Sequence record: ON470589.1
DNA length: 45,921 nucleotides
Direction: 5' to 3' (one strand)
Source of the DNA: Escherichia phage vB_EcoP-611R6
The notes below the pieces were generated by a model that saw nothing but the letters and a program-made list of their open reading frames with translations, made no database searches and was not told where the DNA came from. The translations under genes and the position numbers were made by a program. How positions within the stretch are numbered: the stretch's first letter is position 1; the number at the start of each line of letters is the position of its first letter. Below are positions 1 through 45,921 of this stretch, piece by piece.

Positions 1-1434
1 TTAACCCAGTTGCCAGAGTGCTCCATGTTGCAGCACAGCCACTCCGTGGGAGGCATAGAGCGACAGTTCCCGTTCTTCTGGCTGCGGATATATTCGGCTA
101 CTCATCACCGCCTCCCCGTCGTTAATAAATACTTCCACGGATGATGTATCGATAAATATCCTTAGGGCGAGCATGTCACCCTGCGGGAGGGGAATACTAC
201 GGTAGCCATCTAAATTCTCGTGTGGGTAATACCGCCACAAAACAAGTCGCTCAGATTGGTTATCAATATACAGCCGCATTCCAGTGCCGAGCTGTAATCC
301 GTAATGTTCGGCATCACTGTTCTTCAGCGCCCACTGCAACTGAATCTCAACTGCTTGCGCGTTTTCCTGCAAAACATATTTATTGCTGATTGTGCGGGGA
401 GAGATAGATTGATGCTGCTGGCGTAACGACTCAGCTTCGTGTACCGGGCGTTGTAGAAGTTTGCCATTGCTCTCTGATAGCTCGCGCGCCAGCGTCATGC
501 AGCCTGCCCAGCCTTCACGTTTTGAGGGCATTGGCGATTCCCACATATCCATCCAGCCGATAACAATACGCCGACCATCCTTCGCTACAAAGCTTTGTGG
601 TGCATAAAAGTCATGCCCGTTATCAAGTTCAGTAAAATGCCCGGATTGTGCAAAAAGTCGTCCTGGCGACCACATTCCGGGTATTACGCCACTTTGAAAG
701 CGATTTCGATAACTGTATCCCTCGGCATTCATTCCCTGCGGGGAAAACATCAGATAATGCTGATCGCCAAGGCTGAAAAAGTCCGGACATTCCCACATAT
801 AGCTTTCACCCGCATCAGCGTGGGCCAGTACGCGATCGAAGGTCCATTCACGCAATGAACTGCCGCGATAAAGCAGGATCTGCCCCGTGTTGCCTGGATC
901 TTTCGCCCCGACAACCATCCACCATGTGTCGGCTTCACGCCACACTTTAGGATCGCGGAAGTGCATGATGCCTTCTGGTGGAGTGAGGATCACACCCTGT
1001 TTCTCGAAATGAATACCATCCCGACTGGTAGCCAGACATTGTACTTCGCGAATTGCATCGTCATTACCTGCACCATCGAGCCAGACGTGTCCGGTGTAGA
1101 TAAGTGAGAGGACACCATTGTCATCGACAGCACTACCTGAAAAACACCCGTCTTTGTCATTCTCGTCTCCTGGCGCTAGCGCAATAGGCTCATGCTGCCA
1201 GTGGATCATATCGTCGCTGGTGGCATGTCCCCAGTGCATTGGCCCCCAGTGTTCGCTCATCGGGTGATGTTGATAAAACGCGTGATAACGATCGTTAAAC
1301 CAGATCAGGCCGTTTGGATCGTTCATCCACCCGGCAGGAGGCGCGAGGTGAAAATGGGGATAGAAAGTGTTACCTCGGCGCTCGTGAAGTTTTGCTAGTG
1401 CGTTTTGCGCCGCATGTAATCGAGATTGCGTCAT
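1..1434 (-). CDS. cscA: Sucrose-6-phosphate hydrolase (invertase, glycoside hydrolase family 32)
   Basis: ORF 1..1443 minus; GH32 motifs (WMNDPNG, FRDP, WECPD); likely start at the 4th codon (MTQSRL) giving 477 aa; stop codon at positions 1-3. Confidence 0.85.
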   Translation of the reverse strand: MTQSRLHAAQNALAKLHERRGNTFYPHFHLAPPAGWMNDPNGLIWFNDRYHAFYQHHPMSEHWGPMHWGHATSDDMIHWQHEPIALAPGDENDKDGCFSGSAVDDNGVLSLIYTGHVWLDGAGNDDAIREVQCLATSRDGIHFEKQGVILTPPEGIMHFRDPKVWREADTWWMVVGAKDPGNTGQILLYRGSSLREWTFDRVLAHADAGESYMWECPDFFSLGDQHYLMFSPQGMNAEGYSYRNRFQSGVIPGMWSPGRLFAQSGHFTELDNGHDFYAPQSFVAKDGRRIVIGWMDMWESPMPSKREGWAGCMTLARELSESNGKLLQRPVHEAESLRQQHQSISPRTISNKYVLQENAQAVEIQLQWALKNSDAEHYGLQLGTGMRLYIDNQSERLVLWRYYPHENLDGYRSIPLPQGDMLALRIFIDTSSVEVFINDGEAVMSSRIYPQPEERELSLYASHGVAVLQHGALWQLG

Positions 1435-1467
1435 TTTTATCATCCTGGTTAAGCAAATTTGGTGAAT

Positions 1468-1545
1468 TGTTAACGTTAACTTTTATAAAAATAAAGTCCC
1501 TTACTTTCATAAATGCGATGAATATCACAAATGTTAACGTTAACT
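1468..1545. promoter_or_regulatory. Divergent cscA/cscK promoter region with two identical 14-bp palindromes TGTTAACGTTAACT (1468-1481 and 1532-1545), candidate LacI-family (CscR) operators
   Basis: Exact duplicated palindrome with CG centre in the 206-bp AT-rich intergenic region between divergent genes. Confidence 0.4.
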
Positions 1546-1649
1546 ATGACGTTTTGTGATCGAATATGCATGTTTTAGTAAATCCATGACGATTTTGCGA
1601 AAAAGAGGTTTATCACTATGCGTAAGTCAGATGAATTTAAGGGAAAAAA

Positions 1650-2573
1650 ATGTCAGCCAAAGTATGGGTTTTAGGGGATGCGGTCGTAGATCTCTTGCCA
1701 GAATCAGACGGGCGGCTACTGCCTTGTCCTGGCGGCGCGCCAGCTAACGTTGCGGTGGGAATCGCCAGATTAGGCGGAACAAGTGGGTTTATAGGTCGGG
1801 TCGGTGATGATCCTTTTGGTGCGTTAATGCAAAGAACGCTGCTAACTGAGGGTGTCGATATCACGTATCTGAAGCAAGATGAATGGCACCGGACATCCAC
1901 GGTGCTTGTCGATCTGAACGATCAAGGAGAACGTTCATTTACGTTTATGGTCCGCCCCAGTGCCGATCTTTTTTTAGAGACGACAGACTTGCCCTGCTGG
2001 CGACATGCCGAATGGTTACATCTCTGTTCAATTGCGTTGTCTGCCGAGCCTTCGCGTACCAGCGCATTTACTGCGATGACGGCGATCCGGCATGCCGGAG
2101 GTTTTGTCAGCTTCGATCCCAATATTCGTGAAGATCTATGGCAAGACGAGCATTTGCTCCGCTTGTGTTTGCGGCAGGCGCTACAACTGGCGGATGTCGT
2201 CAAGCTCTCGGAAGAAGAATGGCGACTTATCAGTGGAAAAACACAGAACGATCGGGATATATGCGCCCTGGCAAAAGAGTATGAGATCGCCATGCTGTTG
2301 GTGACTAAAGGTGCAGAAGGGGTGGTGGTCTGTTATCGAGGACAAGTTCACCATTTTGCTGGAATGTCTGTGAATTGTGTCGATAGCACTGGGGCGGGAG
2401 ATGCGTTCGTTGCCGGGTTACTCACAGGTCTGTCCTCTACGGGGTTATCTACAGATGAGAGAGAAATGCGACGAATTATCGATCTCGCTCAACGTTGCGG
2501 AGCGCTTGCAGTAACAGCGAAAGGGGCAATGACAGCGCTGCCATGTCGACAAGAACTGGAAAGTGAGAAGTAA
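1650..2573 (+). CDS. cscK: Fructokinase (PfkB/ribokinase family)
   Basis: 307 aa; N-terminal VLGDAVVDL and C-terminal GAGDAF motifs of the PfkB sugar kinase family. Confidence 0.85.
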   Translation: MSAKVWVLGDAVVDLLPESDGRLLPCPGGAPANVAVGIARLGGTSGFIGRVGDDPFGALMQRTLLTEGVDITYLKQDEWHRTSTVLVDLNDQGERSFTFMVRPSADLFLETTDLPCWRHAEWLHLCSIALSAEPSRTSAFTAMTAIRHAGGFVSFDPNIREDLWQDEHLLRLCLRQALQLADVVKLSEEEWRLISGKTQNDRDICALAKEYEIAMLLVTKGAEGVVVCYRGQVHHFAGMSVNCVDSTGAGDAFVAGLLTGLSSTGLSTDEREMRRIIDLAQRCGALAVTAKGAMTALPCRQELESEK

Positions 2574-2634
2574 ACGGCGAGGCCGCTCTTATCTCTAAAT
2601 AGGACATGAATTTTTTAACGACAGGCAGGTAATT

Positions 2635-3882
2635 ATGGCACTGAATATTCCATTCAGAAATGCGTACTATCGTTTTGCATCCAGTTACTCATTTCTCTTT
2701 TTTATTTCCTGGTCGCTGTGGTGGTCGTTATACGCTATTTGGCTGAAAGGACATCTAGGATTAACAGGGACGGAATTAGGTACACTTTATTCGGTCAACC
2801 AGTTTACCAGCATTCTATTTATGATGTTCTACGGCATCGTTCAGGATAAACTCGGTCTGAAGAAACCGCTCATCTGGTGTATGAGTTTCATTCTGGTCTT
2901 GACCGGACCGTTTATGATTTACGTTTATGAACCGTTACTGCAAAGCAATTTTTCTGTAGGTCTAATTCTGGGGGCGCTCTTTTTTGGCCTGGGGTATCTG
3001 GCGGGATGCGGTTTGCTTGACAGCTTCACCGAAAAAATGGCGCGAAATTTTCATTTCGAATATGGAACAGCGCGCGCCTGGGGATCTTTTGGCTATGCTA
3101 TTGGCGCGTTCTTTGCCGGTATATTTTTTAGTATCAGTCCCCATATCAACTTCTGGTTGGTCTCGCTATTTGGCGCTGTATTTATGATGATCAACATGCG
3201 TTTTAAAGATAAGGATCACCAGTGCATAGCGGCGGATGCGGGAGGGGTAAAAAAAGAGGATTTTATCGCAGTTTTCAAGGATCGAAACTTCTGGGTTTTT
3301 GTCATATTTATTGTGGGGACGTGGTCTTTCTATAACATTTTTGATCAACAACTCTTTCCTGTCTTTTATGCAGGTTTATTCGAATCACACGATGTAGGAA
3401 CGCGCCTGTATGGTTATCTCAACTCATTCCAGGTGGTACTCGAAGCGCTGTGCATGGCGATTATTCCTTTCTTTGTGAATCGGGTAGGGCCAAAAAATGC
3501 ATTACTTATCGGTGTTGTGATTATGGCGTTGCGTATCCTTTCCTGCGCGTTGTTCGTTAACCCCTGGATTATTTCATTAGTGAAGCTGTTACATGCCATT
3601 GAGGTTCCACTTTGTGTCATATCCGTCTTCAAATACAGCGTGGCAAACTTTGATAAGCGCCTGTCGTCGACGATCTTTCTGATTGGTTTTCAAATTGCCA
3701 GTTCGCTTGGGATTGTGCTGCTTTCAACGCCGACTGGGATACTCTTTGACCACGCAGGCTACCAGACAGTTTTCTTCGCAATTTCGGGTATTGTCTGCCT
3801 GATGTTGCTATTTGGCATTTTCTTCCTGAGTAAAAAACGCGAGCAAATAGTTATGGAAACGCCTGTACCTTCAGCAATATAG
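2635..3882 (+). CDS. cscB: Sucrose:H+ symporter (MFS oligosaccharide permease, LacY-like)
   Basis: 415 aa polytopic membrane protein; 61 bp downstream of cscK on the same strand. Confidence 0.85.
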   Translation: MALNIPFRNAYYRFASSYSFLFFISWSLWWSLYAIWLKGHLGLTGTELGTLYSVNQFTSILFMMFYGIVQDKLGLKKPLIWCMSFILVLTGPFMIYVYEPLLQSNFSVGLILGALFFGLGYLAGCGLLDSFTEKMARNFHFEYGTARAWGSFGYAIGAFFAGIFFSISPHINFWLVSLFGAVFMMINMRFKDKDHQCIAADAGGVKKEDFIAVFKDRNFWVFVIFIVGTWSFYNIFDQQLFPVFYAGLFESHDVGTRLYGYLNSFQVVLEALCMAIIPFFVNRVGPKNALLIGVVIMALRILSCALFVNPWIISLVKLLHAIEVPLCVISVFKYSVANFDKRLSSTIFLIGFQIASSLGIVLLSTPTGILFDHAGYQTVFFAISGIVCLMLLFGIFFLSKKREQIVMETPVPSAI

Positions 3883-3961
3883 ACGTAAACTTTTTCCGGT
3901 TGTTGTCGATATCTCCATATCCCTCAACCGGAAAATAATAATACAAAAATGCTTAGCCCAA

Positions 3962-4198
3962 CTAATAATCACCTAATCCAAACGCCTCATTCATGTTCTG
4001 GTACAGTCGCTCAAATGTACTCCGGATACGCGGTTCGCTGATTTCCAGGACATTGTCGTCATTCAGCGACCTGTCCCGAGTATCACGGGCCTGCGAATTC
4101 ATCAAGGAATGCATTGCAGAGTGAAGTATCGAGTCACGCCATATTTCGCTATCAGGATTCTGTATGATGGTTACATCGCCCGGCCCAGGGCTGTTTAG
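3962..4198 (-). pseudogene. Possible 3'-terminal gene remnant at the chromosome/prophage junction (no usable upstream start)
   Basis: Minus-strand open frame of about 78 codons ending ...ERLYQNMNEAFGLGDY, bounded upstream by a stop at 4199-4201; absent from the ORF track; identity not recognised. Confidence 0.2.
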
Positions 4199-4323
4199 TC
4201 ATCAGCGCTTTCTGACAGTGCTGAGATTTCAACCTGTTGCAGTAAAAATGAGTAGATATAGGGCAAGTGTGCTGCCAAACCCATCTTTTACGGGGTGAAG
4301 GTAGATATTGTTAGAAGGGTATC

Positions 4324-4338
4324 TGGTGTCCCCTGCAG
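4324..4338. repeat. attL core: partial copy of the argW 3' end
   Basis: Exact 15-bp match to 44839-44853. Confidence 0.6.
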
Positions 4339-4395
4339 ACATCTACTTGAGGATGCAGGGGATTGATTGGAATGGTGTTTTTTAGATGTGAAAAA

Positions 4396-4417
4396 TATTT
4401 TACCCGCTATTTTACCC
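4396..4417. promoter_or_regulatory. Two direct copies of TATTTTACCC (4396-4405, 4408-4417), candidate recombinase arm-type binding sites in attL
   Basis: Same octamer TTTTACCC / GGGTAAAA recurs around the integrase start at 44678-44722. Confidence 0.35.
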
Positions 4418-4612
4418 ATTGGCGCGGCTTAAGAGCTTATTTTTGAATTCACAATGGTCACGATATAACCATCTTGCTCGCCCGTGGATAACTTTGGCTT
4501 TTGGCAGGTCGCCGGACTTAATCCGGTCATAGATGAAGGTTTTACCGAAGCCAGTATCGGCCATGATGAATTTCAAATCAACCAGTGAATCAGGCTGTAG
4601 TTCGTGTTGCAT
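4412..4612 (-). CDS. torI: Excisionase / recombination directionality factor (TorI/AlpA-like winged helix)
   Basis: 66 aa, MQHELQPDSLVDLKFIMADTGFGKTFIYDRIKSGDLPKA...; RBS GGAGA before the ATG; sits at the prophage end opposite the integrase, as in KplE1/CPS-53. Confidence 0.7.
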   Translation of the reverse strand: MQHELQPDSLVDLKFIMADTGFGKTFIYDRIKSGDLPKAKVIHGRARWLYRDHCEFKNKLLSRANG

Positions 4613-4651
4613 GAGTGCTATCTCCGAATAGGGAATCGAACCTGCAAATCA

Positions 4652-4680
4652 GGCAATAAAAAACCGCCATCAGGCGGTTT
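4652..4680 (-). terminator. Rho-independent terminator (minus strand) after the early-left genes
   Basis: Stem AACCGCC / GGCGGTT with loop ATCA, followed on the minus strand by TTTTTTATT. Confidence 0.5.
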
Positions 4681-4743
4681 GGTGTTCTTTCAGTTCTTCA
4701 ATTCGAATATTGGTTACATTGTTTTCATATATGAATAAATAAA

Positions 4744-4923
4744 TTAGCTTTTTTCGTTGCCTTCGCTTTCTTTATTAATTTTAACAAACTCGTTTTTACC
4801 ACGCTCTCCAAATGCGTCTTTAGAGTCGTTGTATCCGCAATCGCAGCACACATAATCACCAGACCATCCACGCATTGTTTTTTCTTTTGCAATATTTCCA
4901 GAACCGCATTTTGGACAAGACAT
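4744..4923 (-). CDS. Small zinc-ribbon protein (CPKC...CCDC)
   Basis: Start taken at the internal Met (MSCPKCG) because it is preceded by GGAGG; four-Cys motif. Confidence 0.5.
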   Translation of the reverse strand: MSCPKCGSGNIAKEKTMRGWSGDYVCCDCGYNDSKDAFGERGKNEFVKINKESEGNEKS

Positions 4924-5019
4924 ATCACTACCTCCAAAGCATGAGTGAGATGACAACGTAACATTGATTGGAGATTAACAATAGATTGCTGATGTAAAAG
5001 ATATGTATAAGCTTCGCTT

Positions 5020-5940
5020 TCAAAGTGGAGGCTCTGGTAGCGGCATCCAGTGAGTTACGTCATCCAAAATATTTCCTGATAAATACGTGAAAGCTCTATA
5101 TTTTTTGTAATCAATTGGATTTACAACCCAGTTCCAATATGCGGCCACGATTTCACCTTGACTAAATGCCAGTAACATTTTGGTGTCTTCCGGCATTCGA
5201 TCACTACAGCTTATCCAACCACCCGGAGTTACCGGAGAGTTGCCATTTATATCGAAGTTTGGCTCTGCGTCCTGAACCAGGAGGATGTAACCATTCTTGG
5301 CTGTATCAAGTTCTAACGCCTCGGTGACGGTGCCGAAATAGCGATTACCTAAATCAGCATCACAAGTACTTACATCAATGGAAACTTCCATGCCTTCGAT
5401 TAATTCTGGCAAGTTGTAAGTTTGGCTTACAGGTTTGGCACCCTGAAGCATGGCGGCGATGTTGTTTCTCTTGAGAAAGTTAATACTTTTCAAGGTATCT
5501 TCCTCAAGCGTCGAACCGGTGTAGCCATTGGAGCAAGTTTCAGCACGTTTATGATGGTACCTTAATGCAGCAATGCATTTTCTTATCCCGTCACGGTATA
5601 TTTCCTCTTCCTCCTCAAGCTCAGCACTGATTTCGACATCCATATCGCGAAGCATTGCTCGCTGCACCTCAGTCAGGGGTACCGGCGCTGGAGGGGCGGC
5701 GTAGACTTCAATAATCCCATTATCAATAGGCCATTCCCCATCCTTGATGTAGTCACTTGTGCCATCGACCTGCTGTTCTGCAATGTGGAAAGCACCTATT
5801 GGTTTTGCTTCCAGCGATGCCAGCGCAATCCGTGCCAGTTCTTCCGCTTCTTCTGCTGGCAGTACAACGTTGCTACCAGGTCCGTATGTTTCGCGCCACT
5901 GCTTGATTGTCAGCAGTCGTTCTCTGGTAATAGTGGTCAT
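5020..5940 (-). CDS. Hypothetical early protein with C-terminal DUF551-like domain
   Basis: 306 aa; C-terminal W-rich signature ...GGWISCSDRMPED...AAYWNW...THWMPLPEPP. Confidence 0.6.
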   Translation of the reverse strand: MTTITRERLLTIKQWRETYGPGSNVVLPAEEAEELARIALASLEAKPIGAFHIAEQQVDGTSDYIKDGEWPIDNGIIEVYAAPPAPVPLTEVQRAMLRDMDVEISAELEEEEEIYRDGIRKCIAALRYHHKRAETCSNGYTGSTLEEDTLKSINFLKRNNIAAMLQGAKPVSQTYNLPELIEGMEVSIDVSTCDADLGNRYFGTVTEALELDTAKNGYILLVQDAEPNFDINGNSPVTPGGWISCSDRMPEDTKMLLAFSQGEIVAAYWNWVVNPIDYKKYRAFTYLSGNILDDVTHWMPLPEPPL

Positions 5941-5950
5941 TTGTTATGCC

Positions 5951-6148
5951 TCAATACACGAAATCTGTTTTAAATTCATGGTTACATTCTGGACAGCATG
6001 TTTCGTAACCTTTTATTTCTTCACATGCCTGTTTAGCTCCAGAAAACTCCCAGAAATCTGGATCACAAAGCAGATCGAAATTGTGACCACATTTGGGGCA
6101 TTCGGTATCAAGTGACAGATTCCAGTAAGAAGTGGTGTTTTTATCCAT
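5951..6148 (-). CDS. Small zinc-finger protein (CPKC...CCPEC)
   Basis: Start placed at MDKNTT, preceded by AAGGAGAG; avoids overlap with the upstream gene. Confidence 0.45.
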   Translation of the reverse strand: MDKNTTSYWNLSLDTECPKCGHNFDLLCDPDFWEFSGAKQACEEIKGYETCCPECNHEFKTDFVY

Positions 6149-6149
6149 A

Positions 6150-6770
6150 TCACTCTCCTTTGATGCGAACGCCAGCGGCGCGGGAATCATTCCATCGCTT
6201 TACTTCTTCACGAATTACGTCAATGCATTCTTTCGAATCCATTAGGTAATCTTCATCAAAAAGACGTTCCTGTTCGTTTTCTATCGCAACAATGATTGCT
6301 TCAACTAACTTTTGTGCCTGAGAATCACTTTCTAACTCTGCTATGCGCTTACTCCCATCCGAGATAACACCTTTGTAATATTCACGCTGTTCGTTGAGTT
6401 TTGATTTTGCTGTTTCAAGCTCAACACGCAGTTTCCCTACCGTTAGCGCAATATCCTCGTTCTCCTGGTCGCGGCGTTTGATGTATTGCTGGTTTCTTTC
6501 CCGTTCATCCAGCAGCGCCAAGACGGTAGCCGGATTGGCTGCGGCGATGAATTCTGCGTTTGCATAAGCCTGAGCATCTGTTTCAACCAGGCAGTTAACG
6601 TGACATTCTGCAATCACGCCACCTGGCTCTCCTTTCCATTTTTGACAAACAAAAACTCCTGTTAAATTGCCGTGCTGGTTAACAGATGTATGCCCTACGA
6701 TGTAGCTTCCTTTAGTTGCTTTCTCTGCTTTTTCACGCAGTGCCTGATAGTCAATTGTCATTCTCGCCAT
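6150..6770 (-). CDS. Ead/Ea22-like early protein with coiled-coil
   Basis: 206 aa; family assignment by recalled similarity only. Confidence 0.5.
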   Translation of the reverse strand: MARMTIDYQALREKAEKATKGSYIVGHTSVNQHGNLTGVFVCQKWKGEPGGVIAECHVNCLVETDAQAYANAEFIAAANPATVLALLDERERNQQYIKRRDQENEDIALTVGKLRVELETAKSKLNEQREYYKGVISDGSKRIAELESDSQAQKLVEAIIVAIENEQERLFDEDYLMDSKECIDVIREEVKRWNDSRAAGVRIKGE

Positions 6771-7402
6771 CCTTCACAGTTGTAATCACGACAGCCTTCA
6801 AAATCATATGGGCTGTACTGCCAGGTAATTTTTCCGCAATGCGGACAATTCCAACGCACCTTCCCGCTTCGCGACTTCTTTCTTCTGTTCTGCTTTTTCA
6901 ACCAGTCAGGCATGACCAAACCTGCGCCCTGAACCATTGTTCTGCGGTTAAAGTTATTGATATTGAACGTCCGGCGCTTTGCTGAATCAGCAATGGAAAA
7001 TGGCAACCAAACTATTCCTGGTTCGTTTTTGTTGGCGACGCTAAAGATGGTCGCTTTACTGAAGTCATCTGTTGGCAATCCACCGTGTTGAAGCCAGTAA
7101 ACATCGTTGCCGTTCCAGCTACCTTTTTTGTAGGCCACATACGCAGTGCAATCTGACTCAATCAGGCTTTCTGTAGGGATGTACTGGCAATCAACGTGCC
7201 ACACAGCCATTGCATCCACGCTATCAGCGCAAACAGGCTGATCGATATCTCGTCCACAATTCCAGGCTTTTTGGGCTTCTTCCTGCGTGTAAACATGTGC
7301 TCGATCGATATCAGAACTGTAACCATTGCCGTTATGGCAATGGAATGAGGCGTTATTACCCACAGTTTCACGCAAGCACATCATGTAAAAACGGTTACTC
7401 AC
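6758..7402 (-). CDS. Hypothetical early protein, Cys-rich C-terminus (CPHCG...CRDYNCEGW)
   Basis: 214 aa ORF in the ea region; no recognised family. Confidence 0.5.
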   Translation of the reverse strand: MSNRFYMMCLRETVGNNASFHCHNGNGYSSDIDRAHVYTQEEAQKAWNCGRDIDQPVCADSVDAMAVWHVDCQYIPTESLIESDCTAYVAYKKGSWNGNDVYWLQHGGLPTDDFSKATIFSVANKNEPGIVWLPFSIADSAKRRTFNINNFNRRTMVQGAGLVMPDWLKKQNRRKKSRSGKVRWNCPHCGKITWQYSPYDFEGCRDYNCEGWRE

Positions 7403-7881
7403 TGGTTGCCTCCTTTACGAAGCTGGTCGGCGAACAAACGTACACTAGACGCTTCACTGCGTAGAAACTTAACGGCATAATCAAAACCACCTCGTTCTGC
7501 GTCGTCTGCTACGTTGTCGAGGTTATCTGCGTACATCTCTACCCCCTGCGCCCGTACTTCAGCCAGGAAAGCATCGGTGGCTGGGGTGTCTGATTGCAGA
7601 GACTTTGCGCGATAGTCATTCCACCCTCTTGCATACATGGGATTAACTTGCACTCCATCTTTTACGCAATATGCCTGCCCTCCACGGTTGATAACCTTGA
7701 TTTCGTCCATAGCGCCAGACTTCAGCCCCGCATTCTCCGCTGCCAGTGCCGCGCACTTGGCCTCTGATTCAGCAAATTTACGCACCAGATATTCAGCGTT
7801 TGTTTCGTTAACCTTTAAATCTCGTGGGATGCATTTACCTTTCAGAAAACCATCCATCTCGATTAGTGACATTTGTTTCAT
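7399..7881 (-). CDS. Hypothetical early protein
   Basis: Start taken at MKQMSL, giving an ATGA overlap with the upstream small ORF; alternative start at 7899. Confidence 0.45.
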
Positions 7882-8042
7882 TTCTTCCCACTCCGCCACA
7901 TCGCATTCAGATATTTGTTTTGATTTACTGATGGAAAAGAATTTCTCTTAAGCAATTCCTCTCTCGATGGCATTGGCTTTACGCGTTGGCGAATAATCAT
8001 TTCTGCCGGAAGAATGCCGGGATTGTATGCAAGTCCTCTCAT
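7878..8042 (-). CDS. Small ORF (54 aa) translationally coupled on both sides
   Basis: Not in the ORF track (under 60 aa); RBS GGAGAG before the ATG; ATGA overlaps with both neighbours fill an otherwise empty 140-bp gap. Confidence 0.3.
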
Positions 8043-8320
8043 GATTTACTCTCCACGAACTGGTCAACAGCCATGCTAAGTGATACAGCTAAAGTCTCGA
8101 TATGTTGCTGAATATCCTGTAGCGTCTGCGCCTGAGATAACAGGATTTCACGGTTGCATAACTCTTTGACCAGATGCTCAAACTTGCTGTAATAACCGAT
8201 ACGGCTTAGTGTTTCTTTCCCTGCATTCTCGCCTTCTTTGATAATTCCTCTTTCACTAAGAATCAGGTCGTGTTTTGTTCCGGTAATAACATATTTGCCT
8301 AGGTCGATGTTTAGCTTCAT
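8039..8320 (-). CDS. Hypothetical early protein
   Basis: 93 aa ORF in operon context. Confidence 0.45.
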
Positions 8321-8336
8321 TGTTAATTACTCCATG

Positions 8337-8651
8337 TTAATTTATTCGTATGCCTACTCTTTCTTCATCGAGTTTTTTTAGCTTGTATCGCATAGCTCTT
8401 ACTGAATAAATTGAGCGGCAGGTTGCAATTGCTATTTCTTCTGCTGAGAACTTACCGAAAAGTGATACTTCGGCTCTTGTCCATCGTCTTCCACGAAGTC
8501 GGCTAACAATGTCAGCGCCAATCCTTGTTGCTTTCGCCATTACTGCTTTTTCAGTCCTTTCCAGTTTTTCTGCGATAACTTCAACTGGCATTGTCGCCGC
8601 TACCTCGCGCAAGAAATCGACTTCCCATTTCTCCCATGGAGTCTTTTTCAT
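8337..8651 (-). CDS. Hypothetical protein, possibly DNA-binding (two helix-turn-helix-like repeats)
   Basis: 104 aa; internal repeat W(T/E)..E......(I/A)..L.RT.KAV. Confidence 0.45.
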   Translation of the reverse strand: MKKTPWEKWEVDFLREVAATMPVEVIAEKLERTEKAVMAKATRIGADIVSRLRGRRWTRAEVSLFGKFSAEEIAIATCRSIYSVRAMRYKLKKLDEERVGIRIN

Positions 8652-8662
8652 AGTCGATACCG

Positions 8663-9151
8663 TTATTTGATAAGAAGTGAAGGTTTCCCAACCTTGAGTT
8701 GAGCGCCTGGGATATTTATTCCTGCTTTTAGTTGGTGCTTGATTGCCAACTTGTCGGCTTTAATTGTCGTTTCAAACTCAACGTATTCATGAGGAAGGGC
8801 GCTTGAGTCGATGATTTCTACAGTTTCTGACGGTTTGCGGATTGTTACCTGGTGAATACCTGCTCGAATCTTTTTCTTGCCAACCATTTCAAGCGATGAC
8901 GCTATATATGATTTGATGCTGTCAATCTTATTTTGAATTACTGCGGCTCGCTCATTCAGTGACTTTGCCTCTTCCTTGAGGCGTTCAGCATAACCAGATT
9001 CATTTTTAATGACGGAAAGAAGTTGCTCTATTTTATCGGTAAATTCTCCTTCCATGCCTTCTATTGTGTCAGCAATCATCTCTGGTTCTAAATCTGAATC
9101 CATCAATTTTGCGTATTCATTGGCAATTTCATACAGTTTGCTCACTGACAA
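8663..9151 (-). CDS. Recombination-module accessory protein (Sipho_Gp157-like, coiled-coil)
   Basis: 162 aa; immediately downstream of RecT in the same operon; family assignment tentative. Confidence 0.45.
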   Translation of the reverse strand: MSVSKLYEIANEYAKLMDSDLEPEMIADTIEGMEGEFTDKIEQLLSVIKNESGYAERLKEEAKSLNERAAVIQNKIDSIKSYIASSLEMVGKKKIRAGIHQVTIRKPSETVEIIDSSALPHEYVEFETTIKADKLAIKHQLKAGINIPGAQLKVGKPSLLIK

Positions 9152-10040
9152 CCTCCAGTTTCGCTTTGCATTCTATGTAAATGGCTTGTACGTTCTGCTG
9201 CAATTTCATTCCAGATGTCAGGCGATATGCTTCTGCAAAATATCGCTTCAAATCATCCATGTTTTCTGCCTGAGCCATTTCATCACAAAGAAGTTGTACT
9301 TTTTCCATAATTTCCTGCTGGCGTTTCCGTTCATCTTCGCGGATATCTTCCTCTGATTTGTGCGGCATAACTGGTTCAGTCCACACACCTTCTTCTTCGT
9401 TTAGTACGTGAATAGCACTATCAAGGCGTGATGCTTTAGGCCAATACTTGCTTGCACGCTTTACGACCGTCTTTCGCGCCATCTCATTCCAGTGATTTAC
9501 CCATGGTCCTTTATCGCTGAATGCCGCCTTGCTTGTTTTCCTTACAGCCTCAATTTCAGCCAGACTCATCTCTTCCGTTAGATAATCACCTGCTGGCGTC
9601 TTAACTGTGCAGTAAACGCCAACGATATCACCACGATCACCGAAGGCGTTGTATTTATGGGTTGGTGCTTTATCAAGTCCATTTGACTCATAGGTATCGT
9701 TAGCATGAACAAGCTTTGCCTGACCCCATGAGATAACACCAGACTCCATTGCAATATGCAGCAACCCCATATAGCTGATATCAAGGCACACCATGCCGTC
9801 GCGCGGAACCAGATAAGCCAGTTTGCTGGCCGGGTTTAAGGTGATGCCGATCGCCGCAACATTGATGATGGCGTTCTGTGCGCTGGTTGGATTTGCCAGT
9901 GCCGTTTTAGCCAGGTAATCGTTTTTCTGGAAATACTGAATTGCAAACTGGCTTTCCTTAGCCCATGTCACCGTCTGTTCAGTCAATGCTCCGCAGAATA
10001 ACTGCTCTTGCTGTTTAACGAATTCAACGATATTGCTCAT
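9129..10040 (-). CDS. recT: RecT-family single-strand annealing recombinase
   Basis: 303 aa; RecT-like core (NAIINVAAIGITLNPASKLAYLVPRDG...). Confidence 0.8.
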   Translation of the reverse strand: MSNIVEFVKQQEQLFCGALTEQTVTWAKESQFAIQYFQKNDYLAKTALANPTSAQNAIINVAAIGITLNPASKLAYLVPRDGMVCLDISYMGLLHIAMESGVISWGQAKLVHANDTYESNGLDKAPTHKYNAFGDRGDIVGVYCTVKTPAGDYLTEEMSLAEIEAVRKTSKAAFSDKGPWVNHWNEMARKTVVKRASKYWPKASRLDSAIHVLNEEEGVWTEPVMPHKSEEDIREDERKRQQEIMEKVQLLCDEMAQAENMDDLKRYFAEAYRLTSGMKLQQNVQAIYIECKAKLEVVSEQTV

Positions 10041-10348
10041 GCAGCTTCTCCATAAATATGTCTGCGTTTGAATATTGCGAAGGCATATTCAGCCTTAACT
10101 CTTTCGGTTATTGCATCCCAGAACCATTCAGCGGCTTTTTCCTGATAGTTACAGTCATCATCTTCCAGCCAGTCGATAGCGTCCTTTGTATGTTCATCTG
10201 GTTTATATGAGCGAAGCATTTCGCTTATTGGGTCGCAACGTTTGCAGAGGCGATCAACTTCACTGTTGATTCGTTCGTAATCTTCATCAGTAAAACTTGC
10301 GATTATTTGCGATATTTCACGCTTATCATTCAGAGTCAGAATCATCAT
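10037..10348 (-). CDS. Hypothetical early protein
   Basis: 103 aa; ATGA overlap with recT start. Confidence 0.45.
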   Translation of the reverse strand: MMILTLNDKREISQIIASFTDEDYERINSEVDRLCKRCDPISEMLRSYKPDEHTKDAIDWLEDDDCNYQEKAAEWFWDAITERVKAEYAFAIFKRRHIYGEAA

Positions 10349-10433
10349 CTTTCTCCTGTTCTTTGTGCTTATTGAGCATTTTGTTCATCTGACGAATGAA
10401 TTCTTCGTCTGACCAGTTATCTGTAAAACTCAT
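10326..10433 (-). CDS. Small acidic ORF (35 aa), Kil-position
   Basis: Not in the ORF track; its ATG overlaps the stop of the cIII-like ORF (ATGA); function unknown. Confidence 0.25.
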   Translation of the reverse strand: MSFTDNWSDEEFIRQMNKMLNKHKEQEKDDDSDSE

Positions 10434-10600
10434 GGACGGCCTTGTTGTTTCAAAATATCCCAAAGCTTTTCGAGCAAACTTTTCATTCTTGGTTGTTTAA
10501 AGTCTGCTCCGGTTAAAATATTTTTTCGTGAATGCTGTACCGATAAAATCGGGTTGAAAGGGCGAACCGATGCCGCCCCTGCAATAGCGAACTGTTGCAT
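10430..10600 (-). CDS. cIII: CIII-like protease inhibitor (56 aa)
   Basis: Not in the ORF track; strong RBS AAGGAG; MQQFAIAG...LLEKLWDILKQQGRP resembles lambda CIII (MQYAIAG...WKRLIDILNQPGVP). Confidence 0.45.
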   Translation of the reverse strand: MQQFAIAGAASVRPFNPILSVQHSRKNILTGADFKQPRMKSLLEKLWDILKQQGRP

Positions 10601-10690
10601 AGGATGCTCCTTCTGTTTGATTGCATAACGAAAACGCCTCGAGTGAAGCGTTATTGGTATGCGGTAAAGCCGCCAACAGGCGGCTATTTG

Positions 10691-10924
10691 CTATTGATTC
10701 TTTTCAAGAACATCAATGATGTCGTCCGGGTTGTCTCCGTTGTCTTCACAAAATGCTTCGAATTCAGCCCATTTCGCGCTGATAAAATCAATTACTCTCA
10801 TTAATTCGTATTCCATATTTTTCTCCAGACCAAAAGAATGCCGCCCATATAGAGCGGCAAGACTATCAAGGAATGATTTCCAATAATCAGAACAAGTCGG
10901 CTCCTGTTTAGTTACGAGCGACAT
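10691..10924 (-). CDS. Small hypothetical protein (start ambiguous: 10924 or internal Met at 10816 with better RBS)
   Basis: Internal start MEYELMRV is preceded by GGAG plus 6 nt; a 9-bp inverted repeat lies just upstream at 10930-10957. Confidence 0.4.
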   Translation of the reverse strand: MSLVTKQEPTCSDYWKSFLDSLAALYGRHSFGLEKNMEYELMRVIDFISAKWAEFEAFCEDNGDNPDDIIDVLEKNQ

Positions 10925-10972
10925 TGCTCCGTGTATTCACTCGTTGGAATGAATACACAGTGCTTACTCGTA

Positions 10973-11443
10973 CTAATAAAATACCCAATTTTCTGTTTCT
11001 TGGTTGTGCCCAAAGTTATATTCAATATCTGGTGTTGATGTATCAATATTCTTCATCCCATCAACAAGAGTTGATACAACAGCCAAATCTTGTTTGATTC
11101 TCATTAAATGGTATTTCTTCCGGCGCAATAAACTTTCAATGGCAAGTTTCTTCGTTGGGAATGCAAAAGATCTTTCTGCATTTTTTGCTACTTTCTTAAT
11201 TGCATATCTATTTCTCCTTTGTTTCCATTCCTGTAACCACTGATTTGGTGCTGGTTTAAAATTAACAATCCAATGCGCAGGAACCAACCATGCATAATGC
11301 TCTGTCTGATGAAAAGCTATATATTGAAGTGCGAATATTTTTATCCCATCTTCTTCAACTGTCGCCTGGAATCTCCAGAAAACAGGCATTCCATCATGTT
11401 CAGTTTCTGATTCAGGAAAAGGTACGCTCCATGATTTTGTCAT
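10973..11443 (-). CDS. AT-rich hypothetical protein, first gene downstream of N
   Basis: 156 aa; visibly lower GC than its neighbours; no transmembrane segment; no recognised family. Confidence 0.55.
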   Translation of the reverse strand: MTKSWSVPFPESETEHDGMPVFWRFQATVEEDGIKIFALQYIAFHQTEHYAWLVPAHWIVNFKPAPNQWLQEWKQRRNRYAIKKVAKNAERSFAFPTKKLAIESLLRRKKYHLMRIKQDLAVVSTLVDGMKNIDTSTPDIEYNFGHNQETENWVFY

Positions 11444-11451
11444 ATCTCACC

Positions 11452-11751
11452 TCAAATAAGTGGTTTGCTGCCTAATTTCATTTTCTGGCGACCAACACAA
11501 GTCACACCCATTTCACTGCGCGGCTTGCGGTAGTAAATACGGTTCTGTTTACGCTCGACTTCTTCTGCCTTCTTGCAGCGAAGGCTTCCGAGTGATGCTG
11601 CTTTATCTGCTCTGACGCAACCAGAGAGCTTTAGCGCAATTTTTCGCGCCAGTCGCTGCTCTTGCATTGCCTGTTCACGTTGAGTCTGTCTGCGTGCTCT
11701 GCGGCGATTTCTGGCGTTATCGTCAGCCAGATATGTAATGACTACTGTCAT
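11452..11751 (-). CDS. N: Antitermination protein N-like (arginine-rich motif)
   Basis: 99 aa; N-terminal ARM DDNARNRRRARRQTQREQ; lies downstream of nutL/OL on the minus strand. Confidence 0.65.
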   Translation of the reverse strand: MTVVITYLADDNARNRRRARRQTQREQAMQEQRLARKIALKLSGCVRADKAASLGSLRCKKAEEVERKQNRIYYRKPRSEMGVTCVGRQKMKLGSKPLI

Positions 11752-11945
11752 GTTGACCTCCGATGATTGACTTTGGTGATTGGATGGCCGGTGCTGAATT
11801 CCGGCTTACTGGTTAGAGCGCCCGCACTACCAGTGACGCTGTCTTGAGGCGCAGATTGGTTACTGCTTGCCATGAGCGCTGTTTATACATTGGTCGAGCA
11901 TCAGCCTGCTCATTCATCCAATCCCAAAGCCAACTACTCTTTGGT

Positions 11946-11987
11946 TCCCGCATTTCGGCGGGACAATCCCATCAATGTTAAAGAGCC
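11946..11987 (-). promoter_or_regulatory. nutL (boxA GCTCTTTAA plus boxB hairpin)
   Basis: Minus-strand boxB TCCCGCCGAAATGCGGGA is identical to the nutR boxB. Confidence 0.5.
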
Positions 11988-12034
11988 TGCCAATCTGTTC
12001 CGTTTGGCTACCAGCGTCCTGCTGATGGCTAAAG

Positions 12035-12073
12035 AATACTGTAGGTATTTTATTGTGTAAATACCCAAGGTAT
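12035..12073. promoter_or_regulatory. OL operators: AATACTGTAGGTATT (12035-12049) and AATACCCAAGGTATT (12059-12073)
   Basis: Perfect AATAC-N5-GTATT palindromes, same half-site as the OR sites. Confidence 0.5.
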
Positions 12074-12205
12074 TTATTTTTGATGAAATAATGATAAACA
12101 AATGAATACAAAGGATATTTATTTTTTCGGTATCTGCTTGTTCAGTGCTTTTTATGCGGGATATGTGAAGTGGATCCCGATAGCTATTGCTGCCGGGATT
12201 ATGGG

Positions 12206-12574
12206 TTAGTCAGCGAAGGTTAAGACGAGAATTACCTTAATGATGTCTGCTACAACAGACACGGCCATAGATAAACCAAAGACGATCCAAGCCATAGAGA
12301 TGTCTTCACTACCATCGTATAGAGTTCCGTAATCACTGGTGTAAGGCGTAAATGTCGCGCCTTGATACAACAGGTATAAGCTTGATCCATAGAGGATAAA
12401 TGCAGATATCCCTTGTATTGCTATGACCACTAGAATCATGAAACGAGCTGATCTATGCGCCCAAGCCTGGCTTATTTTTTCTGATAGAGATTTCGCAATA
12501 AAAGCATGCGCTAAGCCGTAAATTGTTGAGATTGCCAACATCCCAAAAAAGCTTGCTATAGCGGTTCCAACCAT
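12206..12574 (-). CDS. Small integral membrane protein (3 predicted TM helices) co-transcribed with cI, at the rexB position
   Basis: 122 aa; RBS AAGGGGGA begins 2 nt after the cI stop; lies between cI and OL. Confidence 0.6.
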   Translation of the reverse strand: MVGTAIASFFGMLAISTIYGLAHAFIAKSLSEKISQAWAHRSARFMILVVIAIQGISAFILYGSSLYLLYQGATFTPYTSDYGTLYDGSEDISMAWIVFGLSMAVSVVADIIKVILVLTFAD

Positions 12575-12593
12575 AAGCGTCCCCCTTGCGTGA

Positions 12594-13310
12594 TCAAACC
12601 AGCCTTAGTTTTGTCTCAATTGCAACGCCTATAATCTTGCAGTTTCCATTGATTGGCACGAGAGGCCATGCAGGGTTAAGTCCCTTGAGGTATTTATTTC
12701 CGCCGTCGATTATCAGCTTCTTGAATGTTGCTTCGTTAGAGTCAGAAAGTTTTGCTATGACCAGGCTGCCGTTGATCGCCTCCCTTCCGGTATCGAAAAG
12801 AACGAATGTTCCCTCTGGAATGCTTAACCCAACCGGTGCCGTCATTGAATCACCTTCCACTTTAAGCCAGAACGCATTGCCTTGAATATGCGCGTCAGAC
12901 TCAAGCCAAACATCTATGTCTTTAATGGTGTATGGTTCGCATGCTTCACACCACGAGCCAGCCTGGATACTGCTTAACACCGGATACCTCTTTCCTGCTC
13001 TGTATTCCCCTGCATACCTTACGTTGGCATCGCTCTTAAGGCTTTCTGCCTGTTCTGCAACCTTGGCAGCAATTGACTGGCTAAAATCAGCAATTGAGAC
13101 TTGCAACAAACGTGCAAAACCAGATGCGACCTCAACGTTTAGCGCGTTTCTGCCATTAAGATAATGCCCTACCGCTCCTTGGGTGATACCCAGTTCATCA
13201 GCGATTGAGTATTGGGTTATTCCCAATTCTTTCTTTTTTGACTCATACAAAGCCTTAAGCCGCTTAGCGTCTTCGAGCTGTTCTGTCGTCAGTGATTTTT
13301 TATTTTCCAT
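12594..13310 (-). CDS. cI: CI repressor (HTH_XRE N-terminus, LexA-like S24 autocleavage domain)
   Basis: 238 aa; close in sequence and length to lambda CI (LTTEQLEDAKRLKALYE...; ...FWLKVEGDSMTAP...). Confidence 0.9.
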   Translation of the reverse strand: MENKKSLTTEQLEDAKRLKALYESKKKELGITQYSIADELGITQGAVGHYLNGRNALNVEVASGFARLLQVSIADFSQSIAAKVAEQAESLKSDANVRYAGEYRAGKRYPVLSSIQAGSWCEACEPYTIKDIDVWLESDAHIQGNAFWLKVEGDSMTAPVGLSIPEGTFVLFDTGREAINGSLVIAKLSDSNEATFKKLIIDGGNKYLKGLNPAWPLVPINGNCKIIGVAIETKLRLV

Positions 13311-13345
13311 AGCTTAATTCTAATAGCTAAGGTACTTAAACTAAA

Positions 13346-13385
13346 AATACCCTGAGTATTGATTGCTTTGAATACCTGTAGTATT
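13346..13385. promoter_or_regulatory. OR operators: AATACCCTGAGTATT (13346-13360) and AATACCTGTAGTATT (13371-13385)
   Basis: AATAC-N5-GTATT palindromes between divergent cI and cro. Confidence 0.55.
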
Positions 13386-13410
13386 CTTTGTTCATGGTTA
13401 ATAACGGAGA

Positions 13411-13611
13411 GTGCATATGATTCGAATGACACTTGCCGATTACGCCAAAATCCATGGACAGGCTAAAGCAGCCAGTGACTTTGGTGTAATCCAGTGCGCT
13501 ATCAGCAAGGCCATTCTGGCAGGCCGTAACATTATGGTTACGGTAAAGCCTGATGGCAGTGTGATTGGAGAGGAAGTTCGTCCTTTCCCAAGCAACAAGA
13601 AAAACAAATAG
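13411..13611 (+). CDS. cro: Cro repressor
   Basis: 66 aa; strong similarity to lambda Cro (TL.DYA...GQ.K.A.D.GV.Q.AI.KAI.AGR.I...DGSV..EEV.PFPSNKK). Confidence 0.8.
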
Positions 13612-13618
13612 TAACACC

Positions 13619-13662
13619 GCTCTTTAACAGTCATGGTCCTCATTCCCGCCGAAATGCGGGAA
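13619..13662 (+). promoter_or_regulatory. nutR (boxA CGCTCTTTAA 13619-13628; boxB TCCCGCCGAAATGCGGGA 13645-13662)
   Basis: Canonical boxA followed 16 nt later by a 5-bp stem hairpin with an A-rich loop. Confidence 0.55.
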
Positions 13663-13719
13663 TACAACGCGCATCAGTTGGTGCGCATAACTTCTTATTT
13701 GTTAAGGAAATACTTACAT

Positions 13720-13998
13720 ATGCAACTTACAAGTACTCGCAAGAAAGCGAATGCAATTACAAGCAACATCCTAAATCGAATTGCTGTACGTGGTCAGCGA
13801 AAGGTTGCCGACGCGTTAGGGGTTAATGAATCGCAAATTTCGCGATGGAAAGACAGCTTCATCCCCAAAATGGGAATGCTTCTGGCTGTTCTTGAATGGG
13901 GTGTTGAAGACGAGGAGTTGGCGGAACTGGCTAAGCAAGTAGCCAGAATGCTGACAAAAGAAAAAGCCCCGAAGAACGGCGAATTCTTCGAGGCCTAA
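13720..13998 (+). CDS. cII: CII transcriptional activator
   Basis: Start taken at the internal Met (MQLTSTRKK); SQISRWK...MLLAVLEWGV motif shared with lambda CII. Confidence 0.75.
   Translation: MQLTSTRKKANAITSNILNRIAVRGQRKVADALGVNESQISRWKDSFIPKMGMLLAVLEWGVEDEELAELAKQVARMLTKEKAPKNGEFFEA
13953..13990 (-). terminator. Minus-strand rho-independent terminator inside the cII 3' end (OOP-like antisense RNA terminator)
   Basis: 7-bp stem CGAAGAA / TTCTTCG, followed on the minus strand by GGGGCTTTTTCTTTTG. Confidence 0.45.
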
Positions 13999-14032
13999 TG
14001 TAGAAAGACTGGATCAATCCACGGGAGTAATT

Positions 14033-14194
14033 ATGACAAAACGTCGTAAGAAATACCAGGAAAAAGAAGAGATTCGACACCCTGATTCACCTGAGGGATT
14101 AGTGGTAGCCGCAGCAAATAACAGGGCGTTCGCAGAGCGCCTTGTTGGTGTTTACAGACTAGCCAAAGCAGGAGTGAAACATGGGCGTCGTTAA
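14033..14194 (+). CDS. Small basic ORF (53 aa) between cII and O
   Basis: Not in the ORF track; RBS GGGAG 6 nt upstream of the ATG; overlaps the O start. Confidence 0.3.
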   Translation: MTKRRKKYQEKEEIRHPDSPEGLVVAAANNRAFAERLVGVYRLAKAGVKHGRR

Positions 14195-15002
14195 GTTAGC
14201 TGATTACAGGCCTCAACTGGAGGTCTTGGAGCATCGCGTGGCAGATACCGAAGATGGTTTCATGCGCGTTGCTAACGAGATTACCGACAGTCTGCTGATG
14301 GCTGATTTAACCGTCCGGCAGATGAAGGTGATGCTCGCTATCATGCGCAAGACATACGGATTCAATAAGCCGATGGATCGACTCACAAACACGCAGATAG
14401 CAGCCATGACAGGTATTCATCACACTCATGTTTGCGCTGCCAAGCGCCAGCTTATTGAGCGTAAATTCCTCATTGCTGATGGCGTGAAAATCGGAGTGAA
14501 CAAGGTAGTTTCGCAGTGGATTAGCCAGGATAGCTTAACATTAGCTAAAACAGCTAATAAAACATTAGCCAAGTCGGCTAATGGGTATAAGCCAAGTCAG
14601 CTAAACACAAAAGACAATATACAAAAGACAATAAATACAAATACCCCCTTACCCCCTAACGGGGGTGGCGATGGGCAGGTTAAACCTGAACGTCGCAAGG
14701 CAGAACGAATCGACTACGAATCCTTCCTGAACGCCTACAACACCGAAGTCGGTGACAGACTGCCACACGCTGTTGCGGTCAACGAGAAACGCAAACGCCG
14801 CCTGAAGAAAATCATCCCGCAACTGAAAACGCCAAACGTGGACGGTTTCAGAGCGTATGTCAGGGCGTTTGTGCATCAGGCCAAGCCGTTTTACTTCGGA
14901 GACAACGACACTGGCTGGACGGCAGATTTTGATTACCTGCTGAGGGAAGACTCGTTAACGGGAGTTCGGGAAGGGAAGTTTGCAGACAGGGGGATTGCAT
15001 GA
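14181..15002 (+). CDS. O: Replication initiator O-like protein
   Basis: 273 aa; N-terminal domain similar to lambda O (DLT.RQ.KV.LAI.RKTYG.NKPMDR.T..Q). Confidence 0.8.
14539..14640. repeat. Candidate replication origin inside O: three iterons (TTAGC-N7-GCTAA type) followed by an AT-rich tract
   Basis: Iterons at about 14541-14557, 14566-14582 and 14589-14605, then an A/T-rich run to 14640. Confidence 0.4.
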
Positions 15003-16375
15003 GACAGGATATCGAAGCGAGCGTTATCGGTGGCCTGCTGATTGGTGGATTAACGCCAACCGCCAGTGACGTTCTGGCAACGCTTGAGCCGGAAGCGTTT
15101 TCAATTCCGCTCTACAGGAAAGCCTTCGAGGTTATCCGCAAGCAGGCGCGAAACAGAAATTTAATCGACGCGCTGATGGTTGCCGAGGCGTGCGGAGAGG
15201 AGCATTTCACGTCAATCCTGATGACCAGCAAAAACTGCCCGAGTGCCGCAAACCTGAAGGGATATGCCGGAATGGTCGCGGATAACTATCACCGCCGTCT
15301 GGTGCTGGAAATCATGGATGAAATGCGTGAACCAATCCAAAGCGGAACCATCGACGCATCGAGTCAGGCGATGGATGAACTTGTAAAGCGTCTTTCAGCC
15401 ATCAGAAAGCCCCGTGACGAGGTTAAACCTGTACGGTTAGGGGAAATCATCACTGACTACACTGACACGCTTGACAGGCGTCTGAGGAACGGAGAAGAGT
15501 CCGATACCCTGAAGACCGGAATAGAAGAACTTGATGCCATCACCGGAGGGATGAACGCAGAAGACCTGGTGATAATCGCTGCTCGTCCTGGTATGGGGAA
15601 AACCGAACTGGCGCTGAAGATTGCCGAAGGCGTTGCAAGCCGCGTTATTCCTGGTTCTGACGTCCGGCGCGGGGTATTGATTTTCTCAATGGAAATGAGC
15701 GCATTGCAGATTGCAGAGCGAAGCATTGCCAACGCCGGGAGGATGTCGGTTAGCGTACTGCGAAATCCTGCATCGATGGATGACGAAGGCTGGGCGCGTG
15801 TTGCTAACGGCATGAGTCAGCTTGCAGATTTGGATGTATGGGTAGTCGATGCCTCGCGGTTATCGGTCGAAGAAATACGCTCAATCGCAGAACGGCATAA
15901 ACAGGAAAATCCAAACCTGTCTCTAATCATGGCGGATTATCTTGGCCTGATTGAGAAGCCGAAAGCAGACCGCAACGACCTAGCAATTGCTCACATCTCC
16001 GGAAGCCTGAAGGCGATGGCGAAAGACCTGAAAACGCCTGTTATCTCCCTAAGTCAGCTTTCGCGCGATGTTGAGAAGCGACCAAACAAACGCCCGACAA
16101 ACGCAGATTTGCGTGATTCAGGAAGCATTGAACAGGACGCAGACTCAATCATCATGCTCTATCGGGAAGCGGTATATGACGAGAACAGTAGCGCCGCGCC
16201 ATTTGCTGAAATCATCGTGACGAAAAACCGTTTTGGCTCGCTTGGTACGGTTTACCAGCGGTTCTGTAACGGACACTTTGTTGCATGTGACCAGGATGAA
16301 GCCAGACAGATTTGCACAACATCAAATGCACCCGCTGCACGTGGCAGACGATATGCACAAGGGGCTGACGTATGA
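14999..16375 (+). CDS. Replicative DNA helicase (DnaB family; P22 gp12-like)
   Basis: 458 aa; Walker A ARPGMGKT and DnaB C-terminal motifs. Confidence 0.9.
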
Positions 16376-16447
16376 CCATCTACATCACTGAGCTAATAAC
16401 AGGCCTGCTGGTAATCGCAGGCCTTTTTATTTGGGGGAGAGTAAATC

Positions 16448-16654
16448 GTGGCTGAGTTTATGCTCGTCGCATTCAAATGCGTTGGCGTTGGATGGATTCT
16501 TCTGACGTTTTTTATTGTTCTGCATAGCTACATTCGTCTTGTGAATGACGGTAAAGACCCATGGTATACGTTGTTTGGCGCTGCATTTGTCTGGGTGATT
16601 ATCGGTGTTATGCCTGTTGTCGTAGCAAAAATGGCGTGGCGTTTTGTGAGTTGA
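16448..16654 (+). CDS. Small membrane protein (2 TM), nin region
   Basis: 68 aa hydrophobic ORF. Confidence 0.4.
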   Translation: MAEFMLVAFKCVGVGWILLTFFIVLHSYIRLVNDGKDPWYTLFGAAFVWVIIGVMPVVVAKMAWRFVS

Positions 16655-16671
16655 ACTGAGGGTAAGTATCG

Positions 16672-16956
16672 ATGGACGAATCAAGAAAGCAGTTTGAAGA
16701 AAGTTGGTTGCGACGTGGAGGCGAATCATCAGACCTTATCCGTTACCCTGAAAATCACCATGAAATTGGCAGTGGTGATATTGGTGGTCAATACGTGATG
16801 GACGATGTTCAAGGCCACTGGCAAGCGTGGCAGGCATCGCGAGCAGCTATTGAAATTGAGTTGCCTGTATGGTTTGTCAGTGATGCTATTGCTGTGTACG
16901 ACCGTGACGATATCGATGAATCCATCCGCGCCGCTGGAATCAAAGTGAAGGAGTGA
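16672..16956 (+). CDS. Hypothetical nin-region protein
   Basis: 94 aa ORF. Confidence 0.45.
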   Translation: MDESRKQFEESWLRRGGESSDLIRYPENHHEIGSGDIGGQYVMDDVQGHWQAWQASRAAIEIELPVWFVSDAIAVYDRDDIDESIRAAGIKVKE

Positions 16957-17144
16957 GCATGAGTCGACGAAGTAGCTTTTTGGGGTTTGTAATATTCCTG
17001 TCCTGCACTGGTTACATCGTAATCTGGTCAATTTCGAACATTGACCGTGGCGGGGAATATCTCATTGTAATGTTCTTTCCTTTGTTTCTTGGGTGGTACG
17101 CCGCAAGGTTGCTGGAAGAATGGGGTTACAGGCATAAAAAATAA
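16953..17144 (+). CDS. Small membrane protein (2 TM), nin region
   Basis: 63 aa hydrophobic ORF; ATGA overlap with the upstream gene. Confidence 0.4.
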   Translation: MSMSRRSSFLGFVIFLSCTGYIVIWSISNIDRGGEYLIVMFFPLFLGWYAARLLEEWGYRHKK

Positions 17145-17155
17145 AGGAGTATTCA

Positions 17156-17566
17156 GTGAAGCAAACAATCTTCCTCCGAACTAAGCAACAACAGCAAGCC
17201 GCAATAAATGCCATCCTCGCAACACCACTCGATAAAGACAAGCCAGTCACCATCCGCATTACTGACTACAAGCGCAACCTTGACCAGAACGCAAAATTTC
17301 ACGCGATGATCGCAGATATCGCTAGGCAAGTTCAGTGGCGCGATAAATGGTTAAAACCAGAACAATGGAAGGTTTTGTTGATCAGCGGTCATGCAGTGGC
17401 AACAAAACAGGAAGCTGATGTTTTGCGCGGCCTTGAAGGCGAATTCGTCAACATTCGCGAAAGCAGCGCGCAGATGAGCGTGAAGCGTATGGCAAGTCTG
17501 ATTGAGTACACGACAGCCTGGGCTATTGGTCAGGGTGTCAGATTTACCGACAGGAGGTATGAATGA
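17156..17566 (+). CDS. ninB: NinB (Orf) recombination mediator
   Basis: 136 aa; similarity to lambda NinB (LDQN.K....DI.RQV.W..WKV). Confidence 0.8.
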
Positions 17567-17739
17567 GACGACAGCGACGAAGTTTCACCGACATCATCTG
17601 CGAAAACTGCAAATACCTTCCAACGAAACGCTCCAGAAATAAACGCAATCCAATCCCAAAAGAATCTGACGTAAAAACCTTCAACTACACGGCTCACCTG
17701 TGGGATATCCGGTGGCTTAGACATCGTGCGAGGAAATGA
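17563..17739 (+). CDS. ninE: NinE-like protein (58 aa)
   Basis: Not in the ORF track; [23 protein letters not shown]...; ATGA overlap with ninB. Confidence 0.5.
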
Positions 17740-18101
17740 CAATGGATTATTCACAGTTAAGTGATTTTGAAATTAACAAGCGAGTGGCAATTTGCTGTGG
17801 ATTTGCTCCCGAAGATTGCGAAATCGCAAAGTTGGGAACATCAATCGTTGGTGTTGAGTGGGATGACGAAACTGGTTATGCAATAAAAACGGTTGATTAC
17901 TGTAAAAGCCCATCAGACGCAGAGCCGATTATCGTAGAGAACAGAATTGGCATTATTCCAGCGCCAGAAAATGGATTATGGAAGGCAGCGCATAGAAAAG
18001 TTGGCAGTGATAGTACCCCATATCATATGACTCAAGATGAAAACCCACTCCGCGCTGCCATGATTGTCTTTCTCATGATGCAGGACGCCAATAATGCTTA
18101 G
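17736..18101 (+). CDS. NinX-like protein
   Basis: 121 aa; positional equivalent of P22 ninX between ninE and ninF. Confidence 0.45.
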
Positions 18102-18270
18102 CCCATCCCAATCCCTTCAATACCAGAAAGAAAGCGTCGAGCGAGCTTTAACGTGCGCTAACTGCGGTCAGAAGCTGCATGTGCTGGAAGTTCACGTGTG
18201 CTCAGATTGCTGCGCAGAACTGATGAGCGATCCGAATAGCTCAATGTACGAGGAAGAAGACGATGAGTGA
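18094..18270 (+). CDS. ninF: NinF-like zinc-ribbon protein (58 aa)
   Basis: Not in the ORF track; CANCGQK...HVCSDCC motif. Confidence 0.5.
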   Translation: MLSPSQSLQYQKESVERALTCANCGQKLHVLEVHVCSDCCAELMSDPNSSMYEEEDDE

Positions 18271-18532
18271 TTTCTCTGAGCTTATTTCCTTCAAAAAAGA
18301 CAGAGAAGAAATGCGGACTGAATCTGTCTATTACGTTCAACACCGGAATAAACGCTCGGTGCTTGATCAGGAGCTGATTATTACCGGAGACCTGGCATTC
18401 AGAACATATAAGGCCAGCATGGAAATGAAGGATTTCCCTAAATGTGGTTCTGAAAGAGAAGCCGCGTTAAAGCTGGCTGAGTGGATGCAGAGAATGGCTG
18501 CTGCAATTGAGAATTACTGGAGTGAACCATAA
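18263..18532 (+). CDS. Hypothetical nin-region protein
   Basis: 89 aa ORF. Confidence 0.45.
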   Translation: MSDFSELISFKKDREEMRTESVYYVQHRNKRSVLDQELIITGDLAFRTYKASMEMKDFPKCGSEREAALKLAEWMQRMAAAIENYWSEP

Positions 18533-18822
18533 TGGCTAACCTACGCAAAGAAGCGCGCGGCAGAGAATGCCAGGTACGTATTTACGGCATATGCAATGGC
18601 AATCCTGAAACTACAGTTCTGGCACATTACCGGATGGCTGGAATTTGCGGAACGGGAATGAAACCTGACGACCTGATTGGCGCATGGGCTTGTAGCGCGT
18701 GTCACGATGAAATCGACCGACGCACCCATAATCTCGACAACAAAGACGCCAGACTTTACCACCTCGAAGGCGTGATCAGGACGCAGGCGATACTGCTGAA
18801 GGAGGGGAAGATTAAGTCATGA
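18532..18822 (+). CDS. Hypothetical nin-region protein (Cys-rich, DUF1364-like)
   Basis: 96 aa ORF. Confidence 0.5.
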   Translation: MANLRKEARGRECQVRIYGICNGNPETTVLAHYRMAGICGTGMKPDDLIGAWACSACHDEIDRRTHNLDNKDARLYHLEGVIRTQAILLKEGKIKS

Positions 18823-19181
18823 ACGAATATCAGTTTGTGCTTCCTTACCCGCCGTCGCTGAATACCTACTGGCGAAGACGGGGAAACCAATACTACATCA
18901 GCGATAAAGGCCAGAAATACCGAAAAGACGTTCAGCAAATCATTCGCCAACTCAAGTTAGACATTTTCACCAAATCACGACTCCGCATCAAAGTCATCGC
19001 AGACGTTCCAGACTCCCGCCGCCGCGACCTCGACAACATCCTGAAAGGTTTACTCGACTCCCTTATCCACGCCGGATTTGCGGAAGACGACGAGCAATTC
19101 GATGACATTCGCGTAATTCGTGGTGTGAAAGTACCAGGCGGACGGCTTGGAATAAAAATCACCGAACTGGAGAACGTATGA
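18819..19181 (+). CDS. rusA: RusA Holliday-junction resolvase
   Basis: 120 aa; RRRDLDN catalytic motif. Confidence 0.8.
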   Translation: MNEYQFVLPYPPSLNTYWRRRGNQYYISDKGQKYRKDVQQIIRQLKLDIFTKSRLRIKVIADVPDSRRRDLDNILKGLLDSLIHAGFAEDDEQFDDIRVIRGVKVPGGRLGIKITELENV

Positions 19182-19366
19182 ACGCCACAATTCAAACGAT
19201 ACCAGAGCTTCTTATCCAGACACGAGGCAATCAGACCGAAGTGGCAAGGATGCTTTCCTGCGCAAGAGGAACAGTGCTCAAGTACAACCGAGACAGTAAA
19301 GGCGAGCGTCACGTAATAGTTAACGGCGTCCTGATGGTCAAACAAGGCAAGAGGGGAAGACGATGA
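19178..19366 (+). CDS. ninH: NinH-like protein
   Basis: 62 aa; GNQTEVAR...CSRGTV..Y motif as in lambda NinH. Confidence 0.7.
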   Translation: MNATIQTIPELLIQTRGNQTEVARMLSCARGTVLKYNRDSKGERHVIVNGVLMVKQGKRGRR

Positions 19367-19881
19367 GCATAAGAGAACTAAACCTCACCAAAGAGCAGCA
19401 CGAGTGGCTGAATGGCTGGCTTGAACTGTGGGGCGCATGGGTTTATTCAGGTCGTCTGGAAAAGCGCATGAGCAGCGTAATAGCGAAGTTCATGGAGAGC
19501 GTAGAGCCGGGAAGAGTTATGACAAGGCCAATGTGTAATGATGATGATGGAATGTTGATTTCTCAGGTCGTCGATTCCGTCATGTGCATTGACAAGAAAG
19601 CATTTGGCATCCTCCTCAGCTACTACGCTCATGGTTCATCTAAGCGAGCAATTGCATCCTACTATCACGCGACTGCAAAGCCACGCAAGATGTGTGGACG
19701 TGGTGGTGAGGGATGGAGAAAACCTTCACTGGCAACCTGTAGAAACGAAATTGACGACATCCTGAAAGCGTCGTTATTTGTTTTGTACCAGCCAATGCAA
19801 AATGCTTTCAAAATGCGTAAACGTGTTGAGAAAGTTAAGCATGTTGCTGTTAAAAGCCTTGACATGCAATTATCCATTTAG
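19363..19881 (+). CDS. Q: Late-gene antiterminator Q
   Basis: 172 aa; immediately precedes the pR'-tR' leader and lysis genes. Confidence 0.7.
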   Translation: MSIRELNLTKEQHEWLNGWLELWGAWVYSGRLEKRMSSVIAKFMESVEPGRVMTRPMCNDDDGMLISQVVDSVMCIDKKAFGILLSYYAHGSSKRAIASYYHATAKPRKMCGRGGEGWRKPSLATCRNEIDDILKASLFVLYQPMQNAFKMRKRVEKVKHVAVKSLDMQLSI

Positions 19882-20236
19882 CCATAATTAGAAGATAAGC
19901 TGCCGTTAGTGACTCTTAAGTTGCAATGGTGGCTTTTTTTGTTTGCACAACAGGTAAGAGCATTGAACCCGCAGACCTCGCGGAATTGGTGAAAGGTGCC
20001 GCGCAGTGCTCTTATCGTTGTGGTGAAGCTCAATGGCGAGCTAGCAGATAGGCGACAGTGAAAATACTAGTCATGTAGCTGACCGCCGCGCGTACTGCAA
20101 TCGGCAGCGCACCGATGGAAGCCGGTTCGATTCCGGCCGCCACAACCCAAACTGAGCCGTAGCCACTGGCTATCCTGAATTCATCAGTGATAGTTATGCT
20201 GCGGCCTTCTACGCATGACCTTCGTGAAAGCGGGTG

Positions 20237-20270
20237 GCAGGAGGTCGCGCTAACAACCTCCTGCCGTTTT
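20237..20270 (+). terminator. tR'-like rho-independent terminator of the short late leader
   Basis: Stem GCAGGAGGT / ACCTCCTGC with a 10-nt loop, followed by CGTTTT; about 120 bp upstream of the holin. Confidence 0.55.
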
Positions 20271-20390
20271 GCCCGTGCATATCGGTCACGAACAAATCTG
20301 ATTACTAAACACAGTAGCCTGGATTTGTTCTATCAGTAACCGACCTTATTCCTAATTAAATAGAGCAAATCCCCTTATTGGGGGTAAGAC

Positions 20391-20714
20391 ATGAAGATGC
20401 CAGAAAAACATGACCTGTTAGCCGCCATTCTCGCGGCAAAGGAACAAGGCATCGGGGCAATCCTTGCGTTTGCAATGGCGTACCTTCGCGGCAGATACAA
20501 TGGCGGTGCGTTTACAAAAACAGTAATCGACGCAACGATGTGCGCCATTATCGCCTGGTTCATTCGTGACCTTCTCGACTTCGCCGGACTAAGTAGCAAT
20601 CTCGCTTATATAACGAGCGTGTTCATCGGCTACATCGGTACTGACTCGATTGGTTCGCTTATCAAACGCTTCGCTGCTAAAAAAGCCGGAGTAGAAGATG
20701 GTGGAAATCAATAA
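20391..20714 (+). CDS. S: Class I holin, lambda S type (dual start M1-K2-M3)
   Basis: 107 aa, essentially identical to lambda S. Confidence 0.9.
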
Positions 20715-21174
20715 TCAACGTAAGGCGTTCCTCGATATGCTGGCGTGGTCAGAGGGAACTGATAACGGACGGCAGAAAACCAGAAATCATGGTTATGACG
20801 TCATTGTAGGCGGAGAGCTATTTACTGATTACTCCGATCACCCTCGCAAACTTGTCACGCTAAACCCCAAACTCAAATCAACAGCCGCCGGGCGCTACCA
20901 GCTTCTTTCCCGTTGGTGGGATGCCTACCGCAAGCAGCTTGGCCTGAAAGACTTCTCTCCGAAAAGCCAGGACGCTGTGGCACTGCAGCAGATTAAGGAG
21001 CGTGGCGCTTTACCGATGATTGACCGCGGTGATATTCGTCAGGCAATTGACCGTTGCAGCAATATCTGGGCTTCACTGCCGGGCGCTGGTTATGGTCAGT
21101 TCGAGCATAAGGCTGACAGCCTAATTGCAAAATTCAAAGAAGCAGGCGGAACGGTCAGAGAGATTGATGTATGA
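20698..21174 (+). CDS. R: Endolysin, lambda R-type lytic transglycosylase
   Basis: 158 aa, near-identical to lambda R. Confidence 0.9.
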
Positions 21175-21638
21175 GCAGAGTCACCGCGATTATCTCCGCT
21201 CTGGTTATCTGCATCATCGTCTGCCTGTCATGGGCGGTTAATCATTACCGTGATAACGCCATGACCTACAAAGAGCAGCGAGATAAAAAAGTCAGTGAGC
21301 TGAAGCAGGCGACCGCCACCATTACTCACATGCAGCAGCGCCAGCGTTCTGCTGATGCACTCGATGCTAAATACACGAAGGAGTTAGCTGATGCGAAAGC
21401 TGAAAATGATGCTCTTCGGCGCAAGCTTGATAATGGTGGTCGGGTGTTCGTCAAAGGAAAATGCCATATGCCATCCTCAGCCGAAACCTCCAGCGCCTCC
21501 GGCATGGGCAATGATGCCACCGTCGAACTCTCTCCAGTTGCTGGACGAAACGTTCTCGGTGTCCGGGGCGGAATTATCCGCGACCAAACAGCACTGAGAA
21601 CGCTTCAGGAATACATCAGGACGCAATGCCTTCGATGA
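21171..21638 (+). CDS. Rz: Spanin inner-membrane subunit Rz
   Basis: 155 aa; N-terminal TM helix and coiled-coil; lambda Rz-like. Confidence 0.85.
21391..21597 (+). CDS. Rz1: Spanin outer-membrane lipoprotein Rz1, embedded in Rz in the +1 frame
   Basis: Lipobox VVGC and Pro-rich mature region. Confidence 0.7.
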
Positions 21639-22017
21639 TAGCGATAATTTTACTCATCATCCTTCACATCTGGCTCTGTAGACAGGGTGGTGATCACTTC
21701 TGGAGTGAATCCAGATTAAACATCTCATTGCTGATGCTTGATATTGAGCATCTGGCGCGCGGTAAGGGGCTGCGTTGAGATAAGAGCCAGTTCATTACAA
21801 AGCCTATCTACGGGTGGGCTTGATAATGAAACCGGAATTTGTTCTAGGCAACCAGTTACGGCAGTACCACGAAGCAACCCAAGCCAGTAAGTGGGGGAAA
21901 TAACACTGGCAGCCACTGAAAGATGAACCTCCTGCCTTATGGCAAAAAAGATTCTTTGTGGTGGCGGACTGATGGAAAGACATCTTAATCAAGCAACCAC
22001 TCTACAGGGTCATAATT

Positions 22018-22356
22018 ATGAACGACCAGCAAATCGAAAAAGAAATCGTTGAGAAAGGCAAAACCGCCCAGCGCGTTACGCCAGACCATATCGAAAGCAT
22101 TATTCTTGCGGAAACGTACTTCACTGCTGCTGATGGAGCTATTGCAACTGGCGATGACTATCACGACAGTTTGGCTCTGCTGACATTTTGTGTATTGACT
22201 CTACAAAATGGCTTCACCGTCACCGGTGAAAGCGCCTGTGCAAGCCCGGAAAACTTTGATGCAGAAATTGGTCGGAAGATTGCCCGGCAAAATGCTGTAA
22301 ACAAAATCTGGATGCTCGAAGGTTACTTGCTGAAGCAGAAGCTAAGCGAACAGTAG
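22018..22356 (+). CDS. Gp49/Sf6 gp66-family protein (function unknown)
   Basis: 112 aa; flanked by imperfect 40-bp direct repeats; family assignment tentative. Confidence 0.5.
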   Translation: MNDQQIEKEIVEKGKTAQRVTPDHIESIILAETYFTAADGAIATGDDYHDSLALLTFCVLTLQNGFTVTGESACASPENFDAEIGRKIARQNAVNKIWMLEGYLLKQKLSEQ

Positions 22357-22459
22357 TTATTACAAAAGCCATTCCCTACAGAGTGGCTTTGATAATGGCT
22401 TATACCCTACACGGGATAACTTAACTGATATCCCTTTTAACGGATAAACGGAGCCAACA

Positions 22460-22702
22460 ATGGCAGAGATTATTCCCATGACTGAAGAACAGAAATTCCA
22501 GTTAGAGATTTACAAACTGGTCATGAACCAGAACGCAGCCGCAGAAGAAGCATTTCAATTCATTGGCACTGACGAGCTGAAGCTTGAGCTATTCAAAATT
22601 CACTTCCAGTCAGGCGGCGCTAATTCAGATATCACGACCCGCACTATCGAAGCGGTGCGTAAATCGAAGGAAGCGTTAGACCTGTTCACTACCGGAGCAT
22701 AA
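22460..22702 (+). CDS. Hypothetical protein upstream of terminase
   Basis: 80 aa ORF, 2 nt before the terminase small subunit. Confidence 0.45.
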   Translation: MAEIIPMTEEQKFQLEIYKLVMNQNAAAEEAFQFIGTDELKLELFKIHFQSGGANSDITTRTIEAVRKSKEALDLFTTGA

Positions 22703-22704
22703 AC

Positions 22705-23145
22705 ATGGCGCGCCCAACGAAGTATCAAGAGGCGTATGCCGAACAGGCACGCAAACTGTGCTTGCTGGGCTATACAGACGCCGAACTCGCGGACTTCTTT
22801 GAAGTTAGCGAGGCAACAATCAACAATTGGAAATTGGAATATCCGGAGTTTTTAGAGTCCATAAAAAAGGGTAAGGCCGTCGCTGATGCAGAAGTTAGTG
22901 ATCGTCTTTATCAACGCGCTATGGGCTTCGTGGCTCCAGACATCGATATTCGTGTTATTGAAAACAGAATTGTCGAAACTCCGCTTGAGAAGTATTACCC
23001 GCCTGATACAACCGCCGCCATCTTCTGGCTTAAGAACCGACAGAAGGATAAATGGCGCGATAAGGTTGATCACGAGCTAACAGGCAAAGACGGCGGCGCA
23101 ATCCAGATTGAAACATCACCGATGAGCACTCTATTCGGAAAATGA
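22705..23145 (+). CDS. Terminase small subunit (Sf6-like)
   Basis: 146 aa; N-terminal HTH; ATGA overlap with the large subunit. Confidence 0.7.
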   Translation: MARPTKYQEAYAEQARKLCLLGYTDAELADFFEVSEATINNWKLEYPEFLESIKKGKAVADAEVSDRLYQRAMGFVAPDIDIRVIENRIVETPLEKYYPPDTTAAIFWLKNRQKDKWRDKVDHELTGKDGGAIQIETSPMSTLFGK

Positions 23146-24554
23146 CCTCGATTAATCCTATCTTTGAACCGTTCATTGAGGCGCATCGCTACAAAGTCGC
23201 CAAAGGCGGTCGAGGTAGCGGTAAGTCATGGGCAATTGCGAGGCTGCTTGTTGAAGCGGCGCGTCGGCAGCCTGTGCGTATTCTCTGCGCTCGTGAACTG
23301 CAAAACAGTATCAGCGATTCGGTAATCCGGTTGCTTGAAGATACCATCGAGCGTGAAGGGTATTCGGCTGAGTTTGAAATTCAGCGTTCAATGATTCGTC
23401 ATTTCGGAACGAATGCTGAATTCATGTTCTACGGCATAAAAAACAACCCGACGAAGATTAAATCGCTCGAAGGCATTGATATCTGCTGGGTGGAAGAAGC
23501 GGAAGCGGTAACGAAGGAATCATGGGATATCCTGATTCCAACCATCCGTAAGCCGTTCTCTGAAATATGGGTGAGCTTTAACCCGAAGAACATCCTCGAC
23601 GATACCTATCAGCGATTCGTCGTAAATCCTCCTGATGATATTTGTCTGCTGACGGTGAACTACACCGACAACCCGCACTTTCCTGAAGTTCTCCGTCTGG
23701 AGATGGAAGAGTGTAAACGCAGAAACCCGACACTGTATCGTCACATCTGGCTGGGTGAGCCAGTAAGCGCAAGTGATATGGCAATCATCAAACGTGAATG
23801 GCTTGAAGCCGCAACCGATGCGCACAAGAAACTCGGATGGAAAGCGAAAGGCGCTGTTGTCTCTGCGCATGACCCGTCAGATACAGGGCCAGATGCTAAA
23901 GGTTATGCATCGCGTCACGGTTCTGTAGTTAAGCGCATTGCCGAAGGTCTGCTGATGGACATCAACGAGGGTGCTGACTGGGCTACTTCGCTGGCGATTG
24001 AAGACGGCGCTGACCACTACCTGTGGGATGGTGATGGTGTTGGTGCTGGGCTACGCAGACAGACAACGGAAGCGTTCTCCGGCAAGAAAATCACCGCCAC
24101 GATGTTCAAGGGCAGCGAATCGCCATTCGATGAAGATGCTCCGTATCAGGCCGGAGCATGGGCTGATGAAGTCGTACAGGGCGACAACGTTCGCACTATT
24201 GGCGATGTGTTCCGCAATAAGCGAGCGCAATTCTATTACGCGCTGGCTGACAGGCTGTATCTGACATATCGGGCGGTTGTCCATGGTGAGTATGCAGACC
24301 CCGACGACATGCTGAGTTTCGACAAAGAAGCGATAGGCGAGAAGATGCTGGAGAAGCTGTTTGCAGAACTTACGCAGATTCAGCGCAAATTCAATAACAA
24401 CGGGAAGCTGGAGCTTATGACTAAGGTCGAAATGAAGCAGAAGCTCGGTATCCCATCTCCTAACCTGGCTGATGCGCTGATGATGTGTATGCATTGCCCG
24501 GCATTGGTCCGCGAAGAAACAGAAATATACGTTCCCTCATCCTCCGGTTGGTAA
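23142..24554 (+). CDS. Terminase large subunit (ATPase/nuclease)
   Basis: 470 aa; Walker A KGGRGSGKS. Confidence 0.9.
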   Translation: MTSINPIFEPFIEAHRYKVAKGGRGSGKSWAIARLLVEAARRQPVRILCARELQNSISDSVIRLLEDTIEREGYSAEFEIQRSMIRHFGTNAEFMFYGIKNNPTKIKSLEGIDICWVEEAEAVTKESWDILIPTIRKPFSEIWVSFNPKNILDDTYQRFVVNPPDDICLLTVNYTDNPHFPEVLRLEMEECKRRNPTLYRHIWLGEPVSASDMAIIKREWLEAATDAHKKLGWKAKGAVVSAHDPSDTGPDAKGYASRHGSVVKRIAEGLLMDINEGADWATSLAIEDGADHYLWDGDGVGAGLRRQTTEAFSGKKITATMFKGSESPFDEDAPYQAGAWADEVVQGDNVRTIGDVFRNKRAQFYYALADRLYLTYRAVVHGEYADPDDMLSFDKEAIGEKMLEKLFAELTQIQRKFNNNGKLELMTKVEMKQKLGIPSPNLADALMMCMHCPALVREETEIYVPSSSGW

Positions 24555-24556
24555 AC

Positions 24557-26683
24557 ATGGCAGAGACATTAGAGAAAAAACATGAGCGGATCATGCTCAG
24601 GTTTGACCGCGCCTATTCTCCACAGCAGGAAGTGCGCGAAAAGTGCATTGAAGCTACGAGGTTTGCTCGTGTCCCCGGAGGTCAATGGGAAGGAGCAACG
24701 GCGGCTGGGACTAAGCTTGATGAGCAGTTCGAGAAGTATCCTAAGTTTGAAATCAATAAGGTAGCAACTGAACTTAACCGCATCATTGCAGAATACCGCA
24801 ATAACAGAATCACCGTTAAGTTTCGTCCTGGTGACAGAGAGGCAAGCGAAGAGTTAGCCAATAAATTAAATGGTCTGTTCCGTGCTGACTACGAAGAAAC
24901 TGATGGCGGTGAGGCTTGCGATAATGCATTTGACGACGCTGCTACTGGTGGTTTCGGTTGCTTCCGTTTGACGTCGATGCTGGTCAATGAATACGACCCC
25001 ATGGACGATCGTCAGCGCATTGCTATTGAACCAATATACGACCCGTCGCGCTCTGTGTGGTTTGACCCTGACGCTAAGAAGTACGACAAATCTGACGCGT
25101 TGTGGGCGTTCTGCATGTATTCGTTGTCACCTGAAAAATATGAGGCTGAATACGGAAAGAAACCTCCTGCTTCTCTGGATGTAACGTCTATGACCAGTTG
25201 GGAATATGACTGGTTTGATGCAGATGTTATTTACATAGCGAAATATTACGAAGTTCGTAAAGAGTCTGTTGACGTCATCAGTTATCGACATCCAATCACT
25301 GGAGAGATTGCAACATACGACAGTGATCAGGTTGAAGATATTGAAGATGAACTGGCAATAGCTGGATTTCATGAAGTGGCAAGGCGCTCAGTGAAGCGCC
25401 GTCGTGTGTATGTATCCGTAGTGGATGGTGATGGTTTCCTTGAGAAACCTCGACGTATTCCTGGTGAGCATATCCCCCTCATCCCGGTTTATGGAAAACG
25501 CTGGTTCATTGATGACATTGAGCGTGTCGAAGGACATATTGCAAAAGCAATGGATCCACAGCGTTTGTATAACCTTCAGGTATCAATGCTGGCTGATACT
25601 GCAGCGCAAGACCCCGGTCAGATCCCTATAGTTGGCATGGAGCAAATTCGTGGACTTGAGAAGCACTGGGAGGCTCGTAACAAGAAACGCCCAGCGTTCT
25701 TGCCGTTGCGCGAAGTGAGAGATAAATCTGGCAACATTATCGCTGGAGCTACCCCGGCAGGATATACACAGCCTGCGGTTATGAATCAGGCATTGGCTGC
25801 ATTACTACAGCAAACCAGTGCTGATATTCAGGAGGTTACAGGCGGCAGTCAGGCCATGCAGCAGATGCCAAGTAATATTGCTCAGGAAACGGTTAACAAC
25901 TTGATGAACAGAGCAGATATGGCTTCGTTTATCTATCTGGACAATATGGCGAAAAGTCTTAAACGCGCTGGTGAAGTATGGCTGTCAATGGCGCGTGAAG
26001 TGTACGGTTCAGAGCGTGAAGTGCGCATAGTTAACGAAGATGGAAGTGATGATATCGCTGTCCTGAGCGCACAGGTTGTTGACAGGCAAACAGGGGCTGT
26101 TGTTGCGTTAAATGACCTTTCTGTCGGTCGATACGATGTGACGGTTGATGTTGGACCAAGCTACACAGCACGACGTGATGCAACGGTTTCTGTACTGACA
26201 AATGTCCTTAGCTCTATGCTTCCAACAGACCCAATGCGCCCGGCAATTCAGGGTATTATTCTGGACAATATCGATGGCGAAGGCCTTGATGACTTCAAAG
26301 AGTACAACCGAAACCAACTGCTGATATCTGGTATTGCAAAACCACGCAATGAGAAAGAGCAGCAGATTGTTCAACAGGCGCAAATGGCAGCACAAAGCCA
26401 GCCAAATCCTGAAATGGTTCTCGCTCAGGCGCAAATGGTAGCAGCGCAGGCAGAAGCGCAAAAAGCAACTAACGAAACCGCTCAAACTCAAATCAAAGCA
26501 TTTACTGCCCAGCAGGATGCGATGGAGAGTCAGGCAAACACTGTCTATAAACTGGCTCAAGCCAGAAACATCGATGACAAAGCAGTGATGGAGGCAATAC
26601 GCCTTCTGAAAGATGTCGCCGAGTCACAACAACAGCAATTCCAGTCACCACCACAGTCACCGGCAGACTTAATGCCGAGTTAA
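24557..26683 (+). CDS. Portal protein (P22 gp1-like)
   Basis: Start taken at MAETLEKK (24557), directly after the terminase stop; 708 aa; P22/Sf6 portal-like with Q-rich C-terminal barrel. Confidence 0.85.
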   Translation: MAETLEKKHERIMLRFDRAYSPQQEVREKCIEATRFARVPGGQWEGATAAGTKLDEQFEKYPKFEINKVATELNRIIAEYRNNRITVKFRPGDREASEELANKLNGLFRADYEETDGGEACDNAFDDAATGGFGCFRLTSMLVNEYDPMDDRQRIAIEPIYDPSRSVWFDPDAKKYDKSDALWAFCMYSLSPEKYEAEYGKKPPASLDVTSMTSWEYDWFDADVIYIAKYYEVRKESVDVISYRHPITGEIATYDSDQVEDIEDELAIAGFHEVARRSVKRRRVYVSVVDGDGFLEKPRRIPGEHIPLIPVYGKRWFIDDIERVEGHIAKAMDPQRLYNLQVSMLADTAAQDPGQIPIVGMEQIRGLEKHWEARNKKRPAFLPLREVRDKSGNIIAGATPAGYTQPAVMNQALAALLQQTSADIQEVTGGSQAMQQMPSNIAQETVNNLMNRADMASFIYLDNMAKSLKRAGEVWLSMAREVYGSEREVRIVNEDGSDDIAVLSAQVVDRQTGAVVALNDLSVGRYDVTVDVGPSYTARRDATVSVLTNVLSSMLPTDPMRPAIQGIILDNIDGEGLDDFKEYNRNQLLISGIAKPRNEKEQQIVQQAQMAAQSQPNPEMVLAQAQMVAAQAEAQKATNETAQTQIKAFTAQQDAMESQANTVYKLAQARNIDDKAVMEAIRLLKDVAESQQQQFQSPPQSPADLMPS

Positions 26684-26696
26684 CCAGGAGTAATCA

Positions 26697-27581
26697 ATGG
26701 AAAACGAACTGATCATCGACGGTCAGGTTATTGACCTGTCTGAAACACAGGAAAATGCAGAAGAAACCATCATCCAAACAGAGTCACAGCCTGAGAATGA
26801 AAGCCAGGATGACAACGGTAAAGAGGTGGCAACTGATCCTGAAAAAACCGAAGAGACACCAGAAGATTACGCCTTGCGTATTGGTGATGAAGAAATTCAG
26901 CTTAACGCTGACGATGATGATCACATTGACGGGCAACCTGCACCGCAATGGGTGAAAGATCTTCGCAAAGGCTTCAAAGAAACACAGAAAGAAAATCGTG
27001 AGTTGCGCCGCCAGCTTGAGGAAGCATTAGCCAAGCCTGCGGAACATCAGCAACCACAACCAGACGCTATTCCACCAAAACCGACTCTTGAGTCGTGTGA
27101 TTATGACGAACAGGCGTTTGAACAGGCATTGACTGATTGGCATGAGAAAAAAGGCCGTGTCGAACAGCAGCAGCAACAAAAACTACGTCAGCAACAGGAA
27201 TACCAACAGCGTTTCCAGCAAAGGGTAGAAGCGCATAAACAACGGGCAGCCAAACTTCCTGTGAAAGATTATCAGGAAATGGAGGCCATTGTTCTTAGTG
27301 AGCTACCACCAATTCAGCAGGAAATCATCATTCACTGTGCAGACGAAGGCTCTGAACTACTCGCCTATGGCTTAGGTAAGAGCCAGCAATTACGCCAGCG
27401 TGTAGCCGCTGAGACAGATCCAATTCGCGCAGCATTCCTCTTGGGGCAGATTAGCAAACAGGTAAGCCTTGCTCCAAAACCAAAGAAAGCCATCAAGCCA
27501 GAGCCGGAAGTACGTGGTGGCGGTGCTGATGCGAAACAAGACGAATTCAACAAATTATGCCCCGGCGCAAAAATCGAATAA
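26697..27581 (+). CDS. Scaffolding protein (P22 gp8-like)
   Basis: 294 aa; acidic, Q-rich coiled-coil; sits between portal and coat. Confidence 0.7.
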   Translation: MENELIIDGQVIDLSETQENAEETIIQTESQPENESQDDNGKEVATDPEKTEETPEDYALRIGDEEIQLNADDDDHIDGQPAPQWVKDLRKGFKETQKENRELRRQLEEALAKPAEHQQPQPDAIPPKPTLESCDYDEQAFEQALTDWHEKKGRVEQQQQQKLRQQQEYQQRFQQRVEAHKQRAAKLPVKDYQEMEAIVLSELPPIQQEIIIHCADEGSELLAYGLGKSQQLRQRVAAETDPIRAAFLLGQISKQVSLAPKPKKAIKPEPEVRGGGADAKQDEFNKLCPGAKIE

Positions 27582-27592
27582 GGAAAAGATAA

Positions 27593-45921: not shown

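Follow-up and report, generated by a model that had tools for sequence, protein, structure and literature searches.

A T-loop-like sequence in the torI leader of an argW prophage is a candidate regulatory element

The left end of the prophage in the window (the whole stretch of DNA that was analyzed, 45,921 nt) carries two separated pieces of the 3' end of argW, the tRNA gene in which the prophage is integrated. This raises the question of why a second piece of the tRNA should lie beyond the excisionase gene torI. As a preliminary description of this DNA stated, both pieces are exact. TGGTGTCCCCTGCAG occurs exactly twice in the window, at 4324-4338 and at 44839-44853 (the 3' 15 nt of argW). 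GGAATCGAACCTGCAA also occurs exactly twice, at 44853-44868 and in front of torI, where its correct position is 4632-4647 rather than the 4631-4646 first given, a shift of one base to the right. The two pieces had been called contiguous in the tRNA; their joint span of 30 nt (44839-44868) was given correctly, and within it they share one G rather than merely abutting. The torI-like gene and repeats that were reported between the pieces are indeed present (Table 1). Three explanations had been offered: an unusually structured attP, two successive integrations with a torI-containing remnant, and tRNA-derived sequence reused as the torI promoter.

The window contains one P22-like prophage of about 40.5 kb with an IntS/TorI module of the KplE1/HK620/Sf6 type, integrated in the 3' end of argW. 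The tRNA remains intact despite the integration, and the 16-mer derives from, or is the counterpart of, its T-loop region (44853-44868). The integrase contains the Pfam domains Arm-DNA-bind_3, Phage_int_M, and Phage_integrase (arm-binding, central, and catalytic, respectively). TorI, which has no Pfam match at an E value of ≤0.001, is 100% identical to HK620 HkaC, Sf6 gp18, and K-12 TorI. The torI gene adjoins the left junction and int the right junction, at opposite prophage ends, with attP between int and xis; the gene order in HK620 and Sf6 is int-attP-hkaC. Five predicted TorI sites form two blocks on the int side, between 44745 and 44833 (8+12+8 and 8+2+8+2+8 nt), with the cores GTTCG, GATCG, and GTCCG, and the same layout and cores have been published (PMC2951348). 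The likely integrase arm-type sequence TTTTACCC is present in six copies in the window compared to 1.2 expected, five of which cluster at the two junctions, and relatives keep these repeats as GGGTAAA right after the xis stop codon. The sequence thus combines duplication of the argW 3'-end core, int and xis at opposite ends, proteins of the IntS and TorI types, and TorI and arm sites, as is characteristic of this integration module.

Table 1 Features of the argW integration module and the torI leader in the window
Feature	Position	Strand	Basis or remark
Host DNA flank (sequence downstream of argW in the unoccupied site)	4250-4323		Match to prophage-free E. coli
Displaced att core copy (argW 3' end; CTGCAGGGGACACCA on the tRNA strand)	4324-4338	minus	Exact 15-nt duplicate
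Inverted repeat CCCCTGCA / TGCAGGGG, one arm inside the core	4331-4362	minus	Predicted hairpin
Two TTTTACCC arm-type repeats (P' arm)	4398-4405, 4410-4417	plus	Likely integrase arm-type sites
torI, excisionase/recombination directionality factor (RDF), 66 aa	4412-4612	minus	ORF list
torI Shine-Dalgarno (SD) sequence, GGAG	4622-4625	minus	Read from the sequence; conserved in the leader alignment
Leader element GTTCGATTCCC (torI-sense strand), core of the 16-mer	4631-4641	minus	Conserved across relatives
16-mer (TTGCAGGTTCGATTCC on the tRNA/torI strand)	4632-4647	minus	Exact tRNA match
Intrinsic terminator (hairpin 4661-4680 plus T-run) ending the upstream early-left genes	4650-4683	minus	Terminator scan
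intS-type integrase, 385 aa	43520-44677	minus	98-99% identity to the HK620 and CUS-3 integrases
P arm	44678-44838	minus	Arm-type repeats at 44678-44685, 44693-44700, 44715-44722
Predicted TorI sites I3-I5, CAGTTCGT ca TGGTTCGC tt CAGATCGT	44745-44772	reverse complement	Sequence match only
Predicted TorI sites I1, I2	44826-44833, 44806-44813	reverse complements	Sequence match only
argW, tRNA-Arg(CCT)	44839-44913	minus	ARAGORN; Rfam tRNA match, 63.4 bits

The 15-mer at the left end is the ordinary att core duplication of this module. Positions 4250-4338 match E. coli chromosomes with 93-100% identity at an annotated tRNA-Arg end that no prophage adjoins; flank and core together correspond to empty argW sites, and phage homology begins exactly at 4324. 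HK620 and Sf6 have their attP core annotated at this same position, and published core lengths are 16 nt (KplE1) and 17 nt (Kapi1). For KplE1 of K-12, this torI-side junction has been named attR. The inverted repeat with one arm inside the core is invariant in a sequence alignment, and its partner arm co-varies with host-specific cores, with G.U-only variants among them. On the torI-sense strand, this hairpin ends in ACACCA (RNA fold of -16.9 kcal/mol, z = -2.4).

When the two junctions are rejoined (44401-44853 plus 4339-4760), the resulting 875 bp match positions 930-1805 of HK620 in a single gapless block with 97.5% identity, and the window contains only two copies of the core. These observations contradict two integrations or a torI remnant at this locus, although an ancient tandem-integration event may belong to the ancestry of the module. 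The idea of an unusually structured attP does not hold up either. The torI-side substrate that recombines in vitro comprises 135 bp and ends at the attR-IHF2 primer (PMC3509656). This primer corresponds to window positions 4419-4438, which places the 16-mer approximately 190 bp outside the substrate, and some relatives with a functional-looking module do without the element. The 16-mer is therefore not supported as part of the att site, bearing in mind that the minimal attP for integration may differ from the 135-bp substrate used in this comparison.

Chance is ruled out as the source of the second piece by the expectation figures and by its conservation. The number of occurrences expected in the window is 2e-5 for a single specified 16-mer, 1.3e-3 for all 16-mers of the tRNA taken together, and approximately 6e-6 if a tRNA 16-mer must also lie on the same strand and within 400 bp of the core; no sequence shuffle gave two 16-mer matches. 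The preliminary description would have treated absence of the 16-mer from related prophages as a sign of coincidence. The opposite was found: the exact 16-mer is kept in 95 of 101 E. coli-type loci, and its 11-nt core recurs in distant relatives. It is also present in the free phage, between the early-left terminator and the torI SD sequence. A third exact GGAATCGAAC, at 20125-20134 on the opposite strand, is a tRNA/tmRNA-like fragment of its own and has no connection with the att region.

Comparison of the relatives reduces the conserved sequence to an 11-nt element with the consensus GTTCGATTyCC, which has the same sequence as the argW T-loop together with its closing pair. TorI-alignment scans of viral and metagenome contigs returned only 100%-identical E. 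coli loci and were used for mapping the module boundaries, whereas the sequence diversity of the relatives was obtained with divergent Xis queries. In approximately 30 of 52 clusters of upstream sequences, representing 22 independent lineages (flanks differing at >12 of 55 positions), the element starts at -28/-29 from the xis/torI ATG, 3 to 6 nt ahead of the SD sequence. The carriers, in at least 22 lineages, belong to Escherichia, Salmonella, Citrobacter, Serratia, Pantoea, Erwinia, and Edwardsiella, and the collected DNA of the relatives contains 332 occurrences in comparison to 47 expected. In a scan of viral contigs, the element appeared as a stem-less cassette ahead of xis-like genes, and most other matches were true T-arms.

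The element persists where its flanks, the arm-type sites, the RDF sites, and Xis have all diverged. It is present in phiEt88 (Xis 39% by tblastn, Int 73.5% identity) and in Emek (Xis 52% by tblastn, Int 61.5% identity), and it occurs in tandem in a Midgardsormr38-like lineage with a 16-bp period and in lineage L213 with a 13-bp period. Every relative with a visible core targets argW, and identity within the integrase family drops from at least 61% to at most 37% with nothing in between. Pseudomonas phages of the phi297/F116 type have a different, convergent int/xis layout. Some relatives have lost the element cleanly and retain a complete, functional-looking module. As many relatives lack it, the element is an accessory one. 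Specificity for argW comes only from the 5' extension TTGCA, which is restricted to the E. coli lineage. Elsewhere the 5' flank differs, and two lineages (Serratia and Pantoea) instead extend the tRNA match in the 3' direction with CCTG. By its letters, the 11-nt consensus alone is generic T-loop sequence. It may have descended from a tRNA or converged on tRNA sequence.

This pattern bears directly on the relic reading, in which the element is a functionless leftover, either of an ancestral attP that contained more of the tRNA or of an ancient tandem integration that was later trimmed by deletion. The abutment of the two pieces in the tRNA would fit such a relic, as would the TTGCA remnant on the 5' side in E. 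coli and CCTG on the 3' side in Serratia and Pantoea, the expected outcome of differential decay of a longer copy, and so would the many relatives without the element. However, 11 nt of neutral sequence would have changed in lineages where Xis identity is down to 39% and all flanking bases differ, tandem duplication in two lineages is not expected of a relic, and no extra DNA is found here relative to free HK620. We consider this explanation extremely unlikely. Since a tRNA origin is compatible with a present function, only the 'no function' part of it is disfavored.

Among the readings first proposed, tRNA-derived sequence serving as the torI promoter comes closest, as the 16-mer does lie 5' of the gene within an annotated promoter region. 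HK620 carries a 'phage integration' promoter annotation at 1664-1702 with a cII site at 1689-1701, corresponding to window positions 4619-4657 and 4644-4656, and Sf6 annotates pI at the same place; the 16-mer is inside this annotated pI. The 16-mer could then supply the promoter-proximal TTGC box and spacer of a lambda-like, cII-activated establishment promoter, in which the second TTGC and a possible -10 (TATTCG), 13 nt apart, are placed as in lambda pRE. However, cII sites of lambda and P22 have N6 spacing, whereas the annotated box has N5, and its first half is polymorphic within E. coli phages (ATTGCC/ATTACC). In other genera, the element is conserved but the boxes and the -10 are not, and the search for a conserved lambda-type cII-activated promoter at torI (TTGC-N6-TTGC with a usable -10) found none. 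A sigma-70-like promoter scan of the torI 5' region gave 0 sites compared to 1.3 expected. In addition, a pI upstream of xis would make Xis during establishment, contrary to lambda logic. This makes pI a very unlikely explanation of the 16-mer.

The terminator upstream is the mosaic boundary of the recombination module: homology to the P22/lambda eaG terminator starts at 4650-4654, and at least three different upstream contexts join at its T-run. In the relatives without the element, only about 12 nt separate the terminator from the SD sequence. Taken together with the absence of a sigma-70-like promoter in the scan and the unconserved cII box, this short gap suggests that the element acts in the leader or as an operator, and not as a promoter. 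A 2013 study by Menouni et al. in PNAS is said to deal with Rho-dependent termination and KplE1 maintenance and probably bears on torI transcription.

An element this close to the ribosome-binding site could act in the RNA, with a T-loop-like leader that sequesters the SD sequence or binds a host T-loop protein (e.g., TruB or TrmA) and so affects translation or stability. The nearly fixed distance to the SD sequence (3 to 6 nt) is in keeping with this, as is the transcription of the region by read-through indicated by the element-less relatives. The element fits the T-loop consensus, GUUCNANNC, and its commonest variant, the sole common one, is a C to T change at the closing-pair position that would retain a G.U pair. 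Moreover, the predicted probability that the SD sequence is paired is 0.82 in element-bearing leaders compared to 0.43 in element-less relatives. Shuffling only the 11 nt, however, lowers the predicted pairing merely to 0.74, so that composition explains most of the effect, and an SD-sequestering hairpin is a weak candidate for the cause of conservation. No T-stem is maintained either, the 5' flank being CT, GC, CA, or AA, and an RNA T-arm hairpin at the element was rejected because the stem is not maintained across lineages. The CGA is unpaired in most predicted folds and yet invariant. Positions 59-60 of the T-loop vary freely in tRNAs generally and are dispensable for a generic T-loop fold, yet they are invariant in the leader element. 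No co-variation is seen, because both partners are invariant. On this evidence, an RNA-level role seems quite unlikely. An Rfam match to the STnc130 sRNA on the plus strand, antisense to the torI 5' end, was also rejected (32 bits, E = 0.003, below the gathering threshold of 55 bits); the alignment rests mostly on the terminator and an A-run.

The element could alternatively be an operator of TorI itself, an RDF site before torI by which TorI would restrain, or cooperatively raise, its own production. It begins with GTTCG, which is among the published TorI cores GTTCG/GATCG/GTCCG, and TorI is known to repress the intS promoter (PMC2951348). AGGTTCGA matches I4 (TGGTTCGC) at six central positions, all copies of the element are oriented like I1-I5, and the direct tandem copies of two lineages recall the arrays at which RDFs bind cooperatively. 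Measured against the TorI-site pattern, G(T/A)(T/C)CG plus a pyrimidine, the element nevertheless has the GTTCG core followed by A: it always carries A where 11 int-side sites (five in the window and six in Emek) have a pyrimidine after GTTCG or its variants. Its 3' half, ATTCC, is as conserved as GTTCG and yet absent from the att sites, and its tandem copies repeat every 13 or 16 bp, compared to every 10 or 20 bp in the att arrays. In phiEt88, GTwAm-type int-side tandem repeats (CCGATGTAAC / CCTGCGTTAC / CCGGCGTAAA) replace I3-I5 and the recognition helix has diverged, with no equivalent of Arg45, while the element is identical. Together with the invariance of T-loop positions 59-60, this suggests a binding partner that follows the host and not the RDF, and autoregulation by TorI is in our view unlikely. 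An antiterminator site of the P. aeruginosa AlpA type was rejected as well, as that AlpA is a larger Q-like protein with the ABE GGGACG.

We therefore arrive at a joint account that we judge slightly better than an even bet: a single argW prophage with its core duplication and, separate from it, a cis-regulatory element in the torI leader for which the integrase is the preferred partner. The element itself is most likely a sequence-specific regulatory site, as its conservation and placement suggest. In this account, torI would be reached by read-through of the upstream terminator and not from a promoter of its own, and a factor bound to the element beside the ribosome-binding site would gate TorI production. 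The core-binding/catalytic domain of the integrase may read the element as an attB-type (B') half-site. Across the element-bearing phages, nothing stays constant except the host target and the integrase portion needed to recognize it. Since, in addition, the element is identical to the tRNA segment directly beside the attB crossover region, the core-binding domain is the preferred partner. Most relatives also keep TTCGAT beside the core in tRNA register, which suggests that the integrase reads it. The C' side beside the core differs between lineages (GTAGATGTC, TTAGGTGTC, and TTCGATGTA); if the integrase tolerates this variation, integrase binding alone fails to explain the near-invariance of the element. 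A symmetric partner half-site for the element was looked for, and none was identified. TorI itself and a host T-loop-recognizing protein are live alternatives as partners. The published TorI core GTTCG within the element and the tandem direct repeats typical of RDF sites count against the integrase, as do the near-fixed SD distance and the C-to-T variant that would keep a G.U pair, which suit an RNA-level mechanism. The accessory status of the element and the generic nature of its consensus also weigh against this account.

Such a control point would fit the biology of the module. Excision control in the literature targets the RDF gene, and in KplE1-type modules the integrase is made all the time, so that the excision decision rests on TorI production; PtorI, however, is called 'non-characterized' (PMC2951348). 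The 11-nt T-loop-identical element beside the torI ribosome-binding site in several enterobacterial genera is a candidate for this missing control point. Being constitutive in lysogens, the integrase would keep excisionase expression low until strong, antiterminated transcription sets in. In its most general form, argW-specific IntS phages would place a decoy of the attB T-loop before the excisionase ribosome-binding site, and an integrase surface or a host T-loop enzyme would gate the excisionase, a proposal that we put forward tentatively as possible but on balance improbable. Binding of the element by the integrase or by a tRNA-reading host factor would link attB recognition to excision control. 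If the decoy reading were true, it would amount to an unrecognized wiring of target recognition to the lysogeny/excision decision, and other tRNA-targeting integrase families could use other tRNA sequences likewise. The argW module is common to many serotype-converting prophages of E. coli, Shigella, and Salmonella. For annotation, the locus illustrates that tandem integration should not be assumed whenever an att junction has a second tRNA fragment nearby.

The tRNA-like element in the torI leader seems to be previously undescribed, as the literature examined on TorI/IntS control and on Kapi1 makes no mention of it. The module around it is that of KplE1 (CPS-53), HK620, Sf6, CUS-3, and Kapi1, with the same target, core, gene order, TorI-site blocks, and arm repeats; compared to KplE1, a 10-kb remnant, this prophage is full-size, and nothing structural differs otherwise. 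The leader resembles a tRNA T-loop in that GTTCGATTC corresponds to argW T-loop positions 53-61 and, in E. coli, the match runs over 16 consecutive bases of the tRNA. It differs from a true T-arm in having neither a complementary T-stem nor an acceptor arm, and ARAGORN and Rfam called no tRNA at 4600-4680. With lambda pI, the cII-dependent int promoter, it shares the location at the xis end of the int-xis region and the pI/cII annotation. It departs from lambda pI in the N5 spacing, the polymorphic first box, the lack of a recognizable -10, and the lack of conservation outside Escherichia, and lambda pI lies inside xis, in contrast to the site upstream of xis here. The closest functional analogues are the repression of PintS by TorI and IntS, P2 Cox, and lambda sib, in which recombination proteins or sites set the Int/RDF ratio; the proteins do so as regulators whose binding sites overlap signals for gene expression. 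Unlike the sites of the TorI/IntS and P2 Cox regulators, the putative operator described here is a copy of the host-tRNA crossover flank placed before the RDF gene, rather than an att arm site.

The preliminary description held that the 3' end of argW recurs at the left junction as two separated pieces. Both pieces are real and each occurs exactly twice in the window, but the left copy of the second starts at 4632 and not at 4631. The pieces are joined within the tRNA as described, but with one G common to both, giving a combined span of 30 nt. The torI gene and the short repeats were also correctly placed between the left copies. By chance, any tRNA 16-mer would recur 1.3e-3 times within the window, and ~6e-6 times on the same strand within at most 400 bp of the core. 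In related prophages the 16-mer is retained, being exact in 95 of the 101 E. coli-type loci.

Positions of the argW-derived sequences, the integration module and other features in the window
Feature	Position	Strand	Remarks
LacY/CscB-like sugar permease gene	2635-3882	+	415 aa
Putative small ORF across att core	4288-4419	minus	HK620 hkaB, Sf6 gene 17
First piece (15-mer)	4324-4338; 44839-44853		TGGTGTCCCCTGCAG
Inverted repeat	4331-4362	minus-strand sense	CCCCTGCA...TGCAGGGG
Site just 5' of core, torI side	4339-4350		GTAGATGTC in E. coli-type phages, TTAGGTGTC in Emek-type phages
Short repeats	4398-4405; 4410-4417		TTTTACCC x2
torI	4412-4612	minus	66-codon ORF
attR-IHF2 primer	4419-4438		Reverse complement; end of the 135-bp substrate
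STnc130-like match	4562-4689	+	Rfam sRNA family
HK620 'phage integration' promoter (pI)	4619-4657
Second piece (16-mer)	4632-4647; 44853-44868		GGAATCGAACCTGCAA
HK620 cII site	4644-4656
Terminator hairpin	4661-4680		Bidirectional
tRNA/tmRNA-like 3' domain	20090-20148	+	Within an ORF-free stretch
P22-type sar RNA	38553-38619	minus	RF00262 (Rfam), 87.7 bits
int-side block	44745-44772		Reverse complement; CAGTTCGT-ca-TGGTTCGC-tt-CAGATCGT
int-side pair	44826-44833; 44806-44813		Reverse complements; CAGTTCGC / CAGTCCGC, 12 nt between
tRNA-Arg(CCT), argW	44839-44913	minus	Sole tRNA in the window (ARAGORN and Rfam)
yfdC-like gene	44989-45921	minus	Right flank

The first piece is an ordinary att core duplication, since several lines of evidence agree. 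Phage homology starts at exactly 4324, the position matching the annotated attP cores of HK620 and Sf6, which lie between int and hkaC/gene 18 (TorI). The stretch 4250-4338 matches prophage-free E. coli chromosomes, where it is the plain end of argW. TorI does not differ from its K-12, HK620, and Sf6 counterparts (100% identity), and the integrase shares 98-99% identity with the HK620 and CUS-3 enzymes. In addition, the int-side layout of TorI sites is that published for KplE1, which has five sites with the cores GTTCG, GATCG, and GTCCG (PMC2951348). The literature places attP between int and xis, with a duplicated core of 16 nt in KplE1 and 17 nt in Kapi1. The left junction corresponds to 'attR' under K-12 nomenclature. 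In its core duplication, gene order, and TorI and arm sites, the prophage follows the published pattern and belongs fully to the IntS/TorI argW module.

The window also contains a strong match to sar, which in P22 is the immI antisense RNA. This indicates a second immunity region of P22 type and is consistent with a P22-like prophage. In K-12, dsdC/dsdX follow torI (compare locus L006), whereas here the permease gene occupies the left flank. The argW-dsd island is variable among E. coli strains.

Other structures were observed in and around the junction. The inverted repeat, with relatives in loci L011-L027 and L191-L224, has one arm within the att core. On the torI-sense strand it is predicted to fold, at -16.9 kcal/mol (z = -2.4), into a hairpin whose end reads ACACCA. 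Where the core is host-specific, the partner arm changes along with it (TGCAGGGA/TCCCTGCA, TGTAGGGG/CCCCTACA); the variants CCCCTGTA, CTCCTGCA, and CTCTTGCA pair on that strand through G.U only. This repeat may serve as a symmetric protein site or as the 3' hairpin/terminator of torI mRNA. Annotations of HK620, Sf6, c341, and Emek include the putative ORF across the att core, which becomes a phage-host hybrid once integrated. The full-length STnc130-like match, which runs antisense to the 5' end of torI and stops at the terminator hairpin, is subthreshold (32 vs 55 bits, E = 0.003), and its alignment depends mostly on that terminator. In the tRNA/tmRNA-like domain, CGCCACAACCC comes after a perfect T-arm (GCCGG-TTCGATT-CCGGC). 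The domain received no ARAGORN call and an Rfam tmRNA match of only 20 bits, against a threshold of 47; possible origins are a phage tRNA gene that has decayed and an att fragment from another element.

Two successive integration events had been proposed for the separation of the pieces, and this is refuted for the present genome. When the right (44401-44853) and left (4339-4760) junctions are rejoined, the rebuilt 875-bp attP aligns to free phage HK620 (930-1805) as a single gapless block with 97.5% identity. The rejoined junctions thus carry no insertion relative to HK620, and the 'split' arrangement is already present in the free phage. An unusually structured attP finds no support either: the torI-side substrate for in vitro excisive recombination is 135 bp (PMC3509656), and the 16-mer lies ~190 bp beyond it and is missing from several complete-module relatives. 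The suggestion that tRNA-derived sequence was reused as the torI promoter holds only for its location. The pI annotations of HK620 and, at the equal position, Sf6 cover the 16-mer, which therefore sits in the annotated torI control region. The promoter and cII features themselves are unsupported. Only 5 nt separate the TTGC boxes, whereas cII sites of lambda and P22 have N6 spacing, and the first box is polymorphic among E. coli phages (ATTGCC/ATTACC). Boxes and proposed -10 are not conserved in the xis upstream regions of other genera, and a consensus scan of 4250-4800 found no sigma-70-like promoter. PtorI is 'non-characterized' according to the Ansaldi group (PMC2951348).

What is conserved is a short leader element. 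In E. coli-type phages, the conserved block ahead of torI spans only ~50-55 nt and begins at the T-run of the preceding terminator, whichever it is, in at least three upstream contexts; P22/lambda eaG-terminator homology begins at 4650-4654. Erwinia phage Midgardsormr38, with ~77% identical module DNA, has GGGAATCGAACCTG twice in tandem immediately upstream of the xis start codon. Relatives were sampled as one-genome-per-species loci and viral contigs found with divergent Xis queries (353 loci, 141 distinct upstream sequences, 52 clusters). In ~30 of the 52 clusters, GTTCGATT(C/T)CC begins 28-29 nt ahead of the ATG; with flank differences at more than 12 of 55 positions as the criterion, these clusters represent 22 lineages. 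Among them are phages of Escherichia, Citrobacter, Serratia, Pantoea, Edwardsiella, Erwinia, and Salmonella. The element is retained in Salmonella phage Emek, whose Xis is 52% and Int 61.5% identical, and in Erwinia phage phiEt88, where the values are 39% and 73.5%; phiEt88 also has the E. coli spacing of 18 nt to the ATG. The arm-type repeats of both read GCGGGCATA in place of GGGTAAAA. The invariant part is GTTCGATTyCC, and the preceding bases vary (AG, CA, AA, CT, GC), so that no T-stem is maintained.

Other relatives (L014, L347, and L352) cleanly lack the element and read terminator, ATTGCCTGG, then AGATAA-ATG. With ~12 nt between terminator and Shine-Dalgarno sequence (SD), xis can be reached there by terminator read-through only, which places the element, where present, in a transcribed leader, on a ~25-bp indel. 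The xis upstreams of L014, L347, L352, L355, and L357 differ from those of L011 and L317 by this apparently clean indel, flanked by short CTGG/CGG repeats (GCCTGG(CTACCAGGTTCGATTCCCTGATCGG)AGATAA), which suggests loss or gain through microhomology. In a viral-contig scan, the cassette GTTCGATTCC-N3-14-GGAG-N4-11-ATG had at least 120 matches; among those listed, 32 precede xis-like ORFs, 43 lie within tRNA genes, and most others are recognisable T-arms with intact stems.

The element equals the argW T-loop plus closing pair, and in attB this tRNA sequence abuts the identity block. Its GTTCG core, as in published TorI sites (PMC2951348), and its tandem copies (16-bp period in the Midgardsormr38-like lineage, 13-bp in L213) suggested a TorI operator before torI. 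However, a pyrimidine follows the core in 11/11 int-side sites (five in the window, six in Emek), where the element has A, and the equally conserved ATTCC half is foreign to att sites. Moreover, phiEt88 has CCGATGTAAC / CCTGCGTTAC / CCGGCGTAAA where TorI sites I3-I5 stand, and a diverged recognition helix missing the Arg45 equivalent, yet its element is identical. Action as RNA in the torI mRNA leader was also suggested, in line with the near-fixed distance to the SD and a predicted SD pairing of 0.82, versus 0.43 in motif-less relatives. Pairing is still 0.74 after shuffling the 11 nt alone, so composition accounts for most of this effect; the leader shows no co-variation because both pairing partners are invariant.

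All element-bearing phages have in common their host target and the integrase domains needed to recognise it. In most non-E. coli relatives, TTCGAT directly borders the core on its torI side, in tRNA register (aTTCGATgta before TGCAGG vs gGTTCGATtcc before TGCAGG in the tRNA). This hints that the integrase reads TTCGAT beside the core, where it may form a core-type (C') half-site. Judging from these sequence patterns, we favour as the element's partner the core-binding/catalytic domain of the integrase or, failing that, a host protein that reads T-loops. Bound beside the torI ribosome-binding site, such a partner would keep excisionase expression low until antiterminated transcription reaches the gene. 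The integrase argument is weakened because the C' side itself varies between lineages. Counterparts of the site just 5' of the core occur in L011-L027, L190, and L195-L224; in most non-E. coli relatives TTCGAT stands there although the torI side never enters a functional tRNA.

The tRNA match extends 5' (TTGCA) in the E. coli lineage and 3' (CCTG) in Serratia and Pantoea loci. Such extensions on opposite sides would be expected if a longer tRNA-derived ancestor had decayed differentially, and the module possibly originated by ancient tandem integration and deletion. The 11-nt consensus is also generic T-loop sequence, so that either descent or convergence may account for it.

For HK620 and Sf6, annotation of the T-loop-like element is limited to the putative pI/cII site. 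The KplE1 and Kapi1 papers covered, among them PMC2951348 and PMC3509656, do not mention it. We rate it as an apparently undescribed cis-element within a known system. It matters because, as the Ansaldi group argues, excision by this module is controlled mainly through the gene for the recombination directionality factor, torI.

Follow-up and report, generated by a model that had tools for sequence, protein, structure and literature searches.

The window analysed here is the whole 45,921-nucleotide stretch of record ON470589.1, from Escherichia phage vB_EcoP-611R6. Its first part (1-3882) is host DNA with a csc-like sucrose locus, encoding a GH32 invertase, a PfkB sugar kinase, and a LacY-type sucrose permease. 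The rest of the window corresponds to a P22/HK620-like prophage, and the boundary between both parts lies between ~3.9 and 5.0 kb. The coordinates of the main features are listed in Table 1. The most AT-rich stretch of the window is found at 41539-42666 on the plus strand, with ~35% GC at 42441-42600, in the Acyl_transf_3 gene, a probable moron for O-antigen modification. A 122-aa hydrophobic protein (12206-12574, minus strand) of phrog_6534, a family with no assigned function, is encoded immediately past the repressor gene, in a rex/sieB-like position. Similar genome records carry the annotation 'superinfection exclusion protein' in the stretch 12206-12574.

Table 1. Features of the window in the surroundings of ORF156 and at the end of the prophage
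Feature	Position	Strand	Description
Terminator-like site	10829..10859	minus	UGCCGCUC-UAUAU-GGGCGGCA then UUCUUUUGG; terminator scan
AU-rich hairpin	10926..10963	minus	just past the ORF156 stop; arms 10926-10942 and 10947-10963
ORF156	10973..11443	minus	156-aa ORF, ATG start
Mosaic junction	11441..11459	minus	TTATTTGAGGTGAGATATG, 19 nt; N stop, Shine-Dalgarno sequence, and ORF156 start codon
N-like antiterminator	11452..11751	minus	99 aa; phrog_271, E 1.6e-36; weak Pfam N_peptide match
nutL	11947..11986	minus	boxA GCTCTTTAACA and boxB hairpin CCCGCCGAAATGCGGG
OL operator-like palindromes	12035, 12060, 12105 (span 12035-12119)		three, AATAC-N5-GTATT; overlap the pL-like promoter
pL-like promoter	12061..12033	minus	TTTACA-17-TATTCT; sigma-70-like, promoter scan
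cI-like repressor gene	12594..13310		flanked by OL and OR operators
OR palindromes	13346, 13372 (span 13346-13386)		at least two, AATAC-N5-GTATT, same type as OL
nutR	13619-13660	plus	boxA GCTCTTTAACA and boxB CCCGCCGAAATGCGGG, identical to nutL
Tailspike gene	39623-41542		Head_binding domain; just before the Acyl_transf_3 gene
Integrase gene	43520-44713		end opposite the host DNA; adjoins the acyltransferase gene

The start codon of ORF156 is located 8 nt past the stop codon of the N-like ORF, and its Shine-Dalgarno sequence, GAGGTGA, overlaps this stop codon. An earlier note on this DNA, made from the sequence alone, had described a 156-aa ORF at this place as the first gene after N in the pL operon; the ORF was found, with an ATG start on the minus strand, and the phrog_271 ORF next to it and the identical boxes of nutL and nutR agree with that assignment. 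The note had also considered the gene more AT-rich than its neighbours, and the calculation bears this out, since the GC content of ORF156 is 36.1% (GC3 28%) versus 49.3% in N, 40-46% in the genes downstream, and 46.4% in the whole window. Among all 471-bp windows, ORF156 lies within the lowest 0.5% by GC. The encoded protein possesses no cysteine and is basic (pI 9.07). Transmembrane segments were not found in it, as the note had stated, the maximum 19-residue Kyte-Doolittle mean being 0.56.

The genes and sites around ORF156 are organised as in the early left operon of a lambdoid phage. The repeat families D1, I1, and I2 join 12031-12126 to 13344-13389, that is, OL to OR. The pattern of boxA followed by boxB occurs exactly twice in the window, in nutL and nutR, with 0 copies expected by chance. 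The N-like protein harbours the arginine-rich motif NARNRRRARRQ in its N-terminal part and is 98% identical to N of phage Gally. On the minus strand, the terminator scan detected no terminator-like site from pL to the end of ORF156, Rho-dependent stops not being readable from sequence. The promoter scan detected no sigma-70-like promoter on the coding strand in the 8-nt gap between N and ORF156. Because OL and OR share their operators, nutL and nutR are both present, and no terminator-like site stands before 10859, the predicted transcription unit comprises pL/OL, nutL, N, ORF156, the hairpin, and the first terminator. These sequence features place ORF156 between the operator-controlled pL with its nutL and the first terminator, which is the position of an immediate-early gene of the pL unit. 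In lambda, the N-independent pL transcript stops at tL1. ORF156 should therefore be expressed alongside N, ahead of antitermination, and should stay repressed in lysogens, with Rho-dependent stops possible on the way.

The hairpin just past the stop codon of ORF156 was already visible in part to the earlier note, as a 9-bp inverted repeat at 10930-10957. The repeat is real and longer, forming on the transcribed strand a 14-bp stem with a 4-nt loop, and the U-tract is absent. In its 71-nt context the hairpin reaches -25.6 kcal/mol (z -4.7), a value equalled by 0 of 200 shuffles. It is identical in HK97, 933W, and phi367, is missing from the non-E. coli homologues, and matches no Rfam family. 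The intrinsic terminator-like site farther downstream (10859..10830) consists of an 8-bp GC-rich stem followed by UUCUUUUGG. It is classified here as tL1-like because no other terminator-like site comes between it and pL. HK97 and 933W possess at the equivalent place a different hairpin, GCCCTCC-N4-GAGGGC followed by a T-run, which the HK97 record gives as a putative terminator. A metagenomic homologue with 71% identity follows a 76-aa N-like gene and carries GGCCGC-AUAA-GCGGCC-U6 directly past its stop codon. The order N, ORF156, terminator recurs with three unrelated terminator sequences, namely in the window, in HK97/933W, and in locus L010.

The same terminator-like hairpin (10859..10830) falls inside a 77-aa ORF on the minus strand (10691-10924), whose first 50 nt correspond in HK97 and 933W to conserved sequence that is non-coding there. 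In its N-terminal half this ORF is probably not real. Only residues 36-75 match phrog_15754, which points to a 42-aa gene that begins at an internal Met in place of the 77-aa ORF.

The window, HK97, and 933W are identical from ~58 nt before the ATG of ORF156 to ~115 nt after its stop, and then differ. When the window, Gally, HK97, and phi367 are aligned as DNA, the junction TTATTTGAGGTGAGATATG is common to phages with different flanking genes. Phage Gally shares the 99-aa N allele and the junction with the window, but continues with other genes and lacks ORF156. In phi367 the junction stands after ral, which is located directly upstream of ORF156. HK97 and 933W carry 58 nt between N and gp45, a non-coding leftover from the 3' end of the 99-aa N allele. 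The stretch that encodes the final 17 codons of N in the window (11441-11510) is this spacer in HK97 (L004, 2940-3003) and in 933W. The junction and the N remnant represent a clean example of lambdoid mosaic joints.

In prophages of Pectobacterium and Brenneria the homologue of ORF156 is the last gene ahead of xis-int, and Bas81 and NX263 have it at the start of a divergent early operon, before a ParB-like gene. By its placement in these genomes, ORF156 behaves as a cassette that moves among accessory slots. According to the earlier note, lambdoid phages place anti-restriction and host-takeover genes such as ral in the first position after N; the other genes found there in Gally and ral directly upstream in phi367 support the region after N being a variable accessory slot. 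Since the homologue occupies the far end of the operon in Pectobacterium and Brenneria, it is not always immediate-early.

ORF156 is a genuine, selected, and widely distributed phage gene. Its protein is 100% identical to L0079 of 933W and to the equivalents in phi24B, BP-4795, Stx2 phage 86, and Min27, among others, and 99.4% identical to gp45 of HK97. A homologue with 99.4% identity is located between N and gp17 in the GenBank record of H-19B (AF034975.3; L035, 1715-2182). This record gives no annotation for it. For the 103-aa ORF neighbouring ORF156 in the window, a P22 gp17-like identity was rejected. The sequence of ORF156 is not new, because the genome records of 933W and HK97 already carry it as a 'hypothetical protein'. 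The protein was found in 82 phage records, mostly of Stx phages, with at least 99% identity in 73 of them, and the DNA in 598 out of 5426 complete E. coli genomes (11%), with up to four matching places per genome. The family also has members in HK97, P22-like phages, and virulent phages without lysogeny. These counts contradict the description of the gene as an orphan in the earlier note. Likewise, the note recognised no family, and ORF156 belongs over its whole length to phrog_1636 (E 2.7e-112; residues 1-156 align with positions 1-156 of the 156-position profile), a family with no assigned function.

Homologues with 55-85% identity were found in Pectobacterium, Brenneria, Cronobacter, and Rosenbergiella, as well as in siphophages of Salmonella and E. 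coli, and the alignment of 20 of them has 40 invariant columns. A profile search against 1.84 billion cluster representatives returned 87 matches at E<1e-3, most of them stand-alone proteins of 125-165 aa with 20-30% identity. The scan of genome contigs for family members returned 7 loci. Eighty out of 81 aligned family members matched phrog_1636, and the members are spread over phrog_1636, 13631, 25384, and 28215, none of which has an assigned function. They occur in phages of Enterobacterales, Pseudomonas, Vibrio, Rhizobia, and Bacteroidota. Fusions to a known domain were not seen across the family.

In the comparison of five homologues, pN was 0.17-0.27 and pS was saturated at 0.78-0.91, so that ORF156 is under purifying selection. 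The low GC content was read by the earlier note as a sign of recent acquisition. This reading was not supported: the homologues from Pectobacterium, Brenneria, Salmonella, and metagenomic prophages likewise have a GC content 5-10 points lower than that of the locus around them, and because this applies to every host examined, the low GC is a standing trait of the family and not the mark of import from an AT-rich donor. The recent event looks instead like the spread of a cassette with at least 99% identity among unrelated lambdoid phages of E. coli.

A first AlphaFold2 model of ORF156, built with 20 close homologues, reached a pLDDT of 59.5 and was replaced by a model based on the alignment of 81 sequences, with a pLDDT of 95.3 and a pTM of 0.82. 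This model contains a long beta-hairpin (residues 19-30 and 33-46), a third strand (50-55), a fourth strand (83-86), two short helices, and a 33-residue helix (98-130), against which the four-stranded sheet packs. The C-terminal tail is ordered in the model and ends in a conserved aromatic-x-Phe. ORF156 is predicted to be a compact soluble alpha/beta protein, and it is restricted to phages. The median pI of the family is 9.0, and the residues conserved across it include R24, E46, T47, K75, K83/84, K87, and R91, in addition to T97, A101, R108, K109, Q/H112, and H/R115.

Searches against known families and structures gave no assignment. With ORF156, Pfam yielded no match at E<=1 except noise, NCBIfam yielded no match, PADLOC yielded zero matches, and sequence and profile searches of the PDB found nothing. 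Among all 81 family members, Pfam gave no match and PADLOC scattered noise alone. The profiles of Ral (PF11058) and Lar (PF14354) matched neither ORF156 nor any of the 81 members. No likeness was found between the fold of the model and solved anti-defence structures (Ocr, ArdA, Acb1/2, Tad1/2, Gad, and others), the model showed none of the known DNA-binding folds, and the sequence contains no recognisable enzyme motif. The predicted fold has no relative among solved structures. PipX and the C-terminal Tudor domain of UvrD/PcrA, both small SH3/Tudor-like barrels with helices, obtained scores below significance, and Foldseek gave no match. This likeness may serve as a lead and is not evidence of membership. 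Two enzyme candidates were dropped, a 2H-phosphoesterase (H-x-T motif), with its His conserved in just ~40%, and an ADP-ribosyltransferase (Y-R ... E-T); in both cases the second motif is absent and the fold unmatched. A literature search with the terms L0079, HK97 gp45, phrog_1636, and vb_24B_11c found no paper on the gene.

The arrangement in the window is similar to that of L0079 in 933W, gp45 in HK97, vb_24B_11c in phi24B, and ORF18 in BP-4795, where it likewise comes directly after N and ahead of a terminator. However, the N upstream is of the 127-aa H-19B type in those phages, whereas the window possesses the 99-aa P22-like type. Ral of lambda and P22, and Lar, are like ORF156 early accessory genes of the pL operon located just past N. 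Ral is a Cys-rich protein of 66 aa, in contrast to the Cys-free 156 aa of ORF156, and the sequences are not similar. Since ral and ORF156 co-occur, one does not simply stand in for the other.

In coliphages, the ral region has been described as an accessory region with counter-defence genes and triggers of abortive infection, one such trigger being orf184, for the gop-beta-cII abortive system (Silas et al., bioRxiv 10.1101/2023.04.06.535777). An identity of ORF156 with orf184 was considered and rejected: orf184 (lambdoid phage, JQ182733.1), an uncharacterised accessory gene from the same type of ral-containing region, encodes a different, acidic protein of 107 aa that is unrelated to ORF156. 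Neither ral nor orf184 is present in the window. The 200 accessory genes in the screen of Silas et al. (bioRxiv 10.1101/2023.04.06.535777), whose list was checked for family motifs, do not include the ORF156 family.

The neighbourhood of the distant relatives was surveyed in about 20 independent contexts. In five of them (Medea1, Nafs113, Touem01, the Marinobacterium prophage L019, and the metagenomic prophage L020) a DNA methyltransferase gene is located 2-5 genes upstream of the family member, and in L022 a Lar_restr_allev gene is found 2 genes upstream of a distant homologue. Distant homologues a few genes past an orphan methyltransferase (PF00145) or Lar gene were observed repeatedly among unrelated phages and prophages, in L005, L007, L014, L019, L020, and L022. 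Genes for recombination or replication adjoin the homologue in Vibrio phage PvVp04 (RecE) and in Bas81 and NX263 (ParB-like and RusA). The other contexts surveyed are runs of small early genes with no assigned function. Because methylases are frequent in phage early regions and the count covers the surroundings of family members alone, the association with methylase, Lar, and ral genes is suggestive only.

The interpretation that we favour, with a confidence that stays somewhat below even, is that ORF156 acts as an immediate-early counter-defence or host-interference factor, which would bind its target rather than catalyse a reaction. The anti-restriction or host-takeover role hinted at in the earlier note is plausible, with position, timing, and neighbourhood as its support, timing and neighbourhood strengthening it somewhat. 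The far-end position in Pectobacterium and Brenneria, the frequency of methylases in early regions, and the absence of the family from the 200 screened genes count against the favoured interpretation. As a mobile lambdoid accessory gene in the repressor-controlled, N-independent first stretch of the pL transcript, it would be made together with N within the first minutes of infection or induction, and it would be silent in the lysogen. The protein may act stoichiometrically, although this is a guess. Its candidate target would be phosphate-rich, for example nucleic acid itself, a signal molecule derived from nucleotides, or the groove with which a host or defence protein binds nucleic acid, and the proposed binding face comprises the family-conserved residues R24, E46-T47, K87, R91, R108-K109, H112, and R115.

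A wider form of the same interpretation, possible in our opinion and held more tentatively, would make ORF156 the founder of a family without structural precedent (phrog_1636, 13631, 25384, and 28215), composed of early phage proteins that neutralise a conserved target of host immunity or housekeeping, across phages of Enterobacterales, Pseudomonas, Vibrio, Rhizobia, and Bacteroidota. In the lambdoid and Stx phages of E. coli the gene would be wired into the N-independent immediate-early transcript, and its product would act before any other phage function.

Phage-autonomous binding of DNA or RNA fits equally well with a small basic protein kept from enterobacterial to Bacteroidota phages. ORF156 could accordingly be a non-essential nucleic-acid-binding helper or regulator for the phage itself, in early transcription, processing of the N-leader RNA, recombination, or replication, possibly via the conserved palindrome or hairpin adjacent to its gene. 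The basic character of the family with its conserved Arg and Lys positions, the very different hosts, the recombination and replication neighbours in PvVp04, Bas81, and NX263, and the perfectly conserved 14-bp palindrome that accompanies the E. coli cassette are consistent with such a role. However, the gene is patchy among close lambdoid phages, being absent from Gally despite the same N allele, its position in the operon varies, the hairpin is missing beside the non-E. coli homologues, and a known DNA-binding fold was not detected. We consider this role unlikely on balance.

Still less probable, in our estimate, is a function as an anti-competitor weapon, a Kil-like host killer, or a trigger or decoy of an abortive system, acting by early host shutdown or by exclusion of co-infecting phages. 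Such genes are found in the same company: orf184 comes from the same accessory region, kil is located a few genes downstream in the pL operon of 933W and HK97, and ORF156 is itself an early, AT-rich, mobile cassette. Nonetheless, it shows no likeness to any toxin or PADLOC defence model, and it is intact in the 11% of E. coli genomes that carry it, at up to four matching places each. Furthermore, protection of the lysogen is not possible for ORF156 because its position in the operon keeps the gene repressed there.

A lysogen-expressed moron with its own promoter, serving as a fitness or virulence factor of Stx prophages, is very improbable: the atypical GC (36.1% versus 46.4%) and the terminator at 10859..10830 provide two of the three classic features, and the phage records with ORF156 are mostly of Stx phages, but this reading is disfavoured because the 8-nt gap after N has no promoter-like site on the coding strand and the gene lies inside the operator-controlled pL unit, and the gene occurs in HK97, P22-like phages, and virulent phages without lysogeny as well.

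Most of the sequenced Stx-converting phages possess ORF156, as do HK97 and roughly one complete E. coli genome in nine. The novelty lies in the reasons for testing the gene, namely the predicted unit shared with N, the confident fold with no solved relative, and the company of ral, Lar, and orphan methylases. The gene is a concrete and cheap target for anti-defence screens. If ORF156 disarms no host system, it is one more conserved accessory ORF. If it does disarm one, as the counter-defence interpretation proposes, this would help to explain the host range of Stx phages and would add a new anti-defence fold.

What the first reader, a model, noticed from the sequence alone, without database searches (positions are those of the whole stretch)
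12206..12574. Membrane protein co-transcribed with cI in the immunity region
A 122-aa protein with three predicted TM helices starts 19 bp after cI, with its RBS (AAGGGGGA) 2 nt after the cI stop. It lies between cI and OL, the slot occupied by rexA-rexB in lambda. A gene here would be expressed from pRM in the lysogen. There is no RexA partner, so if it excludes phage it would act alone or with host factors.
Basis: partly seen in the sequence, partly recalled or inferred. Interest (0 to 1): 0.6.

Follow-up and report, generated by a model that had tools for sequence, protein, structure and literature searches.

The report
hkaS: membrane protein gene after cI
The ORF is real: it is hkaS, a conserved small inner-membrane protein gene placed just after the repressor gene in prophages with phage HK620's immunity region, annotated since 2001 but of unknown function, so it is an ordinary yet testable candidate for a prophage gene that protects its host from other phages.

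Summary
A 122-codon ORF (12206-12574, minus strand) starts 19 nt after cI. It has its own Shine-Dalgarno sequence, which lies 6 nt after the cI stop, not 2. It encodes three hydrophobic helices and lies between cI and the OL operators and pL.

It is hkaS of phage HK620 (96.7% identical, product "unknown"), PHROG 6534 (unknown function). It occurs in 15 phage records and 146 of 5,426 complete E. coli genomes.

It is a real gene:
- Always 122 codons, with dN/dS about 0.14-0.2.
- The ribosome-binding site is kept in lineages down to 52% identity.
- It always sits directly after the same cI C-terminal domain and is followed by a hairpin. In one lineage that hairpin is a canonical terminator.

It is an orphan. 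An exhaustive profile search of 1.84 billion proteins found only the family itself. It shows no relation to RexB, SieA, Hex, the prophage's holin or the ColE1 immunity protein, and no informative fold match.

Expression from pRM is inferred, not shown. The function is unknown. My best guess is a stand-alone membrane-level defence against superinfecting phages: entry block about 0.3, abortive infection about 0.22. Non-defence roles remain open. It is a modestly interesting new family of a known kind.

The parts
12206..12574 (-). hkaS: 122-aa predicted three-helix inner-membrane protein (predicted N-terminus out, C-terminus in)
   Evidence: ORF. phrog_6534, E 5.9e-79. 96.7% identical to HK620 hkaS. 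Hydropathy. AF2 pLDDT 92.3. dN/dS 0.14-0.2.
12575..12593 (-). 19-nt cI-hkaS spacer with Shine-Dalgarno AAGGGGGA (12580-12587), 5 nt before the ATG
   Evidence: Sequence. An SD is kept in all lineages despite sequence change: AAGGGG, CAAGGAC, AAAGGAC, AAAGGAT.
12594..13310 (-). cI repressor (HTH_3 plus Peptidase_S24), first cistron of the operon
   Evidence: Pfam and PHROG. 99.6% identical to HK620 cI.
13317..13345 (-). Inferred pRM: -35 TTTAGT (13345-13340), 17-nt spacer, -10 TAGAAT (13322-13317), 6 nt before the cI ATG, so the cI message would be nearly leaderless
   Evidence: Read directly from the sequence. It is below the threshold of the scan. The geometry relative to OR2 and OR3 resembles lambda pRM. 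This is inference.
13321..13386 (.). OR operators: 13321-13337, 13345-13361, 13370-13386
   Evidence: Pattern search. They correspond to OR3, OR2 and OR1 of the HK620 record.
12174..12199 (-). RNA hairpin 6 nt after the hkaS stop; probable 3' end or stabiliser of the cI-hkaS transcript
   Evidence: MFE hairpin, z -2.0. A hairpin of different sequence sits at the same place in L009, L003 and L007 (z -2.6 to -3.5). In L043 it is a canonical terminator with a U6 tail.
12034..12120 (.). OL operators: 12034-12050, 12059-12075, 12104-12120
   Evidence: Pattern search. All three are conserved in diverged loci. The first two equal OL1 and OL2 of HK620.
12033..12061 (-). pL (TTTACA, 17 nt, TATTCT)
   Evidence: Promoter scan. 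It coincides with pL of the HK620 record after alignment.
11452..11751 (-). N-like antiterminator, first gene of the early-left operon; marks the far side of the slot
   Evidence: phrog_271, E 1.6e-36.
13417..13611 (+). cro; right-hand end of the immunity module
   Evidence: ORF. HK620 and mEpX2 cro start at the corresponding ATG.

Best explanation
Shown
- hkaS is a real, translated accessory gene. It encodes a 122-aa integral inner-membrane protein with three transmembrane helices.
- The predicted topology is N-terminus in the periplasm, a basic cytoplasmic loop (28-44), an acidic and aromatic periplasmic loop with a beta-hairpin (71-93), and the C-terminus at the cytoplasmic face.

Inferred from anatomy and comparison
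- It is the second cistron of the cI operon. It would therefore be made from pRM in the lysogen, and from pRE during establishment. The transcript would end at the hairpin just after the gene.

Inferred from the slot, the protein type and precedents; not shown
- It acts alone in the membrane to protect the lysogen against superinfecting heteroimmune phages.
- The most likely mode is interference with genome entry at the cytoplasmic membrane. It would do this by intramembrane or membrane-face contacts with the incoming phage's ejection or tape-measure conduit, or with the host inner-membrane factor that conduit uses. P22 SieA, T4 Imm, HK97 gp15 and Sie2009 are reported to work this way.
For: Gene reality
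- Full-length PHROG match.
- Invariant length of 122 codons. dN/dS 0.14-0.2 with similar dS to cI (0.69 against 0.80), meaning one co-diverging module.
- Only conservative polymorphism across hundreds of contigs.

Operon
- 17-20 nt spacing with a retained SD in all 12 loci compared, and likewise in L043.
- No promoter-like or terminator-like site between the genes on that strand.
- A hairpin follows the stop in all lineages, and it is a canonical terminator in L043.
- The HK620 record puts tIMM after hkaS.

Membrane topology
- Hydropathy.
- Loop 1 carries 3-5 K/R and 0-1 D/E in every lineage. Loop 2 carries 0-1 K/R and 2-4 D/E.
- AF2 pLDDT 92.3.

Accessory status
- Close cI relatives carry other cargo or nothing in the same slot.
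- The gene moves with the immunity module among podoviruses, siphoviruses and Stx phages.

Precedents
- cI-operon cargo that excludes phages: rexAB, stk, hex (PMC3564112); bstA (PMC8585504).
- SieA is a three-TM inner-membrane protein that alone blocks DNA injection, and its conserved motif is also predicted on the cytoplasmic side (PMC10883804).
- The periplasmic hairpin is among the most variable parts of HkaS (mean pairwise identity 0.39; two transmembrane half-segments score lower, 0.25-0.30).
Against: - I found no experimental data of any kind on this gene. Full-text searches found nothing.
- No homology to any known exclusion or defence protein: PADLOC has no hit, SieA 0.3%, RexB 0.7%.
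- The cI-linked cargo characterised so far in lambdoid phages (Rex, Stk, BstA, Nun) acts after DNA entry. From my own knowledge, entry blockers are usually linked to virion genes; the SieA paper places sieA between genes 16 and 9.
- The best-conserved parts of HkaS are at the cytoplasmic face: QAWxHRxARF (36-45) and DxxKxIxVLTFAD (110-122).
- The slot also carries non-defence cargo: a PagP gene is annotated in the repressor region of phage Huey.
Confidence: 0.3

Rival explanations
1. Abortive infection by membrane permeabilisation, a one-protein analogue of RexB or a holin. HkaS would sit inert in the membrane as an oligomer. On a cue from an infecting phage, such as a phage protein binding its cytoplasmic face or membrane perturbation, it would open and collapse the proton-motive force, killing the cell before progeny are made.
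For: - It sits in the same slot as rexAB, stk and bstA, which the cited papers describe as aborting infection.
- Class I holin-like size and predicted topology: three TM helices, N-out, C-in.
- TM1 carries a conserved G3xxx(A/G)7xxxG11 motif. From my own knowledge this resembles the glycine zippers common in oligomeric channel formers.
- Invariant polar residues lie within the helices: Q54, D110, K113.
- The conserved cytoplasmic-face motifs could be the trigger site.
Against: - No sensor partner and no soluble domain.
- No homology to RexB or to the prophage's own holin.
- It has three helices. From my own knowledge RexB has four; I did not check this here.
- It lacks the charged C-terminal tail that, from my own knowledge, holins carry.
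- A pore former made constitutively from a good SD would need tight restraint.
- AF2 gives a compact monomeric three-helix bundle. Oligomers were not modelled.
Confidence: 0.22
2. Host-fitness lysogenic conversion unrelated to phages. Examples would be intramembrane immunity to a pore-forming colicin or bacteriocin, tolerance to membrane stress or antimicrobial peptides, or modulation of a host transporter.
For: - Its size and predicted three-TM architecture match the 113-aa ColE1 immunity ORF. From my own knowledge these proteins have three TM helices and neutralise pore-forming colicins by helix-helix contact.
- The slot carries very diverse cargo.
- Phage Huey has a PagP gene annotated in its repressor region.
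- The family is spread over Escherichia, Salmonella, Enterobacter, Klebsiella aerogenes, Hafnia and Buttiauxella, as expected for a generally useful trait.
Against: - No homology to the ColE1 immunity protein (hhalign 0.1%). Pfam reports no colicin-immunity or other family above threshold.
- Most characterised cargo of this slot is anti-phage.
- The family is found only inside lambdoid immunity modules, never free in chromosomes or on plasmids.
Confidence: 0.18
3. A regulator of the prophage's own life cycle, Hex-like in effect. HkaS would stabilise lysogeny or tune induction and the lysis-lysogeny decision. It could, for example, act on a membrane protease such as FtsH/HflKC, which controls CII and CIII, or indirectly limit RecA-dependent cleavage of cI.
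For: - 434 Hex, in the same PRM-cI-x operon position, lowers spontaneous induction by blocking RecA-stimulated repressor autocleavage (PMC3564112).
- hkaS stays linked to the cI C-terminal (S24 cleavage and oligomerisation) domain even where the DNA-binding domain has been swapped. In L043 the N-terminal domain is about 25% identical, the C-terminal domain 78-90% and HkaS 54%.
- The conserved cytoplasmic-face motifs suggest a conserved intracellular partner.
Against: - Linkage to the C-terminal domain is expected from adjacency alone.
- cI relatives 64-76% identical over the whole protein lack hkaS, so the switch does not need it.
- HkaS is almost entirely membrane-embedded, with about 17 plus 10 cytoplasmic residues.
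- It is unrelated to Hex, whose sequence has no such three-helix hydrophobic pattern.
Confidence: 0.12
4. The ORF is a chance or decaying reading frame with no function.
For: A few database entries are frameshifted, truncated or read-through variants: P0005, P0007 and P0009 (frameshifted N-terminus), P0004 and P0008 (internal deletions), P0026 (140 aa).
Against: - Purifying selection.
- Invariant length over lineages whose synonymous sites are saturated.
- A retained SD.
- All 146 E. coli genome matches cover at least 80% of the gene at 95% identity or more.
- A confident AF2 fold.
Confidence: 0.02

Closest known systems
hkaS of coliphage HK620 (AF335538, AAK28867.1) = PHROG 6534
   Same: The same gene: 96.7% identity over 120 of 122 residues. 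It has the same position between cI and OL, and the same flanking cI (99.6%) and operators.
   Different: Nothing of substance differs. The record and the PHROG both say 'unknown', so membership gives no function.
Lambda RexB (with RexA)
   Same: It sits in the same slot between cI and OL, in the repressor operon. Both are small polytopic inner-membrane proteins expressed with cI.
   Different: No sequence relation (hhalign probability 0.7%). HkaS has three predicted helices and 122 aa; RexB has 144 aa and, from my own knowledge, four helices. There is no RexA-like sensor gene.
P22 SieA superinfection exclusion protein
   Same: A prophage-expressed inner-membrane protein predicted to have three TM segments and acting alone. 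Its conserved motif is predicted on the cytoplasmic side (PMC10883804). This is the best functional analogue for an entry block.
   Different: No sequence relation (hhalign 0.3%). The motif FxRYPxEAxxFNK is absent. sieA lies between genes 16 and 9 next to the ejection-protein genes and has its own promoter. SieA is 162-164 aa.
Phage 434 Hex
   Same: The second cistron of a PRM-cI-x operon. Co-transcription was shown by RT-PCR. It has accessory roles in exclusion of P22 and prophage stabilisation (PMC3564112).
   Different: Unrelated sequence. Hex has a single N-terminal hydrophobic stretch followed by a polar sequence, not three hydrophobic helices. The paper reports that it acts on RecA-stimulated repressor autocleavage.
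BstA (BTP1) and Stk (933W): cI-linked abortive-infection proteins
   Same: The gene lies directly downstream of cI and presumably shares its promoter. The cI-N interval is described as a hotspot of mosaic diversity (PMC8585504; PMC3564112).
   Different: BstA is reported to localise to sites of phage DNA replication, and Stk is a tyrosine kinase. Neither resembles a small polytopic membrane protein, and HkaS has no PADLOC hit.
ColE1-type pore-forming colicin immunity proteins
   Same: About 113 aa and hydrophobic. From my own knowledge they are three-TM inner-membrane proteins that work alone by intramembrane helix-helix recognition.
   Different: No sequence relation (hhalign 0.1%). They are encoded on plasmids next to the colicin gene.

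Membership tests
HkaS / PHROG 6534 | Full-length sequence match to the family profile | tested here: met
   phrog_6534, E 5.9e-79, residues 1-122 on profile positions 1-122. 96.7-98.3% identity to hkaS in 14 of 15 phage records and 91.7% in the fifteenth.
HkaS / PHROG 6534 | Position directly downstream of a lambdoid cI and upstream of OL, pL and N | tested here: met
   Every locus examined has this arrangement: the window, L001-L012 and L043.
Repressor-operon accessory (moron) gene expressed in the lysogen | Same strand as cI, with no promoter or terminator in between and a terminator after it | tested here: met
   19-nt gap with an SD. No promoter-like or terminator-like site on that strand between the genes. 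A hairpin follows the stop in all lineages, canonical in L043.
Repressor-operon accessory (moron) gene expressed in the lysogen | Transcript or protein detected in lysogens | not testable with these tools
   No expression data were available. It is only inferred from the anatomy and from precedents.
Lambda RexB | Sequence homology to RexB | tested here: not met
   hhalign probability 0.7%. RexB tblastn hits in the phage collection (20 records) do not include any of the hkaS phages listed.
Lambda RexB | Adjacent RexA partner gene | tested here: not met
   Nothing lies between cI and hkaS (19 nt). There is no further ORF before OL apart from a non-conserved 35-aa antisense ORF.
P22 SieA | Sequence homology and the conserved motif FxRYPxEAxxFNK | tested here: not met
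   hhalign probability 0.3%. The motif described in PMC10883804 is absent from the HkaS alignment.
P22 SieA | Location between the gene 16 and gene 9 homologues of a P22-like prophage | tested here: not met
   hkaS is in the immunity region. The gene 16-tailspike interval of this prophage (36353-39622) holds other genes.
P22 SieA | Blocks DNA injection (functional definition) | not testable with these tools
   Needs plating, K+ efflux and DNA-entry assays.
Class I holin | Three TM helices with N-out, C-in topology | tested here: met
   Hydropathy and the charge distribution of the loops. This is a prediction only.
Class I holin | Homology to a holin family, a place in a lysis cassette, and a charged C-terminal tail | tested here: not met
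   No Pfam holin hit. hhalign 0.2% to the prophage's own holin at 20391-20714. The gene is in the immunity region. The C-terminus is the hydrophobic ILVLTFAD.
434 Hex | Sequence homology | tested here: not met
   Hex has no three-helix hydrophobic pattern. HkaS tblastn of all phage records found only the 15 hkaS phages, not 434.
Known anti-phage defence systems (PADLOC-DB v2) | A match to any defence-protein model | tested here: not met
   No family at E of 1 or better.
ColE1-type colicin immunity proteins | Sequence homology | tested here: not met
   hhalign probability 0.1%. No Pfam hit.

The most novel reading that the evidence does not exclude
HkaS would be a new kind of one-component membrane immunity protein. 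One version is a 'Rex without RexA': it both senses phage entry and collapses the membrane potential. The other is an intramembrane neutraliser that binds the pore-forming ejection, tape-measure or holin proteins of incoming phages, in the way colicin immunity proteins bind pore-forming colicins. In either case it would be carried as part of an exchangeable unit made of the cI C-terminal domain plus cargo.
Probability: 0.15. Interest if true: 0.6.

Novelty: new member of a known kind. Interest (0 to 1): 0.3.

Why it matters
The cI-N interval of lambdoid prophages is a recognised hotspot for lysogen-expressed cargo such as rexAB, stk, nun, hex and bstA. HkaS is an uncharacterised orphan family in that slot.

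- **Reach.** It is present in about 2.7% of complete E. coli genomes, including Stx2c-converting phages. It also occurs in Salmonella, Enterobacter, Klebsiella aerogenes, Hafnia and Buttiauxella prophages.
- **Tractability.** It is a single 122-aa gene available in phages that grow on K-12 or its relatives (mEpX2, HK630, HK140, HK620).
- **Payoff if it protects against phages.** It would add a new single-gene, membrane-level defence family. It would also help explain phage-typing and phage-therapy failures in strains carrying this immunity type.
- **Payoff if it tunes induction.** That would bear on Stx-phage stability.

Even so, finding a small membrane protein after cI would not surprise a specialist.

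Tried and rejected
**Remote homology**
- Pfam gave only sub-threshold noise (Cation_ATPase_C at 19 bits against a cut-off of 27). NCBIfam and PADLOC gave no hit.
- The word-indexed search of 5.8 billion proteins found 12 clusters, all the family itself.
- An exhaustive HMM search of 1.84 billion representatives found 2 hits, both the family.
- A PDB sequence search found nothing.

**Fold comparison** (confident AF2 model)
- BFVD: no hit with E below 0.4.
- PDB by Foldseek: nothing with E below 0.8.
- The afdb50 library was unavailable.

**Direct profile comparisons.** RexB, SieA, the prophage's own holin and the ColE1 immunity protein were all negative.

**Other leads**
- A 35-aa hydrophobic ORF (12102-12209, plus strand) convergent with hkaS was considered as a type-I-toxin-like partner. 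It has no SD and is not conserved in L003-L005 or L007, so I rejected it.
- TM1 was considered as a cleavable signal peptide because of AHA at residues 22-24. There is no basic n-region and the AXA is not conserved, so I rejected it.
- Rfam found no RNA family in 10500-14500.

**Literature**
- Searches for hkaS, HK620p19, accession numbers and mEpX2 found nothing on the gene.
- The original HK620 paper (J Mol Biol 2001) is not held.

**Obligatory co-evolution with cI.** I rejected this because cI relatives at 64-76% identity lack hkaS.
Full report
**1. The observation**

The window carries a 122-codon ORF at 12206-12574 on the minus strand. The gene upstream on the same strand (12594-13310) is a 238-aa cI repressor with HTH_3 and Peptidase_S24 domains.

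The two genes are 19 nt apart. The coding strand reads TGA TCACGC AAGGGGGA CGCTT ATG.

Kyte-Doolittle averages over 19 residues give three hydrophobic segments, at about residues 1-27, 43-68 and 94-121.

The slot is as described:
- Six operator-like sites matching AAATACCNNNGGTATTT cluster at 12034-12120 (OL) and 13321-13386 (OR). The window has 11 matches against 1.9 expected by chance.
- A pL-like promoter lies at 12061-12033.
- An N-like antiterminator follows at 11452-11751.
- No RexA-like gene is present.

**2. Identity**

The protein matches PHROG 6534 (unknown function) over its full length, E 5.9e-79. It is 96.7% identical to hkaS of coliphage HK620 (AAK28867.1, product "unknown").

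It is also present in HK630, HK140, mEpX2, HF4s, HZ41, phi296, phi367 and two Stx2c-converting phages. That makes 15 phage records.

The HK620 record annotates OL1-3, pL, nutL and a tIMM terminator ("termination of cI transcript") downstream of hkaS. The depositors therefore already treated it as part of the cI transcript. The region from the hkaS stop to pL aligns almost base for base with HK620 and mEpX2.

The gene occurs in 146 of 5,426 complete E. coli genomes. It is always chromosomal, the match always covers at least 80% of the gene, and the annotation is "hypothetical protein" in every row listed. One of these genomes, CFSAN061763, is 100% identical. All public sources call it hypothetical.

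Full-text searches for the gene name, locus tag and accessions found no paper that discusses it. The original HK620 paper is not held.

**3. It is a real, selected gene in a fixed position**

Homologues down to 52% identity come from Salmonella, Enterobacter, Klebsiella aerogenes, Hafnia and metagenomes.

In 9 fetched loci, plus HK620, mEpX2 and CFSAN061763, the order is always the same:
- cro, divergent from cI;
- cI;
- a 17-20 nt gap containing an SD;
- hkaS, always exactly 122 codons;
- 350-490 bp;
- N.

dN/dS for hkaS is 0.14-0.2. Synonymous sites are saturated in the deep comparisons. In the window-L009 comparison, dS for hkaS (0.69) is close to that of cI (0.80). The two genes therefore diverged together. 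HkaS accumulates amino-acid changes 4-7 times faster: 52-60% identity where cI keeps 86-88%.

Polymorphism within clusters is conservative, for example V/I, F/L and M/I. A few database entries are frameshifted, truncated or read through.

**4. Operon anatomy**

No promoter-like or terminator-like site lies between cI and hkaS on their strand.

Reading the sequence, I find a pRM-like arrangement that the scan does not report because it is below its threshold:
- -35 TTTAGT (13345-13340), abutting OR2;
- a 17-nt spacer;
- -10 TAGAAT (13322-13317), inside OR3 and 6 nt before the cI ATG.

This would give a nearly leaderless cI message, as in lambda. It is my inference.

Six nucleotides after the hkaS stop there is a stable hairpin at 12199-12174 (z -2.0). 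Hairpins of unrelated sequence occupy the same place in three diverged lineages (z -2.6 to -3.5). In the Buttiauxella locus L043 the hairpin is a canonical intrinsic terminator, AACCCGGA...UCCGGGUU followed by U6.

These features together support a two-gene cI-hkaS transcript from pRM, and from pRE during establishment. No transcript data were available, so this step remains an inference.

**5. The protein**

AlphaFold2, run on only 7 sequences, gives a confident model (pLDDT 92.3, pTM 0.79). It has helices at 2-29, 31-38 (short), 41-73 and 89-121, with a small beta-hairpin at about 78-86.

The charge distribution sets the predicted topology:
- Loop 1 (26-46) carries 3-5 K/R and 0-1 D/E in every lineage.
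- Loop 2 (71-95) carries 0-1 K/R and 2-4 D/E.
- This predicts the N-terminus in the periplasm, loop 1 in the cytoplasm, loop 2 in the periplasm and the C-terminus at the cytoplasmic face.

The most conserved parts lie at the cytoplasmic face:
- QAWxHRxARF at 36-45;
- DxxKxIxVLTFAD at 110-122;
- YLLY...TF.PY at the periplasmic end of TM2.

The periplasmic hairpin (79-95) and two transmembrane half-segments are the most variable parts.

Other conserved features:
- Invariant polar residues sit within the helices: Q54, D110 and K113.
- TM1 carries a G3xxx(A/G)7xxxG11 motif. I read this, from general knowledge, as a helix-packing or oligomerisation face.
- TM1 is not a signal peptide. It has no basic n-region, and the AHA at 22-24 is not conserved.

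**6. No relatives and no informative fold**

- An exhaustive profile search of 1.84 billion representative proteins found only the family itself.
- Pfam gave no hit above threshold. NCBIfam and PADLOC gave no hit at E of 1 or better, and the PDB sequence search found nothing at E of 10 or better.
- Profile comparisons were negative against lambda RexB (0.7%), P22 SieA (0.3%), the prophage's own holin (0.2%) and the ColE1 immunity protein (0.1%).
- 434 Hex, in the equivalent position, has an unrelated sequence with a single N-terminal hydrophobic stretch.

**7. Accessory cargo, not part of the switch**

All 15 phage records with at least 99% identical cI carry hkaS. Their virions are of different kinds: Lederbergvirus podoviruses, Hendrixvirinae and lambda-like siphoviruses, and Stx phages. 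The gene therefore travels with the immunity module, not with the virion genes.

A scan of species-representative genomes with cI returned 80 loci at 40-76% identity. Only one of them, L043, has hkaS. Among the 34 closest of these loci, the others have nothing in the slot or very different cargo, soluble or membrane, from 40 to 409 aa.

In L043 the cI N-terminal DNA-binding domain is unrelated (about 25% identity). Its C-terminal domain is 78-90% identical, and hkaS follows it at 54% identity. The exchangeable unit therefore appears to be the cI C-terminal domain plus hkaS plus the terminator. Adjacency is enough to explain that linkage.

**8. What it most likely does**

The literature describes this interval as a hotspot for lysogen-expressed cargo:
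- rexAB, stk and hex (PMC3564112);
- bstA, with explicit discussion of the cI-N hotspot (PMC8585504);
- P22 SieA shows that a small three-TM inner-membrane protein can by itself block DNA injection. Its conserved motif is also predicted on the cytoplasmic side (PMC10883804).

On that basis I rank the explanations as follows:

| Explanation | Confidence |
|---|---|
| Stand-alone block of genome entry at the inner membrane | 0.30 |
| Abortive infection by membrane permeabilisation | 0.22 |
| Non-phage host-fitness trait, such as colicin-type intramembrane immunity | 0.18 |
| Hex-like tuning of prophage stability | 0.12 |
| No function | 0.02 |
| Something not listed | remainder |

Two points argue against an entry block. 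The characterised cI-linked cargo of lambdoid phages acts after entry. The best-conserved surfaces of HkaS are cytoplasmic.

Three points argue against abortive infection. There is no sensor. There is no soluble domain. A constitutively expressed pore former would be risky for the cell.

None of these readings can be separated further without experiments.

**9. Verdict**

The operon inference is well supported by anatomy and comparison. The exclusion hypothesis is reasonable but untested.

The gene is not new. It is hkaS, annotated in 2001. It is not a RexB. It is an orphan family in a well-known cargo slot, so I class it as a new, uncharacterised member of a known kind. It is of modest interest and easy to test.

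**Context of the window**

The window holds a P22-like prophage:
- ejection-protein gene homologues, a P63C-domain protein and a tailspike-like gene;
- a lysis cassette at 20391-21638;
- integration at argW, with tRNA-Arg(CCT) at 44839-44913 and the integrase at 43520-44713;
- flanking host genes: a sucrose-utilisation-like cluster (invertase, PfkB kinase, LacY-family permease) at 1-3882 and a formate/nitrite-transporter-family gene at 44989-45921.

Noticed in passing
window 12102-12209 (+): A 35-aa hydrophobic ORF (MNTKDIYFFGICLFSAFYAGYVKWIPIAIAAGIMG) runs convergent to hkaS and overlaps its stop by 4 nt. It resembles a type-I-toxin peptide. It has no SD, starts inside the third OL operator, and is absent or different in the diverged loci L003-L005, L007 and L009. 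It is probably spurious.
   Followed up: yes
window 12104-12120, compared with 12081-12097: A third operator-like site, GAATACAAAGGATATTT (AAATATCCTTTGTATTC on the minus strand), is conserved in all diverged lineages, about 45 bp from OL2. The HK620 record instead annotates OL3 at the equivalent of 12081-12097, a poor match to the operator consensus. It also places 'tIMM' over the conserved site. The structure that looks like a terminator is the hairpin at 12174-12199. The HK620 annotation of OL3 and tIMM may need revision.
   Followed up: partly
window ~11829-11913: This window has about 85 bp in the nutL-to-N leader that HK620 and mEpX2 lack (alignment columns 304-388). The Stx2c phages seem to share it, since they cover more of the query (93% against 87%). 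The segment begins and ends with inverted sequence (ATGAGC...GCTCAT).
   Followed up: no
window 36353-36757 (-): A 134-aa protein with one hydrophobic segment and a coiled-coil-like tail (phrog_5962, unknown function) sits just after the gene 16 homologue. In P22 that position holds sieA. It may be another lysogen-expressed exclusion candidate.
   Followed up: partly
window 41539-42666 (+): An Acyl_transf_3 / O-antigen acetyltransferase gene lies directly downstream of the tailspike gene. It is a likely serotype-converting, receptor-modifying moron.
   Followed up: partly
window 10800-11450 (-): An AT-rich stretch (34-37% GC against 43-50% nearby) holds a 156-aa ORF just after N (10973-11443; phrog_1636, unknown function). 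No Pfam (none above threshold), NCBIfam or significant PADLOC match. Its composition is moron-like.
   Followed up: partly
window 1-3882 and 43520-45921: The prophage is integrated at argW (tRNA-Arg CCT at 44839-44913, next to the integrase). It lies between a sucrose-utilisation-like cluster (GH32 invertase, PfkB kinase, LacY-family permease) and a formate/nitrite-transporter-family gene.
   Followed up: partly
L043 3001-4100 (uncultured Buttiauxella sp.): Here cI has an unrelated N-terminal DNA-binding domain (about 25% identity), but its C-terminal domain is 78-90% identical and is followed by hkaS and a canonical terminator. This points to a recombination joint inside the cI linker that moves the C-terminal domain and its cargo between immunity specificities.
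   Followed up: partly
L013 1620-1701 (phage 434 record OL657227): This record annotates OL1-3 operator features inside the cI coding sequence, which looks like an annotation slip. It also labels the gene after cI as 'repressor protection protein' (Hex).
   Followed up: no

Follow-up and report, generated by a model that had tools for sequence, protein, structure and literature searches.

Organization of the lysis-to-terminase region

The window is the whole stretch of DNA analysed here, 45,921 nucleotides of Escherichia phage vB_EcoP-611R6 (ON470589.1), and the features of interest lie between its lysis and terminase genes. The Rz stop codon overlaps (ATGA) the start of a small plus-strand ORF of 47 aa at 21635..21778, an upstream cassette whose product is a homologue of Sf6 gene 65 (phrog_11822, E = 8.7e-35) and which is annotated as a CDS in ON470594, Sf6, epsilon34, Huey and Kapi1. 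The gp66 gene, a member of the Gp49 family (Phage_gp49_66, PF13876, Pfam E = 1.7e-34; phrog_322, unknown function), encodes 112 aa at 22018..22356 on the plus strand. It is followed by the leader (22400..22459, +) and coding sequence (22460..22702, +) of a DUF2560 gene, the counterpart of Sf6 gene 67 and P22 orf80 (PF10834, E = 1.1e-43), and directly after that by the small terminase gene (22705-23145; phrog_309, terminase small subunit). An earlier note on this DNA had found no convincing gene in the 380 bp ahead of gp66; this description fits 21829-22017, which is non-coding, but not 21635-21778, which codes for the gene-65 homologue. A start of Sf6 gp66 at ATGGAAAGACATC, with the window copy frameshifted, was considered but rejected because the 126-aa forms of gp66 also begin MNDQQ; they differ from the window form by an internal insertion.

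The same note had reported imperfect direct repeats on either side of gp66, and these are real: they persist under the self-alignment that it proposed as a check, and the two copies do bracket the 112-aa ORF. Copy 1 lies where it had been placed, with a repeat core at 21794-21828, 15 nt past the stop codon of the gene-65 homologue and 189 nt upstream of the gp66 start codon. Copy 2 had been assigned to 22368-22409, but its core is at 22359-22397, ∼10 nt further left, and the repeat begins within the gp66 stop codon or 2 nt past it. A local alignment of the two copies shares 30 of 39 columns, indels included, and scores 29, compared with maxima of 22.3 ± 1.7 (largest 27) in shuffles of the whole window. 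Taken alone, the sequence similarity is therefore only modestly above chance, ∼4 sd over the shuffles. The third motif that had been placed at 22414 is CCCTACACGGG at 22405-22415, in the DUF2560 leader, where folding also predicts a small local hairpin. It resembles only the loop of copy 2 and is not a copy of the repeat, and matches like it occur at chance level (6 found, 4.2 expected). Motif searches and a structure-aware model run over the window found no third copy.

A conserved RNA hairpin encoded by both repeats

Both repeats are imperfect palindromes with a fold on the plus strand, the sense strand of the late operon. A structure-aware covariance model finds exactly two matches in the 45.9-kb window, at 22356-22399 (59.9 bits) and 21791-21830 (58.3 bits), and the next plus-strand match scores 12 bits. 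We refer to the hairpin at copy 1 as hairpin A (21791..21830, +; −20.4 kcal/mol, z = −5.45) and to that at copy 2 as hairpin B (22356..22399, +; −20.6 kcal/mol, z = −6.27). The two share one design, with an A/U-rich lower stem of 7-8 bp, a 2×2 internal loop and an upper stem of 9-10 bp. In hairpin A, which begins 12 nt past the gene-65-like stop codon, the lower stem (21791-97/21824-30) is separated by the internal loop (CA 21798-99/GA 21822-23) from an upper stem (21800-08/21813-21) that is capped by the loop UACG (21809-12). In hairpin B, the corresponding elements are a lower stem at 22356-62/22393-99, an internal loop of CA 22363-64 and GA 22391-92, an upper stem at 22365-74/22381-90 and a loop CCUACA at 22375-80.

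Comparison across related loci indicates that it is this structure that is maintained. Among 34 distinct variants, 95.5% of the cells in the alignment of stem positions are paired, whereas controls in which the pairing scheme was slid along the alignment give 33-52%. Ten of the 17 base pairs have been altered on both sides, with 79 such compensatory cells, and the covariation score of 0.524 (0.279 in shuffles) is reached by none of 500 shuffles. Of the transitions within the stem, 17-19 preserve pairing and 3 disrupt it. The base of the hairpin, CAUUA..UAAUG, is invariant and the CA/GA internal loop is conserved. The plus strand gives the more stable fold in 76 of 82 variants (−19.6 versus −14.2 kcal/mol), and the minus strand of hairpin A reaches only −14.4 kcal/mol. 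G.U combinations make up 13% of the pairs, the 5′ arm carrying the U 152 times and the G 13 times, and because of these pairs the plus strand can be identified as the folding strand. We conclude that the late polycistronic transcript of this P22-like phage contains a conserved, structured RNA element, of which the two repeats are copies. The earlier suggestion that they might be regulatory sites is borne out to the extent that they are conserved sense-strand hairpins of the late operon. None of the Rfam covariance models matches between 21500 and 22500 at E ≤ 1, and the hairpins are not described in any paper found by literature searches on the topic or with the motif sequence.

Hairpins lie at the joints between exchangeable cassettes

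Hundreds of loci in related phages and prophages have the hairpin, and of 5,426 complete E. coli genomes at least 298-419 contain near-identical copies. There are 1-4 hairpins per locus, every one on the sense strand and all in a single hot spot. They follow the stop codons of ∼15 unrelated families of cassette ORFs at distances of 2-43 nt; the cassettes that end at a hairpin include those for Rha, a Tad2-like (anti-Thoeris) protein, a nuclease, hkbL, a trypsin-like protein and gp66. The P22 pid moron is arranged differently, being inserted 10 nt 3′ of a hairpin rather than terminating at one. The DUF2560 gene is the first conserved gene 3′ of the hairpins, and all 167 copies of its leader in IMG/VR are directly preceded by a hairpin of the family, A/B hybrids included. 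Hairpins are also found in front of unrelated terminase genes. The element is nevertheless dispensable, because ∼12 of 45 distinct regions upstream of DUF2560, belonging to a second lineage, do not have it. A scan of genome contigs with DUF2560 recovered only seven loci, and a viral scan with a divergent Citrobacter homologue was more useful.

Mosaic breakpoints coincide with the edges of the hairpin. At least 10 unrelated left flanks converge at C|ATTACA and at least four right flanks diverge on the other side, with a conserved 40-nt island between them; many megablast matches begin at query position 194, which is 21793 in the window. Related phages differ in whether they carry, between hairpins, the module composed of spacer, gp66 and hairpin B. 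Phages without gp66 have either one hybrid hairpin or a third type. Uniform conservation of the region among them, which the earlier note had named as counting against its proposal, is not seen. In some phages the hybrid combines the top of copy 1 with the right flank of copy 2, as recombination between the two copies would be expected to produce. The proposal that the repeats are footprints of a small inserted cassette can accordingly be kept in a modified form, as presence or absence of a module with hybrid hairpins, but not as target-site duplications of a transposon. Copies A and B are identical only over stretches of 8 nt and 11-13 nt, and the pattern of joints could equally be explained by illegitimate joins followed by selection for an intact hairpin.

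The spacer that travels with hairpin A (21859..21984) is itself highly conserved, with 90-100% identity in 162 phage records that include HK022, P22 and an Stx2a phage. It is not coding, because the copies differ by 1-nt indels in runs of G and A. A small RNA in the 190-bp spacer was considered and rejected, as neither strand gives a significant fold. The BTP1 expression table does not list an ncRNA between rha and pid, and the BTP1 RNA STnc6030 is located elsewhere, antisense to the tailspike gene.

Resemblance to the RNase III sites of T7 and T3

RNase III processing is a textbook feature of T7, and the upper stems of the two hairpins resemble its processing sites in sequence as well as in shape. 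The upper stem of copy 2 is AAAGCCAUUC..GAGUGGCUUU, compared with AAGGUCAUUC..GAGUGGCCUU in T7 R1.1, and that of copy 1 is AAGCCUAUC-UACG-GGUGGGCUU, compared with AGGUCAUC-UGCG-GGUGGCCU in T7 R1. We compared the two families with covariance models in both directions; the matches between families are individually weak (E from 0.02 to 7) and cover the upper stem only. A model trained on lambdoid hairpins alone was benchmarked against the sites annotated in the T3 record, and its nine distinct places at E ≤ 10 include five of the 10 annotated RNase III stem-loops. As the annotated sites occupy ∼1.3% of the T3 genome, a binomial estimate puts this result at P of about 3e-7. In T7, the top matches of the same model are the homologous RNase III sites. 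The reciprocal model, built from 13 T3/T7 RNase III sites, gives only five matches in the window, three of them on the two hairpins, with hairpin B ranked second; in another 36 kb, it ranks the hairpins of HK620 and P22 first and second. A minus-strand match at 37799-37845 that came up in these searches is an ordinary bidirectional terminator.

Details of the structure also bear on the comparison. RNase III recognizes a UA/UG distal box and typically needs a helix of about two turns (PMC1540722). The lambdoid hairpins are interrupted, intercistronic sense-strand hairpins of about two turns, although a helix of 16-18 bp plus loop is at the short end of the RNase III range. A distal box (A-U, then U.G) is located equally far from the base of the stem as in RNase III sites, and its A-U pair is kept in 27 and its U.G pair in 29 of the 34 variants. 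The divergent types E-H fit less well; they have lost the A-U pair of the distal box and are missed by the T3/T7 model. In the type C hairpin, a G-C pair adjoins the internal loop; if this corresponds to position 4 of the proximal box, a mapping that is uncertain, cleavage would be reduced (PMC1540722). Published RNase III maps of K-12 do not apply to this question, because the hairpin is absent from the K-12 prophages DLP12 and Qin.

The best interpretation of these results, to which we give a probability of roughly 0.6, is that the repeats are intercistronic processing and stabilizer hairpins of the RNase III type, with predicted cleavage, that double as boundary sequences between cassettes. 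The two functions that the earlier note had offered for the repeats, regulatory site and cassette footprint, are both retained in this interpretation, the second in its modified form, while its promoters are not.

Alternative explanations

A generic hairpin that stabilizes or insulates mRNA, acting like a REP element as a barrier to 3′ exonucleases after each cassette and without involvement of RNase III, would account for a stable sense-strand structure 2-43 nt past stop codons and for covariation, which marks the structure as being under selection. It would leave unexplained the invariant base CAUUA..UAAUG, the conserved CA/GA loop, the U.G pair kept in 29 of 34 variants and the fact that the best cross-matches are T3/T7 RNase III sites, and we consider it unlikely.

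The hairpins could instead be transcription terminators that block read-through from moron promoters in the prophage and are ignored by Q-modified polymerase during lytic growth. Their position after accessory genes would suit a moron terminator, copies A and B carry a partly U-rich tail (UUGAUAAU), and the P22 pid moron at this site has a terminator of its own (PMC8835761). However, a terminator scan does not call the hairpins, and the combination of a G+C-rich stem and a U-tract that defines an intrinsic terminator is not found: the tails read GAUAAUGA and GAUAAUGG, and after type C, the commonest, comes GACAAUGG, which has no U-tract. Moreover, in ∼25 loci a canonical terminator already precedes hairpin B by 7 nt, and a second one would be redundant. 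The 'Rho-independent terminator' annotated in epsilon34 is not the hairpin but a separate canonical terminator, inserted into hairpin A together with a GIY-YIG-type gene. A role in termination is thus quite improbable.

We regard as improbable to the same degree a DNA recombination site that, folded as single strand or cruciform, would be recognized by a recombinase or nuclease in the manner of attC and so allow site-specific movement of cassettes. Such a site would be expected to combine conserved inverted ends with a variable but covarying center, as seen here, and the hairpins do stand at the 3′ ends of single-ORF cassettes, in arrays of up to four, with at least 10 unrelated left flanks joined at one nucleotide. 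Against this, the loci have no recombinase gene in common, and the annotated genes near the locus do not include one. The hairpin ends read CATTACA and GATAATG, without the attC R boxes (RYYYAAC/GTTRRRY). The tops of the hairpins are linked to the DNA downstream and not to the cassette upstream, and the resemblance to RNase III sites would have no explanation.

The earlier note had also raised the possibility of promoters, and sigma-70 promoters (TTACAA ... GATAAT) driving gp66 and DUF2560 would explain the −35- and −10-like hexamers at both ends of each repeat. These hexamers are 21 and 25 bp apart rather than the 16-18 bp of a sigma-70 promoter, they covary as pairing partners (ATTA/TAAT to ATTG/CAAT), a promoter scan is empty at the repeats and the BTP1 dRNA-seq papers give no transcription start site at this locus, all of which makes promoters very improbable. 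Chance similarity, or target-site duplication by a transposed gp66 gene, could draw on a sequence similarity just ∼4 sd above shuffles but is already refuted by the occurrence of the hairpin, with compensatory changes, in hundreds of loci and in phages without gp66, and by copies that are imperfect (35-39 nt) and enclose gp66 as their sole gene, with no transposase.

A proposed model for hairpin function

If the hairpins are RNase III-type processing signals, host RNase III would cut at the internal loop, at approximately 21823^21824 in hairpin A and 22392^22393 in hairpin B. Cleavage would free the message of each cassette with a protective hairpin attached to its 3′ end, and the part of the transcript for lysis and accessory genes would no longer be coupled to the DUF2560-terminase part. 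The DNA of the hairpin may also serve as a shared boundary, because every cassette joint retains the same ∼40-bp sequence; at this sequence, unrelated accessory genes could be exchanged, inserted or deleted among lambdoid phages. The putative effects on expression and the putative role as a recombination substrate are both predictions of this model. Searches of the literature found no reports of RNase III processing organizing lambdoid late transcripts, and our analysis suggests that it does so in temperate lambdoid phages as well, with cleavage at predicted sites.

A broader and more speculative possibility is that the lambdoid gap between lysis and terminase genes is a plug-and-play cassette system in which T7-type RNase III hairpins are the joints. 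Were this true, one 40-nt element would punctuate the late mRNA and offer incoming accessory or anti-defence genes a ready-made 3′ end, and the same element would be a preferred point of DNA crossover, through short homology or hairpin-promoted breakage. Units of ORF plus hairpin would then move among P22-like, HK022/HK97-like, lambda-like and Stx phages, and virulent and temperate coliphages would have exchanged processing signals, which would account for upper stems nearly identical to those of T7 and T3. The hairpin also provides a marker, in both sequence and structure, for the borders of accessory cassettes in a very common prophage hot spot, which should aid in finding new anti-defence or moron genes. 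It is a testable case for whether mosaic joints in phages fall at functional 'linker' sequences or at random; on the linker hypothesis, the hairpin would be retained for its function in RNA.

Comparison with known systems

Several known systems share parts of this arrangement. The attC sites are likewise imperfect palindromes 3′ of promoterless single-gene cassettes, with conserved inverted ends and a variable, covarying center, but they measure 57-141 nt rather than 40 nt and have an R″/R′ core and an IntI, neither of which is found here. REP elements stabilize upstream mRNA, and those of E. coli are, like the hairpins, imperfect palindromes of ∼35-40 nt just past stop codons within operons. 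They differ in sequence and are mobilized by RAYT in hundreds of chromosomal copies, whereas the lambdoid element has 1-4 copies and no RAYT.

In the PeSL cassettes of T4-like phages, short conserved regulatory stem-loops flank non-essential ORFs in a hyperplastic region (PMC2839356, PMC4122927), and, as in the lambdoid loci, the insertions, deletions and replacements that distinguish related phages have their end points at these stem-loops. A PeSL is a composite of a strong sigma-70 early promoter and a terminator stem-loop, and mini-circles have been shown (PMC2839356, PMC4122927); the hairpins described here have neither promoter nor U-tract terminator, and their recombination is putative.

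The boundary sequences (bsq) reportedly described for HK620 by Clark et al. in 2001 are short conserved sequences between unrelated lambdoid modules at mosaic joints, which is also where the hairpins are found. The GenBank record of Sf6 annotates bsq2-bsq7, none of them on either hairpin, and the hairpins differ in carrying a covarying RNA structure, which suggests that their primary function is something other than recombination.

The signals of T7 and T3 (R0.3, R0.5, R1, R1.1, R1.3, R4.7 and R18.5) differ from the lambdoid hairpins in having a 4×5 internal loop (ACUC/UAUGA) instead of a symmetric 2×2 loop (CA/GA) and a longer lower stem than the 5-8 bp seen here. The context differs as well, the hairpins being transcribed in a temperate lambdoid phage by E. 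coli polymerase under Q antitermination, with 1-4 copies in a single hot spot and with cleavage that is predicted. Both groups, however, are intercistronic two-part hairpins on the sense strand, built from an A/U-rich lower stem, an internal loop and an upper stem of 9-10 bp, with near-identical upper-stem sequences and the same distal box, and the covariance model of each finds the other.

Two hairpins of one family flank gp66

The late region of the window runs from the Q antiterminator gene (19363-19881) through the holin (20391-20714), endolysin (20698-21174) and Rz genes (21171-21638, with Rz1 nested within) to a 47-aa ORF like Sf6 gene 65 (21635-21778), repeat copy 1 (21794-21828), a non-coding stretch of about 190 bp (21829-22017), the Gp49-family gene gp66 (22018-22356), repeat copy 2 (22359-22397), and the DUF2560 (22460-22702), small terminase (22705-23145) and large terminase (23142-24554) genes. 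The 1.1 kb that we queried is identical to the P22-like Lederbergvirus Escherichia phage vB_EcoP-683R2 (ON470594). The repeats are real, though imprecisely placed in the earlier note: copy 1 lies where it was reported, whereas copy 2 is shifted leftwards by about 10 nt from the position given for it. The supposed third motif, CCCTACACGGG, is at 22405-22415, matches only the copy 2 loop, no better than expected by chance, and does not count as a copy; the 380 bp described as gene-free hold the conserved gene-65 homologue.

The two copies have 30 of 39 aligned columns in common and a local alignment score of 29, compared with a best score of 22.3 +/- 1.7 in shuffled windows, so the similarity is only modestly significant from sequence alone. 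Each copy is an imperfect palindrome in its own right. On the + strand, both fold into a 7-8 bp lower stem with an AUUA/UAAU core, a 2x2 internal loop with CA opposite GA, an upper stem of 9-10 bp and a terminal loop of UACG (copy 1) or CCUACA (copy 2). The folding free energy is -20.4 kcal/mol (z -5.5) for copy 1 and -20.6 kcal/mol (z -6.3) for copy 2; the reverse strand reaches merely about -14.4 kcal/mol. Searched with a covariance model of the family, the 45.9-kb window yields exactly two places, copies 2 and 1 (59.9 and 58.3 bits, respectively), and nothing further on the + strand above 12 bits. No Rfam family matches the hairpins, and the Sf6 GenBank record, which lists boundary sequences (bsq2-7) along with many regulatory sites, has nothing at them. 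A hairpin at 37799-37845 on the - strand (AAACCCACC-UGAC-GGUGGGUUU) weakly matches both RNA models. It sits between convergent ORFs at 36776-37807 (+) and 37823-38077 (-, Arc/Mnt-like), and we rejected it as a family member; by appearance it is an ordinary bidirectional terminator.

The ON470594 record labels the gene at 22705-23145 'HNH homing endonuclease', a name that appears to be wrong because the gene matches terminase small-subunit families (phrog_309, E 4e-67) and lies directly before the large terminase gene. The same record has a 'polyubiquitin-A' CDS at 19926-20051, in the Q-to-holin gap; both name and CDS look doubtful in a phage late-leader region. In Sf6 and Kapi1 this gap is occupied by tRNA genes. 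ARAGORN found none in that of the window (19926-20148), and the sole Rfam match nearby is a sub-threshold tmRNA-clan fragment at 20090-20148 (20 bits versus a gathering score of 47).

Comparative evidence for a selected structure

Several hundred related loci were gathered from IMG/VR, GenBank phages and E. coli genomes. Beyond types A and B, represented by copies 1 and 2, we found hairpins with mid-stems wholly different in sequence yet complementary: GAGRCC/GGUCUC in type C, GCAGGC/GCCUGU in type D, AAGCGUCUC/GGGGCGCUU in type E, GAAGUCCUU/AGGGGCUUC and GAAGCCAUUC/GAGUGGCUUC in types G and H, and GGGUGUAUU/GAGUGCACCC and AAAAUGAGAA/UUUUCAUUUU in others. Across 34 distinct sequences, 95.5% of cells are paired, both sides have changed in 10 of 17 pairs, and the covariation score is 0.524 versus 0.279 in shuffles, with 0 of 500 shuffles reaching 0.524; slid-register controls are 33-52% paired. 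The + strand is more stable in 76 of 82 unique variants, among which G.U makes up 13% of pairs, with U nearly always on the 5' arm. Within types, 17-19 stem transitions preserve pairing and 3 disrupt it. Strand stability, G.U bias and pairing-preserving transitions together indicate that the selected structure is borne by the late-operon sense strand, and these sequence comparisons point to selection on the RNA.

Hairpins at cassette ends and mosaic joints

This selected family of sense-strand hairpins lies at the 3' end of accessory cassettes and coincides with mosaic joints. At the type A hairpin (128 copies), no fewer than 10 unrelated upstream sequences meet at exactly C|ATTACA, and at least four sequence families part just past GATAATGAAACC. 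The ORFs that end 2-43 nt upstream of a hairpin belong to about 15 unrelated families, including hkbL-like protein, gene 65, Rha, trypsin-like protein, gp66, a Tad2-like anti-Thoeris domain protein and a T5orf172/MUG113 nuclease-like protein. In megablast, the matches of many phages to the window start at query position 194 (window 21793), the hairpin's first base. Between Rz and DUF2560 there are 300 to 4,800 bp, with one to four hairpins in sense orientation throughout; one locus has an array of A, C, A' and D. Immediately 5' of the DUF2560 leader, a family member is present in 167/167 copies, as type C after a spacer remnant, as type B following gp66 or another cassette (sometimes 7 nt past a canonical terminator), or as a type A top joined straight to the leader; this last fusion is the expected product of recombination between copies 1 and 2 of the window. 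E. coli prophages with quite different terminase genes carry the hairpin too, placed between these and the lysis genes, and near-identical copies of B and A are found in 419 and 298, respectively, of 5,426 complete E. coli genomes.

The hairpin is not universal: in a second lineage, it is missing from about 12 of 45 distinct DUF2560 upstream regions. This lineage has extra family members at 600-900 nt downstream of DUF2560 (GUUAUUACAAAGCGUCUCU..GGGGCGCUUGAUAAUAAC, about 40 bits; collected loci L273 3652-3691, L266 3522-3561, L276 3406-3445 and L283 3339-3378), so the hairpin can also bound cassettes in the stretch from DUF2560 to the terminase genes. Exactly 2 nt separate the hairpin from a terminal GTAG in at least six unrelated upstream genes (for example, L003 2621-2635, L007 2278-2292 and window 22350-22358). 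TAG is the rare stop codon, and these ends may extend the lower stem against GGCU or reflect a stop codon supplied by the element.

In epsilon34 (L004 1690-2400), hairpin A is split after CATTACAAA by a cassette comprising a canonical Rho-independent terminator and a 161-aa gene annotated in RefSeq as a GIY-YIG nuclease, which looks like a free-standing nuclease gene that landed in the hairpin. In P22 (L208 1710-2400), the experimentally studied pid moron (PMC8835761) is inverted and inserted exactly 10 nt past hairpin C, after GGCTTATACC, where it takes the place of most of the orf80 leader. Annotated P22 orf25 (L208 1730-1807), which overlaps this hairpin, is unlikely to be a gene.

Between copy 1 and gp66, a non-coding block of about 126 nt at 21859-21984 (ACGGCAGTAC...ATGGAAAGACATC) recurs at 90-100% identity in 162 phage records, among them P22, HK022, mEp234 and an Stx2a phage, and is unchanged whatever its neighbours on either side. 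Indels of 1 nt in homopolymer runs show that it is not coding, and no significant fold was found on either strand.

Resemblance to the RNase III sites of T7 and T3

When the T7 R1.1 and R1.3 regions were folded to compare their architecture, an unexpected similarity in sequence emerged. The upper stem and loop (bracketed) are AAGGUCAUUC[GCAA]GAGUGGCCUU in T7 R1.1 and AAAGCCAUUC[CCUACA]GAGUGGCUUU in copy 2, and AGGUCAUC[UGCG]GGUGGCCU in T7 R1 and AAGCCUAUC[UACG]GGUGGGCUU in copy 1. Ten stem-loops carry the annotation "RNase III recognition site" in the T3 record and served as a reference set. A covariance model trained on lambdoid hairpins alone (R1) gave 13 matches on T3 at E<=10, seven of which, at five of nine distinct places, fall inside annotated sites: R1.3 (the best, 19.1 bits), R4.7, R1.1, R0.5 and R18.5. 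Because the sites cover ~1.3% of the T3 genome, our binomial estimate for this overlap is about 3e-7. By alignment, the top matches on T7 are homologous to those on T3; they correspond to the sites reported as R1.1, R1, R18.5, R0.5 and R0.3 by Dunn and Studier (1983). The reciprocal model, R2, built from 13 T3/T7 sites, gave only five matches on the window at E<=10, three of them at the two hairpins. On a further 36 kb of related loci, it ranked HK620 hairpin A first and P22 hairpin C second and missed the divergent types.

Escherichia coli RNase III recognises a distal box, optimally UA/UG, 2 bp away from a 4-bp proximal box, and internal loops limit cutting to a single strand, so that a protective 3' hairpin remains (Pertzev and Nicholson, PMC1540722). 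The distal-box counterparts in the hairpin family are an A-U pair and a conserved U.G wobble, present in 27 and 29, respectively, of 34 variants. The cross-family matches are individually weak and limited to the upper stem, and the lambdoid hairpin differs from the T3/T7 sites in its symmetric internal loop and short helix; type C may also place an unfavourable G-C pair next to the internal loop. With so stable a fold the hairpins might be generic stabilisers, a reading that we consider unlikely for elements alike in both sequence and design to the T3/T7 sites.

Proposed roles of the hairpins

The hairpins are best filed as candidate RNase III processing signals in a new setting, the lambdoid late operon and its cassette joints; we found no description of them in the searchable literature. 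RNase III would cut the Q-antiterminated late transcript at the hairpins; with the 28-nt R1.1 product as a guide, the predicted cuts lie 2 nt beneath the upper stem (~21823^21824 and 22392^22393). Cleavage would leave a protective 3' stem-loop on each cassette's mRNA and divide the transcript into a lysis and accessory part and a DUF2560-terminase-head part.

A role as terminators is very unlikely, as a terminator scan calls neither copy and type C lacks a U-tract. An attC-like DNA site is just as unlikely. The earlier note's reading is half right, the repeats being regulatory and at cassette borders. They are not promoters: the promoter scan calls nothing at either copy, and spacers of 21 and 25 bp separate the -35-like from the -10-like hexamers.

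In addition to the proposed RNase III processing of the RNA, the hairpin would act in the DNA as the point of crossover, or of selection, when cassettes are gained, lost or replaced. The 40-bp identity island would persist between unrelated sequences because the element must stay intact beside each gene. A weak point is the shortness of the identical stretches common to copies A and B, at 8 and 11-13 nt. The proposed DNA-level role is paralleled by the PeSL motifs of T4-like phages (PMC2839356, PMC4122927) and, likewise, by the boundary sequences proposed for lambdoid phages.
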